From a virus, in the IMG/VR virus record IMGVR_UViG_3300028920_001457, positions 1 to 64,000 of that record: a DNA stretch of 64,000 nt. One strand, given 5' to 3'. Below are positions 1-64,000 of the stretch, in pieces. Within the stretch, counting starts at the first letter, position 1; each line of letters begins with the position of its first letter. Below the pieces are notes generated by a model. That model made no database searches and was not told the origin of the DNA. It was given only the letters and a program-made list of their open reading frames with translations. A program made the translations under genes and the position numbers.

Positions 1-1
1 T

Positions 2-85
2 ATCTATAGCTACAGCATAGGGTGCGTTGGTATATTCTGCCACAGCATCCTCAAATTGTTTTACTATCAAAAAGGGATTTGTCAT
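2..85 (-). CDS. DegT/DnrJ/EryC1/StrS-family sugar aminotransferase, N-terminal fragment (runs off window start)
   Basis: Manual translation MTNPFLIVKQFEDAVAEYTNAPYAVAID matches the FE..A.Y..A.YAVA start of this family; overlaps the stop of the upstream gene. Confidence 0.6.
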   Translation of the reverse strand, partial: MTNPFLIVKQFEDAVAEYTNAPYAVAID

Positions 86-594
86 ATCTTTGATATTATT
101 TTTGCGGGATTACCCACAGCATAAACATTAGCGGGCAGAGACTTAAAAACGACTGCCCCCGATGCCACAATGGTATTCTCTCCTATTTCAACACCTGGCA
201 TAACAAGCACATTGGCAAATAAGATAACGTTATTGTGTATCACTACACTCTTTTGGTATTCATGTTTGCGTCTTGAAAATGACCTGGCATGAGAAAATAT
301 CTGGACACCTGTAGCCAAAGAAACGTTATCACCTATTTCCACAAAACCAGAGTAGTCTATAAAGACATTACTCCCAAGAACCACACCGTCACCTATTGAT
401 ATTGTTCCTTCTAAGTTGTGGGATCGGTGTAGTGCCACATTGTGGTTAATAATGGGATTTGTTCCTATGTTAAAAAACTTTCGGTAAGCCCATGTTCTCG
501 TCCTCCATAAATATGGAAAGCTGAACCACTTTGAACCAAATAAAGTCCAAATAAACCTTGCTGTTAATTGTTGTTTTCTATATTTTTGCATCAT
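82..594 (-). CDS. Hexapeptide-repeat O/N-acetyltransferase
   Basis: IGD/IGE hexapeptide repeats and C-terminal VASGAVV...VGNPAKII. Confidence 0.85.
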   Translation of the reverse strand: MMQKYRKQQLTARFIWTLFGSKWFSFPYLWRTRTWAYRKFFNIGTNPIINHNVALHRSHNLEGTISIGDGVVLGSNVFIDYSGFVEIGDNVSLATGVQIFSHARSFSRRKHEYQKSVVIHNNVILFANVLVMPGVEIGENTIVASGAVVFKSLPANVYAVGNPAKIISKI

Positions 595-1306
595 CCCAAA
601 AATTTACATTTAACCATTCTTTTGTTGTCGTAAAATAATCATCCGTTAAATCTCTCGTAATGGTTCCTATCTTCTTTGCCTCAATATTTATTTTATTAAC
701 AATATCATCAATACCAAGCATAAAGGGGAACTTACCATCACCTATGGTATATCGTCCCATTTTCGCCAACTCTGTTGCTGTTGTGATGCCCATGTTTATA
801 CACGGTTTAATATTTACAAAACACCGATCATAATAATTTTCCTTAAAATATTCTATGGGATGTTTTGCATATCCGAGAATTATGTTATAATCTATTTGGT
901 CTTTTATCTCCATATAAAGGGGATAGCCGTACCTCTCCTGGTCTGCTGTCGATAACATATACCAATAGACATGTTCCCCTAGTGGATTTGGTTTGAACAT
1001 ACTAAAATCCTTAATTTCGAGCCTTAATTTTTTCTCTCTATACCCCCCCACATCTTTTTCTATGTCTGTGCCCGCCACTATAACATCTTTTCTCAGATTG
1101 AAAAACACATCCATAAGACGACCTGTGTTCCAAACTACCGCAAACCCCTTATGATCATTTATTTTGTCAACATCATCCATGTCATACACCCCGGCGAAAA
1201 AACAGGGAGCATTTTTGTCGCAATAGGTCTGTAACTCCCACCTTGACAAGAAACCACGCTCAAAGTGTTTTACGTGAGGTGAAAAATATGCTTGTTCAAT
1301 CAACAT
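578..1306 (-). CDS. Putative GT-B-like glycosyltransferase, paralog 1 of 3
   Basis: Paralogous to 2515-3249 and 6071-6808; C-terminal YYDRCFVNIKP...TATELAKMGR resembles the GT-B nucleotide-sugar binding region. Confidence 0.5.
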   Translation of the reverse strand: MLIEQAYFSPHVKHFERGFLSRWELQTYCDKNAPCFFAGVYDMDDVDKINDHKGFAVVWNTGRLMDVFFNLRKDVIVAGTDIEKDVGGYREKKLRLEIKDFSMFKPNPLGEHVYWYMLSTADQERYGYPLYMEIKDQIDYNIILGYAKHPIEYFKENYYDRCFVNIKPCINMGITTATELAKMGRYTIGDGKFPFMLGIDDIVNKINIEAKKIGTITRDLTDDYFTTTKEWLNVNFWDDAKI

Positions 1307-2492
1307 GAAATTCTATTTTTTCTGTTAGCATTTCAACAGTCTGTTCTGCTTCTGCGGCTGTTCTGCCCGTCACCACAACGTGTCCTATGCGGTCTGATCC
1401 AACAATAAATTTATTAACCTTATCGCCAATGTTTACATCAATTTTTAACTCTACCAGGTCTTTATGATATCTTACCCACCGTGGGATTATAATATCTCTT
1501 ATCACACCTGTCTTTTTCGACTGTAGTAAAAGGGCTGCATTAGGACGTCCCTTGCCTATTTTTATGTTTGTAAATTCACCCAGGGAAAGTTCTATGACAT
1601 ACCGATAAACATCGAAATTATAATATATAGAGATGTTTTCAGGCAGACATGTCGCCCCCATTCGTGCACCAATTTCCAATATATAGGGTTTCCCCTTAAC
1701 CATAATAAGGTCTACGTTGGCCACACAGTCCCTTATCCCCAATGCCCTAACCGCCTTTGAAACCAATATGTCTGCTTCTTGTTGCTGTGTTTTGCTTAAA
1801 TCAGCAGGCATGGAATGTCCTATCGGGGTACTTTGTGGGGGTGGTGATACGGTATCATTATGATAAAAACAAAAAACAAGTTGTCCTTCTCTTACAAACG
1901 CTTGCGATCCGAATTCAATACCCTCTAAATATTGTTCAATAATAATTTCATTTCTTTTTGTTACCCCCCTGGCATTATCCCACGCAACAGACAATTCCTC
2001 TTTTCTATTTACCTTAATAACCCCGCGGCTACCTGAGCTATCTACAGCCTTTACCATCACGGGATAACCTATATTGTCAGCAAACTGGTTGGCGTCAACA
2101 AGTTGGTCAAAAACCCCAAAGTCTGCCGTGGACACACCATGTTCTTTAAATAATCTTTTCATATTGCTTTTTATCGAACTGTTTACTGCCACATCATAAC
2201 CCGACCCCCTCAATCCAAGGCTATCTATAACACTACCCATTGCCGGCACACAAACATCTGTCCCTGTGGTTATGATACCATCAATATTAAATTCCCTTGC
2301 CACACTAATAATTCTGTCGGCGTTTCTTGTGTCACTGTCTATGAAAACATCTCCTGCATGTATGCCGGGGTATCCCGCAGGACTTACCACTATCACAAAC
2401 AAACCCATATCTTTGGCTTTCTTTATCAGGGGTACTTGGTACGTCCCCGCACCCAAAATCATTAATCTTTTTGTCTTGGAAATATTATCCAT
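1296..2492 (-). CDS. ATP-grasp ligase (carbamoyl-phosphate-synthase/biotin-carboxylase-like, glycan-locus type)
   Basis: ILGAGTYQ, GYPVMVKAVDSSGSRGV, IIEQYLEG, ILEIGARMG. Confidence 0.85.
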   Translation of the reverse strand: MDNISKTKRLMILGAGTYQVPLIKKAKDMGLFVIVVSPAGYPGIHAGDVFIDSDTRNADRIISVAREFNIDGIITTGTDVCVPAMGSVIDSLGLRGSGYDVAVNSSIKSNMKRLFKEHGVSTADFGVFDQLVDANQFADNIGYPVMVKAVDSSGSRGVIKVNRKEELSVAWDNARGVTKRNEIIIEQYLEGIEFGSQAFVREGQLVFCFYHNDTVSPPPQSTPIGHSMPADLSKTQQQEADILVSKAVRALGIRDCVANVDLIMVKGKPYILEIGARMGATCLPENISIYYNFDVYRYVIELSLGEFTNIKIGKGRPNAALLLQSKKTGVIRDIIIPRWVRYHKDLVELKIDVNIGDKVNKFIVGSDRIGHVVVTGRTAAEAEQTVEMLTEKIEFHVD

Positions 2493-2514
2493 GGTTTTAT
2501 AATTAATAAATATC

Positions 2515-3249
2515 TTATTGCCAAAAACTTATTTTTTTCCATCTATCGTCTGTAATCTGAAACCCGTCCATCATTGATGGCTGAATAGTTCCTATTTTGT
2601 GACTTTCTTCATTAATCATGTCCACCATATTGCCACGTCTGAGCATCGGGTATTGTGCATTGGATGTCGTGAGACTCATGCGTCCCATATATCCAAGTTC
2701 AAATGCCGTAGTAAACCCACAACGTCCCGACAATGAGAGATTGAGATTCGCAAAACACTTGTCGTAATATTCTTTCTTATAATCAATATTTTTGCCAGCA
2801 AGTCCATATAATATATCATATTTAACTAACTTTTTCAATTCCTCTGCTTGTCGATAGCCATAGAGGTTTCTCGAGCTCCCTGCACCTAAATAAATATATA
2901 TCTTATCGCCCATGATATTGGGGGTAAACTCGCTATAATCTTTTATTGCTATGTGAACATTTTTCACATTCGCCCCTTGTGGGAAATGACAATAAAAGCG
3001 GTTAATAAAAACAGTATCAGGGGCAAGTGCTCTTATATATTCATTATTTCTCTTAACATCTGGTGTTCCTGTCTGCCAAAGCACTTTAAACCCGCTGTGT
3101 TTTCTTATTATATTGAAATCCGTGTCATCATATAATCCAATAAACACACAGGGTTCTTGGCAATTCATATAACTATTCATCCCCCACTTTGCGGCAAACA
3201 ACTTTTCAAAATGAGCCACCCTACTTGAAAATCTATATTGCGTTATCAT
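2515..3249 (-). CDS. Putative GT-B-like glycosyltransferase, paralog 2 of 3
   Basis: Shared motifs Q.RFS..V.HFE, IKD(F/Y)S.F.P...G.K.Y.Y, YYDKCF.N, TAFELGYMGR. Confidence 0.5.
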   Translation of the reverse strand: MITQYRFSSRVAHFEKLFAAKWGMNSYMNCQEPCVFIGLYDDTDFNIIRKHSGFKVLWQTGTPDVKRNNEYIRALAPDTVFINRFYCHFPQGANVKNVHIAIKDYSEFTPNIMGDKIYIYLGAGSSRNLYGYRQAEELKKLVKYDILYGLAGKNIDYKKEYYDKCFANLNLSLSGRCGFTTAFELGYMGRMSLTTSNAQYPMLRRGNMVDMINEESHKIGTIQPSMMDGFQITDDRWKKISFWQ

Positions 3250-3922
3250 TATGAATAAATTTTATTGCATCCTTGCCTGTATTAAAAATCAAATCCACAA
3301 TACTCACATTGGGTTGAAAATCCCCATAGAGTTGCGGATATTCGGGATAACTATAATCCATCCAGTGTACATCTATACCTATTCCCCTGAAATCATTATC
3401 GGTGATGTAGTTTCTTGCCGCCGGCCCACAATAATAATCCGTGGCGCCAACCTCTTTTAGAATATTAAGAATCCTCCCTTTCCGCGTCCCTGTTTGTGTA
3501 TAATGGCGGGAGTCATCAAGGATTGTTGTTATCCCCATATAGTGGCATATATTTTCTATGAAATATTGATTAAGCTCGGATAATGTTTTATATTCTGCCT
3601 GGAAATATAATTTTTCAAACAATAGGCGCACATCATCAAAATGTGACGACTTCCAATATGAACTATATATATGTTGCCAATGTTCATACTGCCACTGCGT
3701 GGCTGGTAGTAAAACATCGCATGTCTTCACATCTCTCTTTATGTGTCCCACGGGTATGGTCAGCCATTTCAATCCGTCTTTTGTCTTTATTTTATTACGG
3801 TTGCGCCAATCACGCACCGTGTATTGCACATCATCATAAAAAATAAATAAATCACATTTATTTATTATATCGAAATAACCACGCCAGGGAATATAGTTAC
3901 TTTGTGATATTCCTACTTTCAT
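3233..3922 (-). CDS. WbqC-like family protein
   Basis: QSNYIPWRGYFDII...DDVQY...WRNRNKI...WLTIPV; YPQLYGDF.PNVSIVDLIFN. Confidence 0.9.
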   Translation of the reverse strand: MKVGISQSNYIPWRGYFDIINKCDLFIFYDDVQYTVRDWRNRNKIKTKDGLKWLTIPVGHIKRDVKTCDVLLPATQWQYEHWQHIYSSYWKSSHFDDVRLLFEKLYFQAEYKTLSELNQYFIENICHYMGITTILDDSRHYTQTGTRKGRILNILKEVGATDYYCGPAARNYITDNDFRGIGIDVHWMDYSYPEYPQLYGDFQPNVSIVDLIFNTGKDAIKFIHNDNAI

Positions 3923-4556
3923 AATTTAAAAATATTCTTCTGTCATCAAAACCATTTTCTTTATATACAAAAATAGTAAATTCAAATGGCATATAATCAT
4001 TTCTTAGCACCACATTACGTGAATAGGTATACGCTATTGTTAGTATTGTTTCGGGCGAACTGTGAAAATGGTGTTTTATTTTCCATTCTACCTTATCTGA
4101 TAAGAAGTTAAAACAAACCCCCTCGTTACACATAGACAGGGCTTTTCTGAAATACTTATTAATAAGTCCGTACCCACCCTCGAAAACATTAAATATGCCC
4201 GATCCTATTATGATATCAAATTTTTCGTCTGTACCAAATGTCGTAAAATCAGCATTAATAAATCTTTTTTTGTATTTTTTTCTGGCAAGGTTTATCATAC
4301 CTGGCACTACGTCTATCCCCGTATACCTGCAATTTTTGTCCTCGACATAAGCGTTCAAGTCACCATAGCCGCATCCTATGTCAAGGATGTTTTTATTATT
4401 AAAATCAAATCCAGATAAAATAATTTCTTTTCTTATCTTATCTGCTCCGTGATTCCACCCAAGCGAGAGAATAGAATCACCATGTTTTTGTAAAAGCTCC
4501 GAATATCTGTCAAATGCTTCCATGGTTTTATCTGTTAATTTCACCCTTGTTATCAA
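3897..4556 (-). CDS. Class I SAM-dependent methyltransferase
   Basis: ILDIGCGYGD, YTGIDVV, DIIIGSGIFN; true start may be MEAF. Confidence 0.85.
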   Translation of the reverse strand: MITRVKLTDKTMEAFDRYSELLQKHGDSILSLGWNHGADKIRKEIILSGFDFNNKNILDIGCGYGDLNAYVEDKNCRYTGIDVVPGMINLARKKYKKRFINADFTTFGTDEKFDIIIGSGIFNVFEGGYGLINKYFRKALSMCNEGVCFNFLSDKVEWKIKHHFHSSPETILTIAYTYSRNVVLRNDYMPFEFTIFVYKENGFDDRRIFLNYESRNITK

Positions 4557-5139
4557 AGTTTTCTGTTATTGATACCCATACCTGATGGTCATTGATTAAT
4601 ACTTGGAAATCACCTTTTAAAGAATCAATAAACCATTGATTAAGTAACAAGCAGCCTGTTTTAAAGATGACTTCATTGCATGTTTCGGTATTTCTAAATA
4701 CTGCCTGTGCCAATATCATCCCCGCATCAATATCATTTGTAACGCGATGTAGTGTTGTACCTGTAAATCTCTCCCCCCGCTGTCGTCCTTCAGGCAGATA
4801 TTTTAGTCCGATAACGCCACGATAGGCGGGCAAGAGGGAATAATGAATATTGATAAACTCTATTGGTAATGATAAGACCTCGGGTTTTAATATTCTCCAG
4901 CATGTGGTAATAACCACATCGGGATTCATCCGATTTAGTGTTTTGATTAAATCCCCCTGCTCATTAAAATTCACCACAATATGGTCAATCGTCATCTTCC
5001 TTGCATATTCCACAGCCCCACATTCCCTATCGCCAATAACCCCGACAACTATTACGCCCAAATCATCCTGTCGGGCATGAACATGTTTTAATGTTCCACC
5101 CCCAGATGACACCAAAAAAACAACCCTTTTTATCATCAC
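4528..5139 (-). CDS. Formyltransferase (PurN/sugar N-formyltransferase fold)
   Basis: INIHYSLLPAYRG, TGTTLHRVTNDIDAGMIL. Confidence 0.85.
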   Translation of the reverse strand: MMIKRVVFLVSSGGGTLKHVHARQDDLGVIVVGVIGDRECGAVEYARKMTIDHIVVNFNEQGDLIKTLNRMNPDVVITTCWRILKPEVLSLPIEFINIHYSLLPAYRGVIGLKYLPEGRQRGERFTGTTLHRVTNDIDAGMILAQAVFRNTETCNEVIFKTGCLLLNQWFIDSLKGDFQVLINDHQVWVSITENFDNKGEINR

Positions 5140-6065
5140 ACATCAATATATTCACATGTTCCTGCCTGCCAGTCCACACAATTCCTACACATTTCCGGCA
5201 GGTTATTCCACATTTCTGATTGTTGTAATACCCTGTATAGCCTCATTCCTTTCCATGCTTCTTGGATTGTCTGTTTGTTAATATCCCCACATGGCACATC
5301 CGCATCCATATCATTGGCACAATAGGCGACAATACCCTTGTCGGTAATAGCCATAACCTGCATATTCCAATAACAGGGATAACGACTTGTGGGTGGGTGT
5401 TTCTGTTGTGGTAACTTATTAATCCAAGTAAGCATAGGGCGTATCTTGACGGTAACATCATAGTCAGACCAGAATTCTATGAAATCTTCCTTTTCCTGCC
5501 TGTTTCCGTTCATTTCTACAAATTGGATAAAAATATCAGGATGGGTTTTCCCCATTTCTTTTTTTAATTTTACCAGATACAAAATATTAGCGACAACCTT
5601 ATGATAGTCACCCCCAACACGATATTTCTTATATACATCCACCGATGCGGCGTCTACCCCGAAATAAATAGCATCCAAATCTGAATTTATTATATTACGT
5701 GCAGTAGCCTTATCCATCAAATTACCGTTCGAGTTTAATACCACATCTGTCAGTCCCTTGGATTTAGCATAACGAATCATTCTGAAAATATTATTATCAA
5801 GATTTATGTCTCTTATTATAAATGGTTCACCAAAGTATATTAACCAAACACGTATATCTTTATTTTTCATAGCCACCTCATCAATGATTTTTGTATAAAG
5901 TGACCAGGGCATAATACCTTTTTCTCGCTTCATATCTTTATGAAAACACATACTGCATTTAAAGTTACAATAGCTACATGTATCAATAAGCAAAACCCGC
6001 GGAAAATCACCGGGGTCTTCCCTACGTGAGCGTATCCATCCTTCCCTATCCTTGTTTATCTCCAT
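5136..6065 (-). CDS. Radical SAM protein with SPASM/Twitch domain
   Basis: CNFKCSMC (CxxxCxxC), GEPF, C-terminal PC...YC...CRNC. Confidence 0.9.
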   Translation of the reverse strand: MEINKDREGWIRSRREDPGDFPRVLLIDTCSYCNFKCSMCFHKDMKREKGIMPWSLYTKIIDEVAMKNKDIRVWLIYFGEPFIIRDINLDNNIFRMIRYAKSKGLTDVVLNSNGNLMDKATARNIINSDLDAIYFGVDAASVDVYKKYRVGGDYHKVVANILYLVKLKKEMGKTHPDIFIQFVEMNGNRQEKEDFIEFWSDYDVTVKIRPMLTWINKLPQQKHPPTSRYPCYWNMQVMAITDKGIVAYCANDMDADVPCGDINKQTIQEAWKGMRLYRVLQQSEMWNNLPEMCRNCVDWQAGTCEYIDV

Positions 6066-6070
6066 AAATG

Positions 6071-6808
6071 TTAACTAATCCAAAAATTTTCGTCCTTCCA
6101 TTCATCGCCTGTGTCAAAAAAATCTCCCACAACAGATGGCTGTATTGTACCTATTTTCTTGCTCTCAGCCATAACAACAGAAAGCATTTCATCAATATCT
6201 GAGTACTTAATACAAAAGGGGGCATCCCTGTTGGATATAGTCATCCGCCCCATATATGCCATTTCTATGGCCGATGTGTTTCCGCCATAAATGGTTGGTT
6301 TTATATTAACGAAAGACCGTGAATAGTAATTATCCATAACATACTTTATGTCATGCTGATGAAACCCAATGATAATTTCAAAGGGTGATTTTTTACGAAA
6401 AGCGTCAATTATACTGTATCCATATTCCTCTTTCATTCTCTCGTTTCCAACATAACAGTATATTTTATCTCCAAGTGGTACGGGAGTAAAGAGAGAAAAG
6501 TCTTTTATGGGGAATGCGGCTCGTTTTGTCTTGTAAATACCATTTTCGGGAATTCCCTGTTGCTGACTTGCTATGTGTACAACGACCCCCCGTGGGTTTA
6601 TCTTAAAAAAACAATCCCTTAACCGTCCTGTGTTTCTCACTACCTTAAATGCCCTGTGGTTATTTATCGCATTAACATCATCCATATCATAGACACCAAC
6701 AAATAATGATGACTCATTGGGATTAAAGTATGGTACTACATCCCACTTATCACAAAAACCCTTCTCAAAGGACTTTACCTTATCAGAAAACCTTACTTGC
6801 CGAATCAT
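6071..6808 (-). CDS. Putative GT-B-like glycosyltransferase, paralog 3 of 3
   Basis: GVYDMDDV identical to paralog 1; FVNIKP...AIEMAYMGR; KKIGTIQPS. Confidence 0.5.
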   Translation of the reverse strand: MIRQVRFSDKVKSFEKGFCDKWDVVPYFNPNESSLFVGVYDMDDVNAINNHRAFKVVRNTGRLRDCFFKINPRGVVVHIASQQQGIPENGIYKTKRAAFPIKDFSLFTPVPLGDKIYCYVGNERMKEEYGYSIIDAFRKKSPFEIIIGFHQHDIKYVMDNYYSRSFVNIKPTIYGGNTSAIEMAYMGRMTISNRDAPFCIKYSDIDEMLSVVMAESKKIGTIQPSVVGDFFDTGDEWKDENFWIS

Positions 6809-7544
6809 GTCTTTTTTTTATAAATCTCAAAAACTGTTCGTCTTGTGCTTGTTTTATCCATGGTGTAAAGGAAATGTGTGACACTATATTATTAACATCA
6901 ATGATTATTGGCTTCCCGTTTTCCATGAGAAAGTCCACATCCCCGTAGTCAAACCCAAAAAGCTGACAATTATAGTCAAATTCCTCCTGCATTTGCGGGG
7001 TAAATATTTCCCGCACATGTACCCACTCATGCGTAACATAGTCGTAATTATAGTCGGGATGTCCAAACAAAGTTCTTTTCCGTTGCTTCAGGATGTATTC
7101 TATCCCATCTGCATAATAAATACGATACTTAACAAATAGGTCGCGTTCCTTGTCCTCTATGTATCTTTGATATACATAACCCTTCCTGCGTGGTGCGGGA
7201 CATTTGATAAGACTATGTAGGGCATGTTGTCCTTGTTTTTCGGCTTTTTCCACACACACGCCCTCGTGTGTTTCGGGGTTAATGCTAATGTCATTAAAAA
7301 TATCATTGACTTTTTCTTTACTTATGTCCCAACAGCCGCGGTTTATGACATTGGGTTGTGTTAGGGTAAACATATCCGGCTGTATTTGTTTTTCACAGTA
7401 ACTCCAGAAAAAATGCAAGTCGTAATGTTCCTTGGGATTACTATGAAAGGGAATCCCATATTCCATACAAATACGATGCACCCTTGATTGTGGCACCGCT
7501 TTGTTTGGTTCTGGATAAAATAATATTGTTGGATACTTACTCAT
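6783..7544 (-). CDS. ATP-grasp-like protein (RimK-like fold)
   Basis: YVYQRYIE, KYRIYY, FDYGDVDFL, IIIDVNN. Confidence 0.55.
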   Translation of the reverse strand: MSKYPTILFYPEPNKAVPQSRVHRICMEYGIPFHSNPKEHYDLHFFWSYCEKQIQPDMFTLTQPNVINRGCWDISKEKVNDIFNDISINPETHEGVCVEKAEKQGQHALHSLIKCPAPRRKGYVYQRYIEDKERDLFVKYRIYYADGIEYILKQRKRTLFGHPDYNYDYVTHEWVHVREIFTPQMQEEFDYNCQLFGFDYGDVDFLMENGKPIIIDVNNIVSHISFTPWIKQAQDEQFLRFIKKRHDSASKVF

Positions 7545-8127
7545 CTTTACAGTATTTATTGTAATTAGTTTCTATTGTGGACACATCGCTACGTGTACAT
7601 GTGTCTGACTGTGTTTGTATCTGTGTGGCCACCATAGGGAAAGTGACGAAGCAATTAAATTGTGGCTGTACGACAGTGGCAAGATAGTCATCATATTTTC
7701 TTATGTGATGTTCATGTGATAAAATATGTTCTACCGCCCCACCGGTGCGGTTACGCCAAATAATTGCATGTGTGACATGTGCATTATTTAACATAAACAG
7801 GTTTTCCGAATACCGTTTCTGTGGTTCTTTGGGTGACGCTCCAAGATACAAACAATCCCAGTCGTCGGGTAGTTGTTCAAAAGATTTATGTAAGACAGAC
7901 AATCCCCGCAAAACCTTAATGTCGTCTTCATATATGCCAAACATATTTTCATCATTACACATACGCATGATTTCCAAATGGGATTTTGCACATCCCACCC
8001 ATCCTGGTTTTATATCGTATGCGGCAAACCGCTCAACATCAATACCCAATTTGTGAAATTCATTTTGAACATAATTCCATCTCTCGGGTCGTCTATCAAG
8101 ATTTATACAGAAATTACGCATTATCAC
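7537..8127 (-). CDS. Glycosyltransferase family 25
   Basis: CINLDRRPERW, GCAKSH, IYEDD, WDCLYLG. Confidence 0.85.
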   Translation of the reverse strand: MIMRNFCINLDRRPERWNYVQNEFHKLGIDVERFAAYDIKPGWVGCAKSHLEIMRMCNDENMFGIYEDDIKVLRGLSVLHKSFEQLPDDWDCLYLGASPKEPQKRYSENLFMLNNAHVTHAIIWRNRTGGAVEHILSHEHHIRKYDDYLATVVQPQFNCFVTFPMVATQIQTQSDTCTRSDVSTIETNYNKYCKDE

Positions 8128-8402
8128 CAGTATAAAAGTACATCCTGTATGTTCAGGAGATAATAGTCATCATCTTCATATCTTACTTTCATAGGTGCTC
8201 TTGGCGGATAGAACACATGTTGTCCTTCTTTAAGGGGTACGGGTATCTTATCTGTGCCCTCGCCCACCAATACCACAATGCCATGTGATGTCACCTCTTC
8301 GGTTGTCGTAGGTATGATAATCCCACTTGCCGTTTCTTTCTGTACTTCCTCGACCCGCTTTACCAATATCTTTGTCGGCAGTATATGTTTTTCTTTTATC
8401 AT
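8124..8402 (-). CDS. groES: Co-chaperonin GroES (Cpn10)
   Basis: KILVKR...ETASGIIIP...GIVVLVGEG...DVL. Confidence 0.9.
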   Translation of the reverse strand: MIKEKHILPTKILVKRVEEVQKETASGIIIPTTTEEVTSHGIVVLVGEGTDKIPVPLKEGQHVFYPPRAPMKVRYEDDDYYLLNIQDVLLYW

Positions 8403-9190
8403 GGTCTTTGTTCTTTAAGTTTTTTTATCGTTTCTTTAATAGCGTGAATCTTATTTACGATATCGGCTATATAATCATATAACGATTGTAACTTTTTGTC
8501 TTTGTATGTACCCGCCCTGAAATCGCCTTCATTCTCATCAAATAAGGCATATTTATCGGGCATCTTCTTTTGCAAGGTATCCAGTTGCTTGTTTAGTGCA
8601 TTAGCTTCCTTCTGTAATTCTTTTATCCTAAACCGTCTTTCGTTTCTTGTCATGCCAGTAGGTTTTCAAATTCTTTTTCCTCGAATGATATTATGTCTGT
8701 CCGTACAAAACGATAGCTTATATCATCATTATCCACGAATGTAATCGTTCCAAAACGATCTACGTGAAGTACGGTACCATAAAACTGTTTGCGGTATTCC
8801 TCAGAACCCGCCACAAGCTCACCAAACTTGCCTTCGTCTTCTTTTTTAATTATCCTGTTCATAGTTCTTTATAATAAATCCCAGATTCTCTTTTTTTCGC
8901 CATTTATTTCAATTTCATCCTGAAGTCGATAACCCTCAATCCCTATCGGCTGATCCCTCTTTGTGCGTACAAAAACACCATAACACGCCCATAAAGCACA
9001 CACTTCAAACAAAAAATTTGATACTCTCTCCTGTGGTTGCCCCGCAATAGTATTGTATTTAAGTGCTTTCTTATGTATCTCATGCAGGCGTTCTTTTACA
9101 TATTTGGTTGTTGGTAGTCCCTTTGCACGACATATATCCCCCATCATAAGACTATAATATGTACGATACAAAATAGGGTCGGCAATATCT

Positions 9191-9658
9191 TCATTCGCAT
9201 AACTCATCCAATGAGGCGTCTGTCGCCAGATAAAAATCATTATAGTAGTCAGGCATTTCTTTGGGCTCTATGTGACCCGATGCGGCTGCCTGACCAATAA
9301 CACGTATCACCTCTTTTCTTAAACTTATTTTTAAGCTAAGCAATTCTGCGGGTGTGAGGCTTACCTTTGCCCTTGATGCTGCCGATTTGGTTTCTGTCGG
9401 TTCTTGTGGCGGTGCTGACTGTTCCTTTATTTCCTCCCCAACCCGCGTAAGGGTAAATAGATTATATTCGCCCTTGGGTGATTTCTTAACCTCAAGGGTA
9501 TAATCCACTTTCTCGCCCTCTTGGTATTCCCATGGTTTGTCGTTGGTTATGAATCCCTCCTTGCCGTCCGAAAGAAAGAACCTCCATCCTTTCTTCCCGT
9601 TTCTTTTAGTAAACTCTTCTACTTTGTTAATTGTAACCATAATTCTTGTTTTTTGCAA
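9191..9658 (-). CDS. Hypothetical protein, possibly OB-fold ssDNA-binding
   Basis: Beta-rich aromatic N-terminal domain plus flexible linker; function is a guess. Confidence 0.35.
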   Translation of the reverse strand: MQKTRIMVTINKVEEFTKRNGKKGWRFFLSDGKEGFITNDKPWEYQEGEKVDYTLEVKKSPKGEYNLFTLTRVGEEIKEQSAPPQEPTETKSAASRAKVSLTPAELLSLKISLRKEVIRVIGQAAASGHIEPKEMPDYYNDFYLATDASLDELCE

Positions 9659-9676
9659 ATTTAATATATTAATTCC

Positions 9677-10273
9677 TTATTCTATTTCGTATTGGTCGAG
9701 AAATTCTTCCATGTTTGCATTGGATGTATATGCATCGGATACATAATATCCACAAAGAAATTCCTTAAATTCTTCTCTCGTCTTTGGCAGTTTTTTCTTA
9801 TCGGGGATAATCTCTGCGAATTTGCCTTGATCGTAGGGATAAATTGTGTAGTTACCTTCTCCCAGATATCGCATTGTATCGCCTTCTGGTTCATATGATA
9901 AAAATTCTTTAACAATATCTGATGTACCATCATCAAATGTTTGTACTAAAATTCTCTTCCCGATATATTTATCGCAAATCTCTTTCAGGTGAGCTTCGAT
10001 TTCTTCTTTGGTAACTGAAATAAGGTTATTTTTATGGCAATGCCATACTATATCGTAAATATTATGCCAACTCTTAAAGACTTGTCCATAAACTTTGTCG
10101 CCTTCAAAATGGTGAATTAAGAAAGGATAGATTCCACCACTCGTTTTAAATCCTGCCCATTGTCCTACTTTAAATTCAGGCTTAAATTCAGGCTTATGCT
10201 TTTCTTCATAGTCCTTGCAGATTGTTTCAACTGCATCAAAAATTTGTTTTTTTAATTCATTTACATTTTCCAT
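9677..10273 (-). CDS. Hypothetical phage protein
   Basis: 198-aa ORF in a co-oriented gene run. Confidence 0.6.
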   Translation of the reverse strand: MENVNELKKQIFDAVETICKDYEEKHKPEFKPEFKVGQWAGFKTSGGIYPFLIHHFEGDKVYGQVFKSWHNIYDIVWHCHKNNLISVTKEEIEAHLKEICDKYIGKRILVQTFDDGTSDIVKEFLSYEPEGDTMRYLGEGNYTIYPYDQGKFAEIIPDKKKLPKTREEFKEFLCGYYVSDAYTSNANMEEFLDQYEIE

Positions 10274-10568
10274 GATTAATACATTTTATACATTGTTCGA
10301 TTATAATAATATTCTGCATACATTTCCGTGATGTCTTTATAGATAAATTCTTTATACATATCTTTTTTTAAGTCAAGAGTATCTATGTAGTGTAATAACT
10401 CTCGTGCGAACCAGGTGCGGTGTTGCCACTCATACTTGCGTATCTTTCTGCACATTTCTAAGAACTCCCAATTCCACCAATGGGTACATATCTCATGTAT
10501 CTTGCCATAGTCAGTAATGCCACGAGAAGACTTCTTCTTTATTATATCAGATATTTTATGTTTCTTTC

Positions 10569-10970
10569 TCATATTATTTTTTCTGCTCTCAGCATCCCAA
10601 CAATCTCATAAAAAGATTTCTTATCCATGACGACAACCTCTCCCTTGTTAGGCTTTTTGTGGATAATAATATTATAATTCTCATTTTGTGGCATAGCCTT
10701 TAGCACATCTTGATAAGCAGGGGCGTGAGACCACCTTTTCGCCTGTATCTGGAATGGCGGGGTGTTGGTAAAGTCCACAAGCTGGTCGTCCAATTGTTTG
10801 GACGCATATCTTGTCGTTTGGCATTCGTCCCAACCAAGATCAATCAGTTCCCGCCTGATTTGTCTTTCGTAGGTGTGTCCCACTGCCCTCGAATTGCTTT
10901 TCTTACTCATAATAGCCATCAAAATCATCCATCCCCGCAAAAGCAAGTTCATCAATAATATCATAATCAT
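10569..10970 (-). CDS. PD-(D/E)XK nuclease, Holliday-junction-resolvase-like
   Basis: NSRAVGHTYERQI...D...IQAKR; likely start at MSKKSN. Confidence 0.65.
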   Translation of the reverse strand: MIMILLMNLLLRGWMILMAIMSKKSNSRAVGHTYERQIRRELIDLGWDECQTTRYASKQLDDQLVDFTNTPPFQIQAKRWSHAPAYQDVLKAMPQNENYNIIIHKKPNKGEVVVMDKKSFYEIVGMLRAEKII

Positions 10971-11020
10971 TGATTACATTGCCAAATTCGTTTTTTAGTT
11001 CACTGAGCGTCTCTTTAAAT

Positions 11021-11404
11021 TCACGCTCTTGCTTTCTGTTTTTTGTCGTTTTCTTTGTCATCATTTCTAAGGTTTAAATAAGTTAATAATGCGTTATATA
11101 CTAATTTGGTCTTTTCCGAGCCGTAAAATTCACCACTTAAATCTTCCTTAATCTTTTTATAATGATAAAGCATATTGCTATGCGACCTGTAACCCAGAAT
11201 GCCCGCAATGTCCCACAAAGTACATGCGGTATAGTCATAAAGCAATACTATTATATATTTCTTCTTACCCCATAGCGGGGAACGTGTGCCTGCGTTGTCT
11301 TTTATTGCATCCCTAGGCACACCAAAATATTCACAACACCCACTTAAGATTTTATTTACCATCTCCGGGTGTGTCATTATTTTCTTGCTGTCAGTAGTAT
11401 CCAT
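11021..11404 (-). CDS. DnaA C-terminal-like helix-turn-helix DNA-binding protein
   Basis: CEYFGV...TLWDIAGILGYRSHSNMLY resembles DnaA domain IV. Confidence 0.55.
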   Translation of the reverse strand: MDTTDSKKIMTHPEMVNKILSGCCEYFGVPRDAIKDNAGTRSPLWGKKKYIIVLLYDYTACTLWDIAGILGYRSHSNMLYHYKKIKEDLSGEFYGSEKTKLVYNALLTYLNLRNDDKENDKKQKARA

Positions 11405-11790
11405 AATGCTTTTAGTTCTTCATAAGTAAAATCGCCCCTTTCCCTTACCGTATCATTCTCGTGTTCATATAATGTATATCTGTCTTTAGCATATTTTGTC
11501 AACTCGAGATAGCTTTTTGTACCCGTAACTATTGTGCGGGCTGAGTCAAATCTGTTGTTGTTAAGAGAAAATCTCATTTGTTTGTTGTCTTTGGTTCTTC
11601 GTTGTCATCACCCCTATAAAAAAGACTGTGGGGATCATTACTGTCAAAACTTGATTCTGGGATTAATGTCACCCGTGTTGCCTCTGCAACCTTTTCCCAG
11701 TCTACGGGATATTTTATTTTACACTTTTTCTTGGTTTTATAACTCATTTGGGTTCAAAAGTAAAACAGTTTTTTAACAATTCCAAATATT

Positions 11791-12306
11791 TCAGTCAAAA
11801 AGTTCGGTTTTATCTTCACTTTTCTCTATTTTTCTTTGTATCCTCTCCCACGCCAACCTATCATCTTTCTTTAATCTTTCAAGAAAATCATTCCAATAGG
11901 GTTGTTTCTTAAACCAGGCTATTGTTTTGTGTTCGAGATTATAATTACATTCGCAGTGCATCAGCCGCCAATGTTTCTCATCCCTGTAATTATCCCCAAC
12001 CCGCCCAAGGCTATGCTCAATAGTACAATACCTTGTGTCGGAAGACTGATCGAACGGCTCAAGACATAGATAACAATAATATTTCCCTTCATCTTTACAT
12101 TTTTGTATGAATGCCTTGCGTTGGTCTGTGTATCTTATGTGTTCCCCTTTTCTTTTCTTGCTTTCTTTGGGTATTGGTTTTTGTCTTTTGCGTGGTCTGG
12201 ATTTGTACAGGTCACCGCCTTTCATATAGCGACGAAATTGATGATATTTGCAAAGGTTTTTCGCAAATGCCGGTCTGTCGCAACCAGGTTCTATGCAGGT
12301 CTTCAT
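11791..12306 (-). CDS. Zn-binding HNH/NinG-like nuclease
   Basis: C..PGC...LC.YH N-terminus, CYLC, TIEH...HCECN. Confidence 0.45.
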   Translation of the reverse strand: MKTCIEPGCDRPAFAKNLCKYHQFRRYMKGGDLYKSRPRKRQKPIPKESKKRKGEHIRYTDQRKAFIQKCKDEGKYYCYLCLEPFDQSSDTRYCTIEHSLGRVGDNYRDEKHWRLMHCECNYNLEHKTIAWFKKQPYWNDFLERLKKDDRLAWERIQRKIEKSEDKTELFD

Positions 12307-12308
12307 TA

Positions 12309-15300
12309 TTAAATAAATTTAACATTCAAATCAATACTGTCGGCATACCAATCCCTTTCCATACCCTCTGTTGTTTCTTTACCCAACTCCCATGTAAAGT
12401 CATGCAGGAATTCGTAGTATGGGTTGCCATAGGGGTTAACTATCTTTTCATCGTCTTTATCCCATGTTAGAAAGGCGTTATAGAAATCCCTGAAGGATAT
12501 TTTCATTAGGATATCGTTTGCATAGTCTTTTGCACGGTTTGCTATCTCTTCAAATTTTTCGTTATAGGGATAGGTTGCTTTTACATACCATCTATTCTTA
12601 TGTTGGATTAAGTGGTACAATAGCCTAACTTCTGATTTTTTTGATTTCATCTCACAAAATTATTTATTATTGCCATTACAAGTGCTGTGCCGCCTGCTAT
12701 AAGCCCGCAAAAGAACACAACAACTACTATTATAGATATTAGCTTTTGTCCTTTGGTATACTGATATTCTTTTATCGTCTCTTGTGCGAATTTTTCTTTT
12801 GTATCCATGATTGTTTTATTTATACACCATCTTCAAATGACGGATGCGGTCTTTCTTCTCTTGCCTCATCATCGTCTTTAAGGTCTTTGGTAGTTACTTT
12901 TTGCTGTTTTTCTTCCCACACTAATCTATACTCATTCCCGAACATATCACCAGTTTCTTGATGCTGTCCCACATGATTAAAAGGTAATTCACAATGAAAT
13001 GTACAAGAATTATCACCAAAATCATCACCAAATTCTATTGAAGCATTGCATCTTTTTACTTTTTTCATATCATTCAAGTTTAAAATCCTCTATTTCTTAA
13101 TCTTCCTTGAGGCTTGGTTTATAAATTTTACGTTAACCCAATATTCTTCATAACTATTGGATTTCCTCATTTGTTCAGGTGTAACCCACTCAAACCATCT
13201 TGTTTCAGTCGGTGTCCAAATAGGGAAAAATGCAAATCTTTTTATGATTCTTTTTTCTCCTTCTTTATAATTCCTTCTTTTCATAGTTCTCTATTTTAAG
13301 TTAAACCTAATTCCTTTCTGAGTTCGCTTATCTTTTGACGGAGATGGTCTGCCCTAATTATTTCTTCTTCTGATACTCCACATACCTTATGAACCATTGG
13401 CCTTAATTCCTCATACAACCCTACCAGTTCTTCCAGCTTGGATGTGCGGTCATTAAATTTAATCTTAAACCAATCCATTATCTGACGTTGGGAAAAATTG
13501 AATCCACCTTCAGTATCCCATTCAATAAATTCTTTTTCTATTTTTAACCATTCTGTTTTTTTCATTTCTTTGAGTTTAAATAATCGTTAATGTATATTCT
13601 TTCTGCCTTTTTATATACATCTCTCTCTGTGTCTCCAATATTAAATAAATGTGAATATTTATTATTATCATATCCGATACTCATTCCTGTTGTCAGTCCA
13701 TTTGTTTTAGTTACGGAATAAATATGTATTTGACTCCTGCCTCTTTTCCTAAGTTTTTTTAATAGCCTTGTTTTCATCACTTTAGGTTTATATATTCGTC
13801 AATCATCACCCTGCATCCGGGAACGTGCCCATTTAGCACCATGTCTTGCTCCATGATTATAGTTATTAAGTAATCTCATATTGATTAATTCAGCTGAACC
13901 CTTATAAGCTGTAAATTCAGAAGATTGTATTAAAGAAAATTCCTTCTCTATCTCCTCATCTGTCAGTCCTGCGGGTTCTGCTGGCTTGAGAGTATATTCA
14001 ATATCGGTATCATTTATTTTGTCCTCGCACCATGTGACTTCACCATGATGGTTTAAATCCTTAAAATCTTCATCTTGCAATAATTCATCCTTATCAAATC
14101 CCAAATTAAGATATATCTTCTTTGGAATATTTTTTATCTGTGCTTTCATTGTGAGTTAGATTTTATATTTAGTTTTCAATAATTTAAGTATATCATCAAA
14201 TTGCTTCTGTACCCATTTTTCAACTTGGTATTTAACTTCGGTTTCGGTTTCAGCCTCAAAATCCTTACTTACTATTTCAACAAAATCACCTTTGGTATGA
14301 AGCAAAATATTACTTGTGGCACTTGGTTTAATATCATTATTGGAATTTGTTTCAATAGATACTTTTCCGCTTTCGTTATGAGTTATTATTCCCATGCCAC
14401 CTCCACGTGGCCAATACCGAGTACTAATAGTCAATATTTCACCATCATAATCCTTTTTGCCCTGACAATCATCTGTCCATTCTGCTGTTGGTTCCATAAT
14501 ACACCTCCTATTTATTAGTTTCTTTTTCAGGATATTTTTTCATACCACCATACCACATTCTTTTGCAATTAGAGCAGCCTTCGTTAAGCATATTATCCAG
14601 CTCATCAAAAGACATCTCATAACCGCAATAAGGACAGGTACGGTTAAATACAAATGTTTCGGCATCGTCTTTATAAAGAAATGATGCCATCAGTTTGCCT
14701 TCATATCTCACAAACCAGTAATCGTTTGTTCCCTGTGTTATAGTATATTTTTTCATTTCCCTTTGATTTCAGTTAGCCAGTAGTTGAATATGTCGCTAAA
14801 TGTCACTTGATTTCCGTCCATATCAAAATATTCATTATCACCATATATGTCTGTTCCTGCCTCAAAGTATTCAGAAAAGTCCATTACACACCATTCAGCA
14901 AACTCCATATACAGTTCATGGATTTCTTTGGCAAGAGAATTAAATTGAGCCTCATGTATTACTATTCCAAACCCAAAGATATTTGATGCATCCGCATATC
15001 TGTTTAATATTTCAAGTATCTTTTCCATTGTTATTCGGGGTTAGTGATATTCATACATTGTTTTAATTGATGATATATTGCAAATTGCATTTCATATAAT
15101 CTTAACGAATGCCATTTGTGGTTTTCATCTAAGCCAGATTCTTTTAGTATTCTTTTTGCATTTTTTAATGCTATTTCTCTTGCTTTTTGCATTTTTCCAT
15201 AATCGCTATTCATATCATTATATTTTAGTTAGTCTTTATCTTTCCGTCTCGCATGGCTTTAGGTATCTTATTATCTCTTATGGCAATAGCTCCATGTTTC

Positions 15301-16532
15301 CAGCCCAGCCAATAGCCCCTTTCAAAATCATTGGCATTATCAGGTAATATATTATCATTCGCTATTGTTGCCCATTTCTCAATATCTTCATCACTCACTT
15401 CATCCTTGTTTTGTGAGGCAAATTCAAGCATGGCTTCAATAACTTCATCTCTGTAATAAAATTCACCTTGTTGTATTGGTTCTTTTATGTCGAGATTATC
15501 TAATACCTCTTCTGCTCTCTGTCTGTCTGTTTTCATATCTGTAAGTTTAATTTAATATCCGGTAATATGTGGTAATAATATTTTCACTAATTCCTCTGTC
15601 TATAAGGCTATTATCATTAATGTTCGGTAATATCCGGTAAATCTAAAAGCATCTTTATTTCTAATGGACAATATGGTAACCTTTCCCCCCTTGATATACT
15701 GGCAGTATCAAAATCTAAACCAGCATAAGTACACCACTTTCCTTCCACACCCACATATTTATATTTACAAGAATGACAGTCATGTGGCAAAGGTGATATA
15801 TCACAACTCGCAATCTTTTTGAATATTTCATCACGCTGTTTCTTATTATAGCAATGTTCTTTTAATGCTTCTATATATTTCTCCATATCTGTAGGCTTAA
15901 TTTATTTGTTGTATCTCGCCAATATGGCGAGTATTTGGCGACTTATAATATTTCCTCATAATAACCTTATTGATTAAATAAAACAAACACAGTCAATAGG
16001 GCTAACAAAGCAATAATAAAGAATGCTCTGAAGATAAGTTCAGTAAGTGGTATTCTTTTTCTCTTATCTTTCAATATCCATGGATTTAGCCCCATACCAC
16101 GCCTTGCAGTTTCATCGCTGACATATTCATTAATAAAATCCATGACACGACCAAACCTGAACATAACAGCGAGTATATATATAACGGCAAACACTATCCC
16201 CGCAAGAGCATACATATTGTCAGCCCACCAATGATTAACAAAACCCTTTATAAGCACTGCAACAAAAAACAGCCATAGGGTTAAATCAACAAAGTCTCTT
16301 CTTAAGTAATTAAATAGTTTTTTCATGTCTCTTGGTCTTTAGCGGGCTCATGCGTTGTCTTAACAAGCATATAACCCATATTATCTAATTCTTTAGCTAT
16401 ATCAGTTAGTTTTTGATATAGTGTTAAGCGTTCATCGAAGACAATTAATCCTCTTTGTAAATTAACACCACGCACCATCCTTAATGCGCATTTGTCCGCA
16501 GAATCAAATAATACATCTTTAGTCGTTTCCAT
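12309..16532 (-). other. Run of about 15 small hypothetical phage ORFs
   Basis: Tightly packed co-oriented 60-120 aa ORFs with A-rich initiation regions. Confidence 0.7.
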
Positions 16533-17271
16533 AAGTTAATTTATTAATTTCTTTTTCCAAATATAAAATAGCTCTTTTAAATATGGTAGTATTTTCGCAT
16601 GAAGCACCTAAAAGTCTATTACAATTATGGCACAAAACACCCCTGATAACCCCATTGCTATGGTCGTGGTCAATACATGCCCTTTTCTTACCATTCTTAA
16701 CGGTTATGGGGTTATTGCAAATCAAACATTTATTATTTTGAATTTTTAACAACATCTCAAGGTCGTCTTTACTAAGACCATATTGTAGGAGATAGCGAAA
16801 TTCATCGTTATTTCTTTTCCTTAAACATTTCTTGCACCCACCCCTATATCCACATTTAGTGTTCTTACATTTATAAAATTCAGAAAGAGGTTTTATTTCG
16901 CCACAAATATTACACAGTTTTTTCCCGTCCTTTATCTTAGAGGACGCCTCTCTCCTTAGAATAAACTCAGAAAAAGACGAATGTCTCCCACAGTCTCCAC
17001 AAAAATAATACTGATAATTTCGTTTATAATTACGCTTCCTTATATTAAGACTTCCACAATGTCTGCACTCCAGCCGGTCGGGATTATTCCATCTCTCTTT
17101 ACTCCTATCAACAGAGCAAAAAAAACGACCACAGCTACGACATAAATAACGGCGATCTTCCCCCTGGGGGAGTCCCTTCAAATATGCATTCCTATTCCAC
17201 CTCCCCTTAGATGTAATATTATTTCCCCCACAATAGGGGCAAGTTGTTCCTTTTATTATCACTCTCCGCAT
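16519..17271 (-). CDS. Endonuclease VII-type homing endonuclease with N-terminal zinc ribbons
   Basis: CLICN...IDHDH...IRGVLCHNCNRLLG; repeated CxxC. Start revised to MRRVIIKG (17271) because the upstream region is a structured leader. Confidence 0.8.
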   Translation of the reverse strand: MRRVIIKGTTCPYCGGNNITSKGRWNRNAYLKGLPQGEDRRYLCRSCGRFFCSVDRSKERWNNPDRLECRHCGSLNIRKRNYKRNYQYYFCGDCGRHSSFSEFILRREASSKIKDGKKLCNICGEIKPLSEFYKCKNTKCGYRGGCKKCLRKRNNDEFRYLLQYGLSKDDLEMLLKIQNNKCLICNNPITVKNGKKRACIDHDHSNGVIRGVLCHNCNRLLGASCENTTIFKRAILYLEKEINKLTYGND

Positions 17272-17952
17272 TGCGATTAATATAAAAGCCCCTCCAACAG
17301 ACGGCCTATAACTCACATCGCAAGGATAGAATTCACCTATTTTCGGGGCAATGTTATTTTTAATTGTAAACACGATGTATGTTATAAGCGATACAAAGAT
17401 AGTCATTTGTTTTGAGTTCGCTTTTTCCATAATGCTTTTTAATCTTAATTTCTTGTCAAATGTAAAATGCTTTTTTGACATTTCCAAATATTTTAGCGAT
17501 TATTTTTACTTTTGGCGGGATTTTTCTACCACCAGTAAACATTATACCTTGTATTTTTTAATTTAAGCGTGTTTTTAGCGTGTTTAAGACATTTTCTTGC
17601 AAAAGTGGGTGTGTACCCCCACCAAAAGAACAAAGTCCTTTAAATCGCTTTATTTTGCCTGTTCCTCGATTGTTTTGTCAATATTATCAACCAATGCTTG
17701 ACAAAACCCCATTATAAACGGATCATTTGTTTGTCTTGATGGGGAATTTAAAACCACGGTCTTAATGCGCTGCCTAACGCGGTCTAATTCCCTTGCCAAT
17801 AATAATTCTCGTTGTGTGTGAATTTGGGTTGCATAATCGTCCATTATTTTGTGTAATAACGGATCATTTGTTCCACGTATAAAAGCCTTTGCTTTCGATG
17901 GATAGTCCTCACAAAACTCTCTTGAATTTTTCATCATTATAAATTTTTATGG

Positions 17953-18447
17953 TTAAACAATACTTTTTAATTTACTTATATATCTTTTGTCGGTTGCATA
18001 GGGCAAGTCCTTAAGAAAAGTGTAATAATCCCTTAAATCATGCCCCTTTTTTATGTAGAAGTCCTGCCATAGCTTATAATCAATTACGCTATTTAGCCAA
18101 TGGTCATATTTAGCATGGTGTTTATATATTCCCGTTGCTTTTGTCGGGCGTACCCTCGCATAGCGCATACCAAAACAATTAAACCCCTGTTTGAAAATAT
18201 CACTACGGAAGTTACCCGTTTCGTGGACTGCTTGGCGAAACGCTATTTCGGGTGATCTTATTTCCAGGTAATAAATAGCCTCTTTCAAAAGTTCGGGTGA
18301 AAATGGTTTGGTGTAAATCTCTTCAAAAAATAAATGCTTTTTAAGGTTAAATACTCTTTTTTGATTTTCTTGTGTGGATGTCAGCGGGGGGCAACCCGCA
18401 AGTAGGGGAAGCCCCGCAAAAGCTATTAATAACAATAGTTTTTTCAT
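17953..18447 (-). CDS. Glucosaminidase-like (GH73/lysozyme-fold) peptidoglycan hydrolase with signal/lipoprotein N-terminus
   Basis: QAVHETG.F.S...NCFGM...YATDKRY; N-terminal hydrophobic LLAGC. Confidence 0.7.
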   Translation of the reverse strand: MKKLLLLIAFAGLPLLAGCPPLTSTQENQKRVFNLKKHLFFEEIYTKPFSPELLKEAIYYLEIRSPEIAFRQAVHETGNFRSDIFKQGFNCFGMRYARVRPTKATGIYKHHAKYDHWLNSVIDYKLWQDFYIKKGHDLRDYYTFLKDLPYATDKRYISKLKSIV

Positions 18448-18481
18448 ATTATCCTAATTTTTAATGATTTGCAAAGATAGA

Positions 18482-21400
18482 CTATTCCCACAATAGTTCT
18501 TTTAGCTTAAGGATTGTAAGTTTTATTATCTCTTTTGCCGGATCATCACAATCTGTTCTTATGTGTGGTATCATTTTTTCAACTTCTCTTTGCACAAGTC
18601 CTGTAATTATTTCTGATGCCAGGTTAAGAACGGAATGTTCATCTGTTTTTAGTTCTGTCTTATTCATGGTTTAATCTTTTAGCGGTGAATATTCCTTATA
18701 TCCATTTGCGATTAATTCATTAATAAAGCCGTTCAGTTTATTTTTGTTTTTGAACGGTGCAATATCATAAAAATCGCTTCCGTCTTTGTGTTTTTTTATT
18801 CCGTTATGATAGCAAACCAGGTATTTTACCTTGCCAACATTGAACATTAATCTATATGTTTTCATTTTATTAAGTTTTAAAGATTAATAACTATTTACAT
18901 TTCTTAATTCATTGAGTTCTTTTAAATACCTGTCATAATTTCGTCTTTTGACTACTTTAAGATTATAGCCTAAAGATTCCAATTCGCTTTTTAAGTCAGC
19001 ATATTCATTTTCTTTAGCCGGTTTTGCGTTTTTCATACAAGCCGAATATTCAGCCCCGCCATGTTGACCAATGTGCATATAACTACTGATCCCGCCCGTA
19101 TAGTCCCATATATCATAAGGGAATAGGGCTATTATTTCGTTGTCTTCAGGAAATCGCCTAAAGATCACTTCTGTAATAAATTCATCTTTTTTCATAATTT
19201 CTAATTTTAATAGTTAGTCATTTTCTCTTAACCATGCCTGAAAATCACCAGGCATAGGATATGTTTTACTTATGACGCCCTCAATTTCAAGAACGAGTTT
19301 TCCTTTTTGTTCATATATAGAAAAGTCGGCGCCTAGAGGCTTACTGAATTCCAAATAGAATTCCTGTATTAAGTCATTTGTTTTTGTCATAAAAATAGTT
19401 TTTATTCAATAAATTCAATACCTGAATGAGTAAATTCAATACCTGAATGAGTTTGGCAATCCAAACACCAAGTATCTTCGTCTTCAATTTCCTCTAAATA
19501 ATCAAGGGAATTTTCATCGGTAAGTAAGTTGTGCCAAATTTTGGCCTCAACATTTTCACTACCACATTTTTTGCATACAATTTTTGTCTTCATAATAAAA
19601 CGCTTTTTAATGGTTAATACTAATTTTATAATTTTATTCTTCGTTTGAATCAATTATTTTAGCTGACTGATAAGCCATTGGCAGGGTTAAATATCCGCGC
19701 CGCCTAAAGTTATTCCACATTTTATTTATAGCCTCTTCGCTGTTTTCCGCAAAGACTATTTCAGTACCTAAATAAGTACCATACTGATATTTGATAGTAT
19801 ATTTTTTCATCTGCAATATTTGTTAAAAAATTCAAATTCCTTTTGCATATCTGCCTCAATTTCTTCGTTTGTGGCAATTCCCGCCCCTATTCTATTGGGT
19901 AAATCCATTTGTTCACCCCTTAATTCCATGCTTAAAAGCATATCATTAAAATAATCATATTCTGCCCTTGTTATTTCAATAAACGAACCGTCTTTAAAAT
20001 AAAGATTATAGCAAGGTATTTGTTCGGAACACTTTTTTTCGTATTCTTCCTGTTCTTTGCCATTCATCCTGTTATATTTCGTTCTGTTAAATTCACAACG
20101 GTTTTTAGTTTCCCCTTTGGCGGTTGATCCTTTGGCAATTTGCAGTTTTATCCACTCTCTTCGGGTCATTATCCCTTCTTCGTACCCTATCAATTTGTTG
20201 AGGGTAAATTCTGCTTTTTGTTCTTTGATTGTTTTCATAACGCTTTTTAATTAAAGGTTAATATTCTTAAAATCTTATGTTCTTTTTGTGTACTCTTATT
20301 CTTTCGCCCGGTTTGTGATCCCTGCAAAAGCTTAATAACTCTACTAAATATGCATTTTTATCATTTTTTATTATTTCAACTAATGACTTTCGCGGGATCA
20401 ATAACCCGCTAGGGCTATCATATTCTTTATAGTAATATTGTGCTATCATTTACTATTTATTCGTTTTATTACCTTAATAGATTTCCTTGCAATGTATTTA
20501 TTATTTAGGCTTAAGCAAAGTTTACTTATTGCCTGGTTTTTACTTTTAGCCGGAATTATCAATACCTGAGAATCCCGCACAAAAGGACTATTAAATTGTA
20601 GTTTGTATAACATAACTTAATATTTTAGTCAGTATATTTCTTTGATAGTGCAATACTACAATACAATATTAATATAACAACTGTCAGTATTATTTGTGTT
20701 ATTGTCATTTGACTTTTTCTATTTCCTCAAATAACATTCTTGCCGGCTGATTTCTCCCTGGTGTCTCTTTCCAATAACCAAAAGCAAAATAATTGTATTT
20801 TGTATTGATTTTCCTTACAACCGGCGGGAGATGTTCTATAATAAATACCGATCCCGTGGGGACAAAACTATCGTTTGACTTATAGTCAACTAATGTTTTT
20901 ACTTTGTCATTTACTTTAAATTTCATTGTTTTTTATTTTTAAGAGTTATTTTAAGCCGTTTTAAAGCACTTTCGCGGTTTAGTTGATATGTAACCCCGCT
21001 AGAGATCAAAAGTCCTTTAAATAGTGTTAAATTGATTCAAATCAGTCAAAATATATTCACCGCTTTTTATCTTTGCCTCAGTCTCTTTTTTTGTTTCATT
21101 TAAAAACTGATTACGATATTTACCGGTTGTTACTGAATAATCCCAGTAACTTTCATCAATCTGAATTTTACCGCTAAGTGGTTTGAATGCTATAATACTA
21201 TTATAAGACTGAAAATAACATCCCTTGTCTGTAAATAACCTGAATTGATTTCTAACAGGATCACCGTTAGTATTTACAAACTGTTCTACTTTACAATTAA
21301 TTGATTTCATAACATTTGATTTTAGGTTAATACTAATTTATTAATTCATTTGAGCCGTTGCGGGTAACGATCCCGCCAAAAGCTCCAGAGAACGGCTAAT

Positions 21401-22434
21401 TTCCACTAAAGTTCTAAAAGACAGTTACAATAATACATACTATTACCGCACCTATCAAATAGACTTTAATAATTAAGTTAACAATTTTAATACGTTTCAT
21501 AATTTTATGGTTTTATAATGGTTTAAGTTCACTTCAAGCAAATCACATTTGTCGCGCCTTGCTTTCATTTCTGCGTTAATAATGGCCCGTTGTTGATTAT
21601 CTTCCATGAAAGATTCAACGCCGGGATCGGCCAATATCTCACAACTCAAACAGTCAATATTATCAGTTAATTGAGCTATTTTAGTCATCTTACCGTTTTT
21701 CAATTCATTATAGTTTTTATAAATGCCATAATGATAAGTAACTGTTTTCATATCTTTAATTTTTTGGTTAATTTACACCCGCATAGTTTTGTAAATACGG
21801 GCGCTATCATTATTTACGCGGACTTTAGACCGCCAAAAGACTCCAAAGAACGGCTAAAGAATAGTAAAAACAACAGCCAGGATGCACGCTAAAGCTAAAT
21901 ACAAATAAACTGCATATTTAACTACATTTAAAAATACTTTTATAACTTTCATAGTTTAATAAATTAATGGTTAATATTATAATTTACTCGCATACTTTAT
22001 TTCTTTTTCAAGTCTTAATAGTGTACGTTCATGCACAAGCCTACATTCAAGATTTGATTCCCAACCCTCTTTCAAGGTAGCCCAATAACTTATCCCGTCG
22101 TCATCTTCCTTATGAATTTCAACAAGCCTGTCAGAATACTTACCCATTAATCTTTGTATTGTCCTCATCTCTTTATTTTTTAGTTAATATTAAAACACGC
22201 TAAATTAATTATAAAGTGCTATTTAATATCAAATAATTGTTGTAATTCTGGAATTAATCCAGATTCGTCCCCCCATTGGTTAGTCCTGCTATCTTTAAAC
22301 ATCCTGCAGCCTAATATAATCGGGGTTAAGTCTTTATATTTTAGTGCATGATATACATAGCTCGCTAATGTCCCGGCTTGGTTGCGTGTAAAACCTAATG
22401 TCATAATTTTGGTACAGATTTCTACTAGTGTCAT
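18482..22434 (-). other. Early-region cluster of small hypothetical ORFs with AT-rich spacers
   Basis: Many 60-140 aa ORFs, typical of a host-takeover region. Confidence 0.65.
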
Positions 22435-22606
22435 ATCCTTGATTTTTGGTTAATATTAATGTCTGCTAAAGTAATACTATACTGCAATATTAAAACTAAT
22501 ATTTGAATTGACAATACAAAAAATCAATTATTTTGTTAATAGACTGAAATTTAGATTGATTCTAAATAATACCGATTGATTATCAGTACGTTAGCGTAAA
22601 AACCCG

Positions 22607-22972
22607 CTAGAGTTCAATATTATACTTCTCAGCAAATAAATACAATTCCTTATTGTATGACTCTTCTATTTCTTTGACAATACCAGTAACCTGGTCTGAT
22701 ACATTGTAAAGAGTACGGCCGGCATAAGTCTTGCCAGAATCAACAATAAAACCACGCTTAAGCAATACATTGAAATATACTATAATCTTATTATAATCAA
22801 AGTATGTAACGAATTTCATTATAGCCGTTTTGGTGAATCCTTCCTTAATCAACCTACTGTAAACATAACAACCATGTAGCACTAAAGAACAGTTAACAGA
22901 CAGATTGTATTTAACCTTTAACACCTTCAGTATCCTGAATGATAAAAGAATTATATAATGAAATGATTGCAT
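22607..22972 (-). CDS. Putative winged-helix DNA-binding protein
   Basis: LLKRGFIV...RTLYNVS wing-like motif. Confidence 0.4.
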   Translation of the reverse strand: MQSFHYIILLSFRILKVLKVKYNLSVNCSLVLHGCYVYSRLIKEGFTKTAIMKFVTYFDYNKIIVYFNVLLKRGFIVDSGKTYAGRTLYNVSDQVTGIVKEIEESYNKELYLFAEKYNIEL

Positions 22973-23810
22973 AGTGATATCATTTTAATATCATTCATTT
23001 TATTAATTCCTTTGCGTTTGTTCGTGTTAGCCGCATAAAATCAGGCTATTAACCCCGCTTATTGAATTGGTATTCATGTATTGATAACTGTTATTATATT
23101 TTTCCTATAATACATATTATGTCAAATAGGATTTTATTAGTAAATATTAAGACCCTGTTATTCAGCCCGTTAACTCTTGCCTTTTTATGGTGATCCTGGC
23201 ACATTTGCATACATTTTAAACTGTTTTGTGTAAAAAAGAATTCTTATTTAGGGTGCGGGGGTTCGATTTTTTGCGATCTGAACAAAAAACAACACCCCTT
23301 ATTTTTAACATAGACCTCCCCTGTATATCGTTGTTCAGTAGCATAATATGTTTACATATATCCGTTCCCATATAGTCTTACCCATGTGCAGCAGCTAGCG
23401 AAATCTCCCCTAACACCCGTGGTTTCATATTCGTCTATACTTGGGTTTAATCTCAGGATTTCGTAATGATAGTTGTGATTGCCTGTATATCCGATAAATT
23501 GCACTTTGTATTCCATTTTCTATTAGATATGGTTTATTGTTCTGTTGTCAGTTTTACTATGTAGTTGTTTAGTGTTATTGCTTTAGCGGGTTGTATGTTA
23601 GACACTGTATTTCTGTGTGTATTGGTTATTTCTGCTACTTTGTTTTTACGGTTTGTGATGTAGATATCCATTGTGAGCATATTTATTATGACGTAGTATT
23701 GTCTGTAGTTTGTTTTCTTCATGGGTATAAAAAGTGTTTATTCGGATATATTCACTCTTTTTGTGCAAAGATAGGGGTTTTTGTTTTATATGGTAGCATG
23801 GGCGGGTTTG

Positions 23811-25055
23811 TTAGAATAGTCTTTGTTGTTTTGCAGTGTCTTTGGGTTTCTTTTCTTCTTCCCAATTATCAATCCTTGCCTGTGCTATCTCACAATATTC
23901 TTTTTCTAATTCTATGCCTATAAAATCAAATCCTTCGAGCTTTGCACCTATTCCTGTACTGCCACTGCCCATAAACGGATCGCAGATTGTTCCTTTCGGT
24001 GGTGTTATCAATCTGCATAGATAACGCATTAAAGCAATTGGTTTGACTGTTGGATGCCGATTTCCTTCACACCCCTTATTCCTTTCGCTCCTTGAAGCCT
24101 TTGCACAATAAAAGAATCGGGAAGCAGAACCTTCATCGCCCAATCCCCCAAGATTTGATGCTCTTACATTTAAGGCATATTTACCGTATTTCCCATTTTT
24201 CCCCATGCCCCCCATAGATTTATCACCACTTCCTCCCGTACTTTTAGAATAAGGAAACTCTCTTACCACTTCATCACTACCATCGTGGATGACATTGGCA
24301 GGGAAACGACCTTGTGGATGGCTTTCTGTTACTATTTGATTATAATGACCGTAACAATTCCCATCTGGCCCCTTTGGTCTGCCTCTATTTTCTACTGTTT
24401 CTATCCTACACCCGTCAATATTCAATCCCCCTGTTCCCCATTTGAGAACATTCTCTGCAATAGTCTTTTCTGATAAGGGTTTTCTTGCAAGACAGATAGG
24501 TTCGTTAGCAGGCTTAAGAGAACTGCCCCAGCCTTCCCATTCGGAAGTGCCTTTGGTTAAAACAGTCATATCCTCACAATGTTTATCGTCTTTTCTCCAA
24601 GGCCTGTCCCAACCTTCATTTATGTGTTTCCCGCTACCGCCCTTTGCTTGCTTGTAACTCATAGGCTTACCTGTACTTGTATCTATTTTTTTGCCAACCA
24701 CTTCTCTTTCATTCCCCTGTAATTTATCAACCGCCTTACCGACATTCAGACTTTTCGGGAATCCAGAGCCGTATAACCATTGTATCTGATCTCTTATTTC
24801 AAAACCAGCATCTTCAATAGCACAAGCCATACGATGATAGGTACGGGTACCGCCAAAAGCAAGTAAATGACCACCGGGTTTTAACACCCTCAAACACTCT
24901 TTCCACATATCAACATTATAAGCTATACCGGACTTATCCCATGCTTTACCCATAAACCCTAATTCATAAGGTGGATCGGTAACAATGGAATCGACACTAT
25001 TATCCGGCATTGTCGGCAGATAATCCATGCAGTGGGTATTTAAGAGCTTTATCAT
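23811..25055 (-). CDS. N6-adenine/N4-cytosine DNA methyltransferase (beta class)
   Basis: VTDPPY catalytic motif; HPTVKP; DPFMGSGSTG SAM-binding motif. Confidence 0.95.
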   Translation of the reverse strand: MIKLLNTHCMDYLPTMPDNSVDSIVTDPPYELGFMGKAWDKSGIAYNVDMWKECLRVLKPGGHLLAFGGTRTYHRMACAIEDAGFEIRDQIQWLYGSGFPKSLNVGKAVDKLQGNEREVVGKKIDTSTGKPMSYKQAKGGSGKHINEGWDRPWRKDDKHCEDMTVLTKGTSEWEGWGSSLKPANEPICLARKPLSEKTIAENVLKWGTGGLNIDGCRIETVENRGRPKGPDGNCYGHYNQIVTESHPQGRFPANVIHDGSDEVVREFPYSKSTGGSGDKSMGGMGKNGKYGKYALNVRASNLGGLGDEGSASRFFYCAKASRSERNKGCEGNRHPTVKPIALMRYLCRLITPPKGTICDPFMGSGSTGIGAKLEGFDFIGIELEKEYCEIAQARIDNWEEEKKPKDTAKQQRLF

Positions 25056-25424
25056 CTGTTTTAAGAAGGGAATCCCCGATTTGAAGTATTAACCTAACCT
25101 GAAAAGATATGAAAACTATGAAAGTGTGTGTGGGGATTCCCTGTGTTTATCATTGTATAAGTTCTTCTGGTTTTATGTTGTATTCCTCAAGCAGGCTGTC
25201 TATCTTGTATAGTGCCATGTCCAGTCCGTCGTAGGGTGACAGGGTTACTTTCTTATCCAGGGCGTCTTCTATCTGTGCTTCCAGTTCCCTGCGTACGTTG
25301 AAGACTATATCCCATAATACCTGTGCCATATCTGTTGCTTTTGTGCAGCGCAGGAATTCCTGGTATTCATCAGAGTTTTCTGTGTTGAATTTAAGTATTG
25401 CTTCCATGGTTGCTTTATTTAATA

Positions 25425-25841
25425 TCAAAATGGGAGATCATCCGTATCCCCATCATTATCATAAGGGTTAACTGCTTCAAATGTGTCTTTTTCTTTAGCG
25501 GGCAGGCTGACATCCAAGCCATCATTACCGTTAATATCTGTATGACGGATATATAATGCACGCAGGTACGTTTTGTGCCAATGATCGGATATCTTACGTC
25601 CACAGGGCTTATATGTTATCTCCACGTGGTCGCCCACCTCAAACTGTTCAAGGTTTAGTCCCCGTCCTAATTCAAACTCGGGTAAGTCCGTAAATGTTTT
25701 ACCACCATATTCTTCTTTTATCTCAAGTATTATAGAGGGGAATTCAAATGTTTTACCTTCGTTCTTTGTTCCTTTTTTCCCATCGGCGGTTCTCACCGGC
25801 TTGGCATATATTACGCCTGTTGCTTTTGGTAGGTTACTCAT
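25425..25841 (-). CDS. DUF3127-like ssDNA-binding protein
   Basis: OB-like core (FEVGDHVEITY...GR) and acidic C-terminus DDLPF. Confidence 0.6.
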   Translation of the reverse strand: MSNLPKATGVIYAKPVRTADGKKGTKNEGKTFEFPSIILEIKEEYGGKTFTDLPEFELGRGLNLEQFEVGDHVEITYKPCGRKISDHWHKTYLRALYIRHTDINGNDGLDVSLPAKEKDTFEAVNPYDNDGDTDDLPF

Positions 25842-26500
25842 ATTTTTTTTATTAAATGTTTGATTTTTATATTTCTTTCGGCCTGGGTTTCACTTGCTTT
25901 TAGCGGCAAGTGATTTAATAAATACAACTCGTAGGCTATTGCTGATTTAATACCAAAATCCCTTATAAATGAATTTCTTTTTAATATTGCCATTTATTTT
26001 TTATTTAATAATTTTGTATAATAGTTTTCTATTACTTTAGCGAGGTCGTTAACCGCTGATGGTGTAAAGTCATCTTTGGTGGCGTCCTTATCACCTATGG
26101 TAGTGTGTTTTACTATGTGGTCTGCAAGGCGGTGTGAATACATAATCACATCATCCATACAGCTATCATACCCGCTATCGAATTTATTTGTATCATAACT
26201 GTCTATAAGGAATTCTATGGCGTCCATGAGGTCATCATGGTAGCCCCCCCTAATCCTTTCTATTGTTTCCTTTGTTATCTTATTCATAGGGTAATGATTT
26301 AAGTTCTTTTACGAGTTTTTTAAGTAGGCGGTATTCTCCCCATGTCAGCCTTATAAGGACACCCCTTGAACTTATGTCGGCGTCAAAGCCCTCGCCATTC
26401 TTCCACTCGGTAACTTCAATATAATCATTTTCATTTGCAAAATGACAAAATTCTTTTGTGGTGGCATATACCGAATTTCTTTTATAGTTTTCCATAATGT

Positions 26501-26989
26501 TTATGTTAAATAGTCATTGTTCCATGTTGATTTATTTGTAATATAGTCAACCCATTCCCATGTTTTCCTGGCTTTTTTTATGTCTTTGTCTGAGTAATAA
26601 AGATACCATAGCACCATTTCCCAATATAGGTCTTCGTCGTCTACGGAGGCCACCCACCACGAACAGAACTGCCATCCGAAAAACCATATCTGAAATGACG
26701 GCGACCACTCAAAACGCGGTGTGCCATACTTGTCTTTCCATCCCAAACCATACCTGACAACCGCCATAGGCCAGCCATAGCTTATATCATAACCAAACAA
26801 CCTGATGTAACTACATCTTAAAAACTTTGGTCTTTTCTTGCGTATTGTAAGTATAGTTCTGTTAAAGTTCCATGGGTCAAAATATGGTGTGCCATGTCTT
26901 ATTCTACCGAAGTAATACCTCTTGCGGGGTAACACGAAAACCCCGTCAATCTGTTTCAGTATCTTTTTAAAGCTTTTCATCAGTCCCAT
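26501..26989 (-). CDS. Trp/Tyr-rich hypothetical phage protein
   Basis: 162-aa ORF with LGWKDKYGTPRFEW. Confidence 0.6.
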   Translation of the reverse strand: MGLMKSFKKILKQIDGVFVLPRKRYYFGRIRHGTPYFDPWNFNRTILTIRKKRPKFLRCSYIRLFGYDISYGWPMAVVRYGLGWKDKYGTPRFEWSPSFQIWFFGWQFCSWWVASVDDEDLYWEMVLWYLYYSDKDIKKARKTWEWVDYITNKSTWNNDYLT

Positions 26990-27698
26990 TCAAATGCTGT
27001 GGGGTCCCTGTTTTCCAGTCCGCACCTGAGTGCTAATTCCACATCACAATGATAAATTATCATTTCATTATCTATCATCATACATGTTATTCCACGTAAT
27101 GCATCGTGAAACTTTTCCATATTTATGTCAGGGTATTGCTTTAGCAGGGTTTGTATTTCCTTGCCGGTAAATCCTTCTTTGTTTTTTGTTGGAAAGTTAT
27201 TCACTATGTCGGTTATTTTATTCATCGCCCGCTAAAGTTTAAACCACAAAAGTAAATAACAGAATTGATATTTCCAAATAAAAAGGTAATTATTTTCTTC
27301 TGATCCCCGCAAAAGATATTATTTACTTCCATTATGTATTAACTTTTGTCGGACTTTTGGCGTTCTTCTATTTTCTTAATAGCTTCTGTTAAGTCTGCCA
27401 CAATATCCTTTGCATCGGCCAATGGTAAAACGATAAACCTATCATAACCATCATTATCGCTAAGTATAACAAATAAATCATCATTTGCATTAAGGTAAAT
27501 CTGAAGCTCAGAATAGTTATAATCTGTTTTTTCTGCTTTATAAATTTTGTTGTGTGCCATTTTTTATAAGTTTTAAATTAGTATTATTACTTTTGTCGGC
27601 TCAAATATAAATAGTATTATTGGAAAAAACAAAAAATTCACTTAAATAATTTTCCCCCTAAATAAGAATATATTTCTTTCTTTTCTTTTCCTTTCCTT

Positions 27699-27763
27699 TG
27701 TTGACATGTGTTGACATGTGTTCAACAAGTGTTAACATGTGTTGACATTTGTTGACATTTGTT
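27699..27763. repeat. Six tandem 10-11 bp iteron-like repeats (TGTTGACATG consensus), candidate replication origin
   Basis: tgttgacatg x2, tgttcaacaag, tgttaacatg, tgttgacatt x2, at the 3' end of the initiator-like gene. Confidence 0.75.
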
Positions 27764-28175
27764 CCTTTTCTTTTGCTAATTTAGCAAGTTTTTTTTCTTC
27801 TTTACGGCGCTTTGCACTTTCTTTCCCCGCCTTAGACCTTTTCTTTGATAATTCCTCTCTAATAGCTATATTTCTCACCACCCTTTCTGACCAAAACATT
27901 TCACCATCTGCTGTAAAAAGCCGATATGGGTTTATACACTCATAGATAATCTTTTCTACTTCCTCGGGTGTTAATTTCATTTGGATAGCCACCGACATAT
28001 ATATATATTTTTCAAATGGAAGGTGGTGGTTTCTATCCTCATGTAGCATTTCTATCAATCGCCAATACACGCCATAGCCAGTAGCGCCAAACTGACTTAA
28101 GAACGACTGCATCTTAGGATCATTGGTTGGATTGTAGTCGTGTGGAAAATAATAAGCGTCTTTCTGCTTGCTCAT
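27732..28175 (-). CDS. Replication initiator N-terminal domain (DUF4373/Lin1244-like)
   Basis: YYFPHD...DPK...GYGVYWRLIEML...FWSERV. Confidence 0.75.
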   Translation of the reverse strand: MSKQKDAYYFPHDYNPTNDPKMQSFLSQFGATGYGVYWRLIEMLHEDRNHHLPFEKYIYMSVAIQMKLTPEEVEKIIYECINPYRLFTADGEMFWSERVVRNIAIREELSKKRSKAGKESAKRRKEEKKLAKLAKEKEQMSTNVNTC

Positions 28176-28229
28176 GTGACTTTATTTAATTAAGACCCCC
28201 ACAAAGTAACAAACCCAATAAAGGGAAAG

Positions 28230-28310
28230 TCACGAACCTTTAATGGGAATTATTACCTGCGAGGGTCTATTGTTATTCTTAAGTTTGCTGATTGTTGTGA
28301 CTTTTACCAT
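28230..28310 (-). CDS. Putative leader peptide (MVKVTTISKLKNNNRPSQVIIPIKGS) upstream of the initiator gene
   Basis: ATG just after a TATCTTTG promoter; stop lies in the loop of the 28193-28268 hairpin. Confidence 0.4.
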   Translation of the reverse strand: MVKVTTISKLKNNNRPSQVIIPIKGS

Positions 28311-28415
28311 AGCGCAAAGATACAAATAATATTTTTATCATAATCCCCGCAAAAGTAAAATTAATATATTTAAAAAGCAAGAAAAAGTTTGGAAATTTTA
28401 AAATTATGATTAACT

Positions 28416-28829
28416 TTGTGGGCAGAAGCAGTCAGTAGACATAGAAAGGAGAAACAGAAGATGATGACAATTAAAATTGAATCAGCACGTAAATCTGAAT
28501 TTGGTTGGGTTGAGGAAACCCGACTTATCGAAACAAAACCAAATGAAATATATCTAAGAAAAATTGGGTATGTTACATTTGATGACTTCCTGAAATCTCA
28601 GTCTGAATACGCAAGTAATACTAATCATGCCGTACCCACTGCGGAGTTCGGTGATTCACCAAAACCCGAAACTAAAGATAGGGAACGGTGGTATTTGGTT
28701 GGTAATTATTATGTGGACGAGAGAATAATACACGGGTTTATCGTTTTTAATGGTATGGTTTATATAATGCAAGACGGCAAAACCGTTGATAAGATTGCCA
28801 TAGGCGACCAAAACGACGAAAAACTTTAA
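28416..28829 (+). CDS. Hypothetical protein
   Basis: ORF downstream of TAACTTTG promoter; first gene of the divergent + strand unit. Confidence 0.55.
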   Translation: MWAEAVSRHRKEKQKMMTIKIESARKSEFGWVEETRLIETKPNEIYLRKIGYVTFDDFLKSQSEYASNTNHAVPTAEFGDSPKPETKDRERWYLVGNYYVDERIIHGFIVFNGMVYIMQDGKTVDKIAIGDQNDEKL

Positions 28830-29048
28830 TTTAACAAATAAAAAGACTGCTTCTTTTTTCAATAAAAAATTTGCATTTTAAAAAACTATTATTAACTTTG
28901 CATTTGGTTTATTTCAAGCATGCCCGCCAGGGAAATAACAGAATATTCCTGATAATAATATGGTTAGACAACCTGGCGGGTTTCGGAAGTTCTTTTAAAC
29001 AACATAAAAAGGAGGTAGCCATGACGTAAGAACCAATAAATTACGACA

Positions 29049-29195
29049 GTGGCACAAAGAAAAAAAGAAAAGTCCAAAAGCGGAAATAAGAAACACGGAC
29101 GTAACAAACGTCCTGTTAATTCCGCGATGAGTGCGTATGTTCGGGGCAAAATCAGCCTCGATAGCTATTTGAAACAGACGAAAAAGTCTGAATGA
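29049..29195 (+). CDS. Small basic protein (48 aa, MAQRKKEKSKSGNKKHGRNKR...)
   Basis: GTG-start ORF found manually; Lys/Arg-rich. Confidence 0.45.
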   Translation: MAQRKKEKSKSGNKKHGRNKRPVNSAMSAYVRGKISLDSYLKQTKKSE

Positions 29196-29277
29196 CATGA
29201 TGGCGAAGGCAGAGGTGGTAAGGGTGGTAAGGACGAATGTGAACTGAAAGTTCTGTAAAGAAGCCTTCGCCTGACAT

Positions 29278-29356
29278 AGCGGTGGAGTGAAACGGATAAA
29301 TAAATCATTCGAGTCTCATAATCTCGAGATAGTGGGTTCAACTCCCACGACCGCAA
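29278..29356 (+). tRNA. tRNA-Met(CAT), initiator-like
   Basis: Anticodon loop CTCATAA, T arm GTGGG-TTCAACT-CCCAC, 1:72 mismatch. Confidence 0.8.
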
Positions 29357-29379
29357 CAAGATTAAACAATGATAAAAAT

Positions 29380-29646
29380 ATGGCTTTATTAAGATTCCCT
29401 ATTTTATTTACTGAAGAAGAGTATGAGAAGGCAGAAAACCTTGGTCTTGATCCCAAAACAAAGAAAGGGTGGGTGGTGATAAACACTGTTACTATCTGTG
29501 CCTATAATGAAATGGATAACGGTAATGTCCTTGTACGTATGGCAAATGGGGAATGTTATGAAATCCCGCTATTGGTAAAAGATTTTGAAAAGATATTAAA
29601 AGATATAGAATCTATGGTGGAACTCACTACCATAGGTGGTAATTAG
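29380..29646 (+). CDS. Hypothetical protein (start MALLRF)
   Basis: Start revised to lie downstream of the tRNA. Confidence 0.55.
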   Translation: MALLRFPILFTEEEYEKAENLGLDPKTKKGWVVINTVTICAYNEMDNGNVLVRMANGECYEIPLLVKDFEKILKDIESMVELTTIGGN

Positions 29647-29863
29647 TTCTTTCTTTGTTTTGTTCTGGCAGATGGGTCTGCATGGGAACGCCGGGGTTAG
29701 TCCCCGCGCCATTCATTTATAAAAGACATTAACAGGCGTGGGGGAAGTCCTCATTCATTAACCATTGTCGTTGTTCGGCGTGCGTGGCGACATAATTTGT
29801 GATACCCCTATCGGATATGGGGCGCTGTAAGGTGATACACAATGGAACAGGCAAAATTAAAAT

Positions 29864-29890
29864 ACCCGCCTTTTCGGGGCGGGTTTCTTT
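29864..29890 (+). terminator. Intrinsic terminator (probably bidirectional)
   Basis: ACCCGCCT-TTTC-GGGGCGGGT plus T-rich tail between convergent units. Confidence 0.75.
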
Positions 29891-29905
29891 ATTTACGGGT
29901 TTTGA

Positions 29906-30829
29906 TTATCGGGCATCCGAACGCAAGAGCAGGTTTTTTCTTGCGGGTGTTATTTCGGTACTTCGCTTATGGCTGACAGCGCCACAGTCCTTACACCTTA
30001 CTGTTTCATATCTGTTCATTGGTGTGTAATAATAAGAATCGGTTTCTTCGATATTAAATGAACCACAATTAGGGCATGCGGGTGCCTTGGCTTGCATGAT
30101 AAGTGGTAGGTTGGGATGTGATTTTATCCATGGTCTGAGCTCTATATAAACTTCCTCAAGAAGTGTTACGTCTTGTTCACAGTATTTTTCCATATATTTC
30201 AATTGTTTGGCATCGCCTTCCTCGCAATCTATCCAAAGCTGATAATTTGTTTCTAACTTTTCTTTTCTTATCATTAGTTTGCCAAGGTAGTTAAGCGAAT
30301 TAGAAGAAAACCGGAAGTGTTTTCTGCCTACCTTACAAGTGTCTATTGCCTGATAGGGTAATGGTGGCTTTAGTCCGTTTAATATGAAGCGTGTGTTCGC
30401 CTTGGGTAGATCGAAGGCATTGCCGTTGTGTGTAATTATAATGTCAGAATCATTTATTAAGTTCCATAATGACTTACATATCCTACTGTCATTGCGTTCC
30501 CTGGCTTCTTTGGAAGTAACGAAATCAGACATTATTTCCTGGTCGAAAAGCCATTTGGCACTCCACCCCAATATAAACCAATCCTTAATTATCTGTTGGT
30601 GTGTTATGTATTGTTTGCCAAGTTGCCAAAAACCCCCTATTATCCTTGCTGTTTCTATATCTAATAACAATACCTTCGGCTGTTGGGTTTCGTAGAAACT
30701 TTTTGCCCGAAGGTATCTGTTTAGTGTTTCTTCTTTTATCTTAAAATGCTCTATTGTTTTGGTGAGGCCATGTTCATTCATAAAAGTAACTACTTCGTCA
30801 ATACGGTCGGGTGTTGTGGAAAATGCCAT
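29906..30829 (-). CDS. DEDD/RNase H-like 3'-5' exonuclease (YprB-like) with C-terminal zinc ribbon
   Basis: LLDIET, THNGNAFD, YCEQDV, CPNCGS...CKDCG. Confidence 0.85.
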   Translation of the reverse strand: MAFSTTPDRIDEVVTFMNEHGLTKTIEHFKIKEETLNRYLRAKSFYETQQPKVLLLDIETARIIGGFWQLGKQYITHQQIIKDWFILGWSAKWLFDQEIMSDFVTSKEARERNDSRICKSLWNLINDSDIIITHNGNAFDLPKANTRFILNGLKPPLPYQAIDTCKVGRKHFRFSSNSLNYLGKLMIRKEKLETNYQLWIDCEEGDAKQLKYMEKYCEQDVTLLEEVYIELRPWIKSHPNLPLIMQAKAPACPNCGSFNIEETDSYYYTPMNRYETVRCKDCGAVSHKRSTEITPARKNLLLRSDAR

Positions 30830-32480
30830 AATTTCTTATTTAGTATGAATTAAGTTATCTGTATTTTCTATAAATGTATCGAATGATTTCTTACGGTGTT
30901 TTTCTTTTTTCTCTTTGAAGATTTTTGCGTCGCTTATTCTTCTTTGGTAGCCATAGTCGGCGCCATTAGCCCATATTTCCTTTAAGTTATTAAGTATTGT
31001 TTCTCTTGGCGGCTGTATCTTGTGTATCTTATCAGCCACGCTAAAGAGATAGTCCATGGGATATTTAGGGCTACTTCTTTTGGTCTGTTTCTTTTTCGCC
31101 ATAGTTATTGATTTTTGATAATGATTGCAAAAGTAAGTATAACAATCGAATATTCAAAATAAAAAGACGAATATTTTCTATAAGACCATTATTTTCGTAG
31201 AAAGTCTGCCATAGAAAACCCGCAAGAGGTAAAATATTTCTATTTATCATCAAAAACAAAGAAAAATGGAAATATATTTGGAAATTACAAAAACTGTTTT
31301 TATCTTTGCAAAAAGACAAAATATCGTCCATGGACAACACGGTTCAGAGAGAACAGAATTTCACAGAGACACTTTCAACCATACATGAGAAGCTGACACT
31401 AATGTTTCTGAGTATAAAGGAAAAGAGAGAGTTGGTAGATAGTGAGGAAATGCGAACCATCTTAGAACCCATACACAGGGCTTGGTATGATGGTGAATAT
31501 AGTTTTCACACGCAGGAATTGGATTTACCGACAGAAAGTCCTGTCCAACAGGGATTGTTCAGTCAGGTCGTCAGCGCTATAACACAGGAAAAGGAAAATG
31601 TGGCAGATAAAAATACTGGCACGGAAGTTGACAATGGGGAAGAAAAAAGGAAAGATGAATAGAGTAAGATTATTAACACAGTTGTTTAGTGATGCTTTTG
31701 GCGACATTTATTGTCCTGAAGTAACAAGTTGGACTGCACGGGGTATGTGGGTTGACCCCGATAAATATGAAATCCGCCCAAAGAAAGAATACTATGAAAC
31801 CCTCGTAAAGCACAAGGAAGAAGAAATAAAGCGTGTAGAGGAAAGGTTGTCCACGCTAAAGGAAGAAAAGGAAACCTTGCAAAAGGAAAGAAAAGCATTA
31901 GAATAGACAATACCTTAAAAACAAGAATTGGTTGTTGACAGATCAACTTGGAAGGTGAAGGGAAATTAGTTTTTCCCTTTTTTATTTGGATTTTTCAAAA
32001 GAATGATATATCTTTGGCGGAAAATAAATTTATGAAGAAGAAAAAACTGCGAAAGAGAATAAGACGATTGGAACAAGAAAATCAGCGTTTACATGATGAT
32101 ATTGTTGTTCTTATATCCGAAGATAAAGACGCAATAAGTGTCACAAAAGCCCGTTATTTACTTAACAAGAGGTTTGATGATGCCCTTTGGGACGGGAACA
32201 TTGTTGGGGGCATTAACGTGAAATACAAACATCCTTTTAATATTAATTATTTATGAAACGCAAAGATTTTTTAAGAAAGATAGGACTGGGTGCGATTGGT
32301 GTTGCTGTTGCACCAATGCTTATTTTAGAAAACAAAAGAAAAACCTCTGGGGAGCGCCATCTTAAAAAAACAGGGTTTTATAGAAAATATCCGCTCACAT
32401 ATAGGCAATGTTGGTCGCCCGGGGAAATATTAAAAATATATAAGCAAACGGGAGGATTAATCATGTGTTCCGTATAAATA

Positions 32481-33479
32481 ATGATTTCAGTCCTCATTCC
32501 AACCATAAATGATACCGAGCTTGGCGACACACTAAAGCTATTAAGAGAAACTACCGAGTATTCCTCGGATGTTGAGATAATAATAATCAATGACGGCGGC
32601 GATATACCAAATTGTGATTTACAAAATGGTAAACTGATAAACAATGGCAAGAATTGGGGTGTCGGTTATTCTTTCGACAGGGGGGCAAAACACGCAAAGG
32701 GTGATATTATTATCATTATGGGTTCTGATGTACGCCCAAGGCACGGATGGCACAAAAAGGTGTTCAACACCGTCTCAAACAACCCCGGTATTTTGGGTTG
32801 TGCTGTCAGCGTAGGGCTGAACCCCAAAAGAATGAATATGGAAGATAAGGGGTGTTTTAGGCGATATGGGGCAGACTTATTATTTACGGTGTCTGAGGAC
32901 GACCTGCCAGAGAAGTCCGCTCTAAGGGGAAAAGAAGGCGGTTATACGGCATTATTTAAAGGTAAGTGGAAACACGGTAAAGAAAACGATAGTCCCTATG
33001 AAATACCATGTCTTATGGGTGCATTTTATTTCACAAGCAAGGATTATTATTTTAAACTTCATGGCTGGGACACAGAAGAAGGTAATCCCTGGTGCGGACA
33101 TAGATATTGGTCGGGTCTTGAACCCCACATAAGCCTTAAATCATGGTTACATGGTGGTGGCTGTATGCTATACCCCGACATAGAGGCAGGACATGTTTTT
33201 GCAAGGCTAAGAAGATCACGCAGATACAGGCATGGGTTGCGTAGTGCTGAATGGATGTGGTGGAATTCGCTGTGGACACTTGAGACAATGATACTAGATG
33301 CCGACTTGAGAAAAAAACTATATGACTTTCCTATTCCTGAACTGAACCTCGGCAAAGCTAAAAAAATGATAAAAGATCATTATTCAGAAGTAGAGAGAAT
33401 CAGAGAAAGAAACCGCCAAGAGTTCAAATACGACCACACAATATTTACAGATAGGTTTGGGTATGAGTTTAATTTTTAG
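32481..33479 (+). CDS. Glycosyltransferase family 2 (GT-A fold, ppGalNAc-T-like C-terminal motifs)
   Basis: ISVLIPT, IIINDGG, GDIIIIMGSD, CLMGAFYF, WSGLEPHISLKSWL.GG. Confidence 0.85.
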   Translation: MISVLIPTINDTELGDTLKLLRETTEYSSDVEIIIINDGGDIPNCDLQNGKLINNGKNWGVGYSFDRGAKHAKGDIIIIMGSDVRPRHGWHKKVFNTVSNNPGILGCAVSVGLNPKRMNMEDKGCFRRYGADLLFTVSEDDLPEKSALRGKEGGYTALFKGKWKHGKENDSPYEIPCLMGAFYFTSKDYYFKLHGWDTEEGNPWCGHRYWSGLEPHISLKSWLHGGGCMLYPDIEAGHVFARLRRSRRYRHGLRSAEWMWWNSLWTLETMILDADLRKKLYDFPIPELNLGKAKKMIKDHYSEVERIRERNRQEFKYDHTIFTDRFGYEFNF

Positions 33480-33616
33480 AATAATAAAGAATTTCTTTTT
33501 CTTATTGTGGGTATCGCATAAGTTGAAATTCAAAAAAACAGAATGCCATCCCAATCGTATGTCATATTATCGCCATGCATGGAGGCTCGCTAAAGAAATA
33601 TCTGTTAATTAAATTA

Positions 33617-33919
33617 ATGGCATACTATAAAGTTACAACATATAAATTAAAATCCTTGGGTTTAAGAAGAAATCCCAATATTATGCAATTTGGCAAATAT
33701 TGGGTTATTGAACCACATCCAACATACGACAACAAAGATAACGGGGGAATATGGGTAACAAACTCATTATCGAATGCCCGCAAACTTAAAAAATATTATG
33801 AAGAAAGATACGGTATGGCAAGAATATTTGAATGTCAAATAGGAGATATACTATATCAAAATAGTTATCGCACCAAAACAGACAAGGTGAAACTCGCCAA
33901 AGAAATACTTGTTAATTAA
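33617..33919 (+). CDS. Hypothetical protein flanked by 31-bp direct repeats
   Basis: Start MAYYKV follows repeat copy 1. Confidence 0.55.
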   Translation: MAYYKVTTYKLKSLGLRRNPNIMQFGKYWVIEPHPTYDNKDNGGIWVTNSLSNARKLKKYYEERYGMARIFECQIGDILYQNSYRTKTDKVKLAKEILVN

Positions 33920-34223
33920 ATTATAACTATGGATAAACAGGAAAGAAAACTCATTGGGGATATTTTCAAAGAAGAATTAGACAGATTAAATGTCTTATGC
34001 GAGAGGGATGTGTATATTGATGATTATTATAGTACGGTAGAAGAAGCCGTCATAAGAACCGTCCAAAGATATCTTATAAGAGATCATCTAAAACCTGTGT
34101 CAAAATAAAGTGTTACCTTTACATGGTAGATAGGCGGAGATGATCTCCCGCCGACAAGAGGGTTGTCTTCGGTTATCCTTCTTCTACCATTTTCAAAACC
34201 GAATTAATTAAAAACGAAGGGAA

Positions 34224-34943
34224 ATGCCAAAATCAAAGACAAAAGACTGCCAGGGGATAAGTCTTAACAAAAGACGCAACAGGTGGGAGGTTACTATTAT
34301 CTATAAAAGGAAGCGCTATTATTTGGGTTCTTATCACAACAAAAAGATTGCACGGGCTGTATGGGAGTCCAAGAGAGATGAATTTTATGGGACAGAATCA
34401 GTACTCGACTTGCGTGGCGAGGTTTGGATTAAAATGGATAAACATAAGGGGGAATATTATGTTAGCAATAAGGGGCGAGTAAAAAACCTAAATTTTAAGG
34501 GCATGGGCTACGAAAGATTGTGTGGTATCATACCTTCGCATGGCTATAATCAAGTAAAGATAAATAGGGAGAGTTATTCTATACATCGGTTAGTTTTACA
34601 ATATTTTAAGGGAGAATCCGACCTTCCGGTTAATCACAAGGACGGAAATGGAACAAATAATATTTTAGAAAACCTAGAGTATGTTAGTCAGCGGATTAAT
34701 GGTTGCCATGGTTATTTTGTTGTGAACAAAAGAAATGTCCTAACGGGGGCACATTGGGATAAGTGGAATAATAGTTGGCGGTCTGAAATAAACATTAATG
34801 GTAGATTGGTATATTTAGGGTCTTTTAATACATCCATAGAGGCATGCGATAGATACTTACGGGCATTATTGGATTATGGCCTTCAGGATGATTATGATTA
34901 TATTGTCGAAATGATTGGACATAAACCCCATGTCGGAAATTAG
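34224..34943 (+). CDS. NUMOD4/HNH/AP2 homing endonuclease
   Basis: YYVSNKGRVK, IHRLV, VNHKDG...N...NLE, two AP2-like YLGS domains. Confidence 0.9.
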   Translation: MPKSKTKDCQGISLNKRRNRWEVTIIYKRKRYYLGSYHNKKIARAVWESKRDEFYGTESVLDLRGEVWIKMDKHKGEYYVSNKGRVKNLNFKGMGYERLCGIIPSHGYNQVKINRESYSIHRLVLQYFKGESDLPVNHKDGNGTNNILENLEYVSQRINGCHGYFVVNKRNVLTGAHWDKWNNSWRSEININGRLVYLGSFNTSIEACDRYLRALLDYGLQDDYDYIVEMIGHKPHVGN

Positions 34944-35023
34944 TATTATCTTTGCACTCGTATCATTAACTTTGATACCGTTGAAACAACGACCAGAGTG
35001 TTAAATTTAAAACAGTTTTTGAC

Positions 35024-35560
35024 ATGTTAGCATTAATTCAAGCAACCCGGTGGGAAGATCGTAGGGATAGTTCATTCCGAGTTCACCCACTTGATTTACA
35101 CAAGGATTCGTATAGATATTTTCTTATCAATCCGAATCGAATTACAGAGATGAAGGTTGATGCCGCCACGGGGGGCAGCTACTTCAAATTTTCTGATAAT
35201 CACCGAGATCGCCGTGAAGGAAATTCCGTTGTATGGTGTAATAGCACTGTAAGTGAGCTACAAGTCGCGCACGACACGGCCTATGCGTCTAATTTTGTGA
35301 CACTTCCGTTCTTTCCGAAAAACGACCCAAACAGGACGCCCGTAGATACGACTATTGATGTTTCAGACATAGCCTATTTTTGTGAATACAACCCCGATCC
35401 AGATAATTATGTGTGGTTGGTGCACAATTCTAAGGCTTTTAAAAGAAAAGAGCAATTAGTCAACCTTAATCTTGATGAGGCAGAGGATATTGTAGAGACA
35501 GGTACTACAAGTACGACCACTACTTCTGAGGCAGAGACCACAACTACACAACACCTGTAA
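35024..35560 (+). CDS. Putative virion structural protein, tandem paralog A
   Basis: FLINPNRITEM vs FLLNTNRIIEM in the next gene; Thr-rich tail. Confidence 0.45.
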   Translation: MLALIQATRWEDRRDSSFRVHPLDLHKDSYRYFLINPNRITEMKVDAATGGSYFKFSDNHRDRREGNSVVWCNSTVSELQVAHDTAYASNFVTLPFFPKNDPNRTPVDTTIDVSDIAYFCEYNPDPDNYVWLVHNSKAFKRKEQLVNLNLDEAEDIVETGTTSTTTTSEAETTTTQHL

Positions 35561-35578
35561 CATTAAAAGCTATTTGAT

Positions 35579-36043
35579 ATGTTATTTGTTACGAGCGTAG
35601 ATATATGGACGAGCAAAAAGCCCGCTAAGTTACTTAAGGATGCTTGGGGGACTTATTTCCTGTTAAACACTAATAGGATAATTGAGATGAGGGTCAAGGG
35701 TACTGATGATACTAAGTTTTGGTATGCACAAGACCCTGACGATGCACGGGATAGCCCCGACTATCTGGAGTGTGGTGCTTCGAGGGCTGTCATCACGGCA
35801 TGGCATGATGCTACCGCAGACAGCAAGTTTGTTTCTTTGGACATATTTCCCAATATGGATATAACGCAAACGGCTGTGGCGACGACAATAGAATGGGCGG
35901 ACATTGCCTATATTTATCAGACCTACAGGGATGTGTTGGATAATGTAGCCCACATGACATATTATGCCAATGCTTTTCAGAGGGTTGAGTGTATTATAGA
36001 ACACAACCTGCTTGGGATATTGGCGTTACAGAACGCACATTAA
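35579..36043 (+). CDS. Putative virion structural protein, tandem paralog B
   Basis: Paralog of 35024-35560 (FV.L..FP...TTI...DIAY). Confidence 0.45.
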   Translation: MLFVTSVDIWTSKKPAKLLKDAWGTYFLLNTNRIIEMRVKGTDDTKFWYAQDPDDARDSPDYLECGASRAVITAWHDATADSKFVSLDIFPNMDITQTAVATTIEWADIAYIYQTYRDVLDNVAHMTYYANAFQRVECIIEHNLLGILALQNAH

Positions 36044-36073
36044 TACCATTACGAAATTCTATCATAAGAAACG

Positions 36074-36098
36074 ACCCGTCAGTGATGGCGGGTTTTTT
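36074..36098 (+). terminator. Intrinsic terminator
   Basis: ACCCGTCA-GTGA-TGGCGGGT plus TTTTT. Confidence 0.85.
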
Positions 36099-36185
36099 AT
36101 TGTGTATTGTAATATAAAATAATTGCGAAAATATTTGGTGGATTCAAAAACATGTTTTATATTTGCAGAAGTTCTTTGAAGGTAT

Positions 36186-36386
36186 AACCGACAAATGGGG
36201 TTCCTATAAAAATACAATTGGATGTAAATTACCCCCCGCCGGTTTTCGATACGAGACAAAGAGAGTTCCTATAGACCCTGTAAAGGGTCAGCCTCTTAAG
36301 CTGATATTTACTCTCCGTCTTTTTATTTTTAATAGGTAAAGGGTGTTCCTATACAAATCAATGCTTATGATAAATACACCCCACTT
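36186..36386 (+). ncRNA. Three tandem structured RNA units with invariant GTTCCTATA and anticodon-like hairpins
   Basis: Units 36186-36244, 36254-36320, 36334-36386; covarying stems GGGGT/ACCCC, GAGAGT/ACTCTC, GGGTGT/ACACCC; promoter TTTG...TATATTTG at 36134-36165. Confidence 0.7.
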
Positions 36387-36400
36387 TTAAAATAAATAAC

Positions 36401-38155
36401 ATGAATACTTTAAGGTTATTCAATGCGGTAATCGCAAAAGAATCTACAGAAAAACCCTTCGTTTCAGAAGAGGGATTTATCATTGAATCAAATGCTCTTT
36501 GGGCAAAAAATAGGATATTGGAATTCTATCTCAAGGAAAAGTTAAGTGGTAACGATCTTAACAAAACATTTCACAAATCATGGGCTAAAATTAAAAACAG
36601 CTCTCGGTTTGAATTGTTTGTTGAGCAGATATTTCATTATATTTCTACATACGGAAGTGATTTTCAGGACGAAATATATATTCCCGATGAAGTATTAAAT
36701 GTACCTGACGTAAAGTTGTCATACAAGGTTGTCCGTGCATATTCCAAGGAGGAAATGACGGATAAGTGTTTATCACTATTAAAATCAGGTATAGCATTAA
36801 AGGAGGAAACAATTAATGAGGTGTTATCGGTGCTTGTTGAAGAACTGGATTATTCCTTTACGGGAAATGAGAAAATCAGAAACAAAGAGGCTGTTATAAA
36901 AATAGCAGATATTTATGGCGTTCTGCCCAATGACACCATGGAGTTTTTCAGATATATTATATATCGGGCTACGGGGCAGTCTCTTCTTATTAAGAGCAAT
37001 GATTTGATAATGAAAATTAAAGAAGGGAATTATAATCCGTCGGTTCAGTTTAATAAATTCGGATTAGAAAAATTGGCAACGATATTTAATCGTTTTAAGC
37101 CATTATTCTTGGCATTTAAACCCAAGTGCGGAAAAACGATCAATAAAATTGCGAAGTTGTCTAAAAAGTTTCATAAACCTCTCGTTGTCAACCCCCTTAA
37201 TACCGCAACAAGTGAGCTGATGGGGGATGATGATAGACATTGGTTGGATAATGCTACGCCGTACGCTTTATTTAAAGTATTATCGGCATGTTATACGAGA
37301 GCGAGCGGCCAAGAGTCTTTCGTTTATCGGATTAGAAACGGGAAATCCTGGGTCAAGGAAAAGGAAACTATTTTGAGGGTGAACAAGTTAAATTTTGATT
37401 TCATTATAAAGTATCTGAAAGAAAGATATGATTTATCAGAAAAGAAATTCTTTTTGCCTGCTGATATAAAATATGCCCTTCCTACATCAGAAAAAATGTT
37501 TGTTGGCAATATTCCCACAGGAACGAGATTTTATGGCAGGAAGTTGGCGGTTGGGATATATTGGGAGGACGCATGGGGGGCAAGAGACCTCGATCTTTCG
37601 GGGTTGACGCTTTCAGGGCATAAGGTTGGTTGGAATGCAGAATATGATTATGGCGAAGGACAATTAATGTATTCTGGCGATATTACATCCGCCCCCAATG
37701 GTGCGGTAGAGTACCTGTATGCCAACAAAGGGCTTCGGGAATCGGTTTTAATAAAAAACAATGTTTATTCGGGAAGTAATGAATGTGATTATAAAATCGT
37801 TATTGGGTTGGGGGATAAGATTTCTGTGGATTATATGATGAACCCAAATAATCTTTTTATAGAAGTCAAATGTAAGTCCGTACAAAAACAGACCATATTG
37901 GGGATTCTTACTCCAAAGAAAATGGGGCAGTGCTTTGTATTGCTTAATTTTGGGGCGGGACATGTAAGGGTGTCGGGCAACAGTAAGATATCTAATATCG
38001 CCCTTAAGTCACTATATGAACAATGGAACAAACCGTTTTCATTTAATAAATTGATTAAATTATTGGGGGCGCAGATTGTTGAAAACAAAGAGGATGCAGA
38101 TTATGATTTCTCGTCTGATAATTTAGAAAAAGATTCTTTTATTAAGATATTTTAA
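36401..38155 (+). CDS. Large helical protein with C-terminal TerD-like domain
   Basis: GIYW...RDLDLSG...YSGDITSAPNGAVEYL is TerD-like; N-terminal LNKTFHKSW...EQIFHYISTYG helical region. Confidence 0.6.
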   Translation: MNTLRLFNAVIAKESTEKPFVSEEGFIIESNALWAKNRILEFYLKEKLSGNDLNKTFHKSWAKIKNSSRFELFVEQIFHYISTYGSDFQDEIYIPDEVLNVPDVKLSYKVVRAYSKEEMTDKCLSLLKSGIALKEETINEVLSVLVEELDYSFTGNEKIRNKEAVIKIADIYGVLPNDTMEFFRYIIYRATGQSLLIKSNDLIMKIKEGNYNPSVQFNKFGLEKLATIFNRFKPLFLAFKPKCGKTINKIAKLSKKFHKPLVVNPLNTATSELMGDDDRHWLDNATPYALFKVLSACYTRASGQESFVYRIRNGKSWVKEKETILRVNKLNFDFIIKYLKERYDLSEKKFFLPADIKYALPTSEKMFVGNIPTGTRFYGRKLAVGIYWEDAWGARDLDLSGLTLSGHKVGWNAEYDYGEGQLMYSGDITSAPNGAVEYLYANKGLRESVLIKNNVYSGSNECDYKIVIGLGDKISVDYMMNPNNLFIEVKCKSVQKQTILGILTPKKMGQCFVLLNFGAGHVRVSGNSKISNIALKSLYEQWNKPFSFNKLIKLLGAQIVENKEDADYDFSSDNLEKDSFIKIF

Positions 38156-38156
38156 T

Positions 38157-38164
38157 TATCTTTG
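38157..38164 (+). promoter_or_regulatory. Bacteroidota-type -7 promoter element of tRNA operon 1
   Basis: TATCTTTG four nt before the leader ATG (leaderless-like). Confidence 0.65.
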
Positions 38165-38168
38165 CACC

Positions 38169-38231
38169 ATGATTAGAATACAGCATATAGAGCAACCGCA
38201 ACAGCCAAGAGCCGATATTGGGTCTGGATAG
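38169..38231 (+). CDS. Attenuator leader peptide 1 (MIRIQHIEQPQQPRADIGSG)
   Basis: Codons ATA,CAG,CAT,ATA,GAG,CAA,CCG,CAA,CAG,CCA match downstream Ile(TAT), Gln, His, Glu, Pro tRNAs. Confidence 0.85.
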   Translation: MIRIQHIEQPQQPRADIGSG

Positions 38232-38256
38232 GTGTTCTATGTGTTTATAATACAGA

Positions 38257-38287
38257 GCCTTCTGGACTATTTCAGAGGGCTTTTTTT
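38257..38287 (+). terminator. Attenuator terminator 1
   Basis: GCCTTCTGGA-CTAT-TTCAGAGGGC plus T7, just before the first tRNA. Confidence 0.85.
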
Positions 38288-38291
38288 ATTT

Positions 38292-38364
38292 CGGAAGTAT
38301 GGTGTAATCAGGTAGCATACGTGCCTTGGGCGCACGGGGAGTAGTTCGAATCTAATATTTCCGA
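38292..38364 (+). tRNA. tRNA-Pro(TGG)
   Basis: CGTGC-CTTGGGC-GCACG; acceptor CGGAAGT/ATTTCCG. Confidence 0.9.
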
Positions 38365-38370
38365 CAATAT

Positions 38371-38442
38371 TGGCACATAGGTTAATGGTAAGACCTCTCG
38401 GCTTATACCCCAGCAGTCCAAGTTCGATTCTTGGTGTGCCAA
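38371..38442 (+). tRNA. tRNA-Ile(TAT)
   Basis: Loop CTTATAC; acceptor TGGCACA/TGTGCCA; T loop TTCGATT. Confidence 0.8.
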
Positions 38443-38443
38443 C

Positions 38444-38518
38444 GGTGGTTATGGTGTAATGGCAACATAACTGTTTGTGGAGCAGTGGTTATCAGTTCGA
38501 GCCTGATTAATCACCCCA
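38444..38518 (+). tRNA. tRNA-His(GTG)
   Basis: G-1:C73, loop TTGTGGA, encoded CCA. Confidence 0.9.
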
Positions 38519-38519
38519 T

Positions 38520-38590
38520 GCTCGGTTCTTCTAACGGCAGGAAATCGGGTTTTCACCCCGGCAATAGCGGTTCAATTCCGCTACCGAGTA
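38520..38590 (+). tRNA. tRNA-Glu(TTC)
   Basis: TCGGG-TTTTCAC-CCCGG; T arm AGCGG-TTCAATT-CCGCT. Confidence 0.9.
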
Positions 38591-38596
38591 CGATAA

Positions 38597-38667
38597 TGCC
38601 TTGTGGTGTAATAGTAACACATAACACTTTGGATGTTATGTTTTCGGTGCGAATCCGAACAAGGCAT
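38597..38667 (+). tRNA. tRNA-Gln(TTG)
   Basis: TAACA-CTTTGGA-TGTTA; acceptor TGCCTTG/CAAGGCA. Confidence 0.9.
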
Positions 38668-38676
38668 CAAAATAAA

Positions 38677-38707
38677 TTTGGAAATTTAAAAATATGTATT
38701 ATCTTTG
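38677..38707 (+). promoter_or_regulatory. Bacteroidota-type promoter of tRNA operon 2
   Basis: TTTG (38677) then 19 nt then TATCTTTG (38700). Confidence 0.75.
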
Positions 38708-38726
38708 TACCAATAAAAAACAAAAA

Positions 38727-38801
38727 ATGCAGTTAGTCAGAAAGAATATGGTGAATATTGACCGCACAGGCGCAACCTTGCGAGGGGGTATTCCTATATG
38801 A
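38727..38801 (+). CDS. Attenuator leader peptide 2 (MQLVRKNMVNIDRTGATLRGGIPI)
   Basis: Core V-R-K-N-M-V-N-I-D-R-T-G-A-T covers all 10 amino acids of the 11 downstream tRNAs. Confidence 0.85.
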   Translation: MQLVRKNMVNIDRTGATLRGGIPI

Positions 38802-38822
38802 TTTCTGTAAGAAACAACAGGG

Positions 38823-38851
38823 ATGCCCTCAAGAGATTGGGGGCATTTTTT
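38823..38851 (+). terminator. Attenuator terminator 2
   Basis: ATGCCCTCAA-GAGA-TTGGGGGCAT plus T5. Confidence 0.85.
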
Positions 38852-38853
38852 AT

Positions 38854-38924
38854 TGGCTCATAGTTTAATAGTAGAACGCATCTCTGATACGGATGTAGCC
38901 TAAGTGCGATTCTTAGTGAGCCAA
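38854..38924 (+). tRNA. tRNA-Ile(GAT)
   Basis: CATCT-CTGATAC-GGATG; acceptor TGGCTCA/TGAGCCA. Confidence 0.85.
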
Positions 38925-38928
38925 CAAT

Positions 38929-39001
38929 AGCGGGTTGTGTAGAAATAGTATCTCGTCAGTCTCATAAGCTGAAGTTATGGGTGCAATCCCCATACCCGCT
39001 A
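38929..39001 (+). tRNA. tRNA-Met(CAT)
   Basis: TCAGT-CTCATAA-GCTGA; acceptor AGCGGGT/ACCCGCT. Confidence 0.85.
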
Positions 39002-39005
39002 CAAT

Positions 39006-39077
39006 GGGAATATGGTGAAATGGGTATCACGATGGACTGTTAATCCTTCGTTATAGGTTCAAGTCCTATTGTTCCCG
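39006..39077 (+). tRNA. tRNA-Asn(GTT)
   Basis: Loop CTGTTAA; G73. Confidence 0.9.
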
Positions 39078-39081
39078 CAAA

Positions 39082-39153
39082 GTCCTTGTGGTGTAATGGA
39101 GAGCACAAGTGTCTTCTAAGCATTTAGTCAGGGTTCGACTCCTTGCGGGGACA
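39082..39153 (+). tRNA. tRNA-Arg(TCT)
   Basis: Loop CTTCTAA; T loop TTCGACT. Confidence 0.9.
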
Positions 39154-39159
39154 CTAAAT

Positions 39160-39234
39160 ACCCTTGTAGGCTCCTTGGTGGAGAACCAGATTGTCACTCT
39201 GGTAAAACAGACGGATCGTAACCGTTCAGGGGTG
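39160..39234 (+). tRNA. tRNA-Asp(GTC)
   Basis: CCAGA-TTGTCAC-TCTGG; G73; atypical T loop ATCGTAA. Confidence 0.8.
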
Positions 39235-39239
39235 CAAGC

Positions 39240-39312
39240 GGGTTGCAATGTACCAAGGCTGGCGAGAGACCCTTGCAAGGTTTTTGGCTCGGTTCGATTC
39301 CGAGGCGATCCA
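39240..39312 (+). tRNA. tRNA-Ala(TGC)
   Basis: Loop CTTGCAA; G3:U70 identity pair present. Confidence 0.9.
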
Positions 39313-39315
39313 CAA

Positions 39316-39387
39316 GCAGGATAGGTGTTGATGGTTGCATAAGAGCCTTCCAAGCTCAAGGAGTGAATTCGAATTTCACATCCTGCT
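39316..39387 (+). tRNA. tRNA-Gly(TCC)
   Basis: Loop CTTCCAA; acceptor GCAGGAT/ATCCTGC; U73. Confidence 0.9.
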
Positions 39388-39391
39388 CAAT

Positions 39392-39466
39392 GGGCGATTA
39401 GTTTAATGGACAGAATATATCGCTACGGACGATATGGTGAGGATTCGATTTCTTCATCGCCCACCA
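39392..39466 (+). tRNA. tRNA-Arg(ACG)
   Basis: TATCG-CTACGGA-CGATA; encoded CCA. Confidence 0.9.
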
Positions 39467-39468
39467 AT

Positions 39469-39540
39469 GACCCTATAATTTCAACAGTAGAATCCCATCC
39501 TTTTAAGATGGTTGTCTTGGGGCGGAACCAAGTGGGGTCA
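39469..39540 (+). tRNA. tRNA-Lys(TTT)
   Basis: CCATC-CTTTTAA-GATGG; atypical T loop GGCGGAA. Confidence 0.8.
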
Positions 39541-39544
39541 CAAA

Positions 39545-39616
39545 GGCAGGTTAGTTTAAGCGGCAAAACACGTGATTTGTAACCATGAGATACGGCTTCG
39601 ATCGCTGTACTTGCCT
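39545..39616 (+). tRNA. tRNA-Thr(TGT)
   Basis: Loop TTTGTAA; acceptor GGCAGGT/ACTTGCC. Confidence 0.85.
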
Positions 39617-39621
39617 CAAAT

Positions 39622-39694
39622 AGCCCGATAGTGTAGCGGTTAAGCACGGCACCCTTACAAGATGTCAGCCACAGTTCGAGTCTGTGTTGGGCTA
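39622..39694 (+). tRNA. tRNA-Val(TAC)
   Basis: Loop CTTACAA; T loop TTCGAGT. Confidence 0.85.
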
Positions 39695-39712
39695 CAAAAA
39701 AACATAAATATA

Positions 39713-39743
39713 TTTGTTTATTTAAAAATTATTATTAATTTTG
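39713..39743 (+). promoter_or_regulatory. Bacteroidota-type promoter of tRNA operon 3
   Basis: TTTG (39713) then 19 nt then TAATTTTG (39736). Confidence 0.75.
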
Positions 39744-39749
39744 CAGATT

Positions 39750-39812
39750 ATGAAAAATCTATGGTGTTCATATAGTTTATTTTCACTCTTGCTCTTGAGG
39801 CGAGGCGGATAA
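39750..39812 (+). CDS. Attenuator leader peptide 3 (MKNLWCSYSLFSLLLLRRGG)
   Basis: CTA,TGG,TGT,TCA,TAT,AGT,TTA,TTT,TCA,CTC,TTG: at least one codon for each of the 9 downstream tRNAs. Confidence 0.9.
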   Translation: MKNLWCSYSLFSLLLLRRGG

Positions 39813-39838
39813 ACTATATCTACCAAAGATATATTGAA

Positions 39839-39864
39839 GCCTCGCTTATAAAGCGGGGTTTTTT
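39839..39864 (+). terminator. Attenuator terminator 3
   Basis: GCCTCGCTT-ATA-AAGCGGGGT plus T5. Confidence 0.85.
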
Positions 39865-39869
39865 GTTAT

Positions 39870-39942
39870 GGGGAATTGACGTAAATGGCAACCGTATTGG
39901 GTTTAAGCCCCAAGTTTGAGAGTTCGAATCTCTTGTTCCCCA
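39870..39942 (+). tRNA. tRNA-Leu(TAA), short variable loop
   Basis: TTGGG-TTTAAGC-CCCAA; A73. Confidence 0.85.
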
Positions 39943-39945
39943 CAT

Positions 39946-40018
39946 GGTCGAGTGACGTAACAGGCAACCGTATCCGTCTCAAAAGCGGAGTTTATGGGTT
40001 CGAATCCCATCTTGACCA
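39946..40018 (+). tRNA. tRNA-Leu(CAA), short variable loop
   Basis: TCCGT-CTCAAAA-GCGGA; A73. Confidence 0.85.
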
Positions 40019-40022
40019 CAAA

Positions 40023-40095
40023 GCTCAGGTAGTAAATTGGCAAAGCAACTTGACTTAGGATCAAGGATTTGTGAGTTCGAGTCTCACCCTGAGTA
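40023..40095 (+). tRNA. tRNA-Leu(TAG), short variable loop
   Basis: CTTGA-CTTAGGA-TCAAG; A73. Confidence 0.85.
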
Positions 40096-40099
40096 CTAT

Positions 40100-40191
40100 G
40101 GATGGCTAAACCACAGTAGGTCTAAGTGGGACGGTCTTGAAAACCGTAGGTCGCTCAACACGGCGTGTAAGTTCGAGTCTTACGCCATCCG
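40100..40191 (+). tRNA. tRNA-Ser(TGA)
   Basis: ACGGT-CTTGAAA-ACCGT; long variable arm; G73. Confidence 0.9.
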
Positions 40192-40195
40192 CGAA

Positions 40196-40278
40196 GGGAC
40201 GGCTTGGCATTAGTGAGCCTAAGAGTCTGTAAAACTCCCGCTTCGGCTGTGGTGGTGCAAATCCATCTCGTCCCACCA
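40196..40278 (+). tRNA. tRNA-Tyr(GTA)
   Basis: Loop CTGTAAA; variable arm; encoded CCA. Confidence 0.9.
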
Positions 40279-40279
40279 A

Positions 40280-40362
40280 GGAGAGTAAATCATCAAGGCG
40301 ATGACTACGCCCGCTAAGCGATAGGTTCTGAAAGGAATGGGACTCGGGTTCTCTGCTCTCCG
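40280..40362 (+). tRNA. tRNA-Ser(GCT), divergent
   Basis: Acceptor GGAGAGT/GCTCTCC, loop CCGCTAA (C33), long variable arm, weak T arm. Confidence 0.65.
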
Positions 40363-40367
40363 CAAAC

Positions 40368-40437
40368 AGGGATACCCATTGGAGTGGTAAGCGGTCTCCA
40401 AAACCGTGATTTGAATGTTCGACCCGTTCTATCCCTG
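40368..40437 (+). tRNA. tRNA-Trp(CCA)
   Basis: GCGGT-CTCCAAA-ACCGT; G73. Confidence 0.85.
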
Positions 40438-40441
40438 CTAT

Positions 40442-40518
40442 GGAGAAGTAGCTGAGTCGGTTCAAGCGTCGGACTGAAAATCCGAAGTAGATGAGTTCAA
40501 TTCTCATATTCTCCACCA
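40442..40518 (+). tRNA. tRNA-Phe(GAA)
   Basis: TCGGA-CTGAAAA-TCCGA; encoded CCA. Confidence 0.9.
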
Positions 40519-40519
40519 A

Positions 40520-40586
40520 GACCCAATAAAAGCACAAAACGTGGTTTGCAAAACCATGGGGGACGGTGCGATTCCGTCTTGGGTCT
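40520..40586 (+). tRNA. tRNA-Cys(GCA), D-arm reduced
   Basis: GTGGT-TTGCAAA-ACCAT; U73; D region is an unpaired A-rich 14-mer. Confidence 0.75.
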
Positions 40587-40624
40587 CTAATATATTTCTT
40601 ACCTTTGCATAAAACAAGAATAGT

Positions 40625-43135
40625 ATGGGCAAGAAACAACCGCCAAAGGCAGAAAAGAAACTTTCCTTTGAAACAGACTTTGAGTTACAGGAAGAAACCC
40701 GCCTAAAGCTACGTCCCGAAGATATAGTAAAGATAAAAGAGGAAGCAGGCAAACTACCCGATGACTTTAATCCTTATGGGAACTATATGCCCGAAAAACT
40801 CAGATTTCTGGGCGACGAACCACCCCCAAACACCAAAAGATTTGTTGGAATAAATGTGGATGATGATGATCTGACACCGATTTATGTAAGCACACCCGCC
40901 CCCCCGCCGAAAGAATTAATAGATTATCACGACCTACCACCCACAGAACAATATTGGCGGCGTATGGAAGTACCCAAACGACTGCATAAATTAGAAGAGA
41001 GAGCCTTCCTTGCGCTATTTGAGGTAGAAAGAAGAAACAGGCAGGAAACAGTACAGGGCTATAGGATTTATCAGAAATATTGGGAAATATTAGAAGCAGA
41101 ACAGGATAAATATGCGGAAGAGATAGCATGGATAAAAAAGATGTGGTGGTACAGGACTAACGGCTATTGGTTCTATAATGATGGCGAACCCGCCTATTGT
41201 ACTGGTGAATATTTTGATTATCTTAACTTTTGGTATATAAAGGATGGTGAGACACATGTGGAATTCAGGGAAGAGGATCGGGTTATTTCTATTTTTTCAC
41301 ATTATCTAAGAACAACAACCGAGTCTTTCGCCAACATAAACCCCACCACGGGTAGGGCAATGAAAAATAAAGATGGCAAGTATGATATGGTGGATGTCGG
41401 TGCAAGAGTATTTTTCGGTGACATGAAACCGAAATTCAGGAGGTGTGGGGAAACGCAATGGGCGTGTCACGGGATATGGCTTGGTGCGAGTACGACACCC
41501 GCCGCTTATGGTACTATCATATCCATGGATGGTGAAAACGCACAAAAGCACTATTACAAAAAGCTAATACCCGCATGGAATAAATATCCTATGTTTCTCA
41601 AGCCAATATGGATGGGTACGAAACGTCCCACAAATATTAAGTTGATAGAACCACCCAATGTATTTAATCCCAATATGGAGGGATTGGGTTCTAATATTGA
41701 TTATACAGAAAGCTCCGGGGTGTCGAAGAATGATGGTGATACATTACATTTTTGTCTCTCAGACGAGGAGGGAAAAAGTAAGTCACCTATAGCCGAAAGG
41801 TGGAGTGTAAATAAGATAGCTATGTCAACGGGTGGTGGGTCTAACATCCTTAATAACGCTTATGCGTGGCATCCGAGTACCGTTGAGGATATTGGTGACG
41901 GTGCGCCAGAGTATTTTAAAATGTGGCAACTATCTAATTTTTATGAAAGGATACCCATACTTGGGCAGACACACTCGGGGTTGGCAAGGATTTTCATTCC
42001 CGCATATAAGAAACTCGAGGGTTTTATTGACAGGTGGGGTAAGTCGGTATCGGATACACCAACGAAACGACAGATAAAATACAGTCCACGAGCCAAATTT
42101 GCACTCACGGGCAAGGGTGCAAGGGAAACACTACAGGCAGTTCTTGATTCCTTGTTAGCCAAGGGGACACCCGAGGCACTTGAGGCATACAGGTCAAGGC
42201 GCAGAAAGTTCCCGATGAAGTCGGCAGATGCATGGTTGGGGAGTTCGGGTAATGTGGGTTTCAACCTTGAGATAATAGACAAGCGTATAGAGGAACTCAA
42301 TAGGATAAAGTCTTTTGGCAAGATGAATTATAAAACCGGGTATTTTTACAGGGAAAACAATCATCCACAGGGCGATGTGTTGTGGCGTACAGACCTCGAC
42401 AACCCCAAGTTTATCATGTCCAAGGACTTACCACAGGAATTAACCAACAGAAGGAGTGTGGTCGACTTTTACGATGGTCTCAGGCAACAGTGGAAGAAAT
42501 CATGGACACCAGTAGACGGATATAAATTCACCCTTGGGGTGGATATGTTCAGAAATCTATCGCCCGTAGAGGCAAAACAGGCATCTAAATTTGGGGGATT
42601 TACCAATAACTCCCGCCAGAGTAATGGTGGTATAGCTATTCTATGGGAATATGATTCAGAATATCCCGATAGTGGCAGGTGTGTATTGTCGTATAATTAT
42701 CGTCCATCGACACAAAAAGAGTTTATGGATGATGTTCTTATGGCGGCACAGTATTTCGGGGCAATGATATATCCCGAACAAAACGTAGAGCGGTTTATTG
42801 AGTATATGTTTGATGAGGGCTATGGCGGGTATGGGCTTTATGATATTGATTTGGTAACTGGTAATATAAAGAAACTACCAGGGCGATATACTACAAAAGA
42901 AAGCCTGCAAGAGATGTTCAGGGAATATAAGGACTATATAGAACGTAAGGGTGCGGAAGAAGAACACGATGATTTGCTAATGCAGATGAAAAACATACGT
43001 GGGGTAGAAGATGCTACACGTAATGACCTTTTCGTTGCTTTCGGTATGTGTCTTCTTGGAAGTAAGTCCCGTGTCAGGGAAATTATAAAGCGTGAAGACT
43101 TTGGTGAGGCAATAGCAATAGACGATATTTTTTAA
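40625..43135 (+). CDS. Terminase large subunit (crAss-like)
   Basis: Walker A-like KPKFRRCGET, Walker B-like LSDEEGK, nuclease LGVD, E.NV and D..VAFG motifs; sits before portal. Confidence 0.85.
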   Translation: MGKKQPPKAEKKLSFETDFELQEETRLKLRPEDIVKIKEEAGKLPDDFNPYGNYMPEKLRFLGDEPPPNTKRFVGINVDDDDLTPIYVSTPAPPPKELIDYHDLPPTEQYWRRMEVPKRLHKLEERAFLALFEVERRNRQETVQGYRIYQKYWEILEAEQDKYAEEIAWIKKMWWYRTNGYWFYNDGEPAYCTGEYFDYLNFWYIKDGETHVEFREEDRVISIFSHYLRTTTESFANINPTTGRAMKNKDGKYDMVDVGARVFFGDMKPKFRRCGETQWACHGIWLGASTTPAAYGTIISMDGENAQKHYYKKLIPAWNKYPMFLKPIWMGTKRPTNIKLIEPPNVFNPNMEGLGSNIDYTESSGVSKNDGDTLHFCLSDEEGKSKSPIAERWSVNKIAMSTGGGSNILNNAYAWHPSTVEDIGDGAPEYFKMWQLSNFYERIPILGQTHSGLARIFIPAYKKLEGFIDRWGKSVSDTPTKRQIKYSPRAKFALTGKGARETLQAVLDSLLAKGTPEALEAYRSRRRKFPMKSADAWLGSSGNVGFNLEIIDKRIEELNRIKSFGKMNYKTGYFYRENNHPQGDVLWRTDLDNPKFIMSKDLPQELTNRRSVVDFYDGLRQQWKKSWTPVDGYKFTLGVDMFRNLSPVEAKQASKFGGFTNNSRQSNGGIAILWEYDSEYPDSGRCVLSYNYRPSTQKEFMDDVLMAAQYFGAMIYPEQNVERFIEYMFDEGYGGYGLYDIDLVTGNIKKLPGRYTTKESLQEMFREYKDYIERKGAEEEHDDLLMQMKNIRGVEDATRNDLFVAFGMCLLGSKSRVREIIKREDFGEAIAIDDIF

Positions 43136-43166
43136 ATTAGTAACTTTGCATCAAATTTAGTTACGA

Positions 43167-45518
43167 ATGAATCTTGCACAGAAGAATTATGTTGAGGGTG
43201 AGTATAGTTTCCCCCGACAAGACATAAATCCGAAAGAGAAAGACGAATCCTACCATAGACGTAATACCGAAGCTATATATTCCCTATTTTGTAAAGGAAA
43301 AACAGCCTGGGGTGTCAATGCCTATGATTACTTTCAGACATTAAGGGATTACTCATGCGGCAATCAGTCTACAGACCGCTATAAATCATGGTTATTATCA
43401 GACCAGTCCGAGGGTGCTACAGAGACAGTGGCGACGGATTCTTTTGATAGCATACCCCTGTCGAGGGTCAGCAAAAAAGAGGGATGGTATGCCATGATGT
43501 GGCAGAACATAAGTCCTGCGCCGACGATACTTGAAGCCCTGCATGGGCAATTTGATAAGTTAGATCACGACCTGTATGTTAATGCCATTGATTCCAACTC
43601 CAAAGACATAGAAGAAAATGAGGCGTTCCTTAAATATTTTGAAGGGAAGAACCTTGCATGGCAGACAGAGTATAAGCAAAAGGCGGGCATACCTATAGAC
43701 GAAGAGGTTTATTATCCCAAGTCACAACAGGAATTTGAGATGTTTAAGGCTCAAGACGGCTTTAAACTTGGTGTGGCACGCAGTATGCAAAAACTACTTC
43801 GTTATTCCTTTGGTGTAAGTAAGTGGGATACGGTGGCACGCAAGAAGGTGATAGATGATATTATATGTCTGCGTTATGGTGCTTTGAGAGATTATTATGA
43901 TAGTGAGGATCATAAGTTCAAGACCAAGTGGGCAGACCCCGCAAGGACGGTAATACAATTTTCCAATGAATCCGACTATAGTGATAGTGAATATGGCGGG
44001 TATTTTGAATTCTGGACTATATCCAACCTAAAGAGGAAAAGACCCGATGTGGATGAAAGTAAATGGAAGGCTCTTGCACGCTCATCGAATGCCATGGGAT
44101 TTCTTGATAACCCACGCACATGGAACGACAAATACAGCGCATTAGACCCATCTACACATCTATATGGCTATGATAGCTTCAAAGTACCAGTATTCTGGGG
44201 TGTGTGGATAGATATGGATGCACAGAAAAGACAGTATTATACGTCTTATGGACGTAGGCTTGTGCGGGATTTGGAATATGACGAAGAAGGCAAAAACACC
44301 GAAAACAAAGAAGTAAAGACAGTCCATATAAGAAAGGTAAGGGAATGTTATTGGGTGATAGGCACAGAGATAACTTTTGATTCAGGTGTTGTTAAGATGG
44401 CATCCCGCAAGGGATATAGCAAACCGCAACTACCCATACATGTAGAACAGCTATTACAGCCTTCGATAGTAGAAAGGCTTATCCCTATCTTAGATCAGAT
44501 AGAACTGACATTCTTACGATACCAGAACTCTCTTGCACAGATGGTAGAAAACGGTTATGCCCTGAACACCTCTATGCTTGGTAATGTGACCTATGGCGGG
44601 AAGAAACTAAAACCCGCAGAGGTGGTTAAGTTATTCAGGCAGACAGGATTCCTGTTGTATCAGTATGCGGCAGGAACAGGGTTATATACAGGTGGTGTAG
44701 CCACACCCATCACAGAGATAGAGGGGGGTATGAAGAAACGTGTCGAAGAGACATTACAGACTTTAGATATGTGGTTTGGCGTTATAAAGTCCATGACGGG
44801 GATAGATGTTGTCGCATTGGCGACGACCCCCGTAGCCACAGACCCCAAAGAGCTACCGGCAGGACAGGTGCAGATAACACAAAACGTGCTAAAGACTATC
44901 ATGTACGCTACCTCTGAATTAAAGCAGAGTGTGGGTGAGTGTATGATGCGCAGGATACAGACGGGCATAAGAACGAACAAATCTATACGCAAGGCTTATG
45001 CGGGTGTTATAAGTAATGCCGACATGGAGGCTATTGTGAGGATGGAAGCCGAGGGTACGCAGTATGGGCTGACACTCAAACCGAAACCCGACAAGATAGC
45101 CAAGGCAAGGTTCGAGAAATGGATTGACATAGCCCTACAAAACACGAGAGAACAGCGTCCGGGCATAGACCTTAATGATGCTATATACTTCATGTCACAA
45201 CTTGAGAACGGTGCTGACCTGACCGAATTAGAGAAACAGCTTGAATATGCTATTGAGAAGAATAAGCAAGAGGCACAGGCTAATTCTGAAAGGATGATGC
45301 AGGTACAGGCAGAGGAAAACCGCAAGAGTGAGGAACAAAAACAGCAAGGCGAACTTGCTAATATAAAAGCAGAGGCAGAAGTTAAGCTACAGGAAGAACT
45401 TGTACGGGGACAGATTAAAGATAGAGAGTCGAACAAAGAGATAGCGGCAGACCTTTATAAGTCATTAAGGGAGGAAGCTGCGGCTGAAGAAGGCGTTAAT
45501 ATTAGCGGAGGACGATAA
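43167..45518 (+). CDS. Portal protein
   Basis: 783 aa, follows terminase, helical with Q/E-rich coiled C-terminus; crAss-like order. Confidence 0.8.
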   Translation: MNLAQKNYVEGEYSFPRQDINPKEKDESYHRRNTEAIYSLFCKGKTAWGVNAYDYFQTLRDYSCGNQSTDRYKSWLLSDQSEGATETVATDSFDSIPLSRVSKKEGWYAMMWQNISPAPTILEALHGQFDKLDHDLYVNAIDSNSKDIEENEAFLKYFEGKNLAWQTEYKQKAGIPIDEEVYYPKSQQEFEMFKAQDGFKLGVARSMQKLLRYSFGVSKWDTVARKKVIDDIICLRYGALRDYYDSEDHKFKTKWADPARTVIQFSNESDYSDSEYGGYFEFWTISNLKRKRPDVDESKWKALARSSNAMGFLDNPRTWNDKYSALDPSTHLYGYDSFKVPVFWGVWIDMDAQKRQYYTSYGRRLVRDLEYDEEGKNTENKEVKTVHIRKVRECYWVIGTEITFDSGVVKMASRKGYSKPQLPIHVEQLLQPSIVERLIPILDQIELTFLRYQNSLAQMVENGYALNTSMLGNVTYGGKKLKPAEVVKLFRQTGFLLYQYAAGTGLYTGGVATPITEIEGGMKKRVEETLQTLDMWFGVIKSMTGIDVVALATTPVATDPKELPAGQVQITQNVLKTIMYATSELKQSVGECMMRRIQTGIRTNKSIRKAYAGVISNADMEAIVRMEAEGTQYGLTLKPKPDKIAKARFEKWIDIALQNTREQRPGIDLNDAIYFMSQLENGADLTELEKQLEYAIEKNKQEAQANSERMMQVQAEENRKSEEQKQQGELANIKAEAEVKLQEELVRGQIKDRESNKEIAADLYKSLREEAAAEEGVNISGGR

Positions 45519-45520
45519 TC

Positions 45521-45766
45521 ATGGCAACAGGAAGAGATAAATTAAGAATATTTGAAAATGTAGTGGCGAGAGTAGGGTTTAGTGGTGATGTCGTAGGTGA
45601 GTTTGCCAAGGCACTATCAGCACTGAATGGTATACAGGCGTATAATGATGCAATTGAGCCAACTATGAGCCAACTGCCCCCACAGGGACAAAACTTACCA
45701 CCAGAACAGTCAAATAATACGGGTTTCATGTCCCCCGCTAATGAAATGGGGCAAAATATCGTCTAA
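45521..45766 (+). CDS. Small hypothetical head-module protein
   Basis: Between portal and scaffold. Confidence 0.5.
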   Translation: MATGRDKLRIFENVVARVGFSGDVVGEFAKALSALNGIQAYNDAIEPTMSQLPPQGQNLPPEQSNNTGFMSPANEMGQNIV

Positions 45767-45861
45767 ACGGTAAAATAATCAGGGAATTTAGTACATAAAA
45801 ATAGTATTAAAAATATTATTACTAATTTTGCAAACGAAAAACAAGATAAAAAACAGAAACC

Positions 45862-47064
45862 ATGGCAGATTTTCCAAACATGAGTCAATCGCCGCCAGAA
45901 GAAACCCAACAGGCGGAAACAACTACGGAAGAGGTTAAGGAACAGAGTCAGGGACAGACCACACAGACCGAAGCCTCTACCGAAACAACAACAGAAGAAA
46001 AGCCACAAAGCGAGGCTACAGAAGAAAGGATTTTGGGACAGACGACTACCGAAGGAACGGAACAGTCAGAGCAACCCGCAGAGACAGAAGGAGGACCCGC
46101 CGAAGTGGATAAGTTCATTGAAACTTTTAATAAGCGTTTTAACACTACTTATGAAAATGAGGACGCAATTAAGGACTTATTTGACCGATCAGGGAAGGTT
46201 GGTGAATATGAGGAAAAATTGAAAGAATTTGATAGCCTCAAAAGCAGTGTTGATACGTATAAAGAACAACTGGAAGAAGTACGAGCCAACGGGTTATCAG
46301 ACCTTATGGGCAAACCCCTTATTCGTGGTGCGTATATTGCAGACCAGCTTCTTGCCAAATATCCCGACAAAGACCCATTCATACTACAGGAAGTAGCCAT
46401 GCTGGACTTAAACAAAATGACGGACTTAGAGGTATTGGCGAGAGAAGCAAAGATTAATAATCCGAACCTAAACCTTGAGGATATAAAACAGGTTATCCTG
46501 GATGATATAAAACCTGAAACACCCGTAGAGGATTGGACAAGTACGGACAAGACAAAACTTGCTGTCAGGGCTGGTAATGCAAGGGCAAATCTTAAAAGCC
46601 TGTTACAGGGCATAGATGTACCAAAGACCGTCACGAAAGAGGAAAGAGAGGCTGCTGCACAACAGGCTTTAGAGGACAAGAAAAAAGCCGCACAGCCCTT
46701 CAAAGAGGTTTTCACAAAGTTTGATACCTACGAAAACGAAGATTTTTCTTTTACTGTGCCTGATGAATACAAGAACGGATTGGGGCAAACATTCGACGAT
46801 GTGTTTATTGAGGCCGGCGTTGAGATAAACAAGGACAATATAGGTCTATTGGAAGCCTTTAAAAGAGGTTTGTTTTTAGATGAGTATTTTCCACAAATAA
46901 AAGCGGTGATAGAGAAACAAGCCAAAGCATCTGTACAGGAAAAGACAGATGAAGAGCTTGATAACACAGAGCCGCCCAATACAGCGACAGCGGCAGAACA
47001 GCCGACGACAGAAGAAAAACTACCGGGAATAGGCGACTTCTTTCAAACAAATAAAAGAAGATAA
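45862..47064 (+). CDS. Putative capsid scaffolding protein
   Basis: Acidic low-complexity N-terminus, helical; directly upstream of capsid gene. Confidence 0.65.
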   Translation: MADFPNMSQSPPEETQQAETTTEEVKEQSQGQTTQTEASTETTTEEKPQSEATEERILGQTTTEGTEQSEQPAETEGGPAEVDKFIETFNKRFNTTYENEDAIKDLFDRSGKVGEYEEKLKEFDSLKSSVDTYKEQLEEVRANGLSDLMGKPLIRGAYIADQLLAKYPDKDPFILQEVAMLDLNKMTDLEVLAREAKINNPNLNLEDIKQVILDDIKPETPVEDWTSTDKTKLAVRAGNARANLKSLLQGIDVPKTVTKEEREAAAQQALEDKKKAAQPFKEVFTKFDTYENEDFSFTVPDEYKNGLGQTFDDVFIEAGVEINKDNIGLLEAFKRGLFLDEYFPQIKAVIEKQAKASVQEKTDEELDNTEPPNTATAAEQPTTEEKLPGIGDFFQTNKRR

Positions 47065-47087
47065 TAAAACCTAAACTTTTACAATAA

Positions 47088-48542
47088 ATGTCAACAACCA
47101 CACTAGGAACAATTAGTTCCAACACAAAGAACGTGCGTTATGGATATCAATTTGATTCTATCTATAACACCATGCTCAAACCCCAAATCTATGGGGACTA
47201 TTTAAGATACTACGGCAAGGGCGTGGGTCTGTTGGAGTTTCTGTATATAAACGGACAGACAACCAACATAAAAGGTAATACGACCACTTATTGGGCTGAA
47301 GGCTCACTCACAAAACTTGTCGAGATTGAAGGTGCTATTGCTATAGCCGCCGAAGGTGCTGATATAACATTTGCGCTTGCCGCAGGTGAATATGATGCCA
47401 ACGGTAACTGCTATCTTAATACCAACGATATAATTGTCATTCCCGCATATTACATTGAAGAACCCACGGGTACTCAATCCATTATGCCTGCCGAATATCA
47501 GATAACAGGGAATGACGGTGCGGCTGCACCAGCAACCGTATATACAGCAAGACCCAAACTTGTCACCACACATCTCAATATAGCTGTTCCTGACGGAACA
47601 AAGCTGATGGTAACTGGTGGAAACTACTCACTTGAGTCAGCAGGTGGTGGCGTTAGGTCTTCGGGATGGTACTCAGATACCTTTGTCAACTCAATCAAAA
47701 AAGCTGATTGGGGTATCGGCCGGGGTACACAGAGTAACGAGAGATACTACGAAACATTGCGTGGTGGCGGAACAGGTATTCTTACCAAGAACACCATGGA
47801 AGCCGACTATTGGCTTGACAAGTACATCAACGATGAGATATGGCTGTCACAGGGTCTCACCAATACCCTTAACATGAATAACCGTAATGGTGTTGCCATA
47901 CCAGCAACAGCCACGGTAGGCGTGCTAAAGCACTTGGTAGACTCAGCTATGAAGCAGTATTACACTGCCGCATATCAGCTAACAGACTTTGACGACCTCA
48001 AAGACCTGCTTATGTCTCAGGGTATCACAGAAAGAAACCTTGCCTTCTTTATGGGTTCAAATCTCTACCAACAGATAGAAAACACAGGACTTGATACTAT
48101 CAAGGAATTCTCTGGCGGGACAGACCTTATGAGAAAGCTCGATGAGATACATGTAGCCTTCAAAGCTATCAACAAGAACGGTGTCTACACAATATTTAAA
48201 GAACTGCCGTCCTTGAGTGATCCAACTGCTTACGGTGCAACAGCCTTCAATGATTACTTCAAAGACTTAGGATTTATACTTCCTGATGTCGATGTAACGG
48301 TTATGAGAGGTGACTTTGAAGCCGCAGGTGCCTTCAAAATTAAGAACCTGACACTGGGCTTCAAAAACTACAATGGCGAGAACCGTACAAGGGTAGTTAA
48401 AGACATACCGAGTATGGCAGGACAGGGTAGCATCGCAGTCGATAATTATGATGATAGCCGCGGATCAATGCTTAGCGAATTCAGTGTCCAGTTCGTGCTT
48501 CCGAACCAGGCAATACTTGTCTTAAACGACAATATCTTATAA
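47088..48542 (+). CDS. Major capsid protein
   Basis: 484 aa after scaffold, strong codon bias, followed by terminator. Confidence 0.8.
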   Translation: MSTTTLGTISSNTKNVRYGYQFDSIYNTMLKPQIYGDYLRYYGKGVGLLEFLYINGQTTNIKGNTTTYWAEGSLTKLVEIEGAIAIAAEGADITFALAAGEYDANGNCYLNTNDIIVIPAYYIEEPTGTQSIMPAEYQITGNDGAAAPATVYTARPKLVTTHLNIAVPDGTKLMVTGGNYSLESAGGGVRSSGWYSDTFVNSIKKADWGIGRGTQSNERYYETLRGGGTGILTKNTMEADYWLDKYINDEIWLSQGLTNTLNMNNRNGVAIPATATVGVLKHLVDSAMKQYYTAAYQLTDFDDLKDLLMSQGITERNLAFFMGSNLYQQIENTGLDTIKEFSGGTDLMRKLDEIHVAFKAINKNGVYTIFKELPSLSDPTAYGATAFNDYFKDLGFILPDVDVTVMRGDFEAAGAFKIKNLTLGFKNYNGENRTRVVKDIPSMAGQGSIAVDNYDDSRGSMLSEFSVQFVLPNQAILVLNDNIL

Positions 48543-48565
48543 TTCAGATTTACAGATGATTATAG

Positions 48566-48592
48566 AGAGGGTGCGAGAGTTCCCTCTTTTTT
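48566..48592 (+). terminator. Intrinsic terminator
   Basis: AGAGGG...CCCTCT plus T tract. Confidence 0.65.
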
Positions 48593-48725
48593 ATTTGTAT
48601 ATTTGAAAAATTCATTTTATCTTCGTACCTTTGTGGTCAGATAGTCGGGGGTGGCCTCCCGATGAAAGTGGAAACCCGAACTCCATTTCTGGCCTTTTTG
48701 TTCGGGATAATTAAACAAACGGGTT

Positions 48726-49475
48726 ATGGAAACTAAAATTTGTATAAGGTGCAAGAGAAATTTATCTGTAAATGATTTTCATAAAAACAAAAACACCAAA
48801 GATGGTTATCAGGGATATTGTAAGGAATGCCGAGTGGAAATGCGTAATGCTGAATTAGGTGAACAAAGAAAATTATTAAAGAGAGGACTGAGAATGTGTA
48901 GGAGATGTGGGGAAATAAAAAAACTCACGGAATTTGTAAAAAACAAAGAATGTACTCTTGGTTATAGTTATACTTGTCTAGCATGCAGTAGGGCAGATTG
49001 GGTTAAATACAGAAGAAAGCAAAGTTATAAAGAATATTATAGGAACTATCATATTGAATATAATAAAAAAAACAGAGCAATCCTAAGTGAGAAGGCGGTA
49101 AAATATTATCAAAACAGGTATTATGATGATTTGAATTATAGAATAAGGCTTTTATTAAAGGGTAGGCTTAACCATGCACTTTATGGAAACAACAAAAATT
49201 CCAAAAGTAAATTTTTGGATATATTAGGATGTAGTATAGAGGATTTAAAATCATATATAGAAAAGCAATGGAAAGACGGTATGTCTTGGGACAATTGGCG
49301 ACATGATGGTTGGCATATAGATCATATTAAACCATGTGCGAGTTTTGATTTAACCGATTATAAACAACAAAAAGAATGTTTTCATTATACAAATCTACGT
49401 CCAATGTGGGCACGGGATAATTTTTTGAAGAGTAGTATTTATAATGGCGTGCATCATAGAAAAAAGAATAATTAA
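48726..49475 (+). CDS. HNH homing endonuclease with N-terminal zinc fingers
   Basis: C..C repeats; GMSWDN...WHIDHIKP...CFHYTNLRPMWA.DN. Confidence 0.9.
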   Translation: METKICIRCKRNLSVNDFHKNKNTKDGYQGYCKECRVEMRNAELGEQRKLLKRGLRMCRRCGEIKKLTEFVKNKECTLGYSYTCLACSRADWVKYRRKQSYKEYYRNYHIEYNKKNRAILSEKAVKYYQNRYYDDLNYRIRLLLKGRLNHALYGNNKNSKSKFLDILGCSIEDLKSYIEKQWKDGMSWDNWRHDGWHIDHIKPCASFDLTDYKQQKECFHYTNLRPMWARDNFLKSSIYNGVHHRKKNN

Positions 49476-49523
49476 AAAAGTATTATCTTTGTAGGCGAAT
49501 AACAAGAATTAAAAACAGAAACC

Positions 49524-50585
49524 ATGATCTTAGTCAATAAGGAAAGATTGATGATGGATGCTTTGCAAGACCCAAAGCATAAGCATCACGAATTTGCAAA
49601 ATTTTACAATAACACATTGGAGTTTTTGCAAAAGAGATACAAAAACTACATGAGGTATACGCGACCAGGGTATCCCAAGACGACAAAGGGTAGGGACTCA
49701 CGCGGGTTTGACATACCACACATGAAGAAGCCCACACCGCCAATGGCAATTCCATTGAAAGCAAATGTTAATGTAGAAGGTAAGTTAGGCAAGAACCTAT
49801 GGGCGTGTTGCCTTGACGACCCCACATTACTACCGGGTAATCTGTGGGACTTGGGACGCAGACGTTCCATAACCATAGAAGAAGAACTTATCGTGGATAT
49901 AGAGAAAGAACCCGATTTGGCTTTCTTCCTTTATGCCATAAGTCCTTTTAAGAAAAAGAACATTATCAGACTGCATGACCCCGAGGGTATCGATGCCGAG
50001 ATAGGGGCAGAACAGGAGCTTATCACCAAGCGTAAGACAGCAGTATGGACATCGCTTACTGACGAGAAAAAACTGCGTACAGTGGCGAGTGCATATAATG
50101 TAGCTATGGTAGATAGGAAACAGCCCAATGCTATCCGTCAGGAACTTGAGAAGATACTTGAATACAATGACAGGCATAAAGGCATACAGCCATATCTTAA
50201 AGGTACGGATGAACTGCTTGAGGAATTACATCTTACCGATGCCCTTATCATGCGTGCTTATGTACAGAAAACCATTGATGACAAGAAATTAGCATATCGT
50301 CCTGATGGCAGGTGGAAGATAGGTGATAAGATAATAGTACAGGTACCGCAGAATGAGACGAAGACAAGAACGGAATATCTATGTTCTTATCTTTTGGCGG
50401 GTAACAATGCCGAAAAGCTCAAGGAGTTCATACATGACACACTCACAAAGGAATATCTTGACAACTTAGAACTTGAGAAAGAATGGTCTTGGTTGTTTAA
50501 GGTAGCCACGGGACAGGCACCCAACTTCAAGAAGAAAGAGGAAATCAAGACAAGAGTTAGAGAGACATTCTGCCCGATTGGGTAG
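49524..50585 (+). CDS. Conserved head-module protein of unknown function
   Basis: 353 aa downstream of the capsid gene, same codon style as core genes. Confidence 0.55.
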   Translation: MILVNKERLMMDALQDPKHKHHEFAKFYNNTLEFLQKRYKNYMRYTRPGYPKTTKGRDSRGFDIPHMKKPTPPMAIPLKANVNVEGKLGKNLWACCLDDPTLLPGNLWDLGRRRSITIEEELIVDIEKEPDLAFFLYAISPFKKKNIIRLHDPEGIDAEIGAEQELITKRKTAVWTSLTDEKKLRTVASAYNVAMVDRKQPNAIRQELEKILEYNDRHKGIQPYLKGTDELLEELHLTDALIMRAYVQKTIDDKKLAYRPDGRWKIGDKIIVQVPQNETKTRTEYLCSYLLAGNNAEKLKEFIHDTLTKEYLDNLELEKEWSWLFKVATGQAPNFKKKEEIKTRVRETFCPIG

Positions 50586-50651
50586 GTTTCTGGGTTGTCT
50601 GTCGGATTTGTGATTTGCGAATTGCGATTCGTATGACTTCCAATTCTTGTT

Positions 50652-50675
50652 CCAGCCCTTCGGGGCTGGTTTCTT
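50652..50675 (+). terminator. Intrinsic terminator
   Basis: CCAGCCC-TTCG-GGGCTGG plus TTTCTT. Confidence 0.85.
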
Positions 50676-50696
50676 CTGAAATAATTATCAATTTAT

Positions 50697-51330
50697 TTGG
50701 ATTTCTCGTTTATGTGTTTTATCTTTGGTGAAAATTAAAAACAAGAAGACATGAATCATATTGATTTTTGGACAGAAAAAAAAATGGACTTAATTAAAAA
50801 GGGGAATCTTGCATTTGATATCCACATGGTTGATATATCAAAAGAAGAATTTAAGCAAATAAAAGAAACCGACTTTTTAATTTCTACTCGTAATTTACCA
50901 ATATCGCAAAAAACATTAAAGCGTCTCGGGATTAATAAAGTTTTAAAATATAGCGGAATATTTTGGCTCTTACGAGTTTATTAAATCAAAAATAAACAGG
51001 AGGTATATTATGATAAGGATTAAACAACCTAAAATTAAGAAAGGAACAGAGTTTACGGGGTGGGCTACTTTTAATTGGGGGATATGTCATCAGAGAGTTT
51101 TCAGAACCCGGAAAGAAGCAAAAGCTTTTTGTATTGGCATGGGAAAAGAAGGTTTGACTTGGGATGATGTTAAAGATCATTTCAGAATAGAAAAAGTTAA
51201 ATGTATTGTTATTTAAACTTAATTCACAATGAAAGAAGAACACTACACAGATATTGATAATTATCTAAATTTAAAGAAATAAAATAACAAAACAAACAAT
51301 AGTCCAGCCCGTATTTCTACGGGTTTTTTT
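50697..51330 (+). other. Moron-like cassette: promoter, small ORFs (50751-50984, 51010-51216), terminator
   Basis: TTTG...TATCTTTG promoter, AT-rich ORFs, terminator GCCCGTA-TTTC-TACGGGT plus T tract. Confidence 0.55.
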
Positions 51331-51361
51331 ATTTTAACTAACTTTGCAGAAAAGTTAGCAA

Positions 51362-52117
51362 ATGCTGTTAGTTGAAGAAATTTATAATCTCTTATTAGAC
51401 GAGTTAAGGGTTGATGAACGTGGTCTTTCTTGTGATGTAGATACCTTCAATAGGCTGGCAAGACTTGTCAATCAGGAGGTATACAATGATTTGGTAAGGC
51501 GGTTTGAGGCGGATCAGTCCAATATCAATGCCCTTGGCTCATTAAAGATTCATAACTATAACATAGCCCTCACTGCGGGGGTGGGGACATTGCCCATAAA
51601 CTATGGTAGGCTTATAGGTAAGCCGAGGATAGTAGACGATGATGGTGTCACCCGATATGTTGATTTAGCCACGTCTTTTGAACATGGTAGCCGTAGTGAG
51701 GATTATCTCACACAACCCACAACCACACACCCTACATGTCGGATAGGCGGTGTGGATGCTGATGGTTATATGCAGATAAGGGTGTCGCCAACGACAATAA
51801 CCAATATCTATATAGACTACCTAAAAGAACTTAGCGTACCCTTTCTTGATTATTATGTTTCAGATACCACGTTACGTTATACATATTTTGACGAGACGGG
51901 TGATTTACAGACTGTGCCCGTAGGCTCAACTTATCGTGATGATACACCAGGGGCGGGGACAGCAACAACAGTATCGCTAACAAATAACTTTGACTGGACA
52001 GAAGATGAACTCCCCCTTATACTTACCAAACTTGTCAATAGAGTAGCCAAGCAGTTACCTGATGAATTATTATTACAGGCTACAAACAGAGAACAGGATA
52101 AAAGTGATGCTCAATGA
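51362..52117 (+). CDS. Tail ring/adaptor protein
   Basis: About 250 aa; GTLPINY motif; first of three similar-sized genes before the muzzle gene. Confidence 0.55.
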   Translation: MLLVEEIYNLLLDELRVDERGLSCDVDTFNRLARLVNQEVYNDLVRRFEADQSNINALGSLKIHNYNIALTAGVGTLPINYGRLIGKPRIVDDDGVTRYVDLATSFEHGSRSEDYLTQPTTTHPTCRIGGVDADGYMQIRVSPTTITNIYIDYLKELSVPFLDYYVSDTTLRYTYFDETGDLQTVPVGSTYRDDTPGAGTATTVSLTNNFDWTEDELPLILTKLVNRVAKQLPDELLLQATNREQDKSDAQ

Positions 52118-52743
52118 TAAAATCAGAACTACGGTCAGCAGTTTTAAATTCTTTGCTTAAGTGGGACTCTACGGCGAAATACCACCCAAGGTTTTTGGAT
52201 GCTGTGATAGAGAAGACACGTAATGAAGTCCTGACAGAGATATGGCAGGCAGACCCCCTTGCCCTGCAAAGGTTTACCAAAGGATATGGATATACCACGG
52301 CGCTGACAATATCCACAGAACCCACATCGGGGGTATATTACACCACATTACCAGAGAATATAGTACCTTTCCCCGATAAAGCATCGGGTGTCAGGCGTGT
52401 GGCGTATGCTACGCAAACAGGCATAGGCTTTTATCCAATGGATCAGAGGGAATGGGACTTGGTGATGGGCGGTAGCTATACCAACTATGTCAAGAATAAG
52501 GTGGGATATATCGTAACGCCAACAAGAGTTGAATACTATGGTATGACGGGTGCTGTTATTACGGCGGGTGTAAGGATGGATATTATCATCCCATTTTCAA
52601 AATACAGTGATACAGATGTGGTGTTGGTACCCGAACACATAGATGGACAGGGGCGTGGTCTTATAGACAGATGTGTGGCAAAACTGATGCAGATACCGCC
52701 ACAGGTAGATTTAGTTGATGATAACGCAGATATGGTACAATAA
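52114..52743 (+). CDS. Tail ring protein
   Basis: YYTTLPE motif, position. Confidence 0.5.
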   Translation: MIKSELRSAVLNSLLKWDSTAKYHPRFLDAVIEKTRNEVLTEIWQADPLALQRFTKGYGYTTALTISTEPTSGVYYTTLPENIVPFPDKASGVRRVAYATQTGIGFYPMDQREWDLVMGGSYTNYVKNKVGYIVTPTRVEYYGMTGAVITAGVRMDIIIPFSKYSDTDVVLVPEHIDGQGRGLIDRCVAKLMQIPPQVDLVDDNADMVQ

Positions 52744-53456
52744 TGGCAGCGACAAATTCTTTAATAGATATTAATCAGGCAGTAAGCAGATTTTTACTGA
52801 AATATAAACTATCAACAGAAGACGCATTTATCTTCACAGAACATGCATGTGATTGTATCAGGGACTTTAGCCTGTTCGATTCAGGGGACGTTGTCTCGGA
52901 AAAGGTAACAATAAGTGCATTGGGCATTATTGAGATGCCTGATAGCATGGTGGGTTTTAATGGTTTGTTTATACCTATTAATGGTGAGCTTTGGCCGTTT
53001 ACAGAAGTGGATACAATCGTCAATACAACAACGACTACGGCGGGTGTGGAAGGACAGGATAGCGACTTTGGTGAGGGTGTGGCAATATATGACTATGCAA
53101 GTGAGGGTTATGGCGGACGACCAGGGGTCAATGATTATAAATACACTTTAGACTGGCAAGCAAGACGTATTTTCTGTGAGGGAATAACGAGCGATACAGT
53201 GCTGTTGAGGTATGTAACAAGCGGGGTAGAGATAACGGGGACAACCTATGTGCCCGAATTTGTTCTGCCTATGATAGATACCTATCTGTTATGGAAAAGT
53301 TCTTATTGGCGTCCTGATTTAAAAAGAGAAAGACCATTACTTGAACGGGACTATACCAATGCAGAGCTAAAGGTCAGGAACTTTATCAATAGCATGTCGT
53401 ATGACCAATGGCGGGATGTCTTACTTTCAACAAGTGTACTTGCACCTATAAGATAA
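52743..53456 (+). CDS. Tail ring protein
   Basis: IEMPDSMV, VLLRYV.SG...YVPE motifs, position. Confidence 0.55.
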   Translation: MAATNSLIDINQAVSRFLLKYKLSTEDAFIFTEHACDCIRDFSLFDSGDVVSEKVTISALGIIEMPDSMVGFNGLFIPINGELWPFTEVDTIVNTTTTTAGVEGQDSDFGEGVAIYDYASEGYGGRPGVNDYKYTLDWQARRIFCEGITSDTVLLRYVTSGVEITGTTYVPEFVLPMIDTYLLWKSSYWRPDLKRERPLLERDYTNAELKVRNFINSMSYDQWRDVLLSTSVLAPIR

Positions 53457-53457
53457 T

Positions 53458-56400
53458 ATGGCAAAGATAAAAGATGAAATCATATTTACAGATTTTGGGC
53501 TGAACCAGGATGATGACCTGCGGTATGTCGGCAAGGGCAGTACGCCTTACGCTATGAATATATTGAAGGGCGAAGATGGTGCCTCGGGTGTGATAACCAA
53601 CATGAAGGGCAACAAACTTGTCAGTTATCAGCTTGGCGATTCCAACACTTATTTTGTCCTTGGCAGTTGCTATGATACTCTCACAAGAAATGTATATTAC
53701 TTCATATTTTCACAGCCTTATGACACCACGGGTAGCGGTGATTATGAATACGACAATAGGTTACTACAGTTTAATGAGGATGATGAGGAGATAACCCTTA
53801 TTTTCAGGGATACCAGAAATTACTTCGGCTTAGACCCTGCCCGTCCTATGAAAGACCCGTTTGTTTTGGGTGAATGGCTGTATTTCAATCCCATAACATC
53901 CGAGCCCAAGATGATACATCTCACCATGGCATATTATTATACTGCCTGTACCTATAGGACAGTACCGGGATATTATGTATATGATGCCACAGATACTTAT
54001 TTATATGGTGATAAGGTGTCTTACTTTGGTGGTTTGTTTCTTGCTTTGGCGGCTGTGGCTGTTGGTGAAACACCTGTTACGACACCCGCCAAATGGGATA
54101 GGATAGGTAGTGTTTATCAGGACGAATCATTCCTACAATTTGATTCTGAATTCCGCTATGCTTTTAATGTTATAAAACAACCGCCTGCCCATAGACCTAT
54201 TTGTAATTACGCCACAGACGCAGAGAGGTCTTTTAATAACGTCAAGGGGAAAGTATTCAGATTCACGCACAGATATAAGTATTTTGATAATACATATTCT
54301 GTATGGGGGGCATATTCAGATGTGATGTTGCCACCCGATGATGAGAGTTATAATGGGGAGATAACAGGGAATGATATATCTAATAATTATATAGAAGTCA
54401 GAATACCTTTGTTTTCTGCTGCCTTAATCAAGGAAATAGAACTTGTATTTCAGGAGGTGGATGGCAATTGGCGGTGTGCTAAAGTTATTAACAGAAGGGA
54501 TTTAGATATAATAACAGACATCTATTACACACATGATTTTTATAATGATGAATCTTATCCCGAGATAGATGATACATATATCAATACATCCCACGATAGT
54601 GTTCCACGAACAGCCAATTGTCAGGAAATAATCAACAAGAATATTCTCACCTATGCTTATTGTAAGGAGGGGTTTAATAATCTCGATAAAGAAGACATAG
54701 ATGTAAGTCTGACACCTGAACCAGTAGAATTTGAGGTTGGTGCGGCGGTGCAAGCTTATGGTGCTTTTATATATGATGCCGTGGGGGATATAGTTTATGG
54801 ATGGGAAGACGATCCGCTTAACGCCGATATTGTTTTATATGCCTATGCTTTAATTGGTCTTAATAACGCCTTCCTTGCAGGTATTAGTGTGGGAGATGTG
54901 TTCAGGATAACAGTTGATGGTACACAGTATCATTATGTGTTACTTGATGCCGATGATGATAGTGTACAGGACTTAGTTGTGGGCATTGTGGCTTTCTTGA
55001 ATACCATAGCACCGAATTATAATGCTATAGTCGACCCACTAGATGACACTTATGTTAGGTTAGAGGCTGGTTATGGTGTGGAGGAAATAAGTGTCAGCCA
55101 AGCGTCATTTCACAACACTGGGGTTGGTGAAGATGCGGCCTATCTCATAAAACAAAGAGGATTTAAGACAGGGGCATGGCATCCATTCTGTATTTTTTAT
55201 TATGACGAAGCATTGCGTAGGTGGGATGCACAAACAGCAAAAGATAAAACCGATGGTGCTGTGGCATGGGAAATAGATGGCACGGTGGTTTATGTTCCAT
55301 TACTTGCAGAATATTCACCCACACCTACAGGTTTAAATGTTAAATGGGTTGTTAATTGGGAGGTAAACCATCTTCCGCCCGAAGGTGCTAAATATTGGCG
55401 ATGGGGTTATGCGGGCAATACTCTTTGTTCATATTTTATACGTTATATTATTGATGATGACGACCCGATAGGTGATGTCGCCGTGGGTAGTGCAGAAGAA
55501 CCCATTAACACTACTTATATAAATATCAAACCATTACAGACGCTTACCAATACAGCGGAAAATGACTGGAATAAATTTCCCAACTCAAATATAAGATCAT
55601 ATTCATGGGAATCAGGTGATAGGATTAGGTTTATTACCGAAGCTGCTGGGGCGAATGACATAGGTGCGCCACTTGACACCATCTATGATTATGAGATTAT
55701 TATGCAGGATGAAGCTAATCATAAAATTTATATAAGAGAATTTGATTGGGCTGCCGCTGGAATTGGTGCGCAAACTCTTGTGGAGATATATTGTCCGCTT
55801 AAGGGTGGTACGGAAACTGTTTATTATGAGTTTGGCGAAATAATGCCTATTATTGAAGATTCAGCGGGCAATCTTGTTCATGGTGCGCCGATAGTTGCCA
55901 ATAGCCAGGACTATGATTTAAGTATTGCCGCAACAGGGGTTTTTACAACGGGTGATGTTTACCATATATTAAGAACGCCAAGCTGTCCTATAGAAGATAT
56001 AGAAGCGTATGTCCATGAATCTATGTGGTATTCAGACTTTTATGATAGTGATGATTGGGATAAGGGCAAGACAGGGATGGAAACTATATTTAATGAACGC
56101 TATCTTAATATAGTAAGATATTCATATCCTTATTTACAGAACACACAAATTAATGGGTTAAGCACCTTTGATGGCGATAATTACAAGCCATTAAATGATG
56201 TCTACGGCGAAATACTGCGTATCATAGAAATAGGTGACACGCTAAAGGTATATCAAAGAAAGAAACCAAGCTCTATACTTATCGGACGTACAGAATATAC
56301 AGATGCCGAGGGTAATACTACTGTGGCTATCAGTGAAAGGGTGCTTGGCGCACTAAGATATTCTACCACTAACTATGGTACGGAATTTCCCGAAAGCATA

Positions 56401-58530
56401 GAAAGAAATAACCGTTATGTCTATGGGTTTGATGTTTATAATGGTGTCCTTTGGCGGGATTCGCCCAACGGTATCTTCCCTGTAAGTGGACGTTACGAAT
56501 CTATGGACGGTGGCAGTGACTATAAGATGGAAACCTATTTCAAGGAAAAAGCCAAGGAACTGCTTGTATCGGGAACAGACCATGTACAGGTGCCTATCGT
56601 ATGGGATGAGCGCCATAAGAACTTATATGTGATATTCAAAGATACTGTACTTGAAGAAAACAATGAGAATATTGTATTTCACGAAGCAAGTAACCGTTGG
56701 ATATGTTTCACTGATATGGACAGGACTTATGACGAGGGGTGGAATCAGATACTTGAATTGGATTGGTGGGTATTATGGGGTTTTGATGGTGGTCTTGGCT
56801 ATAGCTTTGATGAGGACACACGTTTTGCTGTGTTCGATATAGGTGACGGTCTGGGTACGCCAGAAACAGTCAGGGCGTTTGGTTCATTAACTGAATTAAC
56901 GCTGACGGCACTTGCACCCGATATTATTATTGACTCCACACCCGTACCACCGCTTGCGGTAATGCATGTAGAACCACTAGTTCCCGTTCCTATTTCCTCG
57001 TGGATAGATTCGAGCAACGAGAACCCTGCCATAGCCTACGATTGTGACACCATAGGTGAGGTAACAGCAACTGGACAGGCAACAATAACAGCCTATGCCA
57101 AGAGTTCTGAATTACAGACTATCTTAATAAAGATAAACCACATTACCGAATCGTGGTTGCATGTAACAAAAGCCGATGGTGTGTATCTTAGTATCGGACA
57201 AACATTGGTTTCAGGAACGGATGCTTTGCATGATCCGCCATATAAGGATGTTGATTTGTATTTCTTTTCAACAACAGGGGGTAACACTGGGGCAGCACGT
57301 ACCGCACAGGTTATCTTTGAAGATGGTTTTGGTAATTATGAAATTGTAACAGTACATCAGGCTGTCAATCCCACACCCCCGGATGTCACCGTTGGCGTAT
57401 TGGGTGGTGATATATGGCTTACCCTAACAGGAGAGGAAGGGATAGCCACACTTGGCAGTAATAACATAACTGTTAATTTCACCCCCGACCATGGTGATAA
57501 GATAGCAGGACAGTATTATACTGTTTACTGGTCTGCATTTATAACAAGGGATGGTATTTATTCAAATGAATCATGTGGAACGGGTTATTGGTCTAATATA
57601 GAAGATGAGGTGGCTACAAGTGAAACTGCATCTGTTAGTATTCCCGATGCCTCTGTGCCAAGAGTTGGTGACACATTTTATATTTATTTATCGGTTAATT
57701 ATGTTAATATTGAGGATGTGACAATAGACACCCTGTCATTATTAACCATCACACCATTAGTACCCCAAGCCATAGTATCGAACTGCACAATAACAGGAAG
57801 TCCGATATCCTTTACCCATGATGAACTATATGATGCCCCTCTGAACGACGCACAACCATTTGTTGTGCTTAAAGCCCCGGCCACGGCAACCTGTAAGATA
57901 ATCTACATAGAATCATGGCTTAGATTATTCAATTCTCTGGGGGTTGAGTTATTTAACGGGATGACACCCGATTCTGTTGATGCTACTGGCGTGGGTGAAA
58001 CCCTGCGTGTTGTACCCAGAACAGCCAATACGGGCGGTGATAGGGAAGGTACTTATGATGGTGATGGGACGGCAGTGGTATTTCATGTTCAGGAATATGG
58101 CGACATAGGTAAGCTGGTTGTATATCAAGCCCACGCTCCAACCACATTTGAACATGACACCATATATATAAGTTCTACGGGAAGTGCATATCTGAGTTTT
58201 AAATATGGCAGCGTTCAGAGAATTGTCGGAACGGATGTTAGTAATGAGCTAAGTATGTCGTTTTGTATTGAATCGACATTACACGGATGGAACGAACCCT
58301 ATACTTTATATTATAAGGTATTTGTTAAGAAAGCAGCGAGTTCCACTTATTATTACACATGGCTCGCAGAGGGTTCATTTACCTATTATGATGAGATGGG
58401 CATCAGTCTTATTTCCTCGCCCCCCAATAACATATATTTATATGATGATGGTGGTGCGGCTTATCTTGTAACAGACGCAGATACCATTGAAGTATGGGTA
58501 TCGCATGTTAATTTTTGGAGCAGGGCGTAA
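53458..58530 (+). CDS. Tail muzzle/stabilization protein (P22 gp10-like propeller) with about 600-aa Ig/BACON-like extension
   Basis: GLNQDDD...YAMNI, RYS...TQINGLSTF, YGTEFPES, VFHEASNRW, followed by repeated ESWL...NTG..R modules. Confidence 0.7.
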   Translation: MAKIKDEIIFTDFGLNQDDDLRYVGKGSTPYAMNILKGEDGASGVITNMKGNKLVSYQLGDSNTYFVLGSCYDTLTRNVYYFIFSQPYDTTGSGDYEYDNRLLQFNEDDEEITLIFRDTRNYFGLDPARPMKDPFVLGEWLYFNPITSEPKMIHLTMAYYYTACTYRTVPGYYVYDATDTYLYGDKVSYFGGLFLALAAVAVGETPVTTPAKWDRIGSVYQDESFLQFDSEFRYAFNVIKQPPAHRPICNYATDAERSFNNVKGKVFRFTHRYKYFDNTYSVWGAYSDVMLPPDDESYNGEITGNDISNNYIEVRIPLFSAALIKEIELVFQEVDGNWRCAKVINRRDLDIITDIYYTHDFYNDESYPEIDDTYINTSHDSVPRTANCQEIINKNILTYAYCKEGFNNLDKEDIDVSLTPEPVEFEVGAAVQAYGAFIYDAVGDIVYGWEDDPLNADIVLYAYALIGLNNAFLAGISVGDVFRITVDGTQYHYVLLDADDDSVQDLVVGIVAFLNTIAPNYNAIVDPLDDTYVRLEAGYGVEEISVSQASFHNTGVGEDAAYLIKQRGFKTGAWHPFCIFYYDEALRRWDAQTAKDKTDGAVAWEIDGTVVYVPLLAEYSPTPTGLNVKWVVNWEVNHLPPEGAKYWRWGYAGNTLCSYFIRYIIDDDDPIGDVAVGSAEEPINTTYINIKPLQTLTNTAENDWNKFPNSNIRSYSWESGDRIRFITEAAGANDIGAPLDTIYDYEIIMQDEANHKIYIREFDWAAAGIGAQTLVEIYCPLKGGTETVYYEFGEIMPIIEDSAGNLVHGAPIVANSQDYDLSIAATGVFTTGDVYHILRTPSCPIEDIEAYVHESMWYSDFYDSDDWDKGKTGMETIFNERYLNIVRYSYPYLQNTQINGLSTFDGDNYKPLNDVYGEILRIIEIGDTLKVYQRKKPSSILIGRTEYTDAEGNTTVAISERVLGALRYSTTNYGTEFPESIERNNRYVYGFDVYNGVLWRDSPNGIFPVSGRYESMDGGSDYKMETYFKEKAKELLVSGTDHVQVPIVWDERHKNLYVIFKDTVLEENNENIVFHEASNRWICFTDMDRTYDEGWNQILELDWWVLWGFDGGLGYSFDEDTRFAVFDIGDGLGTPETVRAFGSLTELTLTALAPDIIIDSTPVPPLAVMHVEPLVPVPISSWIDSSNENPAIAYDCDTIGEVTATGQATITAYAKSSELQTILIKINHITESWLHVTKADGVYLSIGQTLVSGTDALHDPPYKDVDLYFFSTTGGNTGAARTAQVIFEDGFGNYEIVTVHQAVNPTPPDVTVGVLGGDIWLTLTGEEGIATLGSNNITVNFTPDHGDKIAGQYYTVYWSAFITRDGIYSNESCGTGYWSNIEDEVATSETASVSIPDASVPRVGDTFYIYLSVNYVNIEDVTIDTLSLLTITPLVPQAIVSNCTITGSPISFTHDELYDAPLNDAQPFVVLKAPATATCKIIYIESWLRLFNSLGVELFNGMTPDSVDATGVGETLRVVPRTANTGGDREGTYDGDGTAVVFHVQEYGDIGKLVVYQAHAPTTFEHDTIYISSTGSAYLSFKYGSVQRIVGTDVSNELSMSFCIESTLHGWNEPYTLYYKVFVKKAASSTYYYTWLAEGSFTYYDEMGISLISSPPNNIYLYDDGGAAYLVTDADTIEVWVSHVNFWSRA

Positions 58531-58569
58531 ATTTTTAGTAATTTTGCAAAAACTTAATAATAACATAAA

Positions 58570-58989
58570 ATGGCAGTAACAGGAACAATACCGAAACAGG
58601 TTAAGAGAGAAATTGTAGACGCATGGTTGCCAGCCGCAGAAACCACATGGAAGGTTGCATTGCTTGATGATACCTTTGTGTATGACCACACCACACATGT
58701 CACCTATGCTGATGTTAGTGGAGATGAGATTGCTGGGATAGGATATACGGCGGGGGGGGCAACACTTGCAGGTAGGGTTGTGGGTTATGTGGACACGGAT
58801 GACACATACATAGACGCCACGGATACCCAATGGACTACTGCTACATTTGCCAATGTGCAGTATGTGGTAGTCTATGAAACATCCGGCGGGTTAATACGTG
58901 TTATCTATGACCTCGGCACGACACATGATGTAACAGCAGGTACTTTCACTATTCAGTGGAATACTGGGGGGTTAATTAAGGTAGTCTAA
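58570..58989 (+). CDS. Small virion structural protein
   Basis: KVALLD...E..G.GYTAGGATL...GTFTIQWN. Confidence 0.65.
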   Translation: MAVTGTIPKQVKREIVDAWLPAAETTWKVALLDDTFVYDHTTHVTYADVSGDEIAGIGYTAGGATLAGRVVGYVDTDDTYIDATDTQWTTATFANVQYVVVYETSGGLIRVIYDLGTTHDVTAGTFTIQWNTGGLIKVV

Positions 58990-59002
58990 AAATTATTCGG
59001 TT

Positions 59003-60040
59003 ATGCAGAAGGACAATATCTGTAGATCATCAGAATTCCATATGGATGAAGGTGATGTTTTACACCTCAGATTCCTCGATGAAACCTTTCAGCCAATAGA
59101 GTTTATGTTGGCTTCAAGCGGGGATAATGATAATATTGATGAAGTACCTGATGCGCCTACTGCATTAGCCGCAAGTGATATAACAGATAGTAGCTTTTAT
59201 GCTAACTGGAATTATCAGGAAAACACGCTTGGGTTCTATCTTGATGTTTCAACAGCAAGTGATTTCAGTTCTTTTGTTGTGGGATACGAGGATTTGGATG
59301 TCGGGTTGGTTAATGAATATAGTGTTGTGGGATTGGGTGATGCTATTCCATATTATTATCGTTTAAGAGCATATAATGATATAGGCACAAGCGTGAATTC
59401 TAATATAATCACCCTGACAACTGCATGTGAGGTAATAACTGATTTCGATGGTAATGTATATACTTATGTGACAATAGGAACACAACAGTGGTTGGTTGAA
59501 AATCTACAGACAACACATTATAATGATGGCACGGCAATTCCAAATTTGACATTAAACGCTGATTGGATCGCAGAAGACGGTACACCGGGACATGATGGTG
59601 CATATTGTTGGTATGATAATGATGCTGTTACCTATGCTGATTATGGGTGTTTATATAATTGGTATGCGGTAGATAATGCACATGGGTTTGCGGTGGTAGG
59701 TTGGCGAATTCCCACTAATGCAGATATGACAACATTATCTGATTATTTGGGGGGATTGTTGGGTACTGGGGGTGAATTAAAAGAAACTGGCACGGTGCAT
59801 TGGAACAGTCCGAATACAGGAGCAACTAACGAAACGGGGTTTACGGCTCTTCCAGGTGGCTTGCGGGCGGTGGCTGGTGCATTCTCTAACATTGGAGTTA
59901 GTGGACATTGGTGGTCGTCCACGGAAGTTGATGCTGGAAATGCATGGCTTCGTTATTTGACTGCTCCTGATGATGATATTATTGTTAATAGTGTTGCTAA
60001 ATATGCTGGTTATTCGGTTAAATGTATGAGAGATGTATAA
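59003..60040 (+). CDS. FN3 plus Fibrobacter succinogenes major (FISUMP) domain protein, putative adhesin
   Basis: YYYRLRAYN FN3; DFDGNVY..V.IG.Q.W..ENL, YGCLYNWYAV, GFTALPGG.R, GYSVKCMRD. Confidence 0.9.
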   Translation: MQKDNICRSSEFHMDEGDVLHLRFLDETFQPIEFMLASSGDNDNIDEVPDAPTALAASDITDSSFYANWNYQENTLGFYLDVSTASDFSSFVVGYEDLDVGLVNEYSVVGLGDAIPYYYRLRAYNDIGTSVNSNIITLTTACEVITDFDGNVYTYVTIGTQQWLVENLQTTHYNDGTAIPNLTLNADWIAEDGTPGHDGAYCWYDNDAVTYADYGCLYNWYAVDNAHGFAVVGWRIPTNADMTTLSDYLGGLLGTGGELKETGTVHWNSPNTGATNETGFTALPGGLRAVAGAFSNIGVSGHWWSSTEVDAGNAWLRYLTAPDDDIIVNSVAKYAGYSVKCMRDV

Positions 60041-60076
60041 AACATTAATATATGGCAAGAGAGTATCAAATAATGA

Positions 60077-60754
60077 ATGAGAATTATGGGACGACCCAAT
60101 AGTGGATTAAATATTGGTGGTATTTATAAAATACAATCTATAATAAAGCCCGATAGGGTTTATATTGGTAGTGCTGTTAATTTCAGGCATAGAAGGAATA
60201 TACATTTCAGAACTCTAAGAAAAAACAAGCATAAAAATCCCAAGTTACAGGCTCATTATAATAAGTATGGGGGAAAAGACTTGGTGTTTTCAATTCTTGT
60301 TGTTTGTGATATAAAATATATTACTCCCGAAGGTGGGGTTATTTGGCTTGAACAATTTTTTCTTGATGCCTATAAACCCTGGTTCAATATTGCCAAAATT
60401 GCAGGGAGTAGTTTGGGCGTTAAGAGATCGGATAAAACCAAGGCGCTGCTTAGTAGAATAAAGGGGAATAAGACCGATGAAGAAAAAAGGAAATGTGGGG
60501 AACATAATATAGGACGAATACCGTGGAATAAGGGGATGAAATTTGGGAAGCAAAGTCCTGAATTAGTGGAAAAACGAGTAGCCCCGATGCGGGGGAGGAA
60601 AAGACCACCTTTTTCGCAGGAATGGAGAGATAATTTAAGTAAATCCCACATGGGGCACAAACAACCCCAAGGGGTATTAGATAAAAGATCAAAGGCGATG
60701 AAATTAGTTTGGGCAAAAAAGAAAGAATTAGAGAATAAGGAGGCTGTGGCATGA
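60077..60754 (+). CDS. GIY-YIG homing endonuclease with NUMOD3 repeats
   Basis: GIYKI...VYIGSA, AGSSLGVKRS, PWNKG. Confidence 0.9.
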   Translation: MRIMGRPNSGLNIGGIYKIQSIIKPDRVYIGSAVNFRHRRNIHFRTLRKNKHKNPKLQAHYNKYGGKDLVFSILVVCDIKYITPEGGVIWLEQFFLDAYKPWFNIAKIAGSSLGVKRSDKTKALLSRIKGNKTDEEKRKCGEHNIGRIPWNKGMKFGKQSPELVEKRVAPMRGRKRPPFSQEWRDNLSKSHMGHKQPQGVLDKRSKAMKLVWAKKKELENKEAVA

Positions 60755-61341
60755 GAGAGTACGAACTTGTCGCTACAAAAACCGGCTCGCACTACCTATT
60801 ACTGGGGCTCGACAATTCAGAATTATGCGGGTTTCGCCTCCAGATGTGGATTACCCACTACAACCCAAGAGCCGTGGACTGGGCACAAAAAATGGGACTC
60901 AATTTTTGTTCATTTCTTGGAGGCGATGTGTGGGTGCATAATGATGAAACAGCAGACAGGTGTAATCTTTTTGGTGAGAAGCGGGATTGTATCATTGGCG
61001 TGGTGTCTAATGAACAGCCATTGACTATTAAGTTATATGATTCCTTGGGCGTTCATAGTGATGATTCATGGGAGGTCACTTCTATAACCATACCTGCCAC
61101 ATCCAACTATCCTGATGGCATGAGTTCAAGGATACCATTAGAGCAGTTTAAGAAGCGCAAGGGTGTTTGGGAGGCTAAGTTTCTGAGGAACATGAAAAGT
61201 ACCGACAGCACATCAAGGGTTTTGGATGCTTTACGGGGGGAGCCGCTCAAGGGCTATGAGCTATATATGACATTAAAAAACACTAATACAGAACAGGTAA
61301 AGCTGTTTAAGGTAACAACAAATATGACAGTAGCACGATAA
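60751..61341 (+). CDS. Probable C-terminal part of the tail muzzle protein encoded as a separate gene
   Basis: SF.GG.VWVHN...RCNLFG...VVSN..P...F.K..G.W.A..LR...GEPLKG. Confidence 0.6.
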   Translation: MREYELVATKTGSHYLLLGLDNSELCGFRLQMWITHYNPRAVDWAQKMGLNFCSFLGGDVWVHNDETADRCNLFGEKRDCIIGVVSNEQPLTIKLYDSLGVHSDDSWEVTSITIPATSNYPDGMSSRIPLEQFKKRKGVWEAKFLRNMKSTDSTSRVLDALRGEPLKGYELYMTLKNTNTEQVKLFKVTTNMTVAR

Positions 61342-61370
61342 TGATTAACTTTGTAAATTAAAATATAACG

Positions 61371-62084
61371 ATGGCAGGTGAAAAAACAGGTATATTGAGT
61401 TCATTACTTGGCGGGTTGAGTCCATTGGGAGTAATAGCGGGTTTAGCGCCGAGTGTTTTGCAGGGCATCTTCAGTGGTATTGGGTTGGGAAGAACATCAG
61501 CACAATTCAATAGACAAAAAGCCAATCGTCCCGGATACGAAATTCCTGAAGAACTCTATCAAAACTTAGAGGCCGCAAAACTATTGGGTGCACAGAAGGC
61601 ACCTGGTTATGCATCACAGTTATCTGAGATACGACAGGCGAGTGCGAGGGAATATGGTAGGAGAGAGCGTGGTGCTATAAGTTCCAATGCCCTTATGGCA
61701 GGTGACATTTATCAAAAAGAACTTGATGCTATACAGGGACTTGCACGTATGAATGAAGAATGGGCGGCAAAACAAGCACAAAACATAAATTTGGCAAGGG
61801 GGGCTATTGGCGAACAGAAATTACAAAAACAGTCATGGGAGAGTCTTATTCCATGGCAGACAGAGATGAACAGACTTGGTGAACAGAAAGCGTCCTATAT
61901 GCAGGGTTTGATGGGTGCGTTACAGGGACTTGGACAGAATGTCACGGATTTGTATGGAACAAAGTCTTTCACGGATTTTTATAAGGGTTTGTATCCACAG
62001 GGCGGTGCGGGTGGCTCAGGTGACATTACGAAAAATTTTGCTGACATATTGAGTTTGGCACAAAGATTTGGAAATTTTAGATAA
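61371..62084 (+). CDS. Putative internal virion/ejection protein
   Basis: Gly/Ala/Gln-rich, hydrophobic N-terminus, RPGYEIP. Confidence 0.55.
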   Translation: MAGEKTGILSSLLGGLSPLGVIAGLAPSVLQGIFSGIGLGRTSAQFNRQKANRPGYEIPEELYQNLEAAKLLGAQKAPGYASQLSEIRQASAREYGRRERGAISSNALMAGDIYQKELDAIQGLARMNEEWAAKQAQNINLARGAIGEQKLQKQSWESLIPWQTEMNRLGEQKASYMQGLMGALQGLGQNVTDLYGTKSFTDFYKGLYPQGGAGGSGDITKNFADILSLAQRFGNFR

Positions 62085-63435
62085 TATGGCAGACACACCG
62101 ATTTTATATACGGGAAAGGGCATATCAACACAGTTTCCACAGGACACAGGACAGACAACGAAAAGACTGTCTGACTTTATTACCCGTGCCGAGAAGATAC
62201 GGTATGATACTTTCCGTCAGAAAAAACAAGAATTTTTAGAAAATCTGCAAGTAGAACCCGCCTTTTTTATATCCCAAGCGGCACAGGAGGCACAAGCTAA
62301 AACACTAAAAGAATATAATGATAAGTGGTCACAAAGATATAAAGAGTCGGGATATAATCTATCCCCAGATGAAGAAATGCAGATGATAGCAGATAAAAAT
62401 TATCTTCAATTACAACAAAATGATCTATTGGCACATCAGGAAAGATGGATGGAACATGCGAAATTAGTGGAGGCTGACAGGCGCAATTATTATAACGGAA
62501 ATGCTTTCTGGGAAAAAAACACAAATGATTTTTTTGATACAGGACGATATGAGGCGACCCACATACCAATAAAACCTAAAGACTTTGCTGGTTTCTTACA
62601 AAAAGAAAGTGCGGCACGGGAGACAAAATACCCCATGGGAACAAAACGAATAGAGGGGAAAGATTGGCCTATTTATACTAATTTGATAGATGAAGGCTAT
62701 GGTGAAAACGGGTTGGTGAATAATCCCAATGACGGTGTGTCTGAGCTTATAAGACAGAGTGCTTTTAAAGATGAACAAGCTACGTTGGGTATGTTAGAAG
62801 ATTGGGCTGAACTTGATGATACAGAGAAAGCACGGTGGTTTGTTGATGAAGACAAAAGTGGTGATATAAGCAGGACAGAAAAAGAAAATGGTATTGTGCG
62901 TTGGGCAATAAACAATCCGCGCTATCGTGAACAGGCACGTATAGAGAGTAGTTATGCACCAAGGAATGTATCGCAACCAAAGACAGCCAAACGCACACCA
63001 ATGGTTATTCATGGCAAACAAGTCACTGTATATCCCGCCAAAAAAAGAACAGAACCAATAAGGTATGTGGATGGTGAAAATAAGAGGACAGGACTTTATT
63101 CTTTTGGGGGTTCTACTGTACTGACTGACATTCCCACCGATGGTGCTATTCTATTAAGAGGGTCTGCGGGGGTTAAATTACGTGGTGGCGGTAATATAAC
63201 TGGTCAGTTAGTGGATTATGATATTAACAATAACACACTAATAGTAAGGACGACAACTGGTATTCCTTCACAAAACATAGACCCCAAACAACTTGTGGAA
63301 ATACCACTGGCTAATGTTTTGGATAGTGAGAACCTACCTATATTAGATGAAAATGGAAGGGAAATAACGATAGCTGAACTAAGGGGGAAGGAAAAACCCG
63401 CCGAGAGAATGAGAAGATTGGCAGAAGGTAAATAA
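62068..63435 (+). CDS. Putative internal virion (cargo) protein
   Basis: 455 aa, position in the ejection module. Confidence 0.5.
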   Translation: MEILDNMADTPILYTGKGISTQFPQDTGQTTKRLSDFITRAEKIRYDTFRQKKQEFLENLQVEPAFFISQAAQEAQAKTLKEYNDKWSQRYKESGYNLSPDEEMQMIADKNYLQLQQNDLLAHQERWMEHAKLVEADRRNYYNGNAFWEKNTNDFFDTGRYEATHIPIKPKDFAGFLQKESAARETKYPMGTKRIEGKDWPIYTNLIDEGYGENGLVNNPNDGVSELIRQSAFKDEQATLGMLEDWAELDDTEKARWFVDEDKSGDISRTEKENGIVRWAINNPRYREQARIESSYAPRNVSQPKTAKRTPMVIHGKQVTVYPAKKRTEPIRYVDGENKRTGLYSFGGSTVLTDIPTDGAILLRGSAGVKLRGGGNITGQLVDYDINNNTLIVRTTTGIPSQNIDPKQLVEIPLANVLDSENLPILDENGREITIAELRGKEKPAERMRRLAEGK

Positions 63436-63436
63436 C

Positions 63437-64000
63437 ATGGAAGATAAAATTACTGAACTATATAATATTTTAAATGATTCCAAGGAATTTGGTGGCATAT
63501 ACAAAACCCCCGAAGAACTTCGCAATATACTTTCTGATGAAACAAAAGTAGGTGAATTCTATAATATTTTAAATGATTCAGAAGAATTTGGTGGTATATT
63601 TCCTGATTTAGAAACATTCAAGAGTGCTTTCCCCGTAAAAAAAAAAGAACTTTCTTTCTTGGATATTGTTACGACTGCATCAGGCAAAGAACCACTTCCA
63701 TTTTTAGGACAATCAAAAGCATCATCAAATCAACCACAACCATCACCATTAACCGATAAGGGGTCTTATGGCGGTGATATTCTTGAGCGCATAGGGGCGG
63801 GTGCTATTGATATAGCAACATCAGCACCAAGTCAGTTAAGTTTTGCAAAGAGAATATTGGATATACCCAAGAAGATAGCTGTCAAGGAACTCGAAATGCT
63901 TGGACTATCCAAGGAAAATGCAGAAAAAGTATCTGGTTTCATTCCCTATCTCAAGCCACCCGCCATTAGTGCGGGGGTGAATATATCTAACGAAGCATGG
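63437..64000 (+). CDS. N-terminus of a probable large ejection protein (runs off window end)
   Basis: Open frame to the end; duplicated YNILNDS.EFGGI repeat followed by VKKKE. Confidence 0.6.
   Translation, partial: MEDKITELYNILNDSKEFGGIYKTPEELRNILSDETKVGEFYNILNDSEEFGGIFPDLETFKSAFPVKKKELSFLDIVTTASGKEPLPFLGQSKASSNQPQPSPLTDKGSYGGDILERIGAGAIDIATSAPSQLSFAKRILDIPKKIAVKELEMLGLSKENAEKVSGFIPYLKPPAISAGVNISNEAW

Follow-up and report, generated by a model that had tools for sequence, protein, structure and literature searches.

A putative multivalent leader-peptide attenuator with codons matched to the tRNA operon that it precedes in an uncultured phage

Classical leader-peptide attenuators include the trp, his, leu and pheA leaders, and multivalent attenuators are known from enterobacteria, in the thr leader (Thr and Ile) and in the ilvGMEDA and ilvBN leaders (Ile, Leu and Val). 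The T-box needs no ribosome and contacts the tRNA itself, by way of one specifier codon and the acceptor end. Phage tRNA genes are usually viewed as codon-usage helpers or as substitutes for host tRNAs that are destroyed in infection and, to our knowledge, the control of their expression is largely unknown. With regard to leader peptides, pheL has been described as an example of a leader-peptide attenuator (PMC3082878). According to a model of attenuation, one regulatory codon among many confers a low sensitivity to mild limitation, the sensitivities converging as the decoding of that codon is greatly slowed (PMC1183508). Among published cases in which accessory tRNA genes are regulated, the closest is the trn operon (L-array) of Anabaena sp. 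PCC 7120. This horizontally spread array of about 20-plus accessory tRNA genes is rtcB-associated; it is normally silent and is induced when translation is compromised (PMC8421152). In its promoter, 9-nt direct repeats overlap both the -10 box and the transcription start; a leader ORF, an attenuator or a terminator is not mentioned in the paper (PMC8421152). We found no published description of leader-peptide control of tRNA genes in the literature.

The DNA analysed here, a window of 64,000 nucleotides, is part of a 77-kb IMG/VR record of an uncultured phage from marine sediment. The window comprises 25 tRNA genes, all on the + strand, which lie in three blocks between a 584-aa ORF and the gene of the large terminase TerL (40625-43135). 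We consider it likely that the third block, a nine-gene tRNA operon, is gated by a trp-type multivalent leader-peptide attenuator (Table 1), and the tRNAs are probably made only when ribosomes read the matched codons slowly. As there are no expression data, both the translation of the leader and its response to decoding are inferred. An attenuator matched to its own tRNA operon had already been proposed for this locus in the initial annotation, and this proposal is supported by the promoter, the terminator, the mutually exclusive helices, the predicted stall window and the conservation described below.

Table 1. Features of the putative attenuator of operon 3, of its nine tRNA genes and of the two sister attenuators
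Feature	Positions	Strand	Codon of the run that is read	Details and basis
Bacteroidota-type promoter	39713-39743	+		-33 TTTG (39713-39716), -7 box TAATTTTG (39736-39743)
Leader ORF 3	39750-39812	+		20 codons, MKNLWCSYSLFSLLLLRRGG; frame kept in six relatives
Sensing run (putative), codons 4-11	39759-39782	+	CTA TGG TGT TCA TAT AGT TTA TTT	one codon per tRNA, eight tRNAs
Region 1, 5' strand of the 1:2 stem (anti-antiterminator)	39770-39782	+		pairs with 39807-39819; MFE fold
Region 2, antiterminator 5' strands	39787-39806	+		constrained folds
3' strand of the 1:2 stem	39807-39819	+		contains the stop codon; overlaps the small hairpin
Small hairpin formed inside the antiterminator	39815-39821/39827-39833	+		folds
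Intrinsic terminator	39836-39866	+		12-pair stem 39836-39862, T-run 39859-39864, then GTT
tRNA-Leu(TAA), first gene of operon 3	39870-39943	+	TTA	ARAGORN
tRNA-Leu(CAA)	39946-40019	+		ARAGORN
tRNA-Leu(TAG)	40023-40096	+	CTA	ARAGORN
tRNA-Ser(TGA)	40100-40192	+	TCA	ARAGORN
tRNA-Tyr(GTA)	40191-40278	+	TAT	ARAGORN
tRNA-Ser(GCT), non-canonical	about 40281-40365	+	AGT	cloverleaf-like fold, alignment to the Ser-GCT genes of relatives
tRNA-Trp(CCA)	40368-40438	+	TGG	ARAGORN
tRNA-Phe(GAA)	40442-40518	+	TTT	ARAGORN
tRNA-Cys(GCA), non-canonical, reduced D arm	about 40521-40586	+	TGT	fold, alignment to relatives
Sister attenuator 1	38169-38283	+		leader MIRIQHIEQPQQPRADIGSG; precedes Pro, Ile-TAT, His, Glu and Gln tRNAs
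Terminator of attenuator 1	38254-38283	+		
Sister attenuator 2	38727-38846	+		leader MQLVRKNMVNIDRTGATLRGGIPI; precedes 11 tRNAs
Terminator of attenuator 2	38817-38846	+		

With one tRNA for each family box, the three blocks, like their three leaders taken together, account for all 20 amino acids, and the array is a complete minimal elongator set. ARAGORN and Rfam together detected 22 of the 25 genes. The remaining three, Lys-TTT, Ser-GCT and Cys-GCA, are non-canonical but exhibit tRNA-like folds and align with tRNA genes that ARAGORN calls in relatives; for Cys-GCA, these were the genes of L009, L011 and L021. The Ser-GCT and Cys-GCA genes of operon 3 were missed by both default ARAGORN and Rfam, and the anticodon loop of the former is CCGCTAA. 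These two of the nine tRNAs of the operon, being non-canonical, may be non-functional, which counts against the attenuator explanation. The three tRNA-Leu genes are each 74 nt long, with a short variable loop. Each block is headed by a Bacteroidota-type promoter, a short ORF and an intrinsic terminator a few bases before the first tRNA. As no promoter fits between the terminator and the tRNA, transcription of the tRNA genes would occur only by read-through of the terminator.

The host is probably a member of the Bacteroidota, with Flavobacteriia favoured, as judged from the promoters and from distant TerL relatives. The phage belongs to a lineage of about 80-100 kb that is distantly related to the Cellulophaga podophages. 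Comparison with cultured phages by blastn gave matches to single tRNAs only. The nearest cultured TerL relative, that of Cellulophaga phage phi19:3, is 24% identical, and that phage has no annotated tRNA genes near its terminase.

The promoter pattern TTTG-N17-22-TAnnTTTG occurs at 18 sites in the window, against 3.6 expected, and the promoter of leader 3 is one of these 18. Its -7 box is conserved in all relatives, and the ATG of leader 3 lies 6 nt downstream of it. The ATG of leaders 1 and 3 is always found 4-8 nt past the -7 box, which suggests a leaderless or near-leaderless mRNA. We infer that the transcript of leader 3 is probably of this kind.

Leader 3 reads ATG AAA AAT CTA TGG TGT TCA TAT AGT TTA TTT TCA CTC TTG CTC TTG AGG CGA GGC GGA TAA. 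The initial annotation had described eight codons in succession that are read by eight different tRNAs of the block, followed shortly by TTG for Leu-CAA. Both ORF and tRNA calls confirm this one-to-one match, as codons 4-11 correspond to eight of the nine tRNAs encoded in 39870-40586, each once, and TTG, the codon of the ninth tRNA, is present at positions 14 and 16. All 13 codons from 4 to 16, that is, up to 39797, specify amino acids from the six served by operon 3. With the phage's own codon usage, the chance of eight successive codons for eight different tRNAs of operon 3 is 1.6e-8 per position and about 1.9e-7 for the whole ORF. In a control with random ORFs of the same length as leader 3, a run of nine was obtained at 3e-6 and coverage of all nine tRNAs at 5e-5.

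The two other blocks exhibit the same type of match. Leader 1 (38169-38231) contains ten consecutive codons for Ile-ATA, Gln, His, Glu and Pro, and leader 2 (38727-38801) covers all 11 tRNAs of its own block, namely those for Ile-GAT, Met, Asn, Arg (two), Asp, Ala, Gly, Lys, Thr and Val. The leader-by-operon codon matrix is diagonal (10/7/0, 2/14/2 and 0/5/11), and among the 599 short ORFs of the window, each of the three leaders ranks first for its own tRNA set.

The unconstrained MFE fold of the leader 3 region comprises the terminator and a 13-pair 1:2 stem, in which codons 8-11 pair with the region of the stop codon. The stem of the terminator has an energy of about -15 kcal/mol, the first four U of the T-run form the end of its 3' arm, and the whole element ends 3 nt before tRNA-Leu. 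The pairing of AGGCGAGGC (39798-39806) with GCCTCGCTT (39839-39847), which had been put forward as an antiterminator helix, is recovered with nine pairs, one of them G-U. The second of these strands had been taken for the 5' arm of the terminator, which is indeed where it falls in the terminator identified here. The antiterminator is extended by UCUUGCU (39787-39793), which pairs with the 3' arm of the terminator (39852-39858).

We then folded the RNA with a ribosome mask, the footprint of which extends from -15 to +13 nt of the A site and was moved codon by codon. In this computational analysis, the probability of the terminator drops to 0.1 or below exclusively for A-site positions at codons 5-10. 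Elsewhere it is at least 0.85 (codons 1-4), intermediate (codons 11-12) or at least 0.92 (from codon 13). The antitermination window predicted by this model, codons 5-10, coincides with the one-to-one codon run. The same stall window recurs in L009, L021 and L110; that of L011 and L109 is narrower. A ribosome stalled at the TTG codons 14 or 16 would mask region 2, so Leu-CAA is probably not sensed there, and this position of its codons speaks against the attenuator explanation. In Rfam searches, the leader 3 stretch gave sub-threshold scores with Trp_leader (RF00513; 30.0 bits, threshold 41) and with Phe_leader (RF01859; 25.2 bits, threshold 55). This likeness is one of architecture only, and the attenuator is not a member of either family.

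A leader-peptide attenuator should comprise a short ORF directly after the promoter and before the regulated genes, codons cognate to what the operon supplies, and an intrinsic terminator that separates this ORF from the first regulated gene. It should also have an antiterminator that excludes the terminator and has a 5' strand hidden by a ribosome that has reached the stop codon but accessible upon stalling at the regulatory codons, as well as a 1:2 anti-antiterminator pairing that allows termination without translation. All of these sequence-testable features are present at leader 3, that of the antiterminator by computation only; translation and the response to decoding are inferred. In the proposed mechanism, transcription would begin a few nucleotides upstream of the ATG, with a ribosome on the 20-codon leader following close behind the RNA polymerase. 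If codons 4-11 are read fast, the ribosome would reach the stop codon and cover AGGCGAGGC, so that the terminator forms and transcription stops 3 nt before tRNA-Leu. A delay on any codon of the run would break the 1:2 stem and leave region 2 free to pair with both arms of the terminator, allowing the polymerase to continue into the tRNA genes. Without translation, the 1:2 stem and the terminator would both form, which would make the off state the default. As the products are tRNAs that read the sensed codons, the circuit would exert negative feedback on decoding capacity.

Relatives were gathered by terminase alignment and with three DNA patterns. Most of the 77, 22 and 8 matches of these patterns in IMG/VR are chance matches and were rejected. 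Six contigs carry the same array (L009, L011, L021, L038/L109, L056/L110 and L089), with TerL about 70-80% identical where measurable; the comparison leaves out about 25 further TerL relatives at 64-79% identity. No tRNA array was found upstream of TerL in G001 (TerL 59%), L014, L016, L017 and others. The reads of four salt-marsh DNA runs gave fragmentary contigs only, with two changes that are already present in L089. Each of the six array-bearing contigs has retained the three leaders with their promoter boxes and terminators, as well as the ORF, the frame and the three alternative helices of leader 3. Every leader 3 examined shows the operon-class pattern '22-3333333333333-2222', and the order of residues varies: WC becomes CW, CTA and TTA are swapped in L009, and TTA-TTT-TCA is replaced by TCG-TTT-TTA. 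In the aligned leaders, it is the coverage of the tRNAs that is conserved and not the order of the peptide, each tRNA of the operon still being represented in leader 3. L011 has an Ile codon at position 4, and its Leu-TAG is matched by CTC only, which counts against the attenuator explanation. The sole indel within the leader 3 ORF is of 3 nt, and those outside the ORF are of 1, 2 and 5 nt. The number of TTG codons (2 versus 1) was also considered in relation to the presence of Leu-CAA and was set aside; it may reflect a single phylogenetic event, and the first TTG is in the search pattern.

Across the seven sequences, the helices are 94-98% paired, compared with 28-57% when the partner strand is slid (up to 71% for the terminator). 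In the 1:2 stem, 95.6% of the cells are paired, and a compensatory change of TA to CG is observed, in which codon TTA becomes TCG together with a change of the stop codon from TAA to TGA. The antiterminator is 97-98% paired and exhibits the series CG, UG, UA at columns 57:91, the covarying base of which also stays paired in the terminator. The terminator, 94% paired, exhibits one compensatory series (AU, GU, GC). Shuffle controls of the helices were not significant for these seven related sequences, with at most one event per helix, so the covariation is supportive and does not constitute proof.

The initial annotation had also pointed out that all three leaders end in G-rich Arg/Gly codons, attributing this to constraint by the antiterminator rather than to sensing. 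Such endings are present in all three (RADIGSG, RGGIPI and RRGG). In leader 3, the amino acids of the last codons vary (R/G/K and G/S/R), whereas GCGAGG, which pairs with CCTCGC, is invariant, and this supports RNA pairing as the constraint on these codons. In leaders 2 and 3, the G-rich endings are clearly linked to an antiterminator; in leader 1 of this phage, the link is weak. For this leader 1, equilibrium folding shows no antiterminator, and a weak one (38230-38238/38254-38261) appears only with the 3' arm left out of the fold, which is a point against the attenuator explanation. In the relative L110, leader 1 has a clear stall window. In a deletion variant (L119 and L128), leader 1 precedes the Trp, Phe and Cys tRNAs, which indicates that a codon match is not obligatory for persistence.

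The same attenuator could serve another signal, amino-acid starvation (uncharged tRNA) or a general slowing of translation, instead of loss of tRNA. The mechanism cannot distinguish a missing from an uncharged tRNA, its sensitivity would be highest if all control codons slowed together (PMC1183508), and it is to general translational stress that the Anabaena tRNA array responds (PMC8421152). However, a shortage of amino acids is not relieved by more tRNA, and 25 tRNAs in three sets with their own matched leaders would be unnecessary for a general switch. A further point against this rival is that, across relatives, the ATA codon of leader 1, for which Ile-TAT is the sole reader, does not vary, whereas its Gln and Pro codons drift within the reading range of their tRNA. 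We consider a signal other than tRNA loss rather unlikely, yet amino-acid starvation cannot be excluded.

If the short ORF were a chance occurrence or untranslated, each hairpin could be a constitutive leaky terminator or an insulator between tRNA blocks. In favour of this, operons 1 and 2 have no terminator at their ends, so the hairpins might do no more than set the level of read-through. This explanation is nonetheless very improbable, given that the codon match occurs three times over with a chance far below 1e-6 each, that the ORF and its frame are conserved despite the reshuffled peptide, and that the placement of the alternative helices, which carry compensatory changes, is tied to the stop codon. 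A hydrophobic peptide of conserved composition, such as leader 3 encodes, would be expected if the ORF were the gene of a functional hydrophobic micropeptide ended by the terminator. That possibility is scarcely tenable, because the order of the residues is not conserved (WC or CW, with shuffled L/S/F), leaders 1 and 2 encode hydrophilic peptides and are matched to the tRNA sets of their own blocks, and the tRNA genes downstream of the terminator have no promoter of their own. Codons displayed beside a terminator/antiterminator pair would also suit an RNA-only, T-box-like switch that binds tRNAs directly, without translation. We give this hardly any credence: no T-box or other riboswitch was matched by Rfam in 37500-41000 down to E = 1, many different codons are displayed and not one specifier, the spacing between the promoter and the ATG is fixed, and the indel preserves the frame.

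The preferred explanation thus remains a ribosome-mediated attenuator, for which the natural trigger is inferred to be a loss or shortage of tRNA, for instance through host anticodon nucleases or a mismatch with the host tRNA pool. With a single codon per tRNA, the leader should exhibit a low sensitivity to mild limitation of one species, which counts against the attenuator explanation (PMC1183508). Given this low single-codon sensitivity, the design suits a severe loss of one isoacceptor or a slowing of all codons, and either would fit tRNA cleavage or degradation during infection. In one relative, an RtcB RNA ligase gene is located inside the tRNA array (E 5.6e-115), which points to tRNA damage as a relevant stress, although this is only a hint; RtcB is absent from this phage record, G002 and G003.

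A more far-reaching reading, which we advance only tentatively, is that of a self-contained sensor-rescue circuit, in which single codons form an OR gate, the loss of any host tRNA (or of the pool) triggers resupply of the set, and the device is widespread among phage lineages that are not related and serves in counter-defence. The loss sensed by such an OR gate could stem from a defence anticodon nuclease. If the attenuator explanation is true, phages measure decoding capacity codon by codon and resupply it on demand, and classical attenuation is extended from the supply of amino acids to that of tRNAs. The leaders would provide an independent readout of the anticodons served by odd phage tRNAs, here Ser-GCT, Cys-GCA and Lys-TTT. 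The element spans only about 120 nt and might be put to use as a codon-specific biosensor.

With regard to known systems, the phage array resembles the Anabaena L-array as a horizontally spread accessory set of more than 20 tRNA genes that would be off unless translation is impaired, and the array of one relative also carries RtcB. In contrast to the Anabaena array, which responds to general translational stress, the phage leaders would be codon-specific. The promoter of leader 3 is of the type usual for this phage. As in the T-box, the state of a specific tRNA would be sensed, and a terminator/antiterminator switch is placed ahead of translation-related genes; unlike the T-box, of which no match was found, the phage switch is proposed to be mediated by the ribosome. 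The closest resemblance in layout is to the attenuators of amino-acid operons, which likewise comprise a promoter, a short ORF with regulatory codons, 1:2, 2:3 and 3:4 helices and an intrinsic terminator, and in which a ribosome that completes the ORF covers region 2 owing to the position of the stop codon. Like the multivalent thr and ilv attenuators, the phage element would sense more than one amino acid. In contrast to the attenuators of amino-acid operons, it is phage-borne, its transcript is probably leaderless, and the genes that it would control are those of tRNAs and not of biosynthetic enzymes. Whereas classical leaders contain tandem repeats of codons for one to three amino acids, the phage leader contains one codon per isoacceptor for eight or nine tRNAs, and these codons map to the anticodons encoded downstream.

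The 25 tRNAs of the array constitute a complete minimal elongator set. Each family box is read by a single U34 or A34 tRNA and the split boxes by G34 and U34 tRNAs, and the remainder of the set consists of Ile-TAT, Met, Trp and an additional Leu-CAA. The amino acids served by block 3 are precisely those encoded in the UNN codon row.

With regard to the attenuators that precede the three blocks, the motif CATATAG provides the 5' strand of the anti-antiterminator helix (1:2 stem) in leaders 1 and 3, with a reading frame that differs between the two (CAT ATA G.. in leader 1 versus.CA TAT AG. in leader 3). Judging from the sequence, this shared motif may reflect a common descent of the attenuators. 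No terminator was found at the ends of block 1 and block 2 (window 38668-38707 and 39695-39743); therefore, we infer, without expression data, that read-through transcripts enter the next leader, and that each attenuator thus also gates transcription from upstream.

Outside the array, an orphan tRNA-Met(CAT)-like gene, which may encode an initiator tRNA, is preceded by a short ORF. The 9-pair stem GGCGAAGGC/GCCTTCGCC is also present upstream of this gene, and no terminator was found before it (window 29197-29356).

In L009, a related contig with the same array, tRNA block 1 is separated from leader 2 by an inserted RtcB RNA ligase gene that carries a promoter box of its own; RtcB was not found in the record of this phage or in two further records, G002 and G003. 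Homing-type nuclease genes interrupt tRNA blocks in the relatives L109 and L021. In a deletion derivative of the array, present in both contigs L119 and L128, leader 1 and the terminator remain intact; downstream of them lie, in this order, a Pro/Trp hybrid tRNA, Phe and Cys tRNAs, and the large terminase gene (TerL). The match between leader and tRNAs is lost in this derivative.

Location of the array, of its variants in relatives and of other features
Feature	Location	Remark
25-tRNA set	window 38292-40586	
CATATAG, leader 1	window 38185-38191	
CATATAG, leader 3	window 39769-39775	
tRNA-Leu genes (three)	window 39870-40096	
Orphan tRNA-Met(CAT)-like gene	window 29278-29356	Rfam 29.4 bits
16-codon ORF	window 29197-29247	upstream of orphan gene
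HNH gene	window 34224-34943	this phage
RtcB gene	L009:519-1688	PF01139, E 5.6e-115
PD-(D/E)XK ORF	L109:2390-2887	within block 3
HNH-like ORF	L021:578-1020	within block 2
Deletion derivative	L119:331-750, minus strand	

Each of the three tRNA-Leu genes has a length of 74 nt and a variable loop of 4-5 nt, which corresponds to a class-I shape; the discriminator base is A73, and the D stem comprises 3 bp. As a long variable arm is the norm for bacterial-type tRNA-Leu, the class-I shape of the phage tRNA-Leu is unusual.
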